A stretch of 40,755 nt of DNA from Ignavibacteria bacterium (GTDB lineage Bacteria; Bacteroidota; Ignavibacteria; Tepidaquicellales; OLB5): contig JABFSP010000224.1 in NCBI GenBank assembly GCA_013140565.1, positions 1 through 40,755 on the forward strand, written 5' to 3'. Below are positions 1-40,755 of the stretch, piece after piece. Positions within the stretch are counted from its first letter, which is position 1; each line of letters begins with the position of its first letter. The notes under the pieces are model-generated. The model ran no database searches, was not told where the DNA came from, and saw only the letters and a list, made by a program, of their open reading frames with translations. Both the position numbers and the translations under genes were made by a program.

Positions 1-141
1 ATGTGAATTTTGAATCAAAGAAAAATGCTGTTAATCACTTAAATTATAGCCAGTATTTATGAAAAAAGTATCATGGAATGATACTCTTACACAAAATAGA
101 ATTATTATATTTACATCAGTTAATAAGCAAAAATAAAAATT

Positions 142-414
142 ATGACATTTTATAAAGGTTTTACAATTGAGGGTATGAATCATATTTTATGCGGATTTGA
201 TTTCGAGGCAAGGAAATCATACAGGGATTCAAACAGAAGTATTACAATTAGAGCAGGCTTCAAAAACATTGAAAATGTTAATGATACCTTCAAAGAAATG
301 CTTAAAATAGTTGACACAATAGAACCTAAGCTTCCAAAAGAGATTAATGTTACAAAATTGCTGAAAAATGAATCAATAGCCAAATTTAGGATCGAAACTG
401 ATATACTGGATTAA
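142..414 (+). CDS. hypothetical protein
   Basis: 90 aa ORF ending at a bidirectional terminator. Confidence 0.7.
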   Translation: MTFYKGFTIEGMNHILCGFDFEARKSYRDSNRSITIRAGFKNIENVNDTFKEMLKIVDTIEPKLPKEINVTKLLKNESIAKFRIETDILD

Positions 415-439
415 AAAAGCCGGGTTTAACCGGCTTTTA
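413..439. terminator. bidirectional intrinsic terminator
   Basis: AAAAGCCGG-GTTTAA-CCGGCTTTT between convergent ORFs. Confidence 0.85.
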
Positions 440-440
440 T

Positions 441-800
441 TTAATACTTTTTCTTAGATTTCCGCAAGTAGTAACCGGCTTCACGCAGATCAGCTGTTGC
501 TGAAAAGTAATTCCAAACACTACCAATAAATCCAATTATTCCAGGGATGAACACCACAGGATTTATGTTTCCATCTTCTGTCTTGTCTACTGTCGCAATT
601 AATACACCAGTTGTAAGTGAGCCAACAAAACCAAAGAACCAGGCTTGACTAAAACCACCTGCAGCATCTTGCATTAATCTGCCAGCCATATCAATATTGT
701 ATTCCGCATCATTAAATCGTTTTTCAATCTTGGATGTATCCGTCTGAGCTATTGTGTTTGTTGTAAGAGTTAATGCTAAAACTAATAATAAAGTTTTCAT
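441..800 (-). CDS. exported/membrane protein (signal peptide + two hydrophobic segments), moron-like
   Basis: Start moved to MKTLLLVLALTLTTNTIAQ; GGAGG SD upstream; TATATTTG promoter motif at 830-837 on the minus strand. Confidence 0.75.
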   Translation of the reverse strand: MKTLLLVLALTLTTNTIAQTDTSKIEKRFNDAEYNIDMAGRLMQDAAGGFSQAWFFGFVGSLTTGVLIATVDKTEDGNINPVVFIPGIIGFIGSVWNYFSATADLREAGYYLRKSKKKY

Positions 801-1040
801 TTTGCCTCCATTTAAGTTATTGGGATATACAAATATAAGCATCTGAATGTATATTAAACACGGTATATAACCCTTGAGAGGCTTCAGGCAAATCAAGTAG
901 GATTTTATCACGGACAATAATTCAAAAACCGATGGTAAACAAGTTAGCTGAAATTGTGATTTTTTCTCGGAAAAATGCTTAAAACAGTTCGGAATAAACG
1001 TGTTTAATTAAAATTAAACAAAATTCGCTAAAAACGGGTA

Positions 1041-1072
1041 TTGTGGATACGGGATCCTATAGCGTATCTTTG
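1041..1072 (+). promoter_or_regulatory. putative promoter of the tRNA-like transcript with internal inverted repeat
   Basis: TTGTGG (1041) ... TATCTTTG (1065-1072, TAnnTTTG motif); GATACG/CGTATC inverted repeat at 1046-1068. Confidence 0.55.
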
Positions 1073-1149
1073 TGCTCTACCAAACTCGCATACCATCCTC
1101 AAAAGTGGTATGAGCATGCTCAGGGTTTCGAAATTATCAAAAAAAGGGG

Positions 1150-1180
1150 AAAGGGTGAAGAAATTCACCCTTTTTCTGTT
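1150..1180 (+). terminator. terminator/attenuator hairpin upstream of the tRNA-like gene
   Basis: AAAGGGTGAA-GAAA-TTCACCCTTT followed by TTCTGTT. Confidence 0.7.
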
Positions 1181-1189
1181 AAAAGAAGT

Positions 1190-1264
1190 GCCCTCGTAGG
1201 AAAACAGGATCAAACCGCGAGTTTGGTAGACTTGAGCATGTGGGTTCGAATCCCACCGAGGGTA
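1190..1264 (+). tRNA. tRNA-Thr(GGT) or tRNA-like RNA with degenerate D-arm; CCA not encoded
   Basis: Acceptor GCCCTCG/CGAGGGT; anticodon stem CGAGT/ACTTG with loop TTGGTAG (GGT at 1225-1227); T-arm GTGGG-TTCGAAT-CCCAC; D-stem only GG/CC. Confidence 0.8.
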
Positions 1265-1316
1265 CTACTTATATATTAAAAACAACATATCCTATTTGAA
1301 AGTTTTCGTAGAGTTG

Positions 1317-1347
1317 TTTGCCACGAATTATCCACGGATTTACCACA
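1317..1347 (+). repeat. three 9-mer direct repeats at 11-bp period
   Basis: TTTGCCACG (1317), TTATCCACG (1328), TTTACCACA (1339). Confidence 0.55.
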
Positions 1348-1382
1348 GACGTTAATACAAGTGTTTTCATAAGATAAATAAT

Positions 1383-1411
1383 AAAATAGCCAGTTGGAAA
1401 CTGGCTATTTT
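1383..1411. terminator. bidirectional terminator between the tRNA-like gene and the HEPN gene
   Basis: AAAATAGCCAGTT-GGA-AACTGGCTATTTT. Confidence 0.85.
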
Positions 1412-1896
1412 AAAACATCTATATACTTAATTTCCTTTTGCACTAGCCCCGGACATCTCATTTTTATTCTGCTTTTTATGAGCTTTCCTGGATATTTTTG
1501 ATTCAGAAAATGAATTAGATTATCCAAGTTCTTGATTGCTTTCAGCAAATGTTTATCATAGGTGAAGAATGCTCTTGTTTCGGTTGTTTTAATTTTGTCA
1601 TTACATAGATACCTCGATCTCTTTGATAACATTAAGAGTTTTTTATAAGAAAGATAAACCTCCTCAGATAATTTGCATTTACTGTTACCATTAAAAGGAT
1701 TTAAACAATTATCGACATCAACATGAGACCTGTAGTGGTGATTTATCTGGGAGGCAATGTGCGCGTTGACAAAGTGAACTGCTATATAAAATGCAGTAGT
1801 AACTTGCCAATCATAACAGTTATCGAAACCATTAATTTTTTCTAAAAATAATAAATTATGATTGGATTGATTAACATGTTCGGTAAAGTCTGCCAT
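1405..1896 (-). CDS. HEPN-domain protein (putative RNase toxin)
   Basis: Pattern H..QS.HN...DWQVTTAFYIAVH...RSH...SKRSRY resembles the UPF0332/HEPN-type FY..H, H and R..RY signature. Confidence 0.65.
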   Translation of the reverse strand: MADFTEHVNQSNHNLLFLEKINGFDNCYDWQVTTAFYIAVHFVNAHIASQINHHYRSHVDVDNCLNPFNGNSKCKLSEEVYLSYKKLLMLSKRSRYLCNDKIKTTETRAFFTYDKHLLKAIKNLDNLIHFLNQKYPGKLIKSRIKMRCPGLVQKEIKYIDVLK

Positions 1897-1913
1897 TTAT
1901 TTGAAAGGGTTAT

Positions 1914-2420
1914 TTAGCTATTAATTACTGGTAAAATATCACTGTAATGTGGTGGCAAACTCAGCTCGTCGCTTTGTTCAACAATAGTAGAAGAGATATG
2001 AAACCCTTTACTGCAAAATTTAGCATTCACTTTTGCTTCTGCTAATAACAATGCATTTTCGCTGATTTCGTCATCATCTTTAATTTCAGCCCAAACTAAT
2101 ATTTTAGAGTTTGACAATCTAAATGCTAGTTTTAAAGCTGAATTAGTCAAAATCAAATTTAATACTTCTACAATATATGCTTTTGTAATTTCAGAAATAT
2201 AATATTTGAAAATAAACTCTCTATTGTAATTAATGAGCTTGGCTGCATCACCGGCCATAAGAGAGTCATAATAACTAATCTTATCTGGATCTGCTGTATT
2301 AGTTTTCAGGGCCAATTCGTCTACACGAATTCCATGAACGGTTTCTGCAATAAAGCTATTGAACCAGGCTTCTTTTGTAGTAAAGGCTGTTTTTGTAGTA
2401 TTTGTTTTTGTTTCGCTCAT
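1914..2420 (-). CDS. hypothetical protein; candidate HEPN partner/antitoxin (possibly degenerate MNT-like C-terminus)
   Basis: 17 nt upstream of the HEPN gene, same strand; C-terminal ILVWAEIKDDD-helix-strand pattern; no GSxxxG/DxD motif. Confidence 0.45.
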   Translation of the reverse strand: MSETKTNTTKTAFTTKEAWFNSFIAETVHGIRVDELALKTNTADPDKISYYDSLMAGDAAKLINYNREFIFKYYISEITKAYIVEVLNLILTNSALKLAFRLSNSKILVWAEIKDDDEISENALLLAEAKVNAKFCSKGFHISSTIVEQSDELSLPPHYSDILPVINS

Positions 2421-2595
2421 TTTTGTAATAAATTATTCATTCCAAAAAAATGAATGTATTACTAAAGTTAATAAACAAATTTAAATCAAAATTTGTTCTT
2501 GTGAAATAACGATTCTATAGTAATTTTTGAGAATTGTATGGAAAAGGTAGATAATAGACATATTATCTTAATGTTTGGTACCCCTCTCCGTGATA

Positions 2596-2625
2596 CAAAT
2601 ATAGGTAATTTTTTAAATATGTCAA
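2596..2625 (-). promoter_or_regulatory. promoter of the HEPN operon
   Basis: TTGACA-N16-TATATTTG on the minus strand, downstream of the lysis terminator. Confidence 0.7.
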
Positions 2626-2795
2626 ATGAAATTACAACTTGTTACACCAAAAAGGCTAAAATTGTAAAATTTAGAGCTTTTTTATATCAATTTTTCAATA
2701 AAAATCCTTACAAAATAAAGTATGAGAAATCAATACCTAACTCTTTGTCTTGATTTCTCATTTATGCACTTCAAATTAAGCAATTTTGGGGCCAT

Positions 2796-2827
2796 AAAAA
2801 AAGCCGGTGGTTCTAATTCCGGCTTTT
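2796..2827 (-). terminator. terminator ending the late/lysis operon
   Basis: AAAAGCCGG...CCGGCTTTT with T7 tract on the minus strand. Confidence 0.8.
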
Positions 2828-2866
2828 CTGTACTACTGGAGGCGATGCGACATGTCAGGAAGGATC

Positions 2867-3748
2867 TTATTTATACAACTGATGCCATTTACCTACAGCC
2901 CAAACCTGTGAAACAGGCCTGATACGTTTGAACACACCAAAACCCTCAGCACTTCCATCATTATTTGTATTACCCTCAATAGTGGTTACTATACCTTTAA
3001 CCAGATCAATACCTATTATAATAAATACATGCCTTGCATTGTTTCGGCTTGGGGAATAAATATATCCGAAATCACCAATTTCAATCTGACCTTTTTTAAC
3101 CGATTTAAACCCTGCATTTTTCTTTACTGCAAAGTTTACATTATCGGGTGTATATCCACTACAGGTCCATTTATAATCATGTTTGAGCTGCTTTAAGAGC
3201 CAATTCATAAAGAACTGGCACCACGGAGCACCTGTAGATATTGCACCGCAACTTCCGATCCTTTGATATTCATTTACTCTTTTACCGCCATTGTTATGTG
3301 GTTTCTCTTCAACAGTACCGATTTCAGCCTTTGCGAACTTAATGACTTGAGTAATGAAATCAACTTCACCTGCAGCAACAGGTTCCGGATCCTGAATAGG
3401 AAATGTATCCGGTTTAATATTTACTTTGTACCATTCAACAAGCTCTTCATAATGATTAAGAACATACCAATCAGAATAATTGAATACGCCATCAATGGCA
3501 AAAGGATAATTGTTTTTGATATCATCCGGTATCGGCAGCTGATACAAAGTTACTGCATCCTGCACTTTGGTTTGAAATGATTCCAAACATTCCTGCGTGA
3601 CTTCACCGAAATAATCTGAATCATCCAATTCACGGACCTTTCCATCTAGGAAACAGGTACCATAACCAAGTTGAATTAACCTGGCTTTCATAGAACCAAC
3701 TTCGGGCATTGTATCACCCAGTTTTAAATCATATTTAAAAGGTAACAT
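2867..3748 (-). CDS. endolysin: N-terminal peptidoglycan-binding-like region + C-terminal CHAP domain
   Basis: PWCQFF, HVFII and TIEGNT CHAP motifs; L.LGD...L..LGY...FG..T...FQ PG-binding pattern; start moved to MLPFK. Confidence 0.85.
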   Translation of the reverse strand: MLPFKYDLKLGDTMPEVGSMKARLIQLGYGTCFLDGKVRELDDSDYFGEVTQECLESFQTKVQDAVTLYQLPIPDDIKNNYPFAIDGVFNYSDWYVLNHYEELVEWYKVNIKPDTFPIQDPEPVAAGEVDFITQVIKFAKAEIGTVEEKPHNNGGKRVNEYQRIGSCGAISTGAPWCQFFMNWLLKQLKHDYKWTCSGYTPDNVNFAVKKNAGFKSVKKGQIEIGDFGYIYSPSRNNARHVFIIIGIDLVKGIVTTIEGNTNNDGSAEGFGVFKRIRPVSQVWAVGKWHQLYK

Positions 3749-3752
3749 AGTC

Positions 3753-4160
3753 TTATTTTTTAATGAATAGTTTATAAATGAAGTATGAAATAACTGTAAT
3801 TGCTGAACCACCTGCAGCGAACCAATACCAATCCGGATTAGCTTTAATTATCACCTTTGGCATCGCCTGTTCAAGCTTTAGAGCCTCCTGAATCTCAAGG
3901 ATCGATTTTTCAAGCCGGGTAATTGTGTAATTATAATTTGATTTATCCTGCAGACGTGTTTCTTTTTCCTTGTAATAAGCAGCCTTGAATGCATTTAACT
4001 CCACGCGTGCAATTTCAAAACCCTGAATTTGCTGGTCAGTGATGCAATGACAAGTATCACCAGCCTGTGTTAGGCTGTTTGTTTGCTCCTGCGATTGAAT
4101 CAGCCCAGGAAAGGATAGAAACAATACGCTTATTATCAGGCTTAGTTTTAATGATTTCAT
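3753..4160 (-). CDS. spanin-like protein (signal peptide, coiled coil, C-terminal TM)
   Basis: MKSLKLSLIISVLFLSFPGLIQSQ; overlaps the upstream gene; lies in the lysis cassette. Confidence 0.5.
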   Translation of the reverse strand: MKSLKLSLIISVLFLSFPGLIQSQEQTNSLTQAGDTCHCITDQQIQGFEIARVELNAFKAAYYKEKETRLQDKSNYNYTITRLEKSILEIQEALKLEQAMPKVIIKANPDWYWFAAGGSAITVISYFIYKLFIKK

Positions 4161-4419
4161 TTTTGCTTTTGGTTGAATTGTTAAAAATGTTTTGAATTGT
4201 GACATTATGCACTGAGTCCCGTTGAGAAATTGCCAGCATAGAATCCAATGCGACCTTTTGAAGTGAATCGCTTTTATTCAAATGCTGAATAACAAGTTCC
4301 TTCAGCTTTGATGTTTCCTGTTCCTGCGGATCCTTATTGCAGGAATTTACAGTGAAAGCCGTTGCAATTATGGCAATTACAACGACCCCCAACAAAATAT
4401 AAAATTGAGTGTTATTCAT
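4057..4419 (-). CDS. spanin-like membrane/lipoprotein
   Basis: N-terminal hydrophobic helix ending VNSC, helical periplasmic part, overlapped by the next gene. Confidence 0.5.
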   Translation of the reverse strand: MNNTQFYILLGVVVIAIIATAFTVNSCNKDPQEQETSKLKELVIQHLNKSDSLQKVALDSMLAISQRDSVHNVTIQNIFNNSTKSKNEIIKTKPDNKRIVSILSWADSIAGANKQPNTGW

Positions 4420-4811
4420 GGTTTTGGCTCCGGCTCTTTTACAGTTGTTGTTTTCGTTACTTCATTGGTAACTTCTACACCATCTTCTTTTTTTGTGGTT
4501 TTGAAGTATGTACCAATCTCACTGATAACTTTTCCGGTACCTGCTGACATCAGTTTTTGGAATATCTTATATGCCCCATAACCCAAAACCATAAATACAA
4601 TGAACTGAATAGAATCACCAACCCATGATTTAGCCGGTTCGATATGGATGAATAATTCAGTAGCAAACCAGAATATCGAAACTAAAATTAGATTAAAAGC
4701 AGCGAATTTCTTATCGATAGCAACTTTTTTAACTAACCAAGCTTCTAGAATTCCCAGTAACCACCCGGCAAAAATGAACTCATTTAAACTCCAAGCCATG
4801 TGTTCAATCAT
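4416..4811 (-). CDS. putative holin (3 TM)
   Basis: Three hydrophobic segments, charged C-terminal tail, upstream of spanins and endolysin. Confidence 0.6.
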   Translation of the reverse strand: MIEHMAWSLNEFIFAGWLLGILEAWLVKKVAIDKKFAAFNLILVSIFWFATELFIHIEPAKSWVGDSIQFIVFMVLGYGAYKIFQKLMSAGTGKVISEIGTYFKTTKKEDGVEVTNEVTKTTTVKEPEPKP

Positions 4812-4822
4812 TTTAACCCCCT

Positions 4823-5062
4823 TTATTTTTTATGTAAAAACTTATCTTCATTTAAGAGCTCTTTCAATTTAGTATCACGGTACCTTGCATACCCGTTCTG
4901 AAAACTCTTTTCAAGTGCGTAATCTGTAGATTCCCATTTAAATTCAAGCAATTTCAAACGCCTCAAAATTTTATTTATTTGAGCAAGTATCAAAGTTGCT
5001 AAAACAATAAATAACCATTTTGCAATTTCAGTAACAACCGGACTTTTAAAAAATTCTTCCAT
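4823..5062 (-). CDS. small single-TM lysis-cassette protein
   Basis: WLFIVLATLILAQI TM followed by a charged helix. Confidence 0.55.
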   Translation of the reverse strand: MEEFFKSPVVTEIAKWLFIVLATLILAQINKILRRLKLLEFKWESTDYALEKSFQNGYARYRDTKLKELLNEDKFLHKK

Positions 5063-5520
5063 TAAAATATTATCGTTATTATTATTGAAATAAGTATTCC
5101 TAGCAATGCACTTACATTAAACTTAGCAACTGTAAAACCATTTTTAAAAACGAAATGACCACTGAACCAAATAGGGGTTAACCAAAAAGGATCCTCATTG
5201 TTGGTTTCCAGCCGCTTTATGTTTTGCTCCTGACCATTGAATATGTAATACAGCCTATCCAACAGCATGAAGTAATGACAGATCAGGCAAGCTACAACAC
5301 ACCAGAAACCACCGAAAATGAATACTGCCGTTAATCCACCCAGCTCTACAGCTTTCTGAAATATCCTGTAGCGAATTGGAACGTCTCTATCGAACCATTT
5401 ATATGATTTGAACAGCCAATTGAAATATCCCTTTTCACCCCGGCCATAGAAATAGCTGTCAAAGCCTGAAGTAAAAAGCACGTATACTGCGATTGAAATT
5501 ATTTGTTTTAGATTTTCCAT
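5062..5520 (-). CDS. membrane protein of unknown function
   Basis: Three to four hydrophobic segments; coupled to the next gene. Confidence 0.6.
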   Translation of the reverse strand: MENLKQIISIAVYVLFTSGFDSYFYGRGEKGYFNWLFKSYKWFDRDVPIRYRIFQKAVELGGLTAVFIFGGFWCVVACLICHYFMLLDRLYYIFNGQEQNIKRLETNNEDPFWLTPIWFSGHFVFKNGFTVAKFNVSALLGILISIIITIIF

Positions 5521-5540
5521 TTTGGATTCAATAGTTAATT

Positions 5541-6446
5541 TTATGGTGTATATCCCGGAACTAAATATTCAGTACCGTTTTCATCTTTTATTAAGAACCA
5601 TTTATTAGGTATAGAAAGATAAGTGGCTTCTGTTGTACCTATATAGCTTGATACTCCCAAACTTGCAGATGGAGTATTTACATATGAGGCTGAATTAATC
5701 CAAATGTTATCTGTTTTTATACCTCCATCACCACGCAGAGCAGTTAAATAACTTCCTTCTATTAGATTAATTTCTTCGCCTACTACATCACTGTTTATTC
5801 TAAGTCTTTGCGTTCCGTCTGAAGTAAATACAATCTGACCTGAATTGGGAGCGGTTATATGAGTATTTTCATCATCCTGCCAAGAATAACCGTTTCCAAT
5901 TGTACCGTTATTGTTATAGCCCATAACCAGCCCGGTCCCATCCCCAAGATACATTGCAGTTTGCTGAATCTTAATAGCATCTGCACTATCAGCTTGAATT
6001 AATAGAGTACCAGAAATGCTGTTAATTGTATCAACTGCGGCTTGCCTTAAAACTGTTATTCCTGTAAATGTATTTGAACTATCCTTATACGCATAACCAC
6101 TCAGATTTGGAGAGTAATAAACTGTATCAGCTGATACATCGTAGCTTATAAGCAATCTTACGGTGGCTGTATCTTTGCCATAAAATACATTTCTATTTAC
6201 GGCATATGAATAAAAACCATTTTCACCAACAGTGATTTGCCACAAAGATGTATCAATGGATGTGTAGTCGTATGTTAATGGTATCCTTAAGCTTCCTGCA
6301 GCAACACCGTTATACACGGTCCTGTTTACAAGTTCCTCATAAAATCCGCTTTTACTCTTAACAAGAGAAAAATTGACCGTATCAAGTGTTTGCCCAAATG
6401 CTTCTAAGCTAATGATTGAAAGAATTAAAATGATTATTTTTTTCAT
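5541..6446 (-). CDS. tail fibre/spike-position beta-rich protein with Sec-type signal peptide
   Basis: MKKIIILILSIISLEAFGQ; YAYKDSSNTFTG and IVFTSDGTQRLRI fibre-like motifs; C-terminal YLVPGY. Confidence 0.6.
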   Translation of the reverse strand: MKKIIILILSIISLEAFGQTLDTVNFSLVKSKSGFYEELVNRTVYNGVAAGSLRIPLTYDYTSIDTSLWQITVGENGFYSYAVNRNVFYGKDTATVRLLISYDVSADTVYYSPNLSGYAYKDSSNTFTGITVLRQAAVDTINSISGTLLIQADSADAIKIQQTAMYLGDGTGLVMGYNNNGTIGNGYSWQDDENTHITAPNSGQIVFTSDGTQRLRINSDVVGEEINLIEGSYLTALRGDGGIKTDNIWINSASYVNTPSASLGVSSYIGTTEATYLSIPNKWFLIKDENGTEYLVPGYTP

Positions 6447-6454
6447 AATGTTAT

Positions 6455-7747
6455 TTAATAAATATTTATAGCGGTGGTTTGGGTTTTCCAAACCTCGTGA
6501 ATTAGTGAACTGCCTGTCTGGTGATTATGTGCCATTAAGTAAACCGGGTTATTAGTTCCTTGCCTGTAGAATAAACAAGTAACCGTGACCGTCATAGCTC
6601 CACCTGAAGTGACCAGTGATTCATAGCGGTGTGTTACGGTTTGAGTTGCTAGTCTTGATGAACCAGGCAAGGATCCATCATCAAGTTCAACTGTTATGCT
6701 ATCTGTAGATGCACCATTGAAGTCAACAAAATTCACAGTGAATACACTTGTAATCATGTACAAGCCCGGCCTTGGAAGTGTTAGAGTATCCATAATTGCA
6801 GGTGAGGTTGTCAAAGCTCTCAGATCTTCAAGCTCTTTGAAATAGCCATTATTCACGTTGTAATATTCCAATTCTGAAACGACCGTTCCATTAGTTATTC
6901 TCTGATATTTCCCCTTTGAACCTAAACTATCCCAAATAGGATTTTTATAATTTGGAATTACGTCAGTAAAAGTCTTTCTGTAATTATTTTCACTTGCATC
7001 TGTGGAATCATAATAAACTGTAACTGCCTCATGAAAAGCGGTACTATCCTGAGTTGAACCAACCCCAAGTCCGATGGTTTCATCGTAAGTAATTTCATTT
7101 ATATTAACAGGAATTGGAGGAGTTGTATTATTATAGCCTACCCACTTATAACCGGGTAATAATCTCATTTTGAATCCGTTAATCCACCATTTTTTTTCAC
7201 CATAAATACTATCTCCAAAAGCGCGGGATATTAAACCATTATTACTCCATGCTGAATAATCCGTAACCCATGGGGAGCCTGAAAATATATATGGTTTATT
7301 CCATGTTTCAGTACCATCAAGTTTCAACCAGTCACCTGATGAAATTGTTTTGTTTCCGCTAATTCCCGTTACTGAACCTACTTTTAAAATATAATTTCCA
7401 AGCTGAGTTGTAAGCAAACTGGTTATCCACGGAACAATATCACCTACATATAAACCGTTTGTTCCACCCCACCATGTCTGTTCAACCCCTGAAAAAAAGA
7501 ACTTTGCTTTTTCAAATGTTGTAAAACCATTTACAATATAATTTCCAGCCGTTCCCGTTTCAGTTACAGTTAATCCACTGATAACATCACCGCCGCCAAA
7601 AGGTGAACGTCTGAATGTTATGTTTGCAGCCTGACCTGTATGTGGCAAACCTTCAGCTGTTACAAGTCTTAAAGGAACACTTTCATACTGCGAATAAGCA
7701 GTTGAACAAAGTAAAAATAAAGCAAATGCAAAAAATAATTTTTTCAT
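6455..7747 (-). CDS. tail fibre/receptor-binding-position protein with Sec-type signal peptide
   Basis: MKKLFFAFALFLLCSTAYSQ; C-terminal TLTLPRPGLYMITS beta-sandwich (C1q/TNF-like) pattern. Confidence 0.6.
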   Translation of the reverse strand: MKKLFFAFALFLLCSTAYSQYESVPLRLVTAEGLPHTGQAANITFRRSPFGGGDVISGLTVTETGTAGNYIVNGFTTFEKAKFFFSGVEQTWWGGTNGLYVGDIVPWITSLLTTQLGNYILKVGSVTGISGNKTISSGDWLKLDGTETWNKPYIFSGSPWVTDYSAWSNNGLISRAFGDSIYGEKKWWINGFKMRLLPGYKWVGYNNTTPPIPVNINEITYDETIGLGVGSTQDSTAFHEAVTVYYDSTDASENNYRKTFTDVIPNYKNPIWDSLGSKGKYQRITNGTVVSELEYYNVNNGYFKELEDLRALTTSPAIMDTLTLPRPGLYMITSVFTVNFVDFNGASTDSITVELDDGSLPGSSRLATQTVTHRYESLVTSGGAMTVTVTCLFYRQGTNNPVYLMAHNHQTGSSLIHEVWKTQTTAINIY

Positions 7748-7759
7748 ATTGATTATAAT

Positions 7760-8290
7760 TTAAGTTTGAACTTGACCTTCAAATGGCGTGCCTGTACCAC
7801 CACCCGGCAATGTAACACCGGGTGCAAGTGGCTTAATGAAATTTAAAAGCTTATAGGTTCTATTGGATTTGTAAAATAGCTTAAGCCCCTCATACGCATC
7901 ATCACCAAATAATAATTTCAGAGTTATTTCATCAGTCACTGGCAATACATCAAGTACGAATGAACTATCATCATTCCTTGCCTGCAATCTTAACTTCATA
8001 TCAACATTAGTCATTTTATCTTCTATATCACCGGCATCAAATATCGTATCCACATCCCCGTAAGATGAATAATCCAATGCAAAGAATATTTGCCATCCTA
8101 TATGTTCCCGTTCCCAAAGGATCATCTTATCATCCAGATCATAAGTTTGAAATTGCTGTTCAATAAATGCCCGTTTCCAGGTAATCATAAAGGTATCAGG
8201 AAACTTAGTATAGTCTAGTAATTTGACTTCCTGACCACTCTCATCGCTATACAATGTGAATTTATGCTTACCTTTAGATAGTAAAATCAT
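7760..8290 (-). CDS. putative tail component
   Basis: 176 aa ORF in the tail module; synteny only. Confidence 0.45.
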   Translation of the reverse strand: MILLSKGKHKFTLYSDESGQEVKLLDYTKFPDTFMITWKRAFIEQQFQTYDLDDKMILWEREHIGWQIFFALDYSSYGDVDTIFDAGDIEDKMTNVDMKLRLQARNDDSSFVLDVLPVTDEITLKLLFGDDAYEGLKLFYKSNRTYKLLNFIKPLAPGVTLPGGGTGTPFEGQVQT

Positions 8291-8328
8291 TTGATTTTGT
8301 GCGATTTTTGAACATTATTGAAAAATTG

Positions 8329-8360
8329 TTTGACAAACCCAAATAAAACACTTATTTTTG
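8329..8360 (+). promoter_or_regulatory. promoter of the counter-oriented moron
   Basis: TTGACA (8330-8335)-N17-TATTTTTG (8353-8360). Confidence 0.75.
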
Positions 8361-8363
8361 ATA

Positions 8364-8475
8364 TGTATGATACCGAACTTCCAAAGAATATTGAAACTTG
8401 AGCCTCAAAGTTTTTAGCAAGCATACCTAACGGTATCATACAAACTTGCTGCTAATTGCGAGGCTCTGTTTAATT
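8364..8475 (+). ncRNA. structured 5' leader (candidate cis-regulatory RNA)
   Basis: 12-bp IR 8364-8375/8431-8442 crossing a GAGCCTC/GAGGCTC stem (8400-8406/8460-8466) that is followed by a T-rich run. Confidence 0.45.
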
Positions 8476-8483
8476 TTATATTT

Positions 8484-8771
8484 ATGTCAAAGAAAAAAGT
8501 AATAACAGAAAATTTAACCCCATTAGACATCCGTGTAACTGAACTGCATAATGAATCAACAAGCTGGTTTAGAAAATACTGGAATGTATTCATTGAATTG
8601 TTTCCTTTAACCCGAAATGATGAAAAAACTCCTTTATCTGTTAAAGAATACAAGCTCTGTGAAAACAAAGTTGATACCTCAAATCCGGCTATTAATCCAT
8701 CCATGAGCCGCGTAATTGTACCCAAAAGCTTAAGGAAAATAACATCCCATTTAAACATTTTATCTTTATAA
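8484..8771 (+). CDS. hypothetical moron protein
   Basis: 95 aa ORF downstream of its own promoter. Confidence 0.55.
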   Translation: MSKKKVITENLTPLDIRVTELHNESTSWFRKYWNVFIELFPLTRNDEKTPLSVKEYKLCENKVDTSNPAINPSMSRVIVPKSLRKITSHLNILSL

Positions 8772-8774
8772 GTC

Positions 8775-9272
8775 ATGAGAAAACCACTTGGTTTAAATCC
8801 TACAGGGATTAGTAAAAAATTTGTTATATCCGTTTTGATTTTATTCACTATATTTTTTATTATAGGAATAATCGCTGGCTGTGGTGATGATAATATCACA
8901 AACAACAATAACAATAATGGCAATACTGAAAACTTGATATTCAGCAAAGACTCCATAGCTGTTAACGGAAGTGGGCACCAGTTTGTATTGTTTATTGATA
9001 CTCTGGCAATTGATACCGGAATATTAAAAACAACATTTGATGTTGAAACAAACTGTGATAGTTTGTTGGATAATCCATGGATATACGTCACCGCTTTTGT
9101 ACCTAACGATACAATTACATACTTGCAGAAGAGCTTACCTATAAGAAACGGGTCATATACATTCTCATCGAATGTTACGATATCGCAACCTGTTGAGTTT
9201 GATTTCCGTTTGGAATACAATTCTACAACTCCGAAATTTATGAGATTTAAGAACATTAAAATTTATAATTAA
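8775..9272 (+). CDS. moron lipoprotein (candidate superinfection exclusion)
   Basis: Hydrophobic stretch + IIAG-C lipobox, poly-Asn linker, beta-rich body. Confidence 0.7.
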   Translation: MRKPLGLNPTGISKKFVISVLILFTIFFIIGIIAGCGDDNITNNNNNNGNTENLIFSKDSIAVNGSGHQFVLFIDTLAIDTGILKTTFDVETNCDSLLDNPWIYVTAFVPNDTITYLQKSLPIRNGSYTFSSNVTISQPVEFDFRLEYNSTTPKFMRFKNIKIYN

Positions 9273-10801
9273 GCTATTCTTACAGTTTGATATTGCGCTT
9301 TCTTACCGTTTGAACTATTACCCGCATCTCCACCACCATCTGCGAAATTATAATCCAGATCAAGTGATATTATGGAATGCACTTCATTTACCCCTTTATA
9401 AGGTACTGTAAAGGTATCAAACAGATCAGGTTCACTATTTAGTATTCCTGTTACACCCTGAACTGAACCTCTGTTTTTTAAAAGCACTTTTAACTCTTTT
9501 GCAGGTAATACAGCATTCACATTAACACAATTATCATATATTCCATAATCATTTGGTTCAGGTATGTACTGGTTACAGAATAATCTATGAGGTGCAATGC
9601 GGCTGTTACTTCTGTTTGTTACACTCCAATCCTTGTAAATCCGGCTATTCATAAACTTCAAAGAATATTCCTGACCTGCTGAATTAGTTAAATTTAGTTT
9701 GAACATATCCTTTTCAACTATCAAAACATCATCAAGCTCAATCTGCCTAACAATTCCACCATCCTGAAAAACTGTTAGTTTCTTCTGATAAGCAGTCTCA
9801 CTTGAATCCAGAATGAAACAAGGATTAGGAGGACCGCCTTGTGCTGGTGGCAAAAAATTATAGTTATCGAAATTATATGTCAGGTTTTCATTAATTAATA
9901 CTCCATGTACAATATCATAGGTCCGTTCATTGGTGAAATATGTATCCGATAAATTATACCTATGATTTACCAGCAGTACCCAGTTCTTATCAATTTTGGG
10001 CAGCTGAGTTCTGTAATAATCCTGCGGTTTCATTACAGCAGCATTGCCATTTAAACGGCGCATTAATCTGAAAGTTAATGGTACCCGATCTCCACCTAAT
10101 GCCAGTCCCTCATAACTTTCAGGAACCTCAAACCTATAAACTAATCCCCAAAAGGCTAAGCCCCGAATAATGTTATATATTGTAAAATTATCATTACCTC
10201 CGGCACGTGACCACACAAGCAAGGACTTATTCAATATTATCGGCTGAACTCCAATATCCGTAGGAATATCATTCTGGAAATACATAAAAAACCTATTCAT
10301 CAATTGATTCTTTAAGTAATCCCAAAATGAAGTGTTATCCTGGAAGTAATAAGCTGGAACAAGTTTTTCTGCATACTTTTTCCATTCTATCATTGCATCA
10401 TATGCGATTACCGTAAGTTTAAAACCATCAGTTTTATTCGCATAACTTAGATCCATATTAATTGGTAGACTCACAAAGCCTGCCCATCTCTTCTTGCCGG
10501 AGTCTACAATGCAAAGCATTTTGATATCAGGAAAACTGGGATTGAAATTCAAAAAATCATCAAAGAAATCTGATATAGATTTGTTATCTGCGCTAACTTC
10601 GCGGCTTAATAATCCTAAAACAATTTCCATATCACCATATTGAATTTGTGAAAAATCTTCAGGTGATGTTAATTGCTTTTTAGCTCTTGGAAAACTGATA
10701 TGTTTAGTTACAACAAGGACATCATCCGGCGTTGGGTCAACAATATCAAAGTAATTTGTATGATTTGGAGCCATCCGAAATTTAGCAAATAGTACTTTCA
10801 T
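9269..10801 (-). CDS. putative tail tip/hub protein
   Basis: 510 aa gene coupled (ATGA) directly after the tape measure. Confidence 0.55.
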   Translation of the reverse strand: MKVLFAKFRMAPNHTNYFDIVDPTPDDVLVVTKHISFPRAKKQLTSPEDFSQIQYGDMEIVLGLLSREVSADNKSISDFFDDFLNFNPSFPDIKMLCIVDSGKKRWAGFVSLPINMDLSYANKTDGFKLTVIAYDAMIEWKKYAEKLVPAYYFQDNTSFWDYLKNQLMNRFFMYFQNDIPTDIGVQPIILNKSLLVWSRAGGNDNFTIYNIIRGLAFWGLVYRFEVPESYEGLALGGDRVPLTFRLMRRLNGNAAVMKPQDYYRTQLPKIDKNWVLLVNHRYNLSDTYFTNERTYDIVHGVLINENLTYNFDNYNFLPPAQGGPPNPCFILDSSETAYQKKLTVFQDGGIVRQIELDDVLIVEKDMFKLNLTNSAGQEYSLKFMNSRIYKDWSVTNRSNSRIAPHRLFCNQYIPEPNDYGIYDNCVNVNAVLPAKELKVLLKNRGSVQGVTGILNSEPDLFDTFTVPYKGVNEVHSIISLDLDYNFADGGGDAGNSSNGKKAQYQTVRIA

Positions 10802-13332
10802 CCCATTGTTGCATTATTTCTCAAAGCCGCTTCAATTGCAGATGTTTCAAAAGCTTTTCTAAAGTCTATTGGATTTTTTATCTGGATTTGAACAATAGGT
10901 CTATTGCTTACAGATGCTGCAAAGCCTGAACCAACAGTATCACGATCACGAGCCATAAATGATGACATTTCACTGATAGAAGATGAAAATGCTCCAAACT
11001 TTTTAGCATCAAGAACATAACCGCTGGCAGTTGGAATAAATAGTTCTTTGCCATTTTCATTCCATTCATACATAGCTCCTGCAATTGTTCTGCCACCACC
11101 AGCAAGTCCGGGAATGGCTTTTAAAGCACCTGCGCCCGGAATAAAGTCTAATAATCCTGTTATAGTATCGATGGTGTTTATTAACTCAACAATAGCCTGT
11201 GTGATACTGTAGGCTGTTTGAAATGCCTGTATGACCTCCGCAGCGCCGCCACCCAGCACTTGGTCAATTTGTTGAACCAAGCTTAATGATTGTGTGAAAG
11301 CATTGAGGGACTCTTTTCCGATATTGTCCTGAATCTCCTGAAGTTTCCTGAAATAATTATCTTCAGAACCCTGCTCATTCGCATTGGCAGTTGATTTTCC
11401 CCTTGGGTTTTGCCTTTCTGAACGTGCATCAGGGCTTTCAGCATTTAGACCCTTGGCAATAAAGCTTGATAACTTATCTCTTAATTCAACTTCTTTTTCA
11501 AGTAATCTGACCAGCTGTTCTTGTTTGAGGTTTGTTCTATCAACAGCCTCTAATCTGAGAAGCTCTTTTTTAATTGTATCCGATATAAGACCGGGTTTTT
11601 TGCCCTCAAGCTTAAGTTGTAATTCCTGTTGTTTGATATTCAGATCAATCGATTTTAGTAATTCATCGATTGCATCCTTTTCCTCTTTATGCTGCTTTGA
11701 ACCGGGTGATTTGGTTTTTACTGAAAAATCCTTTGTACCCTGATTTGCAGGGTCATTCATAGGATCCTTTGTATTGATTTTCTTAAAGTCCGGTAATGCT
11801 GTAAAAGCAGTTATCAATCCATATAGACTATTCGTTGAACCGTCTATCTCACCACTCAAACCAGTGAATTCAAGAGCCAGAAATTGCACAGCATGTCCAA
11901 ATACAGGAACTCTATTCTTAAACTCCTCAAGGTTTGCTTTTAGATTTTTGTTTTCATGCCCTGTCTCACGGACCTTATTTATTAACTGGGTTAATCCTGG
12001 CAATACTGAGGTAACACCTGTAAAAACTGACTGACCTATTATCTTACCAGCCTGAGAAGAACTTATTCCTAAAGCATTAAAGGCATCTACACCCGGTATA
12101 ATCGACTGAACAATTGCCTCACCAAGTCCCTCTTTAAACTCACTGACATTGGTTTCAGCTATTTTCATCTTAGTACTTGCTGAATTCTCTACAGCATTAC
12201 CAAGATCCTGATACTTGCTTAAAATCAAATCAACCGCAGCGCCATTTTCAAGCTGTTCTTTTGTTAAATGCTTGAAATCCTGTTCCATCTTGCCATACTG
12301 CTTAACATTCCCCTCAAGTGTTTTATCAACATCTTTGAAAGATTGAGCGAAATCAGTCTTGTTGACAATAGACATAATGCGCGCAGCCTTAATCATCTTT
12401 TGCATCATTTCCTCACCGCGACCCTGAGCAACGGCGTATGCAAGCAGTGATTCTATTTGTTCATCAGGAATACCGAATTTTTTCTGTGATTCTTCACTAA
12501 GTTTTACAAGTCTGTTATACTGTTCAGTGTTACCATGAGTTACAGCCTGAAGCTGCAATAATGCATCTTCCTGTTCACCATATGCGGTCACACTCTGACG
12601 TGCTAATGAAATAGCCTGTGTGATTGCCATTGTCACACCGTAGTAACCTAAAGCCTGTTTGGATAAGCTGCTAATTTGATTTGTAATGGAAGATGAAGAT
12701 GAATCCAGAGCAGTCTTGAATTCACCACCGATTTTTTGAGATAAACTTCTGACATCAACACCTGAGGCTGTTAATTGAGCACGGTATCTATTTAAAAGAG
12801 AACCAGTCTGGATAAACTGTTCTGAACCAGGTAACATCCCAGCCTGTTTATTAGCAACCTGCTTATAATAAGCCTCAGAACCGATATCACCAGCTAATTT
12901 TGTTCGTGGTGCATTCTTAATCTCACGATCATACTGTTTTTGTGCCCGTTCTTTTTCCTTGAGATTTGATTTGAACTCAGCTAAATCTTTACTGCGCAGC
13001 AATCGCATATCAGCTTCCATAACACGAAGCTGTGATTCCATCAGCCTACGGAAAGCAATCATTTCTTTTATTTTTTCACGATTGCCCTGACGTTCAGCCT
13101 CAAGCTCCATCTGCTTAGCATGGTCAAGTAAACTCTGTTGACGTTTGATATCTGAATCAAGTAAGGATTGTTTTTGTTTTAATGATGACTTAAGATTTTC
13201 TAATTTTTCTTTATTAGCCTGTTTTTCCCGTTCAGCTGATACCTTTGGATCATCCTCATCCCTGACCTTACCAGTTGAACCAGTGGTTTTTTTCTTAACC
13301 TCTACATCTATGACTAATTTCTTTTCAGGCAT
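10798..13332 (-). CDS. tail tape measure protein
   Basis: 844 aa helical/coiled-coil protein; C-terminal LAGGG...YEWNENGKELFIP motif typical of tape measure proteins. Confidence 0.88.
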   Translation of the reverse strand: MPEKKLVIDVEVKKKTTGSTGKVRDEDDPKVSAEREKQANKEKLENLKSSLKQKQSLLDSDIKRQQSLLDHAKQMELEAERQGNREKIKEMIAFRRLMESQLRVMEADMRLLRSKDLAEFKSNLKEKERAQKQYDREIKNAPRTKLAGDIGSEAYYKQVANKQAGMLPGSEQFIQTGSLLNRYRAQLTASGVDVRSLSQKIGGEFKTALDSSSSSITNQISSLSKQALGYYGVTMAITQAISLARQSVTAYGEQEDALLQLQAVTHGNTEQYNRLVKLSEESQKKFGIPDEQIESLLAYAVAQGRGEEMMQKMIKAARIMSIVNKTDFAQSFKDVDKTLEGNVKQYGKMEQDFKHLTKEQLENGAAVDLILSKYQDLGNAVENSASTKMKIAETNVSEFKEGLGEAIVQSIIPGVDAFNALGISSSQAGKIIGQSVFTGVTSVLPGLTQLINKVRETGHENKNLKANLEEFKNRVPVFGHAVQFLALEFTGLSGEIDGSTNSLYGLITAFTALPDFKKINTKDPMNDPANQGTKDFSVKTKSPGSKQHKEEKDAIDELLKSIDLNIKQQELQLKLEGKKPGLISDTIKKELLRLEAVDRTNLKQEQLVRLLEKEVELRDKLSSFIAKGLNAESPDARSERQNPRGKSTANANEQGSEDNYFRKLQEIQDNIGKESLNAFTQSLSLVQQIDQVLGGGAAEVIQAFQTAYSITQAIVELINTIDTITGLLDFIPGAGALKAIPGLAGGGRTIAGAMYEWNENGKELFIPTASGYVLDAKKFGAFSSSISEMSSFMARDRDTVGSGFAASVSNRPIVQIQIKNPIDFRKAFETSAIEAALRNNATMG

Positions 13333-13778
13333 TATAAATCTTCAAGCAATATTTTATCAATATCTGATAATACTTTTTCAGAAAAATCAAAAAACGGTCT
13401 AGCAGGCATTTTATGAGTACCCTCTTGTAAATAATAAGCTATCTCATCCCTTTCATTTTCATTACCTATAAATACAATTCCATGTGTTTCTGATAGAATT
13501 TCATCCTTAAACTGGCTTAAAAGTATTCCGGTATCTAAAAAGGGTTTACTATGACCTTTTTTTCTTATTGTTACTGGAGATAATGGCGCTACTGGTGATT
13601 TTAAATAGGTAACTCCGGTTAATACATTTTCAAAAACATCTAAATGGATCGCTTTAAGAATTCTATCAAGTTTGATTTGACTTATACCGGGATTAATCTC
13701 ATTGATGTAATCATTGATTGCATCATCTATGTTTTCATATAATTTACCACGGCATCTGACTTGAAAATCTATATCCAT
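13332..13778 (-). CDS. virion morphogenesis protein (Mu gpG/HK97 gp10-like)
   Basis: PLSPVTIRKKG..PFLDTG and YLQEGTHKMPARPFF motifs. Confidence 0.8.
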   Translation of the reverse strand: MDIDFQVRCRGKLYENIDDAINDYINEINPGISQIKLDRILKAIHLDVFENVLTGVTYLKSPVAPLSPVTIRKKGHSKPFLDTGILLSQFKDEILSETHGIVFIGNENERDEIAYYLQEGTHKMPARPFFDFSEKVLSDIDKILLEDL

Positions 13779-14080
13779 TATTTAAAGTAAGTTAATTGAA
13801 CGTACATACTTGAAACATATTCCTGAGCATTCCAAATTTTAACCAGGTAATAATCAAATTGTGTTTTTGTATCTGTGATTGTATCAGTATCCTGTGAATA
13901 TCTCTTTGCAATGTCATCTACCATTTTTTCAATGGTTAGGTTTTCGGGAATTCTATACTTGGGAGGCAGTTCTACTTTTATTCTTTTACCTTTGATTATT
14001 ATGTACTGACATTCTTTAAGAAAGTGACCACATTGCTGAAGCAAGAGGTCTACATTTTTCTCAATGTCAAAATTTCGGTA
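13778..14080 (-). CDS. tail assembly chaperone -1 frameshift extension (gpT-like)
   Basis: The -1 frame is open from the T7 run at 14080-14086 into LLQQCGH... Confidence 0.75.
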   Translation of the reverse strand, partial: YRNFDIEKNVDLLLQQCGHFLKECQYIIIKGKRIKVELPPKYRIPENLTIEKMVDDIAKRYSQDTDTITDTKTQFDYYLVKIWNAQEYVSSMYVQLTYFK

Positions 14081-14511
14081 AAAAAATCTTTATAAATTGC
14101 CATACCTGCCGTTCTAATTTCATTATAGATTTCAAGCTGTTTATCGGGTGTTTTCCCTTTCAACTTATCTTTAATGAATTTATACCAGTCAATGTCCTCA
14201 CTGGCACATGCAGTTAATATTTCTACAAGATTATCTACACCGCTTGGTTCGTTTTTGGGTTTATGGCTCAGGCTGAAAAACAGATTTTCATACACCTGCA
14301 GCAAACCTGTATAAGCCGTGTCATTTGACTCTTCCTGTGTTAAGCCGGCTTCCTGAATTGTGAACCTGCGAACACGTTCTGTGATATTTGCAGTAAGAAG
14401 TTTCCACCTCAGCTTTAATGGCTTGGGTGTAATTGATAAGCCTAAGACTTTAAATGTCTTAGGCTTATTCAAATACTTTTCAATACCTGAATTATTTCTT
14501 ATCTTTTTCAT
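14050..14511 (-). CDS. tail assembly chaperone (gpG-like)
   Basis: Follows the major tail gene; ends with slippery GAT TTT TTT; start probably MKKIRNN. Confidence 0.7.
   Translation of the reverse strand: MKKIRNNSGIEKYLNKPKTFKVLGLSITPKPLKLRWKLLTANITERVRRFTIQEAGLTQEESNDTAYTGLLQVYENLFFSLSHKPKNEPSGVDNLVEILTACASEDIDWYKFIKDKLKGKTPDKQLEIYNEIRTAGMAIYKDFFTEILTLRKM
14080..14086 (-). other. programmed -1 ribosomal frameshift site T TTT TTT
   Basis: In-frame X XXY YYZ heptamer 10 codons before the stop; the -1 frame continues to 13778. Confidence 0.8.
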
Positions 14512-14743
14512 CGGTACCTGAATTGATTTTATTTTCTGTTTTTTTTGTATCAATTGTAGCTTTGACATCAATCTTATTATCAACAACTTCATAAGCCTCA
14601 TTGAGTTGTTTTAGATTTGCCAAAGTATCTTCAGATACCGTTACCTCATCACCCGGCAAAACCTGTTTGTTAACAGGCTTTCCGTCAGTGATTACATCCA
14701 TGACTATGGATGAAAGAAGTTTTTTTATTTTGATGTTTGCCAT
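14492..14743 (-). CDS. small hypothetical tail-module protein
   Basis: 83 aa ORF between the major tail gene and the chaperone. Confidence 0.65.
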   Translation of the reverse strand: MANIKIKKLLSSIVMDVITDGKPVNKQVLPGDEVTVSEDTLANLKQLNEAYEVVDNKIDVKATIDTKKTENKINSGTDEKDKK

Positions 14744-14765
14744 TTATAATAAAATTTAATTGTTA

Positions 14766-15701
14766 TTAAATGCTTGGAACTACAACTTCCTCATCCTCAG
14801 CATACAGCTCACTTGCAGCTATATTATAATTACCTACAAGATCTGCTACAGGAAGTGTGTTATTTGTTGTGCTAATTGCTGATTTATTTTCAAGTATAGT
14901 ACCTTCAACTGTGATAGTACCACCCTGACGCTTCTCTTCCAGTAAATTAGGAAAGCGCATAACCCCGATTAAACGGTATGCCTGAAATTCAGAACCTCTT
15001 GAGGGACCAACATGCTGGAAACATTCCCAGTCATACAGATGCGCCTCTTTTGCAAAGAAGTTCTTTGTCCAGGTGTCATTCTGGTTTAATTCAGCTTTGA
15101 ACATTCCTTCAGCTGTTTCCTTTTTTGTTGTGAAAATCTTTTTGTTTTCACCGATGACATTAGTCTGTTTTTGACCTGCACTGACATCAACAGATAGCCT
15201 TGCAGGCATTAAATGCCACCCGTCACTGTAGAAAGCTGTAGCTGCAGCGCCAGTACCGGGGTCAAGAGCAGCAGGTGTAATAGTCACGGTTGGTGCACTT
15301 GTATAACCAGTACCGTTATTTGTCATTACTATCTTGACCACTTTACCATTTGATATCAACGCAGTAGCAGCCGCACCTGTGCCACCACCGCCTGTAAAGC
15401 CAATAGTGGGAGCAGCAGCATATCCTGAACCACCGCTGGTAACTTTTACACCGGAAACCTGACCAAAATTGAGATAAGCCTGAGTTGTTTTATCTTTGCG
15501 TTTTAACCACCAGATGTTAGAACCCTCTTCATTGAATGCAGCTGTATCATAGAAGTTGGCTACCGGTGCAAAAGCTAAAGAAAACATTCCTAAACCGATC
15601 CATTCAGGCTCAAACAAAACAGCCAGCGTCAAACAAAACAAGAGAAATCCTACCATGGATAGAATAATTCTCATTGGATTACCGAAAAATTTTCTTAACA
15701 T
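14766..15701 (-). CDS. putative major tail (tube) protein with hydrophobic N-terminal leader and GSGY-repeat insertion
   Basis: Position before the chaperone; AAGGAG SD supports this start; SGGSGY..AP...GGGG.GA.A...NNGTGYTSAPTV insertion. Confidence 0.7.
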   Translation of the reverse strand: MLRKFFGNPMRIILSMVGFLLFCLTLAVLFEPEWIGLGMFSLAFAPVANFYDTAAFNEEGSNIWWLKRKDKTTQAYLNFGQVSGVKVTSGGSGYAAAPTIGFTGGGGTGAAATALISNGKVVKIVMTNNGTGYTSAPTVTITPAALDPGTGAAATAFYSDGWHLMPARLSVDVSAGQKQTNVIGENKKIFTTKKETAEGMFKAELNQNDTWTKNFFAKEAHLYDWECFQHVGPSRGSEFQAYRLIGVMRFPNLLEEKRQGGTITVEGTILENKSAISTTNNTLPVADLVGNYNIAASELYAEDEEVVVPSI

Positions 15702-15711
15702 TTTAAGCTCC

Positions 15712-16158
15712 TTAAATGTTTATAGTTGTTATTAATTCAAATTCTGCATAATGACATAAAACTTTACAAGTCATTACATACCCTTTGTTTATTTGTGCCA
15801 TCGGAAATAATTTTTTTGCTTTGCCGTTCAGTTTACCGCTCTTATCAAAGGCAGCACAAATGCTTTCACATAAATTATCAAATGTTTTATCCGATTCATT
15901 CTCAGCATTTGAGCTGTAAATATATTTACATATCCATTTATGCTCTTTATCCCAGGATTGATAACTTTCAGTGATTGCTTTTGGAGTTCTTGTTAATTTT
16001 GTGAAAAAGAATACTTTTAGAACATTATCTGTTACTAAATTTTGAAATACCTCATCCCACATTTTGACATGTGGCATTTGGTCATACACTTCACCAATGT
16101 TAGGCACTGTTTCAGCAATAGACTTTATTGCGGTTCGTATTTCATCAATTGATGGCAA
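15712..16158 (-). CDS. putative tail terminator/completion protein
   Basis: 148 aa, IR.AIKS.. N-terminus, immediately before the major tail gene. Confidence 0.6.
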   Translation of the reverse strand: MPSIDEIRTAIKSIAETVPNIGEVYDQMPHVKMWDEVFQNLVTDNVLKVFFFTKLTRTPKAITESYQSWDKEHKWICKYIYSSNAENESDKTFDNLCESICAAFDKSGKLNGKAKKLFPMAQINKGYVMTCKVLCHYAEFELITTINI

Positions 16159-16686
16159 TTACTGCGGTCTGTAGAATACTTTACCATACAATTTCAACAG
16201 ATTAGGATCGCCAGCATCATTTCCTGATGACGCAGCGTCAACCTGGCAATAGACCGCATTAGCTCCTGTTAGCTTCGAACCTGCCCATGTTACCGCATAA
16301 GTAACCACTGTAACCGCTGAATCCAGATTAGTTGTCAAAGTGGTTGTATCACCTGCAGCTGTCGAATAGTTTTTCTTTAAGTAATTTCCCGGTGTATATT
16401 CAAAAGTGAATGCTTTGGTCAGGATAAGCCTGTCAACATCAAGCTCACCATAACCATAAAGTATGAATTGAACTGAGTCAACAATTTTACCCGGCTCAAA
16501 TATCAAATACCCTGTTTCATTCATGCTGTTGGAAACGGTATCATCGATAATTTCTACAAGATCACCGGATGGATTAACTTCTATTGGCTCAAATCTATAA
16601 TCAGATTTGTCTTCACCATCAAAAGCGAGAAATGCTCCAGATATCAGGAACAGGATTAATACCGTTAAAAGACTTTTAAGTTTCAT
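16159..16686 (-). CDS. signal-peptide-bearing beta-rich protein in the head/neck module
   Basis: MKLKSLLTVLILFLISGAFLA; AAGGAG SD. Confidence 0.65.
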   Translation of the reverse strand: MKLKSLLTVLILFLISGAFLAFDGEDKSDYRFEPIEVNPSGDLVEIIDDTVSNSMNETGYLIFEPGKIVDSVQFILYGYGELDVDRLILTKAFTFEYTPGNYLKKNYSTAAGDTTTLTTNLDSAVTVVTYAVTWAGSKLTGANAVYCQVDAASSGNDAGDPNLLKLYGKVFYRPQ

Positions 16687-16725
16687 TTTATTTTATCTCC
16701 TTAATTTATGAATTGAATAGATTTT

Positions 16726-17346
16726 TTACCTTATGATACCTTTTGCGCGGTATTCTTTGACAACTTCCGGCCTTAAATCATCGTAATAACTGCATTCAAC
16801 TGTGCCTGCAGCATCTTCACACCACTTGCCGTTAACATAGTAGCTGGGAAGCTCCTCATAGTGCTTGTTTCCATCATGTGTGATTTCATTTACCCTTTTA
16901 GGTATTACGTAATACCTGTTAGGCAAAGCCTGATTTTCCTGTTTCCAAGGCTCCTGAGTGTTTGTTTCAGGTACCAATAACTTGTTTAAGGCTTCAATGA
17001 TAAGTTTGAACTCTTCTTTACTTGAATGTGCCTTAATGAATTTATCAGTATCATGCACAGTGCATTTGAGACCTTCGATTTCCATTCCATCATCTTCATT
17101 GTGCAAAGAATCATCTGTAACCTGACCAATTTCAGTATCTTTATAATGGATCTTGTATACAGGTTTATTATCGCCAGTGCCAGCAACAGGAGTATCCGGT
17201 AATGCCTCAAGCATTGCCTTAGCCTCTTCTCGTGTTGGCTTTACCATTTTGTTGCCATCACGTACGATATCTTCAGGCTTTACAAGATTATTTTTTATTA
17301 ATTCAGCTACCAAAGTTTCATTAGAAATATTTACTGGAAGTTTCAT
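16726..17346 (-). CDS. hypothetical virion-module protein
   Basis: 206 aa ORF in the late operon. Confidence 0.6.
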   Translation of the reverse strand: MKLPVNISNETLVAELIKNNLVKPEDIVRDGNKMVKPTREEAKAMLEALPDTPVAGTGDNKPVYKIHYKDTEIGQVTDDSLHNEDDGMEIEGLKCTVHDTDKFIKAHSSKEEFKLIIEALNKLLVPETNTQEPWKQENQALPNRYYVIPKRVNEITHDGNKHYEELPSYYVNGKWCEDAAGTVECSYYDDLRPEVVKEYRAKGIIR

Positions 17347-17350
17347 TTTA

Positions 17351-18310
17351 TTAATTATTAATTATTGGATTCAAATTACTGTGCAATAGAGTGGGCTTGC
17401 CATCAGAGTTCGAAATATCCAATATCTGTGAACTTGCCACTGATGACTGTTCGAGGTCCGTACCATCGAGGTCACTTACACTTATACCTAACCAATTAGC
17501 AGCCTGCCCGAAATAAACTTTTGCTAATCTGCGGTACTGGTCGGTTTTGTTATCATAGTTCACTGAATCAGCATTTATCAGAGCTGATGAACTCTGACCA
17601 TATCGTGATGCCATTGCAAGCAGATACTTTGCAGATGCTAAATTACATATGCAGTGGAAATCACTATCAGGGGCTGATATTACATTCTGAACATTGAAAC
17701 TGTGCCTTATTGTGTACAGCATCCTGAAAGTTGATGCCAAAGATGACTTAAACCTTAATTTATAAGCATTGGAATCATTCAGATATATTTCGTAATCTCT
17801 TTTATCGATATACACTGCAGGGACACTGTCAATAGGATGTTCAATACTTATTATTCCGCTGAAATCAATCTCCCAGTTCGATGGCAGGTCAAATGAATAA
17901 CCTGCAGCAAATGTTTCCGGCTTAAAGTTACGTTCTAATGGCCTGTACTTGCTGTAAATGTTGATAGCCTCATCAAGATGTTCAATAGCCTCATTCTTCT
18001 TAATCGATGCTCCGGTAAGTATTGCAGAATGGTCACCATTTAACTTTAACTGTTTTGATGGTGTACTTATAACTGCATTCACTGTAGTAAATGCTGAATT
18101 TGAGGTCCCGTCATAAATATATATTTCATCACCTGCGGTAAATCCTTTTATAGAATCAACTGCAAATGTTGTAATACCTGCGGCATGAGTACCTGCACCG
18201 GTTGTCAAAGCTGTTTTAACCAGCTCACCAGCAAGATCCTTGACCTTTAAGTCAATAGCGTTAAGAAATTGTATTTTAGTTTTTGAACCCAAGAGTTTTA
18301 TTAATTCCAA
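17351..18310 (-). CDS. putative head-tail adaptor
   Basis: First gene after the capsid; helical C-terminus (ICNLASAKYL...YRRLAKVY) with an inserted TFAVDSIKGFTAGDEI domain. Confidence 0.55.
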   Translation of the reverse strand: MELIKLLGSKTKIQFLNAIDLKVKDLAGELVKTALTTGAGTHAAGITTFAVDSIKGFTAGDEIYIYDGTSNSAFTTVNAVISTPSKQLKLNGDHSAILTGASIKKNEAIEHLDEAINIYSKYRPLERNFKPETFAAGYSFDLPSNWEIDFSGIISIEHPIDSVPAVYIDKRDYEIYLNDSNAYKLRFKSSLASTFRMLYTIRHSFNVQNVISAPDSDFHCICNLASAKYLLAMASRYGQSSSALINADSVNYDNKTDQYRRLAKVYFGQAANWLGISVSDLDGTDLEQSSVASSQILDISNSDGKPTLLHSNLNPIINN

Positions 18311-18339
18311 AAGCCCCGTTTTGTTTCAAACGGGGCTTT
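18309..18339 (-). terminator. terminator after the capsid gene
   Basis: AAAGCCCCGTTT...AAACGGGGCTTTT. Confidence 0.8.
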
Positions 18340-18356
18340 GATTAAGTTTTTATATT

Positions 18357-20621
18357 TTATGGATTAGAACCAACAAATCCACGGAAGTCTAAAATATTAC
18401 CGCCATAAATATGTCTTATCTTAAATGTTATCTTGTCATTTGAGAATAATGAACCAACATTAGGCATATCCTGAGTGAATATTTCAGGCTCCTGCTGATT
18501 ATCCAGGAAGCCAATTTCAATTGTTGGAGTATATGATGGATCTGCAACAAGTCTCCAATTGTTAGAATTTGACTGATGAACAACCACAATAGGCTCTACA
18601 CCAAATGTCTGATGGAAATCACTCTTTTCATTTGCTTTATTCCATGCCTGAGTTGTTAATTCATAAGCAGTTTTTTCGTTATCGGATCCATTTGCCACGA
18701 GCAGATATTTAGGAGGAATACCAAGCTTCTTGGCTGAATCCTTTTCAGTCTGATTTTTCATAACATTGCGTGCAGCAAGATATGAAGTTGAGTTCAATGC
18801 AGTGTTTAAAAGATTACCACCATGTGTTGCATGATATAATGCTACAGAATCATATATGGTCGGATTGCCAATGATCATATCCATTACAAATTCATACAGT
18901 GTAATCTTAGCGGCACGACCTAAACGGATTGGAATAGATGCAATTAAACCAACATCATCATTCTTTATAGACTCAAGGGTTACATCTTCTGTACCTCCCT
19001 TTTTGGTTACTGCGAATGTTGCTTTTTCATCGGTTGGTGTGGTGAGCGCTGTATATGAACCTGCCTGATTTACAGTTGGCAAATTACCATAACCGCCCCA
19101 TCTTACTCTCTCGTTATTTCTGAAATCAGTTGTACCTCCGATTGTTGAACACAATTTTTTCCAATCTTCAAATGGAAGCATTTTATACTCAGCAACAGCG
19201 AGTCTGTGTAATGTGCTGGCCAGTGCATTTGTAAAGCCAGTAGTAACTACGCTTTCAGATAAAATACCATTATCGCCGTTTGTCCTTCCGGTTACATAAG
19301 TATCACCTGTAAAAGTCCTGTACCATTCCTTTATGGAAAACATCCTTTTATCAACATCTTTGAATTCCTGCATTTCGGCTTCTGTTAACCTTGCTTTCAT
19401 ATTATGGCTCATAAGCATATAGGTTAACTGTGCAATAGATCTATCCACTGCATCTCTTCCCACTCTCATATCAAGACCCCTGTTGTTAATTGGATTAGGA
19501 TTTATTTCAGCAAGTATTCTCTGCTGCCCTGCAATAGCAGTATCAAGATCGGCTTCGGCAAATTTCTTTTTATCGAATTGAGTCAATAAATAATTTTTTG
19601 CAGGCTGGGGAAGATTGCATTCAGCAAGTTTGTTTCTTAAAATGGTTCCGCATGCTAATATCTCAGCTCTTTCAAGAATAGCATTGGTACCGTTCTGACC
19701 TTCAGTTAATGGTGTTGCCGGTGCAGGTGCCGGAGTTCCTACAGGCTTAACTTCTTTCTTGAGAAGTTCAGCAAGGATAGGATTCTTAGTTGGTTTATCC
19801 TTATCCAGCATTGGCTGTATTTCCGTTAATGATTTCTTTGTGGACTCTGTTAATGTTGGTGAATTCATTAATGTTATTGCATACTCCCAGAAGCTTTGCA
19901 GCAGATCATCATCATTGATTGATTCGGCTGTGGCACCTTCAGAAATAAGCATTGCACTTGATAAAAGTGCAAAGATCTTGAGTTTCAATTCGGGATTCAC
20001 GTTGTTATCTCCGTTTAAGTTTATAGTTAAGTTAGAATTTAAAGACTCTACAAGTTTGATTATTTTACCGCCTGCATTTCCTGCAGCAACAGGATCAACA
20101 CTCTGTGCGCTGGTTATTTTAGTTACAGTAGCCACACACTTATCAGCTATGTTCTCAATTATCCAGTCACCCCATGCAACAATGCTTAAACCTAATTCTT
20201 TGCCTGCGCTGGATATTTCAGCAAGAGATTGTTTGAATGATTCAGCAAGTCCCTCACCATTCTTTACATTAAATATTCCTGTTATACATTTTTTTACACT
20301 ATCCCAGGTTACATTACTGTACCATCCGACCTGTGAATTCACACCTGTATTTTCTGCGGATAAGTGGTCACCCTCTGACCTCAAGAGCGCAGGAACACCC
20401 TCAAATATTTTATTATTCACAGCTTCGATGCATGCTTTTTCAGTGTAGTTTTTAAACACAGGAATCTTAGCGCCATTTACCTCAGCAAATGTATTTGCAG
20501 TAGCTGTAATACCTGCATAAAGGATATCGCATTTGTATTTACTTCCCGGAACTAATGCTTCGGTTAGCTTTACAGATGGGCTGAAGACATCATTAATTTT
20601 TTTGCTTTTTCTGAATTTCAT
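18357..20621 (-). CDS. fused prohead protease/scaffold + Mu gpT-like major capsid protein
   Basis: N-terminal H...GLSI...SVDPV protease-like motifs; C-terminal ESIKNDD, LYHATHGGN, P.YLLV and IEIGFL..QQEP capsid motifs. Confidence 0.85.
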   Translation of the reverse strand: MKFRKSKKINDVFSPSVKLTEALVPGSKYKCDILYAGITATANTFAEVNGAKIPVFKNYTEKACIEAVNNKIFEGVPALLRSEGDHLSAENTGVNSQVGWYSNVTWDSVKKCITGIFNVKNGEGLAESFKQSLAEISSAGKELGLSIVAWGDWIIENIADKCVATVTKITSAQSVDPVAAGNAGGKIIKLVESLNSNLTINLNGDNNVNPELKLKIFALLSSAMLISEGATAESINDDDLLQSFWEYAITLMNSPTLTESTKKSLTEIQPMLDKDKPTKNPILAELLKKEVKPVGTPAPAPATPLTEGQNGTNAILERAEILACGTILRNKLAECNLPQPAKNYLLTQFDKKKFAEADLDTAIAGQQRILAEINPNPINNRGLDMRVGRDAVDRSIAQLTYMLMSHNMKARLTEAEMQEFKDVDKRMFSIKEWYRTFTGDTYVTGRTNGDNGILSESVVTTGFTNALASTLHRLAVAEYKMLPFEDWKKLCSTIGGTTDFRNNERVRWGGYGNLPTVNQAGSYTALTTPTDEKATFAVTKKGGTEDVTLESIKNDDVGLIASIPIRLGRAAKITLYEFVMDMIIGNPTIYDSVALYHATHGGNLLNTALNSTSYLAARNVMKNQTEKDSAKKLGIPPKYLLVANGSDNEKTAYELTTQAWNKANEKSDFHQTFGVEPIVVVHQSNSNNWRLVADPSYTPTIEIGFLDNQQEPEIFTQDMPNVGSLFSNDKITFKIRHIYGGNILDFRGFVGSNP

Positions 20622-20630
20622 GATTTGAGG

Positions 20631-20677
20631 TAAATAAAAAAGGGCTGCAATCCCTATTGGAATTACAGCCCTCAGTA
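20631..20677 (-). promoter_or_regulatory. conserved terminator-like leader hairpin, copy A
   Basis: TACTG-AGGGCTGTAATTCC-AATA-GGGATTGCAGCCCT-TTTTTATTTA; stem ends 19 nt before the capsid ATG. Confidence 0.8.
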
Positions 20678-20764
20678 CTGTTCCGGCTATACCGGAAGAT
20701 CCTTATCGACGTGTTACATGGCGATTTAATTAGTTAATGTGGAGAACATTGAATCAATGAAACT

Positions 20765-20793
20765 AATTTAAAACCGAATTTTCCAAAAGTCAA
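20765..20793 (-). promoter_or_regulatory. sigma70-like promoter upstream of the capsid operon
   Basis: TTGACT-N17-TAAATT. Confidence 0.6.
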
Positions 20794-20912
20794 GTGTTAA
20801 TTAACTTTTTTTATTTATTTTTTTCATTTCAGCAAGATGAAAACCAAGCTTATTATTAGCTTTTCTCATTCCATCATTGCCCGCTGCAGGTGGTGTATAA
20901 GTCTTTTTAATC

Positions 20913-22376
20913 TCATGCAGCTTCTGATTTTGTTGTTTTATCTTCTTTTTTTCCATTGCCCTCTGGGTTATTGTTATTTGGTTCAGGTGGATTCTCTAGA
21001 ACTTCTTTTTCAATCTGAGATACTTCTGTATCAACATCAATATCATGCCCAAGCATATCACAAATAGAAATAAATATTTTCTGTGCGGTTTGCTGTGATA
21101 ATAACTTAGCTGTTACAGCTTTTGTTAATACTGCCTGAACCTTATCTAATCCCTCACCGATTTTGCTAAAGTCCCTGCGTTCAAGTTCCGGACGTTTTAT
21201 ATCGTAATTGATATGCTCCAACTCTTCAGGCGTTATATTAATACCTGCGCGTTTGTAAATGATGGCCTGATGAACGCAGAACTTAAACATTGTCTCAAGC
21301 ATGAAAACAACCTGCTGTTGTATTTTCCTGAATTTTCGCATTGTGGGTTCATCCTGTTCTTTGGCTGTAGCAAGGTTAGTATTGCCGCCATCACCCATCC
21401 AGTATTCAGGAATCCTTTGTGAACCCAAAGCAAGATTTTTGAGAAGCCTGATAATATCTGTAATATCCAGTGTTTTTAAATCCGGATTGAAAATATCAAC
21501 CTCAGTTTCCTTATCAGTTACCAGTCGTTGAATATCTGTTGTAAATGGATTATTTTTCTTGAAATCTTTAACCGCATTTTCACCACCTTTAACTTTCACA
21601 TGCTGAACATATGACAGGTGAACATCAATAACTTTGATAACTTTAAATAACACTTTTTTCATAACATCGATAGTATCAAGGAGTGCAATAAGGTCCGAAA
21701 CGCCCTCCGGCTGGTTAGATACATTGTTTATAGCAAAATAGAATGTTTCACCTACAAGCATACCATATGTGATATTACCCGGCACATCATCTTCACGGAC
21801 TACATTCAGTATTTTAGGTGAGTTACCATTCAAACCTTTTAACTTCACCTGCTTAATATCTTCAACATTCAGCTCGTTGGTGATTATCTTATCAAGGTTT
21901 TTAGGATCTATAAATCCCATTTTTACGGAGCCGTCTACAGTATTAATGAAAACAGGAAGTATAAGCATTCCGTTAATTCGCTGGTCAAGTACCTTTTTCT
22001 CAAACCGTAAGTTCATATTATTCTTTTTCCAGAAGTCATCGATTATCATTTTCACCTGTTTTGTAATCTCTTCACCACGTACAGCAGTAATCCCGGACTC
22101 CTTATCAACTGAGAATGAATAAGAAAATCCATCACCACAAACATAATCGATTATTACATCGATAATGAACTTTGCAATAGGATCTGTTGTATAAGCTGTG
22201 AAAGCAAGTTCAAGCTGCCTATCCCTGCTGATTGGGTTTAATCCTTTAACATTATTAGCTCCATACTTCCGGTATAACTCCTCATCGTTATCAATAGCAG
22301 CCTCAGTTAATATTTTGAGTTCATCTTCTTTCAAACCCAAAAACACTTTACCTATGAATTTTTGTATTTTGTTCAT
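20913..22376 (-). CDS. portal protein
   Basis: 487 aa after the terminase; DPIAKFII...G.G, GVSDL and RIPEYWMG..GNTNLATA motifs. Confidence 0.85.
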   Translation of the reverse strand: MNKIQKFIGKVFLGLKEDELKILTEAAIDNDEELYRKYGANNVKGLNPISRDRQLELAFTAYTTDPIAKFIIDVIIDYVCGDGFSYSFSVDKESGITAVRGEEITKQVKMIIDDFWKKNNMNLRFEKKVLDQRINGMLILPVFINTVDGSVKMGFIDPKNLDKIITNELNVEDIKQVKLKGLNGNSPKILNVVREDDVPGNITYGMLVGETFYFAINNVSNQPEGVSDLIALLDTIDVMKKVLFKVIKVIDVHLSYVQHVKVKGGENAVKDFKKNNPFTTDIQRLVTDKETEVDIFNPDLKTLDITDIIRLLKNLALGSQRIPEYWMGDGGNTNLATAKEQDEPTMRKFRKIQQQVVFMLETMFKFCVHQAIIYKRAGINITPEELEHINYDIKRPELERRDFSKIGEGLDKVQAVLTKAVTAKLLSQQTAQKIFISICDMLGHDIDVDTEVSQIEKEVLENPPEPNNNNPEGNGKKEDKTTKSEAA

Positions 22377-22388
22377 TTTGGTTATTGT

Positions 22389-22607
22389 TTATTTCTTTAA
22401 AAATTCCCTGCGCTGTTTTTCAGTCTTGGGTTTAAATATCTGAAGTACTGCAAGCTTCAATGCTTTTTCAAGTGCCACCCTGTTATGCTGCGGCATGTTC
22501 GACCTGTCAATCCATTTAGGAAGTTTTTCAAGACGGTTAACAAATCTTCTTATACGTAATCTGTTTACGTATGTTTCAAAGAATGAGAATAACGATTCTA
22601 ATTTCAT
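22389..22607 (-). CDS. small basic hypothetical protein
   Basis: Coupled to the terminase stop codon. Confidence 0.55.
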   Translation of the reverse strand: MKLESLFSFFETYVNRLRIRRFVNRLEKLPKWIDRSNMPQHNRVALEKALKLAVLQIFKPKTEKQRREFLKK

Positions 22608-24256
22608 TATGTTGTTAGTTTAAATTGATTGGATATTAAATTTTGTTGTATTGTATCTGTTTCAGTTTCACCATAACCAGGTGGTGTACTATGCTTTTTC
22701 CAATTCCACATGACATATGCGTCACCGTGGTTTGTTGACCTGCCTAATGTTTTTTTTATTTCTATTTTTGATTGAACTTTTATTTTCTTGTCAGATTTTA
22801 TTTCATATTTCGGTGCTAATAAATCAGCTTTTAATTCATCGATATCAGGGATAGCAGGTTTACCCAGCCTAAAATCCTCTCTGGCTTTCCACCACATTTG
22901 AGACCTTAGATTCAGATATATTTCCTCATCATTGGGAATAGAGATAGGTGTTGAACCTGCTATAATATTTATTTCACTTTCATTGTGTCCCAGCTTTTTC
23001 ATTTCATTAACAGTACCAGCGCCAACACCAATACCGTCAATACCGATATCATGGTCATTGACATTCTTATCTTTAGCTCTGATATGAACTACATCACCAA
23101 GCTGATTACTATCAGGACATGCAAAGCTTTCAAGGCTCAAGCATACATATCCTTTGCCCTCACAGATTGCCGCTTCATCACCAGCCTCACTATTTGCAAC
23201 ATCCACACCAAGCCCGTTAACATTATCAGCACCCATCAATATGTTGTATGCTGTTACTTTATCTATATCAAGATTGCCGTTTTCATCGCACAATTCATTA
23301 TAACGCTTTATTGCATCATCAACCCATTCAGCCTTAATTAGCGCATCTACTGCACTATCAGGGGTTATACCGCGCGCACGTGATAAGTACATAGGATGAT
23401 TCTCTCCATATTTATCTTTAAGTCTTTGCAAACCCTGCCTTGTCTGAGCACCCGGAATAACTTCTTTATCAAGAACTATGTTCGGATGGTCATAAGATGA
23501 AATTCTTATTTGTTTTAAGTTCTGTATTTTGTTGAACTCCTTAAAATTATCAAGCCTGCTGTTGGGATTACCCAGTGCAAGTATCAGATTATGACCGCCA
23601 GTTGATGTATTAATTAAAGCATTAAGTGTTGGAATAGGTACACCCGGAGTTTCCTCAATGATAATAAGCATATGCTCAGCATGAAAACCCTGTGCCTTTG
23701 TAGTAGAATCCTCGCTAGCCTTGGTACCCGCTACAAACGCCTCAGCTTTCCACTTTGTATCCATTTCAGTACCCATTCTTAACTCACCGGTCAAAAGCTT
23801 ACCTTTACCGAAATTAGAATACAATCTGCTGATTTCTGACCATATCTGTGAATGTAGCTGGTCACGTTTTGGAGCTGTAGTTATTACATATGCACCGGTG
23901 GTTTCGGGATCGGTATTCTTATTTTCCTGCCAGCAATCCAAAAACCACAAAACTACTATTGCCGCAGTAAAAGTCTTTTGAACACCTACAGATGAACGTA
24001 TTACAACCCAGTATCCAGCTGCAAGTGATTCCAATGTTTGCATAACAGGATTAAATGAACCATCCCACTTATGTCCTTTGTATTCAGGAAATAAAGTCCA
24101 ATCAAGTGATTCAGGCCTGACTCCTAATCTTTCAACTGCATATCGATAAGGGTTTTGTTTATAAAATTCCAACTGAGATGCATAATTTTTCATACGCTCA
24201 CTATGCCGTCTGTTTAACTCTAACTGTGCCTCAGCCCTAATTTGTAATGTTGACAT
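22607..24256 (-). CDS. terL: terminase large subunit
   Basis: Walker A-like SVGVQKT, TTAP...Q, QGFH, LIIIEE, LGNP; nuclease GVDVA, IDGIGVG, HGDA. Confidence 0.92.
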   Translation of the reverse strand: MSTLQIRAEAQLELNRRHSERMKNYASQLEFYKQNPYRYAVERLGVRPESLDWTLFPEYKGHKWDGSFNPVMQTLESLAAGYWVVIRSSVGVQKTFTAAIVVLWFLDCWQENKNTDPETTGAYVITTAPKRDQLHSQIWSEISRLYSNFGKGKLLTGELRMGTEMDTKWKAEAFVAGTKASEDSTTKAQGFHAEHMLIIIEETPGVPIPTLNALINTSTGGHNLILALGNPNSRLDNFKEFNKIQNLKQIRISSYDHPNIVLDKEVIPGAQTRQGLQRLKDKYGENHPMYLSRARGITPDSAVDALIKAEWVDDAIKRYNELCDENGNLDIDKVTAYNILMGADNVNGLGVDVANSEAGDEAAICEGKGYVCLSLESFACPDSNQLGDVVHIRAKDKNVNDHDIGIDGIGVGAGTVNEMKKLGHNESEINIIAGSTPISIPNDEEIYLNLRSQMWWKAREDFRLGKPAIPDIDELKADLLAPKYEIKSDKKIKVQSKIEIKKTLGRSTNHGDAYVMWNWKKHSTPPGYGETETDTIQQNLISNQFKLTT

Positions 24257-24749
24257 TTCTTTCAGCTAATATTTTTTGTGGCTCTTCACCCTGAGCTATC
24301 CTGTGTAATTCTGCATCTGTGAATGATGAAAGATCATAGTTTTGTTTATCTGATTTCTCAATTACAATTTTATCCAAACCAAACAACTTAAATATTAATG
24401 ATGAAATCTTTGTTCTTGCATCAATTTCTTTTAATACCTTTTCCTGTTTTTCAGCATCTGTACCAACTGCATTGAATGCCATTGCAGCTTTATTATCTAA
24501 CCTTTGAAGTTTTAAATATTCCCTGATTTTTATCTTGTTGGCTTCTTTCCTCTGTTCAGCCATCCACTCCTCAAGCTCATCTTCGACATCCCTCTGAACC
24601 TGGCTTTTACTGTAATTCAGTTTTTGAGCTATATCCCTGTATGTAAATCCCTCCTGATATAAAGTCCATGCCTGATGCATTCTTTCAATCTGTTTTACTG
24701 ACCTTTTTTTTGTTCTTGTCTTAACAACTGACTTTTCCTTTTGTCCCAC
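24237..24749 (-). CDS. terS: terminase small subunit
   Basis: N-terminal HTH (G.TYRDIAQKLNYSKSQV), C-terminal DLSSFTDAEL; overlaps terL. Confidence 0.75.
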   Translation of the reverse strand: MGQKEKSVVKTRTKKRSVKQIERMHQAWTLYQEGFTYRDIAQKLNYSKSQVQRDVEDELEEWMAEQRKEANKIKIREYLKLQRLDNKAAMAFNAVGTDAEKQEKVLKEIDARTKISSLIFKLFGLDKIVIEKSDKQNYDLSSFTDAELHRIAQGEEPQKILAERNVNITN

Positions 24750-24760
24750 GATGTCCCATG

Positions 24761-26083
24761 TTAAGATTTGAGGAAAGCATTGTTATTTAATAGCTTTCCA
24801 TTTTTGGTAACTTTGCATATTATCTTGTTATCATTACAGAATTTTATATATCTTTTAATAATGACATCTGCATACTTTGGGTCAAGTTCAATCAGGTAAC
24901 AAAACCTTTGCATTTGTTCACACCCGATTAAGGTTGATCCACTCCCACCAAAAGCATCTACCACTATGTCACCACGCTGCGAACTCTTCCTTAAAGCCCT
25001 CTCCGAAAGCCTCACTGGCTTTTGTGTTGGATGAACATAGTCATTCGTGTTATCACGATTAATAAACCATAAGTCCAAAACCTCAATAAAGCTATCGAAA
25101 TCAAGAGAATGTACATCTTTCAGATTTGCAAGTTTCTTATTTGTAAAATGTTTTTTCCCTTGCTTCCATCCAACAATGCACGGTTCAAAGCATCTGTGAT
25201 AATCCTGTCCATAAGAAAATACAAACCTTTCTTTAACCCAAATAACAGTCTGGCTTTTATGCCAAAGAGCAGATTCAAATGCCTGTAGGTTAATAACTAC
25301 ATTTCTATCAGCAAACCACCAATACAGAACACAATCATCAGTTGTGAATTTATAAAGGTTTTCCAGAGTTTTAGTATAAAGTTCTAAAGCCTCTTCCGGT
25401 TTTTTATTATCATTGAATATTTTACCGTCATTTCCATACTTACCTTTTGAATATGAATTACCGGACGGCGATTTATAATCAACGTTATAGGGAGGATCCG
25501 TATGAATTAATCTGGCTTTTTTGTTTTTAAACAATATTTTAAAATATTTCTCATCCTTTGAATCACCGCAAATAAGCCTGTGACCGTTCAGCTGATAAAT
25601 ATCACCAAGTTTGGTTTGAGGCTTTTTGATTTTTGCATATTCAGCCTCAGCATCAAAACCATCTTCCTTAACTGCCTCCGAATCAAAGAAGTGAAGTTCT
25701 TCTTTACCAAATCCCCAGCTTTTCAGGTCACCAAAGGAAAAAGAGGAAGCTAACTTTTCAAAATCCCATTCACCTGTATTCTTATTTGACCGGATGAGAT
25801 ATTCTTCAAATTCCTTTTTATTCAGTTTCCTGTTCGGGACCCGGGCTTCAATCATCTCATCACCACGGCCAAGATCAATTAAAGCCTTAACTCGCATATG
25901 ACCTGCAACAAGAGTATTATCTGTGTTTACTGCAACAATCTCAACATAATTGAATTTAATGATTGATTGTTTTAACTCTTCGAATTGAGACTCTGATATC
26001 TTTCTTGGATTATTTTCATATCCTTTAAGCTCAGATACTTTCCTCTTTTCGGTACTCCAAACTATTTTTTTATCTTTTTTCAT
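24761..26083 (-). CDS. ParB-like domain + N6A/N4C DNA methyltransferase
   Basis: YENNPR, AGHMR, TDPPY, HPTQKP, DAFGGSGST. Confidence 0.92.
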   Translation of the reverse strand: MKKDKKIVWSTEKRKVSELKGYENNPRKISESQFEELKQSIIKFNYVEIVAVNTDNTLVAGHMRVKALIDLGRGDEMIEARVPNRKLNKKEFEEYLIRSNKNTGEWDFEKLASSFSFGDLKSWGFGKEELHFFDSEAVKEDGFDAEAEYAKIKKPQTKLGDIYQLNGHRLICGDSKDEKYFKILFKNKKARLIHTDPPYNVDYKSPSGNSYSKGKYGNDGKIFNDNKKPEEALELYTKTLENLYKFTTDDCVLYWWFADRNVVINLQAFESALWHKSQTVIWVKERFVFSYGQDYHRCFEPCIVGWKQGKKHFTNKKLANLKDVHSLDFDSFIEVLDLWFINRDNTNDYVHPTQKPVRLSERALRKSSQRGDIVVDAFGGSGSTLIGCEQMQRFCYLIELDPKYADVIIKRYIKFCNDNKIICKVTKNGKLLNNNAFLKS

Positions 26084-26090
26084 ATTCTAA

Positions 26091-26140
26091 TAAATAAAAA
26101 TAGGGCTGCAACTCACCAATTTGAGCTACAGCCCTCAGTA
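26091..26140 (-). promoter_or_regulatory. conserved terminator-like leader hairpin, copy B
   Basis: TACTG-AGGGCTGTAGCTCA-AATTGG-TGAGTTGCAGCCCT-ATTTTTATTTA; stem ends 18 nt before the ATG. Confidence 0.8.
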
Positions 26141-26196
26141 TTAACAATTTTATGTTTTCCTTACCGGCTTGAAATAATTGTACGGTGAAACACTTT

Positions 26197-26382
26197 TTAA
26201 ACCTGCAGGTGAATTTTATTCTTCTTTGATGCTATGATTTCCTTTGAATCCACCTGTTTACCACCCACCCTAAGCTTTAAGAAAAGCTTATTGGTATATT
26301 CTGAATGAAATATCACCTTGACCTTATCGCCATCAACAACAAACTTTGCGCTTTTTGGTACTTCAATGATAATCTCTTTCAT
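26197..26382 (-). CDS. small hypothetical protein
   Basis: 61 aa ORF with protein-like composition. Confidence 0.5.
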   Translation of the reverse strand: MKEIIIEVPKSAKFVVDGDKVKVIFHSEYTNKLFLKLRVGGKQVDSKEIIASKKNKIHLQV

Positions 26383-26383
26383 A

Positions 26384-26414
26384 CAAAAATAACCTTATAA
26401 TTAATTTTTAACAA
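26384..26414 (-). promoter_or_regulatory. candidate late promoter
   Basis: TTGTTA-N17-TATTTTTG. Confidence 0.45.
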
Positions 26415-26484
26415 ACTTCAAGGGATTTATATCCCAAAACAGGTGATTTCCTTATAATTTCATTCCAATTAGATTTAATGAAAA

Positions 26485-26904
26485 ATGGGAATTTTAAACA
26501 AGAAGTATTTAGGCTCAGCTTCAATGATGTTGCAAGAACTCTTTGATGGTGTATCATCCGATGAAAAACAACAGATGAAATCAATCTTTGATAATTTAAG
26601 CCAGGAGTTATACCACCAGTACCTGTTGGAAGTTCAACAGGATATATTAACATATATTTCATCAACTCCCGAAGAGCGCAATACAAACTGGATTGATTTA
26701 TCTTACAAATTAAAACTGCATTATTTTTCATTTATTTATCTTCAGCATGGTTATTTACTGATGCGGCGCCTTGCTGCTATGCCTAATAAAAATGGAATCA
26801 GACGTGTACCGGCATTTTTTTCTGTTATGTCTGTTGATATAAAGAACAAAATATTTAAAGATTCCATTTTTAATGATGAGTTAAGTTATGAAGATTTTGC
26901 TTAG
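26485..26904 (+). CDS. hypothetical protein, counter-oriented
   Basis: 139 aa ORF convergent with 26901..27347. Confidence 0.6.
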   Translation: MGILNKKYLGSASMMLQELFDGVSSDEKQQMKSIFDNLSQELYHQYLLEVQQDILTYISSTPEERNTNWIDLSYKLKLHYFSFIYLQHGYLLMRRLAAMPNKNGIRRVPAFFSVMSVDIKNKIFKDSIFNDELSYEDFA

Positions 26905-27347
26905 TTCTTTACTTCAACTGGATATTCAATATTGAATTTACCCTCTTTAATCGTGCCAATCTGATAATATATATTATTATCTACATCTCTGTATGATATT
27001 TGAAACTGCACAAAAATATCATTCGGATGACCGGTAGAATTATCACTTTGTAAAAAGAAATGCGTTATAGAGCTTTGTGACTTAACCAAATCCCCACTCT
27101 TAATCCCATGATTTACTACAGGCAAACCTACCGGAGTTAACAGTTCAAAATGCTCAAAGAATAAATCAGAGCCAACATTTAACATATGAAACGATATGCC
27201 ATCATGAGCTCTTTTCCAATTTTGCTGATGTAGTCTGGGAAGTATGTTTTTCTTTCTTAAAGTCAAATCATCGTTCCTGTTTTTTGAGTATTGATATATA
27301 TTAAAAAATAAACTTATTGCAGCTATTATGTATCCGAGATATTCCAT
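26901..27347 (-). CDS. single-TM hypothetical protein
   Basis: GGAG SD before MEYLGYIIAAISLFFNIY. Confidence 0.65.
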   Translation of the reverse strand: MEYLGYIIAAISLFFNIYQYSKNRNDDLTLRKKNILPRLHQQNWKRAHDGISFHMLNVGSDLFFEHFELLTPVGLPVVNHGIKSGDLVKSQSSITHFFLQSDNSTGHPNDIFVQFQISYRDVDNNIYYQIGTIKEGKFNIEYPVEVKN

Positions 27348-27401
27348 TTTGTACATCTCCTTTCTATTACAAATATACCCTGCAAACATTGGTTAATTCA
27401 A

Positions 27402-27890
27402 TTAATTAATATTGCGGGCTCTTGGTGAAAGATAAGGTATACCGATTAAATTAAACAAATCGATTTCCTCTCTTACCGGGATAATTTCACCCTTACGGGT
27501 TAGGAATCCATTAACACCGTTAAATCCCTTTTTTACCCAGCCAGATGCTAAAACATTATGCGAATACTCAACACTGCCAGTTCTGATTGCAAAGATATAT
27601 CCCCAGTTATCGAGATGAGCAACAAACAGATCAACTTTAATACCTTGATAATAAAATTGTTTATATTTTTCGCCATTCTTGATGTACTGAAAATCTCGGT
27701 TTAATTTAAGTAAATGTAAACCCAGTACATTGAACAGCTTATTAGCTTGCTTTGGGATCAGAACTATTTCAATATCTTTTACAATTTCTTTTTCCCTGCG
27801 GATAGAACCTGCTATCTCAATCCGTTCACAGTAAGGCTCAAGGAGTACCTTTAAACTCTCCGCTATTGGTTTGGCTTCTGTTAGTAACAT
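27402..27890 (-). CDS. minimal family X DNA polymerase (palm + thumb only)
   Basis: AGSIRR...KDIEIV, KVDLF, IRTGS, EEIDLF..IGIPYLSPRAR. Confidence 0.85.
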   Translation of the reverse strand: MLLTEAKPIAESLKVLLEPYCERIEIAGSIRREKEIVKDIEIVLIPKQANKLFNVLGLHLLKLNRDFQYIKNGEKYKQFYYQGIKVDLFVAHLDNWGYIFAIRTGSVEYSHNVLASGWVKKGFNGVNGFLTRKGEIIPVREEIDLFNLIGIPYLSPRARNIN

Positions 27891-27893
27891 TGG

Positions 27894-28328
27894 TTATTTA
27901 GGTACAACAGGAAAATTAATTTTAATATTTTTTATTAATTCAGTGTATTCATAAAAGGATGATTCAAAACATCGTCTCATTAAACCTATATTTTCACCTT
28001 TAGCATGTAATACAAAAATTGGTACTTTTGACGCATATGCAATTCCTATCTCTACACAAGAATCCATGCCTAGGTTACTAATTGCAATTACCAAATCAGA
28101 ATGACCTGCCCAGTAAGAATCGTAATCAAATGATTTTTGCCCTTTTTCACTCCATATCCAAGTTGATAAATCCTCGGGTTTACCATCTCTTAAATTTTCC
28201 TCATTAGCATTCCTTACAAATGATTTTACTTCAACATTTGTAAATCTTGTCTCAAGAAGATCCGTCAATAGTTCAACTGCATGTTGATTTTTCCAGCTTG
28301 TAGCTATGTAAATTTTGAAAACTTCCAT
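27894..28328 (-). CDS. nucleoside 2-deoxyribosyltransferase-like protein
   Basis: KIYIATSW, D......SDLVI, VEIGIAYASKVPI. Confidence 0.75.
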   Translation of the reverse strand: MEVFKIYIATSWKNQHAVELLTDLLETRFTNVEVKSFVRNANEENLRDGKPEDLSTWIWSEKGQKSFDYDSYWAGHSDLVIAISNLGMDSCVEIGIAYASKVPIFVLHAKGENIGLMRRCFESSFYEYTELIKNIKINFPVVPK

Positions 28329-28343
28329 GCTTATTCCTTTCTA

Positions 28344-28733
28344 TTATATTATTTTAGTTACTTCAAATCTTACAACCCATGCTGTTTTCCATTTTTCATC
28401 TTTTGTTGTACGCCACCAACGCCAATAAGCTCTATCCGGCAAACAATCTGTTTTACCAACTTTGTATAAAGGAATGTTATTATCACACATATACTGAAAG
28501 CCTTCTTTTTCATAATCACTTTCCGGTGCATCTTTCATATCCTCCTGATACACTGCAAGGATCTTGATTTCAGCTACTTTTTTACCGCCAAACCTGGGTG
28601 ACTTATCCCATGCCTGTACAGTTTCGCCCGGCTTAAAACTTGCAGCATGTCTTGGATTCCAGTACCTGCGGGTTACTGATTTGTGACCTGCAAGAAGTGC
28701 AGCAGTTGTTTTAGCAAATGATATTATTTTCAT
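28344..28733 (-). CDS. ASCH-domain protein
   Basis: ISF......LAGHKSVTRR, DYEKEGF, VVRF. Confidence 0.8.
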   Translation of the reverse strand: MKIISFAKTTAALLAGHKSVTRRYWNPRHAASFKPGETVQAWDKSPRFGGKKVAEIKILAVYQEDMKDAPESDYEKEGFQYMCDNNIPLYKVGKTDCLPDRAYWRWWRTTKDEKWKTAWVVRFEVTKII

Positions 28734-29164
28734 GCCGGTAATAACCCTTTATAATTTTTCTCTTTCAATACTTCAAAAAATGTTTGTTTACCGTCAAATG
28801 CATATGGCAAAAAAACCTCCATAAACTCAACCTGATTTAAAAGTATCATTGATACTTGAATCTGAACCCAGTCAAACAATAACTTCCAAGCTGTTCGCTG
28901 TGCCTGTTTTTTGCATGTTTCCTCAGCTGATTCATTCCATCTTTTATAACCCTTTTTAAGTTCCTTGAATACAAGCTCAGATTTTGCAGGAAGCTTAAAG
29001 CTAATGGGTTTTCCGTTAACTTCAACCTGGAATGCCATACCTGATATTTCCCCATCAACATACCATTTACTAATATTCATTGCCCCGGCATCGACAAGTA
29101 GTTTTTCAATGAGCATTATTGATTTTTCAGGTAAAACTGTGGATGTGTAGTTTTTTAAATTCAT
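28730..29164 (-). CDS. phage hypothetical protein
   Basis: GAGGA SD before MNLKNYTSTV; QAQRTAWKLLFDW. Confidence 0.7.
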   Translation of the reverse strand: MNLKNYTSTVLPEKSIMLIEKLLVDAGAMNISKWYVDGEISGMAFQVEVNGKPISFKLPAKSELVFKELKKGYKRWNESAEETCKKQAQRTAWKLLFDWVQIQVSMILLNQVEFMEVFLPYAFDGKQTFFEVLKEKNYKGLLPA

Positions 29165-29219
29165 TTTTTTATCCTCTAATTTATATATATTTGTATGTTT
29201 AAAACATAAATTAATTGCC

Positions 29220-29426
29220 ATGCTATCCAAAACGTTCGATGTAGAGGGTTATTTCATAGTTGTCGATATTGATGAATCTGGAAAATTCTATCATGCTTAT
29301 TGTCCTGATGAATCCAAATTAGACCCATTCTTAAAAAACCTGTTTGTTATCACCGACCAAGAACATATTGTTCATTATAATTTAAAAGAAGCAGTTATAG
29401 ATTTTAATCACAGACCAGAAAAGTAG
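29220..29426 (+). CDS. small counter-oriented hypothetical protein
   Basis: 68 aa ORF that fills the intergenic gap. Confidence 0.5.
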   Translation: MLSKTFDVEGYFIVVDIDESGKFYHAYCPDESKLDPFLKNLFVITDQEHIVHYNLKEAVIDFNHRPEK

Positions 29427-29430
29427 ATTA

Positions 29431-31953
29431 TCATTTTACTTTAAGCATATCGAATAATGTAATCACATCTTTTTTTTTAGTGGCATCACTGCAGTACTGA
29501 GCGCCATCGGTGTATGATAACTCATTCAGTTCAATTCCTACACCATACCTATCCAGCTTTATACTTCTATACGGGACTGTCATTAATCCACCAAATGGAT
29601 CTAAAACTATCTCACCCTTGGAAGAGTACCTTTCAATGAGCCGGTCAACAATATCAAACTGCAGGGGACATAGATGCTTTTCAAGACCTTTAACAGCTTG
29701 GTTTGTATTGAGTGTGTGCATTCTTGTGACATCATCCCACACAAATGGACTGTTAGACACCACAGGAACCGCCATAAACGTCCGTGGCAGCTTTTTTAAC
29801 GCCTCCAGCGAGTGACAAATCCCTACATGTTCCTCAAAATCATAGATGTTTGATGTGCTGTACTCTTTCCAGCCTTTGCTTATTTGTGAAAGCGTTAACT
29901 TCATTATTTCATCCTGTGATAGCAGCCTGTTACCCCCTGAGCGCCAATACGAATGCGCATCAAGCTGCCATCTTTCCACAGGATAGTCCTCTTTTTTTTT
30001 AGTCACAGGTTCATCTGCATACCCGTTTGTCATATCTGTTGGCGGTTTCCTGAATATCAAAACATACTCCGGTAAACCACACCCCATTTTAGTGCCGTCT
30101 TTACACTGTTCAGTCCATCCAAGCCTGTGGGTTTGATTATTTTCCTGAACCACATCTGTAGTCACCGTGATTTTACCCATCAAGTGAAAACCATGCTTTT
30201 CAAAATGAGCTACCGTTTTACCTGAAAAATCAGATAGGGAAGTGAATCCTACACCGTTCTGATATGAATAACGGATCCTGTCCTTAACATGAACAGCGCA
30301 AATTCTACCCGGCTTTAAAACTCTTAACATCTGTGGTGTAGTAAAATCCATTTGTTTAAAGAATTCAGCATCACCATCATTATGCCCGAAATCGTGATAT
30401 GATTCACAATACTCATACTGGTCACTGAACGGAATCGAAGTGACCTCGAGGTGAACACTATCATCCGGCCATGAGGAAAGCTCTATGACATTATCATTAT
30501 TTATGCAGTGATAATAATCCGTTTTAATTTCTTGCCGCTTTACACCCATGGAGCGTTTTAAATCAGCTTTAATGTTTATAGAACTTAATCCGAACTTTTT
30601 AACAATCGATGTCATTTGCCTTTGCTGTTCTTCATAATCATTCCACTTACGCAGAATAACCCTTTTAATCTGACGTTCAGCATCAGTGTGAATGATATCA
30701 ATCCTGATTTTTTTACTTGCTGAATAAATTCTGACTACACGGTGAATCGCCTGAATAAATTCTTCAAATTTATATGTTATACCTGCAAAGATTTCCCAGT
30801 CACAATGATACTGCCAGTTAGAACCATACCCTGCAATTTCAGGCTTGGTAGATATATACTGATATTTACCTGCCGCAAAATCCATTAAATACTGTTCGCG
30901 CTCTTCCATCTTTTGTGTGCCAAAAACAGATTTAACAGCAGGTATCGCTTTCTGAATGGCTTTGCGTTCCTCTTCTAGGTGATGCCATATAGCGCAATGT
31001 TTATCCGGATGCTGGTTTAATAATTCAAGTACCTTATCAATACGGACCTGAATGCTCTCACGTTTTTCTTTGGCAGCTTCCTGTAGGCTTGATGAACCGT
31101 CTCTTATCAGTTTGGTTTGACCGTCCCTATCAGATAAGATTTCACGTTCTTTTAAAATCACTTCATGCCAGTTTACCTCTAATTCAGGTACTTCATAGCC
31201 TTTATCGGAATAACCCAGATCACTGGGTTTTGTGATGAACACTGCCCAGCTTGAAACCCACAGCCAGAATTCCTGAACCTTATGCGGATACAAAGTGAGG
31301 TCACCAGCCTTTTGTGAATTACGCTGAAAGAAACGGGTTAAAGCCTGACCACGGTCCATGATACCCAGGAAGTGAGCATAATTTAAAAGCTCTGTAAAGT
31401 CATTTGGTGATGGTGTGGCTGTGAATATATGCCTGTAAGGAATTACAGTGAATTCATTCATCATGTAATTTGTTACAACCGTATCAAGATTACGAATGCA
31501 ACTGAACTCATCACCACCGAAATAACCTATTTCCTTTGGATTGAACTTTGAACTTTTGATTTGTTCATAGTTACTGATAAACAGGTTTCTTTTATCCTTG
31601 AGGTAGAGTTTCATCATTTCATCATGACTTTTTACATAATGAACATTTAACCCAAGCATAGCAGCATCCTTAAAAAATTCAAGCCTTGCACCCAAAGGTA
31701 AACCCATCAGCGAGGGCATTTCTGTATGCTTTGCAATTAACCGAGCTATTTCAAGATTAATAACAGTTTTACCCAAAGAGAACTTTAAGAATGCACCCCT
31801 GCGACCACCTGCAATACACCACTGAATAACATCCTTTTGATGTGGTTTGCATATCGGGTTGATATCATCCTGTGATATTTCAAAGCCTGAGCTATCCGCA
31901 ATCTTTATTTTGCTCTCAAGGAAGCTGTAGTATGTGTTTAAATCTAAGTTCAA
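29431..31953 (-). CDS. SF2 helicase-like + N4C/N6A DNA methyltransferase fusion
   Basis: SLGKT, GDE, TATPSPND, QAIHR; TSIPF, HLCPLQ, DPFGG. Confidence 0.88.
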   Translation of the reverse strand: MNLDLNTYYSFLESKIKIADSSGFEISQDDINPICKPHQKDVIQWCIAGGRRGAFLKFSLGKTVINLEIARLIAKHTEMPSLMGLPLGARLEFFKDAAMLGLNVHYVKSHDEMMKLYLKDKRNLFISNYEQIKSSKFNPKEIGYFGGDEFSCIRNLDTVVTNYMMNEFTVIPYRHIFTATPSPNDFTELLNYAHFLGIMDRGQALTRFFQRNSQKAGDLTLYPHKVQEFWLWVSSWAVFITKPSDLGYSDKGYEVPELEVNWHEVILKEREILSDRDGQTKLIRDGSSSLQEAAKEKRESIQVRIDKVLELLNQHPDKHCAIWHHLEEERKAIQKAIPAVKSVFGTQKMEEREQYLMDFAAGKYQYISTKPEIAGYGSNWQYHCDWEIFAGITYKFEEFIQAIHRVVRIYSASKKIRIDIIHTDAERQIKRVILRKWNDYEEQQRQMTSIVKKFGLSSINIKADLKRSMGVKRQEIKTDYYHCINNDNVIELSSWPDDSVHLEVTSIPFSDQYEYCESYHDFGHNDGDAEFFKQMDFTTPQMLRVLKPGRICAVHVKDRIRYSYQNGVGFTSLSDFSGKTVAHFEKHGFHLMGKITVTTDVVQENNQTHRLGWTEQCKDGTKMGCGLPEYVLIFRKPPTDMTNGYADEPVTKKKEDYPVERWQLDAHSYWRSGGNRLLSQDEIMKLTLSQISKGWKEYSTSNIYDFEEHVGICHSLEALKKLPRTFMAVPVVSNSPFVWDDVTRMHTLNTNQAVKGLEKHLCPLQFDIVDRLIERYSSKGEIVLDPFGGLMTVPYRSIKLDRYGVGIELNELSYTDGAQYCSDATKKKDVITLFDMLKVK

Positions 31954-33320
31954 TTAAATGTTTGAATTCCTCTCTCCAAAAGCCAAGTCATAACTTGGGG
32001 ATTCACTGCATTTCCATATTGACGAACCTGTTCTTCGGGTGAACCTAATACGATATAATCATCATCGAAATTCATTCCTTTGTGAATTTCCTTAACCCCA
32101 AGCATCCTGTAATAACACTCTCCAATTTTAGGCTTTTGAAATGTTACAATTCCCGTGCGATCCTTAGTTGTAATAGTTCTGATTGCATCGCTCAAAGAAG
32201 TAAACTGTGGAGTCTTATAATAATAATTCAGGAAGCAATGCCAGGAGTCAGTTGTTACTATTCCGTGATATGGTACAGTCGTAACTGTACTTAATGCTTC
32301 CTGAACATCTCTCACGGTGCTCTTACCTTTATTTTCAACTATAAATGGAGTAACAATACCATGATGCCTGCCACCTGCAGCAATAGTATAAAGTGGTTCA
32401 AATATGCTGTAATCCTTTAAGGATCTATTTACTTTCAGCATAAAAGGCTCATCGTTGTATCTATCAATTCCCATTTGAATCCTGTTTCTTGTAGCAGGTG
32501 CTAACCTATCTCCAATTAATTTACCCGGATTAGTCCAGTCAATTATATTAAAGGCAGCGTACCGATAAGGTTCAACAACAGAATTACAAACAGAACAGTT
32601 ATAAGTATATTGGCGCCTTTGACCGTATGCACCCCAATGAAAATCATCTTTTTTCCAAGTTTGAATCGATTCATTATCATGTTCACATTTATGGCAATAA
32701 GCATTTGGAGTGAATTCAAGGTCAGGGATTCTATTACCTTTTTTCCAGAAAACAATATACATTCTATCCCTGCTTTGAGGTGTTGGATGAAAAAACATGC
32801 TGTTCAGATAATTGATTTTATAATCATATCCCTGCCTTGTCATCGCATTTAACCAATCAGGAAAATTAATCCACTTATAAGCTCCGGGCACATTTTCAAC
32901 TATTATCAATCCATAGTTATGGAATTCAGCAAACCGGGGAACATCCCACATTGTAGCTCTTGACCTTTCCTCAGCATCATCATTAAATAACTCAGACTGC
33001 GCTGCCTTAATTTTATCAAGTGATTTGTTCCGTGCGTAACCCTGCCAGGTACATTCAGGTGAAGTTAATAATATATCTGTTGTAGGGAATCTTTCCGGCT
33101 TTGATGTAGCCATGTTGGTTTGCACATGTAAAGTGTTAGGAAAATTACGTGCATGTGTTTGTAGTGCTATTTTCCAATGATTAACAGCAACCGTAATTTC
33201 AAGTCCACCGCCTAATTTAACGATTAAACGCTTTGCACCCTGTGATGTACCGCCAGCACCGCAGAATTGGTCTTTTATCTTTAATACAGAACCAGTCCTT
33301 TTATATATGAAATTTGCCAA
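31950..33320 (-). CDS. DNA cytosine-5 methyltransferase
   Basis: DQFCGAGG, SPEC, ENV, QSRDR, YGNAV. Confidence 0.92.
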   Translation of the reverse strand: MANFIYKRTGSVLKIKDQFCGAGGTSQGAKRLIVKLGGGLEITVAVNHWKIALQTHARNFPNTLHVQTNMATSKPERFPTTDILLTSPECTWQGYARNKSLDKIKAAQSELFNDDAEERSRATMWDVPRFAEFHNYGLIIVENVPGAYKWINFPDWLNAMTRQGYDYKINYLNSMFFHPTPQSRDRMYIVFWKKGNRIPDLEFTPNAYCHKCEHDNESIQTWKKDDFHWGAYGQRRQYTYNCSVCNSVVEPYRYAAFNIIDWTNPGKLIGDRLAPATRNRIQMGIDRYNDEPFMLKVNRSLKDYSIFEPLYTIAAGGRHHGIVTPFIVENKGKSTVRDVQEALSTVTTVPYHGIVTTDSWHCFLNYYYKTPQFTSLSDAIRTITTKDRTGIVTFQKPKIGECYYRMLGVKEIHKGMNFDDDYIVLGSPEEQVRQYGNAVNPQVMTWLLERGIQTFN

Positions 33321-33947
33321 TTAAGATTTATCTCCAATATCGATTATATTTCCCTGACCATTAACCGCTTTCTTGCTTGATTTATGTTTCTCAAGCTTAT
33401 CAGCCTTATCCTTAATTTCCTGTTCAGCAAAATCTATCTCAATTTTCTCACGCTCACCTTTGATGTATCTTTCCGATTCATGGAAGAGAGTTTCAATTAC
33501 TTCAAAACACTCATCACCCAGTAGCTTGCTTTCATCACCACCGGAATCAGATAGGAATTCTGATTGCTTAAATGGAGTGTTAATCGGTAATACACCATGA
33601 GATTTTTTATACTGCATTACACCTGAGATAATTACACCGGGTATTTTACGGCCATCTTCATGTTCACCATAGGAAACACTGATACCCCTGACTTTTATCT
33701 TGGAAGCATAATCCTTTGGTAGTTCACAGAACCCCGTTAGATACGGACATAGTCCCTGCAGTGCATCTTTGAATGTTTGAACCGGCTCATCATAGGATTT
33801 GAAAGTGAAGCTTTCCTTTATTTCCTGACCGTTTTCATTGTGACCTTTTATCAAATCATATGTGAATTCAAATGAGTTTTTATCATCTTCCTTTTTTGCA
33901 GGTTTGTATTTGATTTTTAAAAATCTATAGATCGGTTTGAATGACAT
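33321..33947 (-). CDS. hypothetical protein
   Basis: 208 aa ORF in the early operon. Confidence 0.7.
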   Translation of the reverse strand: MSFKPIYRFLKIKYKPAKKEDDKNSFEFTYDLIKGHNENGQEIKESFTFKSYDEPVQTFKDALQGLCPYLTGFCELPKDYASKIKVRGISVSYGEHEDGRKIPGVIISGVMQYKKSHGVLPINTPFKQSEFLSDSGGDESKLLGDECFEVIETLFHESERYIKGEREKIEIDFAEQEIKDKADKLEKHKSSKKAVNGQGNIIDIGDKS

Positions 33948-33990
33948 GACTTTAAATGTTTAAGTTTATTAAATAACCTTTGTTAAACGC

Positions 33991-34578
33991 TTAACCGCAG
34001 TACTTCTCTCTAAATGCCTTTAAATGCTTAATGTTTGTTTGATAGTAGTAAATCTTGGTTCTTTTATCCCTAACTCTCTTAAGCGGCGCATCATCATCAT
34101 CACAGGACATAATGGCTACATATCTTTTAATTGTAGCCTCAGATGCAAAACCTGCTTTCAATGCTCCCACTGTAAACATTCTGGATTCCTTTACCTGACG
34201 TCTGATTGAAAATTCCTCTTCCAGCCAATCAATAAAATCTAACAGGTAACGCTTCTTGAGATATACAGTATCGCTTTTAGGTTCCGGCATAGCATAATCA
34301 CTCACACCCACACTCACATTCAACTTCTTTTTCCAGCCTTTGGGATGTTCATTGCAATTACATTCATGACACCACAATTCAAGGTTTTCGTGAAAAATAT
34401 GGGTTTTATCGCCATCAAGGTGATGTATATCCAGTGAAACTTCAGGTGGTTGTTTACCGCATTTTCTACATCTTTCACCATCTCTTAATACCAGATAATC
34501 GTAAACCTTTGCACGTTCAACACCGCTGAACCTGCTTTTTCTTTTACGGTCAACCGAAATGCAATCAGGGATTCTCAT
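33991..34578 (-). CDS. HNH endonuclease-domain protein
   Basis: RDG..CRKC...LDIHH.D......NL...CHECN. Confidence 0.8.
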   Translation of the reverse strand: MRIPDCISVDRKRKSRFSGVERAKVYDYLVLRDGERCRKCGKQPPEVSLDIHHLDGDKTHIFHENLELWCHECNCNEHPKGWKKKLNVSVGVSDYAMPEPKSDTVYLKKRYLLDFIDWLEEEFSIRRQVKESRMFTVGALKAGFASEATIKRYVAIMSCDDDDAPLKRVRDKRTKIYYYQTNIKHLKAFREKYCG

Positions 34579-34723
34579 TTTCAGATAATCCCTTTTGATT
34601 TAATATGATATCAGATAAGGTATCATTATTATTTTTTACCAATTTGAATACAAATATTTGTACGATATTTCCCCCTAATGATAAAGCTAATGCAAGAATC
34701 AAAATGTATATAATAGCTTCCAA
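34565..34723 (-). CDS. small membrane protein (52 aa, not in ORF track)
   Basis: GGGGGA SD, TTG start, MEAIIYILILALALSLGGNIVQIFVF... Confidence 0.5.
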   Translation of the reverse strand: MEAIIYILILALALSLGGNIVQIFVFKLVKNNNDTLSDIILNQKGLSENENP

Positions 34724-34931
34724 ATATTATCCCCCGCAGTATGAACCTTTTTAAATTTGCTATGCCGTTTTCTCTTTTTCACAGTTAGCGAGTGACGGCA
34801 TAGCTGTATTATAAATTTCTGAATTAAATTAGAAAGCTAAACAAACCCCGTAGGGAAATACAGGAGCATATCAAAGCCTTTATGGATGAGTATTATGCAG
34901 GCAATATTTACCTGGCATATTATACCAAGCT

Positions 34932-35051
34932 TTAACCTAATAGAATTGTGATTATTGAAGCAATTAATAATAGTATTAAGCATAATTTTATAAACCTTTT
35001 CTGTGGCTTTTGAAATTGGTTTGAATAATCATTTTCATTAAGCCTTTTCAT
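34932..35051 (-). CDS. 39 aa C-terminally hydrophobic peptide (not in ORF track)
   Basis: MKRLNENDYSNQFQKPQKRFIKLCLILLLIASIITILLG; overlaps the upstream gene end. Confidence 0.4.
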   Translation of the reverse strand: MKRLNENDYSNQFQKPQKRFIKLCLILLLIASIITILLG

Positions 35052-35274
35052 TTTCTGTAGTTTTGATTTGATAAGTTCTTGCATGTAAGTCAACAAGTTC
35101 TATCATTCCTGCTTGTTTTAGCTTTGTTATGGATTTATGAAGCTGGTCGTTTGTATATGATGTTGCACTTTCAATAAATGAAAACCTGACCGGGAAAGGG
35201 TACATCTCAATGATACCATAGATATCATTATCCGCATGGGTGAGCTTTACATCATTTTTGTTTTGATTTTTCAT
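35038..35274 (-). CDS. small winged-HTH-like protein
   Basis: IESATSYTNDQLHKSITKLKQAGMIE pattern. Confidence 0.5.
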   Translation of the reverse strand: MKNQNKNDVKLTHADNDIYGIIEMYPFPVRFSFIESATSYTNDQLHKSITKLKQAGMIELVDLHARTYQIKTTENEKA

Positions 35275-35426
35275 TTCTTGATTCTTGATAGTTTGTAATT
35301 GTAGGACCGTAAACAGGCATTGATTACCTTAACTTCCTTTGAAGTGATATTGTGGTCATTAAGCTTGCTTTCAAGCCGCTCAATTGCCCATTTAATATTC
35401 TGTTTATTTTCTTTGAATTTTTTCAT
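35271..35426 (-). CDS. 51 aa hypothetical protein (not in ORF track)
   Basis: ATGA-coupled on both sides; MKKFKENKQNIKWAIERLESKL... Confidence 0.6.
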   Translation of the reverse strand: MKKFKENKQNIKWAIERLESKLNDHNITSKEVKVINACLRSYNYKLSRIKK

Positions 35427-35959
35427 AATGTTAATTTGTTAATTTCTGACCTGCGCTGTTTAATGGCAGTGACAAGTAAATCTTCAGGATCCTCGACAAC
35501 TGCAAGTGATTTGAAAATATTCCATACATCAACAAGATCGGATTCAGTACCGGAATCCTTTATCACGGTGTTTTTTGCATGAGAAATAACATCTTTTCTG
35601 AAACCCGGATTAAACTGCAGTTCACTGTATTTGTGAAGTAAATGGGTATAATCGGCTGGTATTCTACATTTAGCTATATCAGCCCTGACCTTATCCGCAA
35701 ATTCAGTTTCCTTGCTGATGAGCTCTTCCTGAATAACGGTTTCTTTTTGCTCGTGTTCAGCAATGTATATTTCCAGATCATGGTTTGTGTATTTATCAAG
35801 CTCAGACAAGGGAATAGGTTTATTCATTAGATCTGATTTAGCAATTTTTTCGAGTGATTGACGGTAGACTGTTTTTGTGTTATCGCTGGTTTTACGGCCA
35901 TATTGATTAACAAGCCTGTTGTCACCTGCAGCATTACCCGGTAAATGTGCTGTTCTCAT
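35423..35959 (-). CDS. hypothetical protein
   Basis: Start moved to MRTAHL (ATGA overlap with the upstream stop). Confidence 0.65.
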   Translation of the reverse strand: MRTAHLPGNAAGDNRLVNQYGRKTSDNTKTVYRQSLEKIAKSDLMNKPIPLSELDKYTNHDLEIYIAEHEQKETVIQEELISKETEFADKVRADIAKCRIPADYTHLLHKYSELQFNPGFRKDVISHAKNTVIKDSGTESDLVDVWNIFKSLAVVEDPEDLLVTAIKQRRSEINKLTL

Positions 35960-36276
35960 TTTGAGTTCAAATGAATTAATTTCTTTTTCCGCGCTGTTAG
36001 ACAATCTAAAAATGGTTTATGTTTCTGAAGCTTTGGATGCTGGTTGTAAATTTTCATCAATTCCGCTGTGGTACCTGAATTCTGTATCTCTTCTTTAATC
36101 TTACGCCACGGCTTGCCATCATTCAAAATGTTATCCTTGTAATAATTTGCGTAACAATCTGTAGTCTTGAATATCATTTGCCATAACTCATCTGTGGATT
36201 TTGCAACTACATCGGTAAAACCAACTTCTATCTCAAGTATACTTATTGCCGCTGAACGTTCAGGGTTTAACATCAT
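35956..36276 (-). CDS. hypothetical protein
   Basis: 106 aa ORF in the early operon. Confidence 0.65.
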   Translation of the reverse strand: MMLNPERSAAISILEIEVGFTDVVAKSTDELWQMIFKTTDCYANYYKDNILNDGKPWRKIKEEIQNSGTTAELMKIYNQHPKLQKHKPFLDCLTARKKKLIHLNSK

Positions 36277-36385
36277 TTATTCTTTTGGCAATAATACGCT
36301 CAATTGATTCCTGTTCTTTCCAAGCCATATAAGCGTCTTCGTATGTTGGAAATAAAATTTTACTGTGGAGATATATTGCGTACAT
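36260..36385 (-). CDS. 41 aa hypothetical protein (not in ORF track)
   Basis: MYAIYLHSKILFPTYEDAYMAWKEQESIERIIAKRINDVKP. Confidence 0.45.
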   Translation of the reverse strand: MYAIYLHSKILFPTYEDAYMAWKEQESIERIIAKRINDVKP

Positions 36386-36402
36386 TATGTGTTTTTAATT
36401 AA

Positions 36403-36472
36403 CCCCTGCCTTAGCGTTTCTATTTGCTTCAATTGAATGAAACCCCCCATGTCAACCACGCACCGGCAGGGG
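36403..36472 (-). ncRNA. GC-rich structured intergenic element
   Basis: CCCCTGCC/GGCAGGGG closing stem with inner GTTTC/GAAAC and TTCAATTGAA. Confidence 0.35.
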
Positions 36473-36482
36473 AAATGATTAA

Positions 36483-36677
36483 TTAGTGGATGTACTCGTG
36501 AACCTGTTCGTGAACAAATTGTGAATCCTGATTTATTTCATCGAGTTCATTGTCTGATAATTCTCTTCCGTTCACATCTGTTGCACTGGCAATAAAAGCA
36601 TTGCAGAAATCAGGGTAATCTTTGTAATCAATATCCTCAATTGAGGTAACTTTTATTTTGTTTTTGTCTACTACCAT
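36483..36677 (-). CDS. small acidic protein
   Basis: 64 aa, DIDYKDYPDFC; coupled to YqaJ. Confidence 0.7.
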   Translation of the reverse strand: MVVDKNKIKVTSIEDIDYKDYPDFCNAFIASATDVNGRELSDNELDEINQDSQFVHEQVHEYIH

Positions 36678-37711
36678 TAAGCAGCCTCAGCTTTCTTTGT
36701 TTCCTTTAACTTCACAAGCATTGTTCTTTTACCTGTTTTATCTTCATTCCATGTTATTTTTCCACCTGCACCGTAATCAATCAGTGATGCATTACCCATG
36801 TGCGCTTTAATGATGTTTGTGAGCCTTGTCTTTTCAGTCTTGATTGCCTTTTCATCTTCATTACATTTGAGATATTCCATTCCGGTAAAGTAAATGTCAT
36901 CTGTAGCCTCAGCTTTTTGTGCTGTTGCTGTAAATTTCTCATTCAGGTAATCTTTGTAAGCCTCGATATTATCGATTTCAGGCTCAAGATGTTCAAAGGG
37001 TAGATCCAGTTTCAACAATTTGCGAGCCTCAAGAACATTATTCCAGAAATGAGTGGATTGTTCAATAATATTTTTTATGATTTCCTCATTACGGCTGAAT
37101 GAATACACTTCCATATACCTGCCATCTTTGAGAATGCAAAGCTCACCCTCTTCAAGACCGGATACAAGCAGCTGCTGCTGAAGCTGAACTATATACTGCG
37201 GTGGAATTCCTGCAATCCACTGGTCAGATGAAAACGCTGATATGGTTTTTAATTCAAGTGCCTGTTCTTTATCAGTACCATTCTTATTTATGACACGGTC
37301 AAGTGATGCAAACAGGTGGGGAAAATCAGGATTGATAAGGTATGCATTTATTTTCCTGCATTTTCTTACAATCCTTTTTTCATTGTAATTTTTTATCATT
37401 GCAAGCTGGTCAGTTTCCCAGTATTGCCATAGATCCGCTATTGATTCCTCGTTGTAACGACCCATGAACATTGGAATTGAATCTTCCTGTTCGGGAGTAC
37501 CTTCAACTTTTTCATAGAATAACTGATGCGCTGATTTGTACTGATTCAAACCCATAACAGTGGCAATTTCAGATGCTCCGATCCCGTTTTCTCTGAACTT
37601 AAGCCATTCAGATTTAGGCATATCAACTGTTGATACTCTTATTAATTTACTATCCACGGTTATACCTGTATGCCTTTCCGGTGGTACCTGAACCGCCATT
37701 TTTAGCTTCAT
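36677..37711 (-). CDS. YqaJ-like (lambda exonuclease family) recombination nuclease; exact start uncertain
   Basis: EWL..R..GIGASE, ASLDR, LELKT, Y.VQLQQQL. Confidence 0.9.
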   Translation of the reverse strand: MKLKMAVQVPPERHTGITVDSKLIRVSTVDMPKSEWLKFRENGIGASEIATVMGLNQYKSAHQLFYEKVEGTPEQEDSIPMFMGRYNEESIADLWQYWETDQLAMIKNYNEKRIVRKCRKINAYLINPDFPHLFASLDRVINKNGTDKEQALELKTISAFSSDQWIAGIPPQYIVQLQQQLLVSGLEEGELCILKDGRYMEVYSFSRNEEIIKNIIEQSTHFWNNVLEARKLLKLDLPFEHLEPEIDNIEAYKDYLNEKFTATAQKAEATDDIYFTGMEYLKCNEDEKAIKTEKTRLTNIIKAHMGNASLIDYGAGGKITWNEDKTGKRTMLVKLKETKKAEAA

Positions 37712-38522
37712 TGATTTTATTCATAGTATCTTTTAATGCTGTTTCACTTTTTGCCTGTGTTTCGGTTTTTTCAACTATCTTTGGAAACGCATCATCAATA
37801 GTTGTATCGCCGTCTTTTATCGCATTGGCAATACCCAAAAGAGTTAAGAATTTTTCCTGGTCTATATCCTCATCAGATTTCACACCAAGAACAGCGTATA
37901 TGCGGTCATAGGTAACACCCATAGATTTGAAATGTTTCAAAGCATCCATCCTGCGCTGACCTAATGTTGCAGCATCACCTGCAGCAACAAGTCTTGTTTT
38001 ATCATATATATCTTTAGAATAAGCCATAGGGATAACCGAAAATACAGCGTTCCTCAATGCAATTTTACATGCTGCGTTGCCAGTGACAACCTGCATATCT
38101 TCGCTGTATGTTTTGCCATTTTTATCAGTGATGCGCCTTTTAACTTCAATTGCAATAGCAGTATTGGATTCGAGATCGTGACATATAGCACGTGCAGTAA
38201 TAGTTTTGCGGTCATTTGCAATCACGTTAGCAGATGCCCTTAAATTACCCCAGGCTGAGATAACTATTTCAGCAAGTCTTATCGAGGGTCCCTCAATGAT
38301 TTTTCCGGCTCTTGAAAGTGCATAGAAACATGAAGCCGCAGTTTCGACATCAAGAGTTGCCATTGATAAAGCTTTCTGTTTGAAGTGTGCTATTGAACGG
38401 GGATATTGCTTGGCTGTTGATATCTGTATATCTATTTCAGCCTTAATAATGTCATTCAGCATATTTGGCGACTGAATGATTTGTGTGTCCTGATCCTGTA
38501 AAACAGGTGTGAATTCTGACAT
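37650..38522 (-). CDS. putative single-strand annealing/recombination partner of YqaJ
   Basis: QISTAKQYPRS...IEGPSIRLAE; directly upstream of YqaJ. Confidence 0.55.
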   Translation of the reverse strand: MSEFTPVLQDQDTQIIQSPNMLNDIIKAEIDIQISTAKQYPRSIAHFKQKALSMATLDVETAASCFYALSRAGKIIEGPSIRLAEIVISAWGNLRASANVIANDRKTITARAICHDLESNTAIAIEVKRRITDKNGKTYSEDMQVVTGNAACKIALRNAVFSVIPMAYSKDIYDKTRLVAAGDAATLGQRRMDALKHFKSMGVTYDRIYAVLGVKSDEDIDQEKFLTLLGIANAIKDGDTTIDDAFPKIVEKTETQAKSETALKDTMNKINEAKNGGSGTTGKAYRYNRG

Positions 38523-38537
38523 GGGATTTGTCCTTTC

Positions 38538-38660
38538 TTAGTTTATATAAATATGAAACGTGTCTTTATTTCCGAAACGAATTACATAAGAGCTTTTAAC
38601 CTGTCTATATTTTGGACTGAATTTGATTCTGAATGCAGGTGGTATAAATGAAATAATCAT
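38538..38660 (-). CDS. 40 aa hypothetical protein (not in ORF track)
   Basis: ATGA-coupled; MIISFIPPAFRIKFSPKY... Confidence 0.45.
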   Translation of the reverse strand: MIISFIPPAFRIKFSPKYRQVKSSYVIRFGNKDTFHIYIN

Positions 38661-39073
38661 TCTACATCCTCCACCCATTGTTTCTTAATAGAATCGATGT
38701 TCAAATACTTCAAATAATCTTCATTGGTTAAATTATACAGCGTATCATCATCCTGAATACAATCCGGATACAACTCACAGAAAACATTCCATGCTAATGA
38801 ATTATATATACTGCCGTTTGTTTGGTTGTGAGGTTTAACTTCGAAATAATATTCCTTGCCATCATTAGCTTTGAACCTGATATCAGATGATACCAGAGCA
38901 AATTTGTTTGTATGCTCTATTAATTCAGTTGCTGAAAGTATCGGACGTTCTAAGATCTTATCGACTTCACGTCTTAACTCAGCAGTTTTTATTGCGGCAA
39001 TTGCCCTCACCCTTTCAATCTCTATATTACTGAGACCATTTACCCGGACTGATAATGTTGCTGTTCTACCCAT
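38657..39073 (-). CDS. hypothetical protein
   Basis: 138 aa early gene. Confidence 0.65.
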   Translation of the reverse strand: MGRTATLSVRVNGLSNIEIERVRAIAAIKTAELRREVDKILERPILSATELIEHTNKFALVSSDIRFKANDGKEYYFEVKPHNQTNGSIYNSLAWNVFCELYPDCIQDDDTLYNLTNEDYLKYLNIDSIKKQWVEDVE

Positions 39074-39308
39074 TTGTTTTATTTAATAGTTCTCTGATGT
39101 GAGCTACTTTGTTTGTTGTTTCAGGTGAGAAAAATTCATTGATGTTTTTTAATGAATCAGCTACATGAACCAGATCACCGACATGACCATAATGAATTTT
39201 ACCCTTTGATACTTTTTCATGATGTTTCAAAGATTCAGTTAATTGCTTCAACTGTTCTTTAATAAGATTGCTGTAAATTTTGTATTTCTTTTCTGCAACT
39301 ATACTCAT
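39066..39308 (-). CDS. hypothetical protein
   Basis: 80 aa, IHYGHVGDL motif. Confidence 0.65.
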   Translation of the reverse strand: MSIVAEKKYKIYSNLIKEQLKQLTESLKHHEKVSKGKIHYGHVGDLVHVADSLKNINEFFSPETTNKVAHIRELLNKTNG

Positions 39309-39475
39309 GATGTTTTGATAATGATTAATCTTTGATTGGAATTATTTTTTAAGAACCTTTGAACCGAACCTGAACTGTTTAGAACCGTTACTACCCTGCA
39401 AACTTTATAAATATTCTTTACAGGTTTTTTTGAGGGCTTGAGTGATGCTTCCCAGTCTGAAAAAGATTTTTTCAT
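39305..39475 (-). CDS. 56 aa basic hypothetical protein (not in ORF track)
   Basis: MKKSFSDWEASLKP...; ATGA-coupled to the next gene. Confidence 0.5.
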   Translation of the reverse strand: MKKSFSDWEASLKPSKKPVKNIYKVCRVVTVLNSSGSVQRFLKNNSNQRLIIIKTS

Positions 39476-39526
39476 TTTTATATCCCTTTATTTTCATCGT
39501 TACCCCCTATGGTTTATGAATTAATG

Positions 39527-39715
39527 TTAATTATTTGCGTATTGATTTAATGCGAACCTGATAACTTCACTCTCATTTTTAAGTCCGCTTTTCTTTTTTG
39601 CAGCATCAAGCATTTTCTCAAATTCATCATCAGTTCTCATCCTGAAAAAATCACGTGTCTTTATCTGCATTGTTTTCTTATCACTTACAGCTTCCGTGTT
39701 CTTGCCTTTTTTCAT
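39527..39715 (-). CDS. ribbon-helix-helix regulator in the Cro position
   Basis: FFRMRTDDEFEKML......G..NESEVIRFAL. Confidence 0.75.
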   Translation of the reverse strand: MKKGKNTEAVSDKKTMQIKTRDFFRMRTDDEFEKMLDAAKKKSGLKNESEVIRFALNQYANN

Positions 39716-39730
39716 ACTTGTTTAATTAAT

Positions 39731-39817
39731 ACCTAATTGTTAGTTTGTAGCTCATTTGTTACCACAAATATACTATCTAATAATTAGTATGTCAATAGAA
39801 AGTACTAATAATTGGTA
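39731..39817. promoter_or_regulatory. lysis/lysogeny switch: leftward promoter and three 15-bp operators
   Basis: Minus-strand TTGACA (39790-39795)-N17-TATATTTG (39765-39772); TACTAATnATTAGTA-like sites at 39731, 39775 and 39803. Confidence 0.75.
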
Positions 39818-39857
39818 AGTATATTTTCATAAGTATTTGTAATTATATGAGTTAAAT

Positions 39858-40499
39858 TTGAACGAAATATCTAAAAAAATAGGATTAAAAGTCGACCTTT
39901 TGTTACACGAGGGGAGAAATACTAAATATTGGTTAGCAAAAAAGACTGGTATTTCAGAACCAACCCTTGGTAGAAATATCAAAGGCAATGGGAATTGGCT
40001 TCCTGAACAGCTGGAGGCTATAGCAAAAGTTTACAATAAATCATTGGATTGGTTTTTCGATAGGGAACCACTTTCAATAGTTGATGTCAAAAAAAATAAT
40101 GTTGAGGTCCCTATATATGGTATGGCTATATGCGGCATGCCGGTGAGTGATTGGATTGAACCAAAAGATTATATTTCAGTTGGATTTTTAAAAGGACATA
40201 ACCAAGCATTTGCTGTCAAGGCAGCAGGTTTAAGTATGTCTCAAACTATAATACCGGGTGATATTGTTTTTGCTTTTAAAGCTACAGAAAAACCTAAGAA
40301 CGGTTCAATAGTTTTAGTTTCAATGAAAACCGTTCCGGATGCAAAAGAGGGATTGATAAAACGCATTAAATGGCTTCCAAAGAAACAAATCCTTTTATAC
40401 AGTGATAACTCCAGAAATCATGACCCTATGATTGTTGATGAAAATGATGTATATGAAATCTTTACAGTGCATTCACAAATAATAAGGCAGCTTAAGTAA
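39858..40499 (+). CDS. CI/LexA-like repressor (HTH + S24 peptidase)
   Basis: WLAKKTGIS..TL HTH; ICG cleavage-site position; GLSM and IKR catalytic Ser/Lys. Confidence 0.9.
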   Translation: MNEISKKIGLKVDLLLHEGRNTKYWLAKKTGISEPTLGRNIKGNGNWLPEQLEAIAKVYNKSLDWFFDREPLSIVDVKKNNVEVPIYGMAICGMPVSDWIEPKDYISVGFLKGHNQAFAVKAAGLSMSQTIIPGDIVFAFKATEKPKNGSIVLVSMKTVPDAKEGLIKRIKWLPKKQILLYSDNSRNHDPMIVDENDVYEIFTVHSQIIRQLK

Positions 40500-40755
40500 T
40501 GGGTGAGATAGTAAAATATAATTCTAATGACCCTTTATTTGATGAAACTCATTTGGAAAATCTTTACAAAGATAATTACAAAGAATTTCATAATTTGTCA
40601 AATTACTTTAAGGACTTAGATATCAATATTTATAATGATAAGTTTTTACCAATTATTGTTAAGAAAAGTGTTTTTATCAAACTATCAGATAGATTTGATA
40701 AGTTTGAAAAATCGTTTACAGCAGAATTAAGAGATAATAAAATTGAATTTTCAAG
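40499..40755 (+). CDS. hypothetical protein, truncated by the window end
   Basis: ATG overlaps the repressor stop (TAATG); MGEIVKYNSNDPLFDE... open to the end. Confidence 0.6.
   Translation, partial: MGEIVKYNSNDPLFDETHLENLYKDNYKEFHNLSNYFKDLDINIYNDKFLPIIVKKSVFIKLSDRFDKFEKSFTAELRDNKIEFS

What the first reader, a model, noticed from the sequence alone, without database searches (positions are those of the whole stretch)
1041..1264. tRNA-like RNA whose anticodon arm is antisense to the 5' end of its own terminator-gated leader
Seen: TCTACCAAACTCGC (1076-1089), just after a TAnnTTTG promoter motif, is the exact 14-nt reverse complement of the anticodon stem-loop region GCGAGTTTGGTAGA (1217-1230). 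A second leader segment, CATGCTCAGG (1115-1124), can pair with the adjacent CTTGAGCATG (1231-1240) with one G-U pair. A CATACCA/TGGTATG hairpin lies between the two segments, and a strong terminator (1150-1180) separates the leader from the tRNA. Known: phage P4 CI RNA and P1 C4 RNA are RNase P-processed antisense RNAs that control termination of their own transcripts. Inference: this is a tRNA-scaffolded antisense regulator or self-attenuating tRNA switch, in which the mature RNA binds the leader to set termination or the leader masks the anticodon. It could serve as immunity or as a sensor of anticodon nuclease attack.
Basis: partly seen in the sequence, partly recalled or inferred. Interest (0 to 1): 0.85.

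Follow-up and report, generated by a model that had tools for sequence, protein, structure and literature searches.

The report
Odd phage tRNA with antisense leader
A temperate phage of a Bacteroidota bacterium carries an abnormal tRNA gene whose transcript probably begins with an exact antisense copy of the tRNA's own anticodon arm, which may keep the tRNA switched off, but no relative was found to test this.

Summary
Every element sits at the stated place, except the promoter-like motif, which is at 1065-1072. The 14-nt inverted match (1076-1089 / 1217-1230) is unique in the 3.73-Mb genome. Of 37 tRNAs in the genome, only this one has an exact upstream complement over 9 nt.

New context:
- With contig C310 the window closes into a ~42.9-kb circular temperate phage.
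- The real attachment site copies host tRNA-Asp and lies on C310, so this tRNA is not an integration scar.
- The tRNA is aberrant: 49.5 bits against 65-74 for eight host tRNAs. It has the acceptor stem of the host's tRNA-Arg(CCT) and a GGU anticodon, and two of its four D-stem pairs are A-A.
- The second pairing comes from an 8-nt direct repeat plus a 12-nt palindrome. It crosses the first pairing, so both cannot form around the folded hairpin.
- The leader also holds a decayed direct copy of the tRNA's middle.
- One RNA-library contig spans leader, terminator and tRNA.

Best reading (about 0.4): the leader, or the ~100-nt terminated RNA, masks the anticodon arm. Control of termination and an immunity role are not supported. 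The main rival is a functionless rearrangement relic (about 0.3). No homologous locus was found, so covariation could not be tested.

The parts
1041..1072 (+). Promoter-like site of the Bacteroidota type: TTG (1041-1043), 21 nt, TATCTTTG (1065-1072). The predicted start is about 1077-1081.
   Evidence: Sequence and motif search (the only TAnnTTTG on either strand between 838 and 1492). The consensus and the distance to the start are recalled from the literature, not tested. The host is Bacteroidota by at least 150 T9SS sorting domains.
1045..1069 (.). Inverted repeat GGATACG / CGTATCT (one G-T) with 11 nt between the arms, overlapping the promoter-like -7 box. It could be a protein-binding site.
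   Evidence: Sequence; drawn as a 7-pair hairpin in the fold.
1076..1089 (+). A': a 14-nt exact antisense of tRNA positions 28-41 (5' strand of the anticodon stem, the whole loop, first base of the 3' strand).
1089..1112 (+). Leader hairpin of 7 pairs (CATACCA/TGGTATG, or the register 1090-1096/1105-1111). Its arms look like decayed copies of A' and of its target.
   Evidence: the likeness of the arms was read from the sequence.
1098..1132 (+). Decayed, gapped direct copy of tRNA positions 21-61. It includes the exact 8-mer TGAGCATG (1111-1118 = 1233-1240) and the perfect 12-nt palindrome TGAGCATGCTCA (1111-1122).
   Evidence: Local alignment score 27; 1 of 5000 shuffles reached it..
1141..1179 (.). 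Two-way intrinsic terminator hairpin: A-run, 10-14-pair stem, T-run.
   Evidence: (flagged on the minus strand). An RNA-library contig reads through it.
1190..1265 (+). Aberrant tRNA gene with anticodon GGT at 1225-1227. The 7-pair acceptor stem, TA and discriminator A are identical to host tRNA-Arg(CCT). Only 2 of 4 D-stem pairs are standard. No CCA is encoded.
1217..1240 (+). Target stretch in the tRNA: A (1217-1230) followed by B (1231-1240).
1382..1412 (.). 14-pair two-way terminator. It ends the minus-strand late and lysis genes and closes the plus-strand tRNA unit.
   Evidence: self-match.

Best explanation
This is a small, self-contained non-coding unit on a circular ~42.9-kb temperate phage of a Bacteroidota host. 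Transcription probably starts at about 1077-1081, just after TTG-N21-TATCTTTG. The RNA therefore begins with 9-13 nt of the exact antisense of the tRNA's anticodon arm, followed by a hairpin, an A-rich spacer and a leaky two-way terminator. Transcripts that stop there would give a ~100-nt small RNA with a free antisense 5' end and a protective 3' hairpin. Transcripts that read through carry the aberrant tRNA, which has an Arg(CCT)-type acceptor stem and D loop, a GGU anticodon and a weak D stem.

In the precursor, and afterwards in trans, the leader pairs with tRNA positions 28-41. That opens the weak anticodon stem and hides the anticodon, so the tRNA cannot decode and may mature poorly until the leader is removed. 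Each tRNA is made with one leader and each terminated transcript adds another, so the mask should be in excess.

Shown: the elements, their uniqueness, the aberrant tRNA, that it is not the attachment site, and the in-silico preference for the masked fold. Weakly shown: read-through. Inferred: the start site, how often termination occurs, pairing in the cell, and the purpose.
For: - The 14/14 antisense match is unique in the 3.73-Mb genome. It is the only upstream complement over 9 nt among 37 tRNAs.
- It begins 4 nt after the only TAnnTTTG match in the intergenic region.
- The leader's other tRNA-derived pieces have decayed: a gapped direct copy matching roughly 70% of the tRNA positions it spans. 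The antisense piece is perfect with unlike flanks, which fits selection or a recent origin. This step is inference.
- With the leader from 1074, the precursor's lowest-energy fold is -66.6 kcal/mol with the 14-pair helix, against -56.7 with the cloverleaf forced. From 1079 the figures are -60.9 and -55.5.
- In trans, the co-fold is -62.2 kcal/mol, against -30.2 plus -24.4 for the two RNAs apart.
- The tRNA is abnormal, and so a plausible thing to keep in check. It scores 49.5 bits against 65.1-74.1 for 8 of 8 host tRNAs tested. It has the lowest ARAGORN score in the genome. Its acceptor stem equals that of host tRNA-Arg(CCT), but its anticodon is GGU.
- A 153-nt contig from a metatranscriptome run covers 1107-1260 across the terminator. 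Its 3 differences (1138, 1139, 1182) all lie outside the tRNA, segment 1115-1124 and the core terminator stem.
- It is not an integration site. The attachment site is C310:1131-1176, 46 of 46 identical to host tRNA-Asp and 190 nt upstream of the integrase gene.
- The 78-aa open frame over the locus has no protein relative.
Against: - No homologous locus was found, so there is no covariation and no proof of conservation.
- The start site is only a motif match, and the motif is not enriched in the window. A start downstream of 1089 would remove the antisense stretch.
- The energy argument is not specific. In the same test on 35 tRNAs of the genome, this one ranks second at -9.9 kcal/mol. One host tRNA reaches -10.8 and another -8.1.
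- The RNA evidence is one low-depth contig. DNA carry-over in that library is not excluded, and contigs cannot show RNA ends.
- The leader looks like scrambled tRNA pieces, so the match may be a by-product of rearrangement.
- Modification of A37 in a mature tRNA could weaken pairing (recalled, not tested).
- Thr codon use gives no reason for the phage to supply this tRNA: ACC plus ACT is 47% in the phage and 45% in the host.
Confidence: 0.4

Rival explanations
1. A relic without function. The leader is the debris of local duplications and a small inversion of tRNA sequence, perhaps sharpened by a template switch between imperfect inverted repeats. The tRNA may be a working or a decaying passenger gene, and the 14-nt match does nothing.
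For: - Leader 1098-1132 is a gapped direct copy of tRNA positions 21-61 (score 27; 1 of 5000 shuffles reached it).
- The reverse complement of 1072-1097 resembles the acceptor and D-arm part of host tRNA-Thr(GGT) (score 25; 4% of 400 shuffles).
- The second pairing is fully explained by an 8-nt direct repeat plus a palindrome.
- The locus is unique to this phage in everything searched (and the collection scans).
- The tRNA's weak D stem and low scores fit decay.
Against: - A perfect 14/14 stretch beside copies decayed to roughly 70% is unexpected if all are equally old and neutral. The chance is roughly 0.7^14, about 0.007 (inference).
- The stretch sits exactly where the transcript should begin.
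- The tRNA keeps the bases that hold the tRNA fold together: U8, A14, G18, G19, A21, the T loop, U33 and A37 (read from the alignment; their roles are recalled).
- The three differences in the variant avoid the tRNA.
Confidence: 0.3
2. A DNA inversion switch. The 14-bp inverted repeats are crossover sites for a recombinase. Flipping 1090-1216 would split the tRNA gene and turn the better side of the terminator towards the promoter, switching the tRNA off.
For: - Exact inverted repeats 127 bp apart are rare in this genome.
- A tyrosine recombinase gene lies about 1.1 kb away, with weak matches to invertase models at E 1e-6, far below their cut-offs.
- Inversion switches are common in Bacteroidota (recalled).
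Against: - The flippable segment holds no promoter-like motif on either strand, unlike the known promoter switches.
- That recombinase has its own attachment site next to it, matching tRNA-Asp.
- The assembly and 2 of 2 contigs from other runs that bridge the right-hand repeat (1097-1288 and 1107-1260) show the same orientation.
Confidence: 0.07
3. Control in the manner of P4 CI or P1 C4. The mature tRNA-like RNA binds the nascent leader and sets termination, acting as an immunity or timing factor.
For: It has a tRNA-like shape that RNase P should cut, a complementary site upstream in its own transcript with a terminator between them, and a position in the integrase and lysogeny part of the genome. 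The comparison with P4 and P1 is recalled.
Against: - Only tRNA rises above chance in Rfam.
- No plus-strand gene lies downstream. The next genes converge on the locus, and a second terminator closes the unit at 1382-1412.
- The leader has no alternative fold linking the antisense stretch to the terminator.
- A standard CI-like repressor is present.
Confidence: 0.05
4. The ~100-nt terminated RNA is the active product and acts on something else. The tRNA-like gene would be its decoy or sponge, or simply an RNase P cutting signal.
For: It has the typical build of a small RNA: a promoter, a single-stranded 5' seed, a hairpin and an intrinsic terminator. The reverse complement of 1072-1083 matches 12 nt of the D arm of host tRNA-Thr(GGT), and 10-11 nt of several other host tRNAs.
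Against: - The 14-mer and its 11-nt core have no other copy in the phage or the host genome.
- The part matching host D arms lies mostly upstream of the predicted start.
Confidence: 0.08

Closest known systems
Phage-encoded tRNA genes (passenger tRNAs of temperate and lytic phages)
   Same: A cloverleaf gene on a phage genome, above the Rfam tRNA cut-off and called by ARAGORN. No CCA is encoded, as in most tRNAs of the host genome.
   Different: - The score is far below the host's tRNAs (49.5 against 65-74 bits).
- Identity marks are mixed: an Arg(CCT) acceptor stem with a GGU anticodon.
- The leader is about 110 nt long, contains a terminator and begins with an exact antisense of the anticodon arm.
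- Codon use gives no supply argument.
P1/P7 C4 and P4 CI antisense RNAs (recalled from the literature; no paper on them was read here)
   Same: A small phage RNA with a tRNA-like, RNase P-type shape, and a complementary site in the same transcript.
   Different: No Rfam match other than tRNA. There are no downstream genes to gate. Here the tRNA-shaped RNA is the target of the leader rather than a regulator of an operon. The phage has a protein repressor.
T-box leaders
   Same: A leader RNA that base-pairs with a tRNA anticodon, upstream of a terminator.
   Different: No T-box match in Rfam. The pairing is 14 nt rather than a codon. There is no antiterminator and no site for the tRNA's 3' end. 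The leader precedes the tRNA gene itself, not a protein gene.
tRNA-like RNAs with a private upstream antisense RNA, noted earlier in this scan in other phyla (unchecked AI notes)
   Same: An odd tRNA or tRNA-like gene whose anticodon arm is matched by the start of an RNA encoded just upstream.
   Different: Those are in Patescibacteria, Thermoleophilia and other cellular genomes and are mostly alanine-type. No sequence likeness to this locus was found. I could not examine their sequences.
Partial tRNA copies at integration sites of mobile elements
   Same: Pieces of tRNA sequence lie next to a tRNA gene on a mobile element that carries an integrase.
   Different: The phage's attachment site is elsewhere (C310:1131-1176, tRNA-Asp). 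The exact piece here is inverted, not direct, and covers the anticodon arm rather than the 3' end.

Membership tests
tRNA (Rfam RF00005) | Cloverleaf scoring above the curated cut-off | tested here: met
   49.5 bits against a cut-off of 29, with the full model 1-71 matched. ARAGORN calls tRNA-Thr(GGT).
tRNA (Rfam RF00005) | Four standard D-stem pairs and a score typical of the genome's tRNAs | tested here: not met
   Two of the four D-stem pairs are A-A. Eight of 8 host tRNAs tested score 65.1-74.1 bits. Its ARAGORN score of 113.4 is the lowest in the genome.
tRNA (Rfam RF00005) | A 7-nt anticodon loop with U33 and a purine at 37, and the conserved bases U8, A14, G18, G19 and the T loop | tested here: met
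   Read from the alignment and the drawing. The roles of these bases are recalled.
tRNA (Rfam RF00005) | Charged with an amino acid and used in decoding | not testable with these tools
   The identity marks conflict. Acceptor stem, A20 and A73 match host tRNA-Arg(CCT), while G35 and U36 are as in tRNA-Thr, and the host's Thr tRNAs have U73. The synthetase rules are recalled.
P1 C4 / P4 CI type antisense RNA | Sequence and structure match to the described family | tested here: not met
   At E up to 10, 16 Rfam families match 900-1450. Only tRNA rises above chance, and none is a phage antisense RNA family.
P1 C4 / P4 CI type antisense RNA | Target sites that gate downstream genes of the same operon | tested here: not met
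   No plus-strand ORF of 80 aa or more lies between 415 and 3262. The neighbouring genes converge on the locus, and a terminator at 1382-1412 closes the unit.
T-box riboswitch | Match to the T-box model, with a specifier loop and an antiterminator | tested here: not met
   No T-box match at E up to 10. The folds show no alternative to the terminator.
Phage attachment site within a tRNA gene | Identity to the 3' part of a host tRNA, next to the integrase gene | tested here: not met
   Identity to host tRNA-Arg(CCT) is limited to the first 10 nt and the last 9 nt; blastn reported no longer match. The true site is C310:1131-1176, 46/46 with tRNA-Asp.
Invertible DNA switch | Inverted repeats around a promoter, with both orientations present in reads | tested here: inconclusive
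   The repeats are present, but the segment holds no promoter-like motif. Only one orientation appears in the assembly and in the 2 bridging contigs. Raw reads of the source samples were not examined.

The most novel reading that the evidence does not exclude
The unit is an RNA-only switch. A phage-borne tRNA of mixed identity (arginine-type body, threonine anticodon) could misread or disturb translation, and it is kept inert by its own antisense leader. It would be released only when the short-lived leader is lost, for example when transcription stops during superinfection or induction. It would then be the phage representative of a wider, undescribed class of 'odd tRNA plus private antisense RNA' modules seen in several bacterial phyla.
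Probability: 0.2. Interest if true: 0.8.

Novelty: new variant of a known kind. Interest (0 to 1): 0.5.

Why it matters
Phage tRNAs are usually explained as a codon supply or as replacements for host tRNAs cut by defence nucleases. A tRNA that is made already bound to an antisense copy of its own anticodon arm would be a different form of control, acting on the finished tRNA rather than on its synthesis. It would raise the question of what this tRNA does that needs restraining. Three full-text searches listed no paper describing a tRNA masked by its own leader. I saw only the listings and the starts of the abstracts. If the arrangement proves conserved, the locus is small enough (about 200 nt) for direct tests by mutation. 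If it is only debris from rearrangement, it is still a useful warning: exact leader/tRNA complementarity can arise from scrambled tRNA copies.

Tried and rejected
Integration scar or attachment site: rejected. C310 closes the circle and carries the integrase and a 46/46 match to tRNA-Asp.

Protein-coding reading: rejected. The 78-aa frame 1043-1279 has no relative among proteins of 42-137 aa.

Codon supply: rejected. Thr codon use is alike in phage and host.

Search for relatives, all without a usable homologue:
- INPHARED blastn with 900-1400 gave nothing. With the tRNA alone it gave only generic T-arm hits; 0 of 298 records cover 80% of the query.
- IMG/VR: three DNA patterns and three flanking proteins gave nothing.
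- Sixty relatives' genomes: 9 gave short weak matches of 25-82 nt at E 1.5e-4 to 0.01, and none spans the locus.
- Family 0 of 29 and order 0 of 115.
- The metagenome pattern gave 1 hit, L017. It is a 3' fragment like tRNA-Arg(CCT) on a GC-rich contig end, with no tRNA called and no leader complement.
- The genome-collection pattern gave 1 hit, L018, which is not a tRNA.
- Relatives of the flanking ORFs sit in other contexts without a tRNA: G004 for 441-917 and G006 for 1405-1896.

Neighbouring small proteins: no match in PADLOC or NCBIfam that would link them to tRNA.

Runs X4 and X6 covered other parts of 700-1700 only, so they say nothing about the locus.

The energy control showed that a preference for a fold other than the cloverleaf is not unique to this tRNA.

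Search-term format errors. Script assertion error, corrected.

Full report
WHAT IS THERE

- TCTACCAAACTCGC (1076-1089) is the exact reverse complement of GCGAGTTTGGTAGA (1217-1230).
- CATGCTCAGG (1115-1124) can pair with CTTGAGCATG (1231-1240), with one G-U pair.
- A 7-pair hairpin (1089-1095/1106-1112) lies between the two leader segments.
- A 10-14-pair hairpin at 1141-1175 with a T-run separates the leader from the tRNA.
- ARAGORN calls tRNA-Thr(GGT) at 1190-1265. Rfam's tRNA model matches 1190-1264 at 49.5 bits against a cut-off of 29.

The promoter-like TATCTTTG is at 1065-1072, with TTG 21 nt upstream. The motif alone is not enriched in the window: 56 matches against 58.9 expected. The promoter is therefore a reading, not a finding. 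The host does belong to Bacteroidota, where this promoter type applies: its genome has at least 150 T9SS sorting domains. The consensus itself is recalled.

IS IT MORE THAN CHANCE?

Yes.
- The 14-mer has only its two copies at up to 2 mismatches in the window, against 0.09 expected.
- It has only those two at up to 1 mismatch in the whole 3.73-Mb genome, and its 11-nt core has no third copy.
- The genome has 29 exact inverted repeats of 14 nt or more with arms 40-300 nt apart, and several of them are repeated palindromic elements.
- Of the 37 tRNAs ARAGORN finds in the genome, this is the only one with an exact upstream complement above 9 nt.

CONTEXT

The window is the whole contig C281 of a 428-contig genome. 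Contig C310 (2,568 bp) overlaps both of its ends: 225 and 186 nt at 99.5% identity. The two contigs close into a circle of about 42.9 kb.

The genome is a temperate phage. It has:
- a capsid-protease gene, an endolysin, a RecE-like exonuclease, a helicase and methyltransferases on the minus strand;
- a CI-like S24 repressor on the plus strand;
- a tyrosine integrase on C310 that ends at window position 62.

The phage's attachment site is C310:1131-1176. It is 46 of 46 identical to the 3' part of host tRNA-Asp and lies 190 nt upstream of the integrase gene. So the tRNA at 1190-1265 is not an integration site or scar. It is a phage-borne gene between a small secreted-protein-like ORF (441-917, minus strand) and the end of the late genes. 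A two-way terminator at 1382-1412 closes it off. No plus-strand gene follows it.

THE tRNA IS ABNORMAL

- It scores 49.5 bits, against 65.1-74.1 for 8 of 8 host tRNAs tested. It has the lowest ARAGORN score in the genome.
- Two of its four D-stem pairs are A-A.
- Its first 10 nt and last 9 nt are identical to host tRNA-Arg(CCT). That is also its nearest host tRNA of the same length, at 51 of 76 positions. Its anticodon, however, is GGU.
- It keeps the bases that hold a tRNA fold together, and a normal anticodon loop with U33 and A37.
- By the synthetase rules as I recall them, it is a good substrate for neither ArgRS (no C35) nor the host's ThrRS. It has a G1-U72 pair and A73, where the host's Thr tRNAs have U73.
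- Thr codon use does not differ between phage and host.

THE LEADER IS MADE OF tRNA PIECES

- Positions 1098-1132 are a gapped direct copy of tRNA positions 21-61 (score 27; 1 of 5000 shuffles reached it). This copy includes the exact 8-mer TGAGCATG.
- That 8-mer is extended in the leader to the perfect palindrome TGAGCATGCTCA (1111-1122).
- The reverse complement of 1072-1097 resembles the acceptor and D-arm part of host tRNA-Thr(GGT). The likeness is marginal: score 25, reached by 4% of 400 shuffles.

The two pairings are in crossing order. The first leader segment pairs with the 5' part of the target and the second with the 3' part. There are 0 and 2 nt of linker around the hairpin, so both cannot form at once while the hairpin is folded. 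Only the 14-nt helix, stacked on the hairpin, appears in the predicted fold.

DOES THE PAIRING MATTER?

In silico the precursor prefers the leader:anticodon-arm helix.
- From 1074: -66.6 kcal/mol, against -56.7 with the cloverleaf forced.
- From 1079: -60.9 against -55.5.
- In trans, the terminated leader and the tRNA gain about 7.6 kcal/mol on pairing.

A control tempers this. In the same test on 35 tRNAs of the genome (2 were dropped for short upstream sequence), this one ranks second at -9.9. One host tRNA reaches -10.8 and another -8.1.

One 153-nt contig from a metatranscriptome run covers 1107-1260. It bridges the terminator. Its three differences (1138, 1139, 1182) avoid the tRNA, segment 1115-1124 and the core stem. 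This is a weak hint of read-through and of constraint. DNA carry-over is not excluded.

The perfect 14-mer stands next to copies decayed to roughly 70%. That is hard to square with equal age and neutrality (roughly 0.007 by inference). It argues for selection or a recent origin.

WHAT COULD NOT BE DONE

No homologous locus turned up in INPHARED, IMG/VR, the metagenome and genome collections, 60 relatives, the family (0 of 29) or the order (0 of 115). Relatives of the flanking genes sit in other contexts without a tRNA. Covariation, the decisive test, is therefore open. Orientation was seen only in the assembly and two bridging contigs.

READING

I rank the explanations as follows:
- 0.40: the leader, or the terminated ~100-nt RNA, masks the anticodon arm of an aberrant tRNA.
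- 0.30: a functionless rearrangement relic.
- 0.08: a small RNA with another role.
- 0.07: a DNA inversion switch.
- 0.05: control of termination in the manner of P4 or P1.

Control of termination is disfavoured for three reasons. The tRNA segment lies downstream of the terminator. No alternative fold links the antisense stretch to the terminator. There is nothing downstream to gate.

Earlier notes of this scan describe similar 'odd tRNA plus private antisense RNA' pairs in other phyla. They raise my prior a little but are unchecked, and none resembles this locus in sequence.

Three full-text searches listed no description of a tRNA masked by its own leader. I saw only the listings and the starts of the abstracts. 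What I say of P1 C4, P4 CI, T-boxes, the promoter consensus and the synthetase rules is recalled, not read here.

Noticed in passing
window 1-186 and 40531-40755; L016 (G000:C310) 1-2568: C310 overlaps both ends of the window contig and closes a circular phage genome of about 42.9 kb. C310 carries a 358-aa tyrosine integrase (1368-2444). Its attachment site at 1131-1176 is 46/46 identical to the 3' part of host tRNA-Asp(GTC) on C140.
   Followed up: yes
L024 (G000:C260:3300-3520), about C260:3394-3441: A partial 3' copy of tRNA-Asp, 47 of 48 identical to the phage site, with no full tRNA called. It looks like the far end of an element integrated at tRNA-Asp in the host.
   Followed up: partly
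window 1045-1069: Inverted repeat GGATACG / CGTATCT with 11 nt between the arms, overlapping the promoter-like -7 box. It could be a repressor binding site for the tRNA unit.
   Followed up: no
window 1111-1122: Perfect 12-nt palindrome TGAGCATGCTCA in the leader, with no other exact copy in the window. Its first 8 nt repeat directly inside the tRNA at 1233-1240.
   Followed up: partly
L017 3157-3229 (metagenome record QMCD01015719.1): A GC-rich contig end holds a 3' fragment like tRNA-Arg(CCT). It is preceded by the same 12 nt (CAGGATCAAACC) that form the odd D-arm half of the phage tRNA. About 16 of 24 further bases are alike by my own manual alignment. It may be chance or a distant relative. 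It has no leader complement.
   Followed up: partly
window 441-917 (-) and L012 (G004:C369): The ORF next to the tRNA unit probably starts at an internal ATG and has a signal-peptide-like N-terminus (MKTLLLVLALTL...). A 60%-identical relative in another genome of the genus lies beside a different phage-like gene. It looks like a mobile passenger gene.
   Followed up: partly
window 24761-26083, 29431-31953 and 31950-33320 (-): Three ORFs match DNA methyltransferase families. One is fused to a ParB-like N-terminus and one to a helicase, which is a heavy load of DNA-modification genes for a 43-kb phage.
   Followed up: no
G000:C248:6203-6277 (host tRNA-Ile, anticodon TAT): In the energy control this host tRNA, with its 116-nt upstream sequence, prefers a fold other than the cloverleaf even more strongly (-10.8 kcal/mol) than the phage tRNA does. 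Its longest exact upstream complement is only 7 nt.
   Followed up: partly
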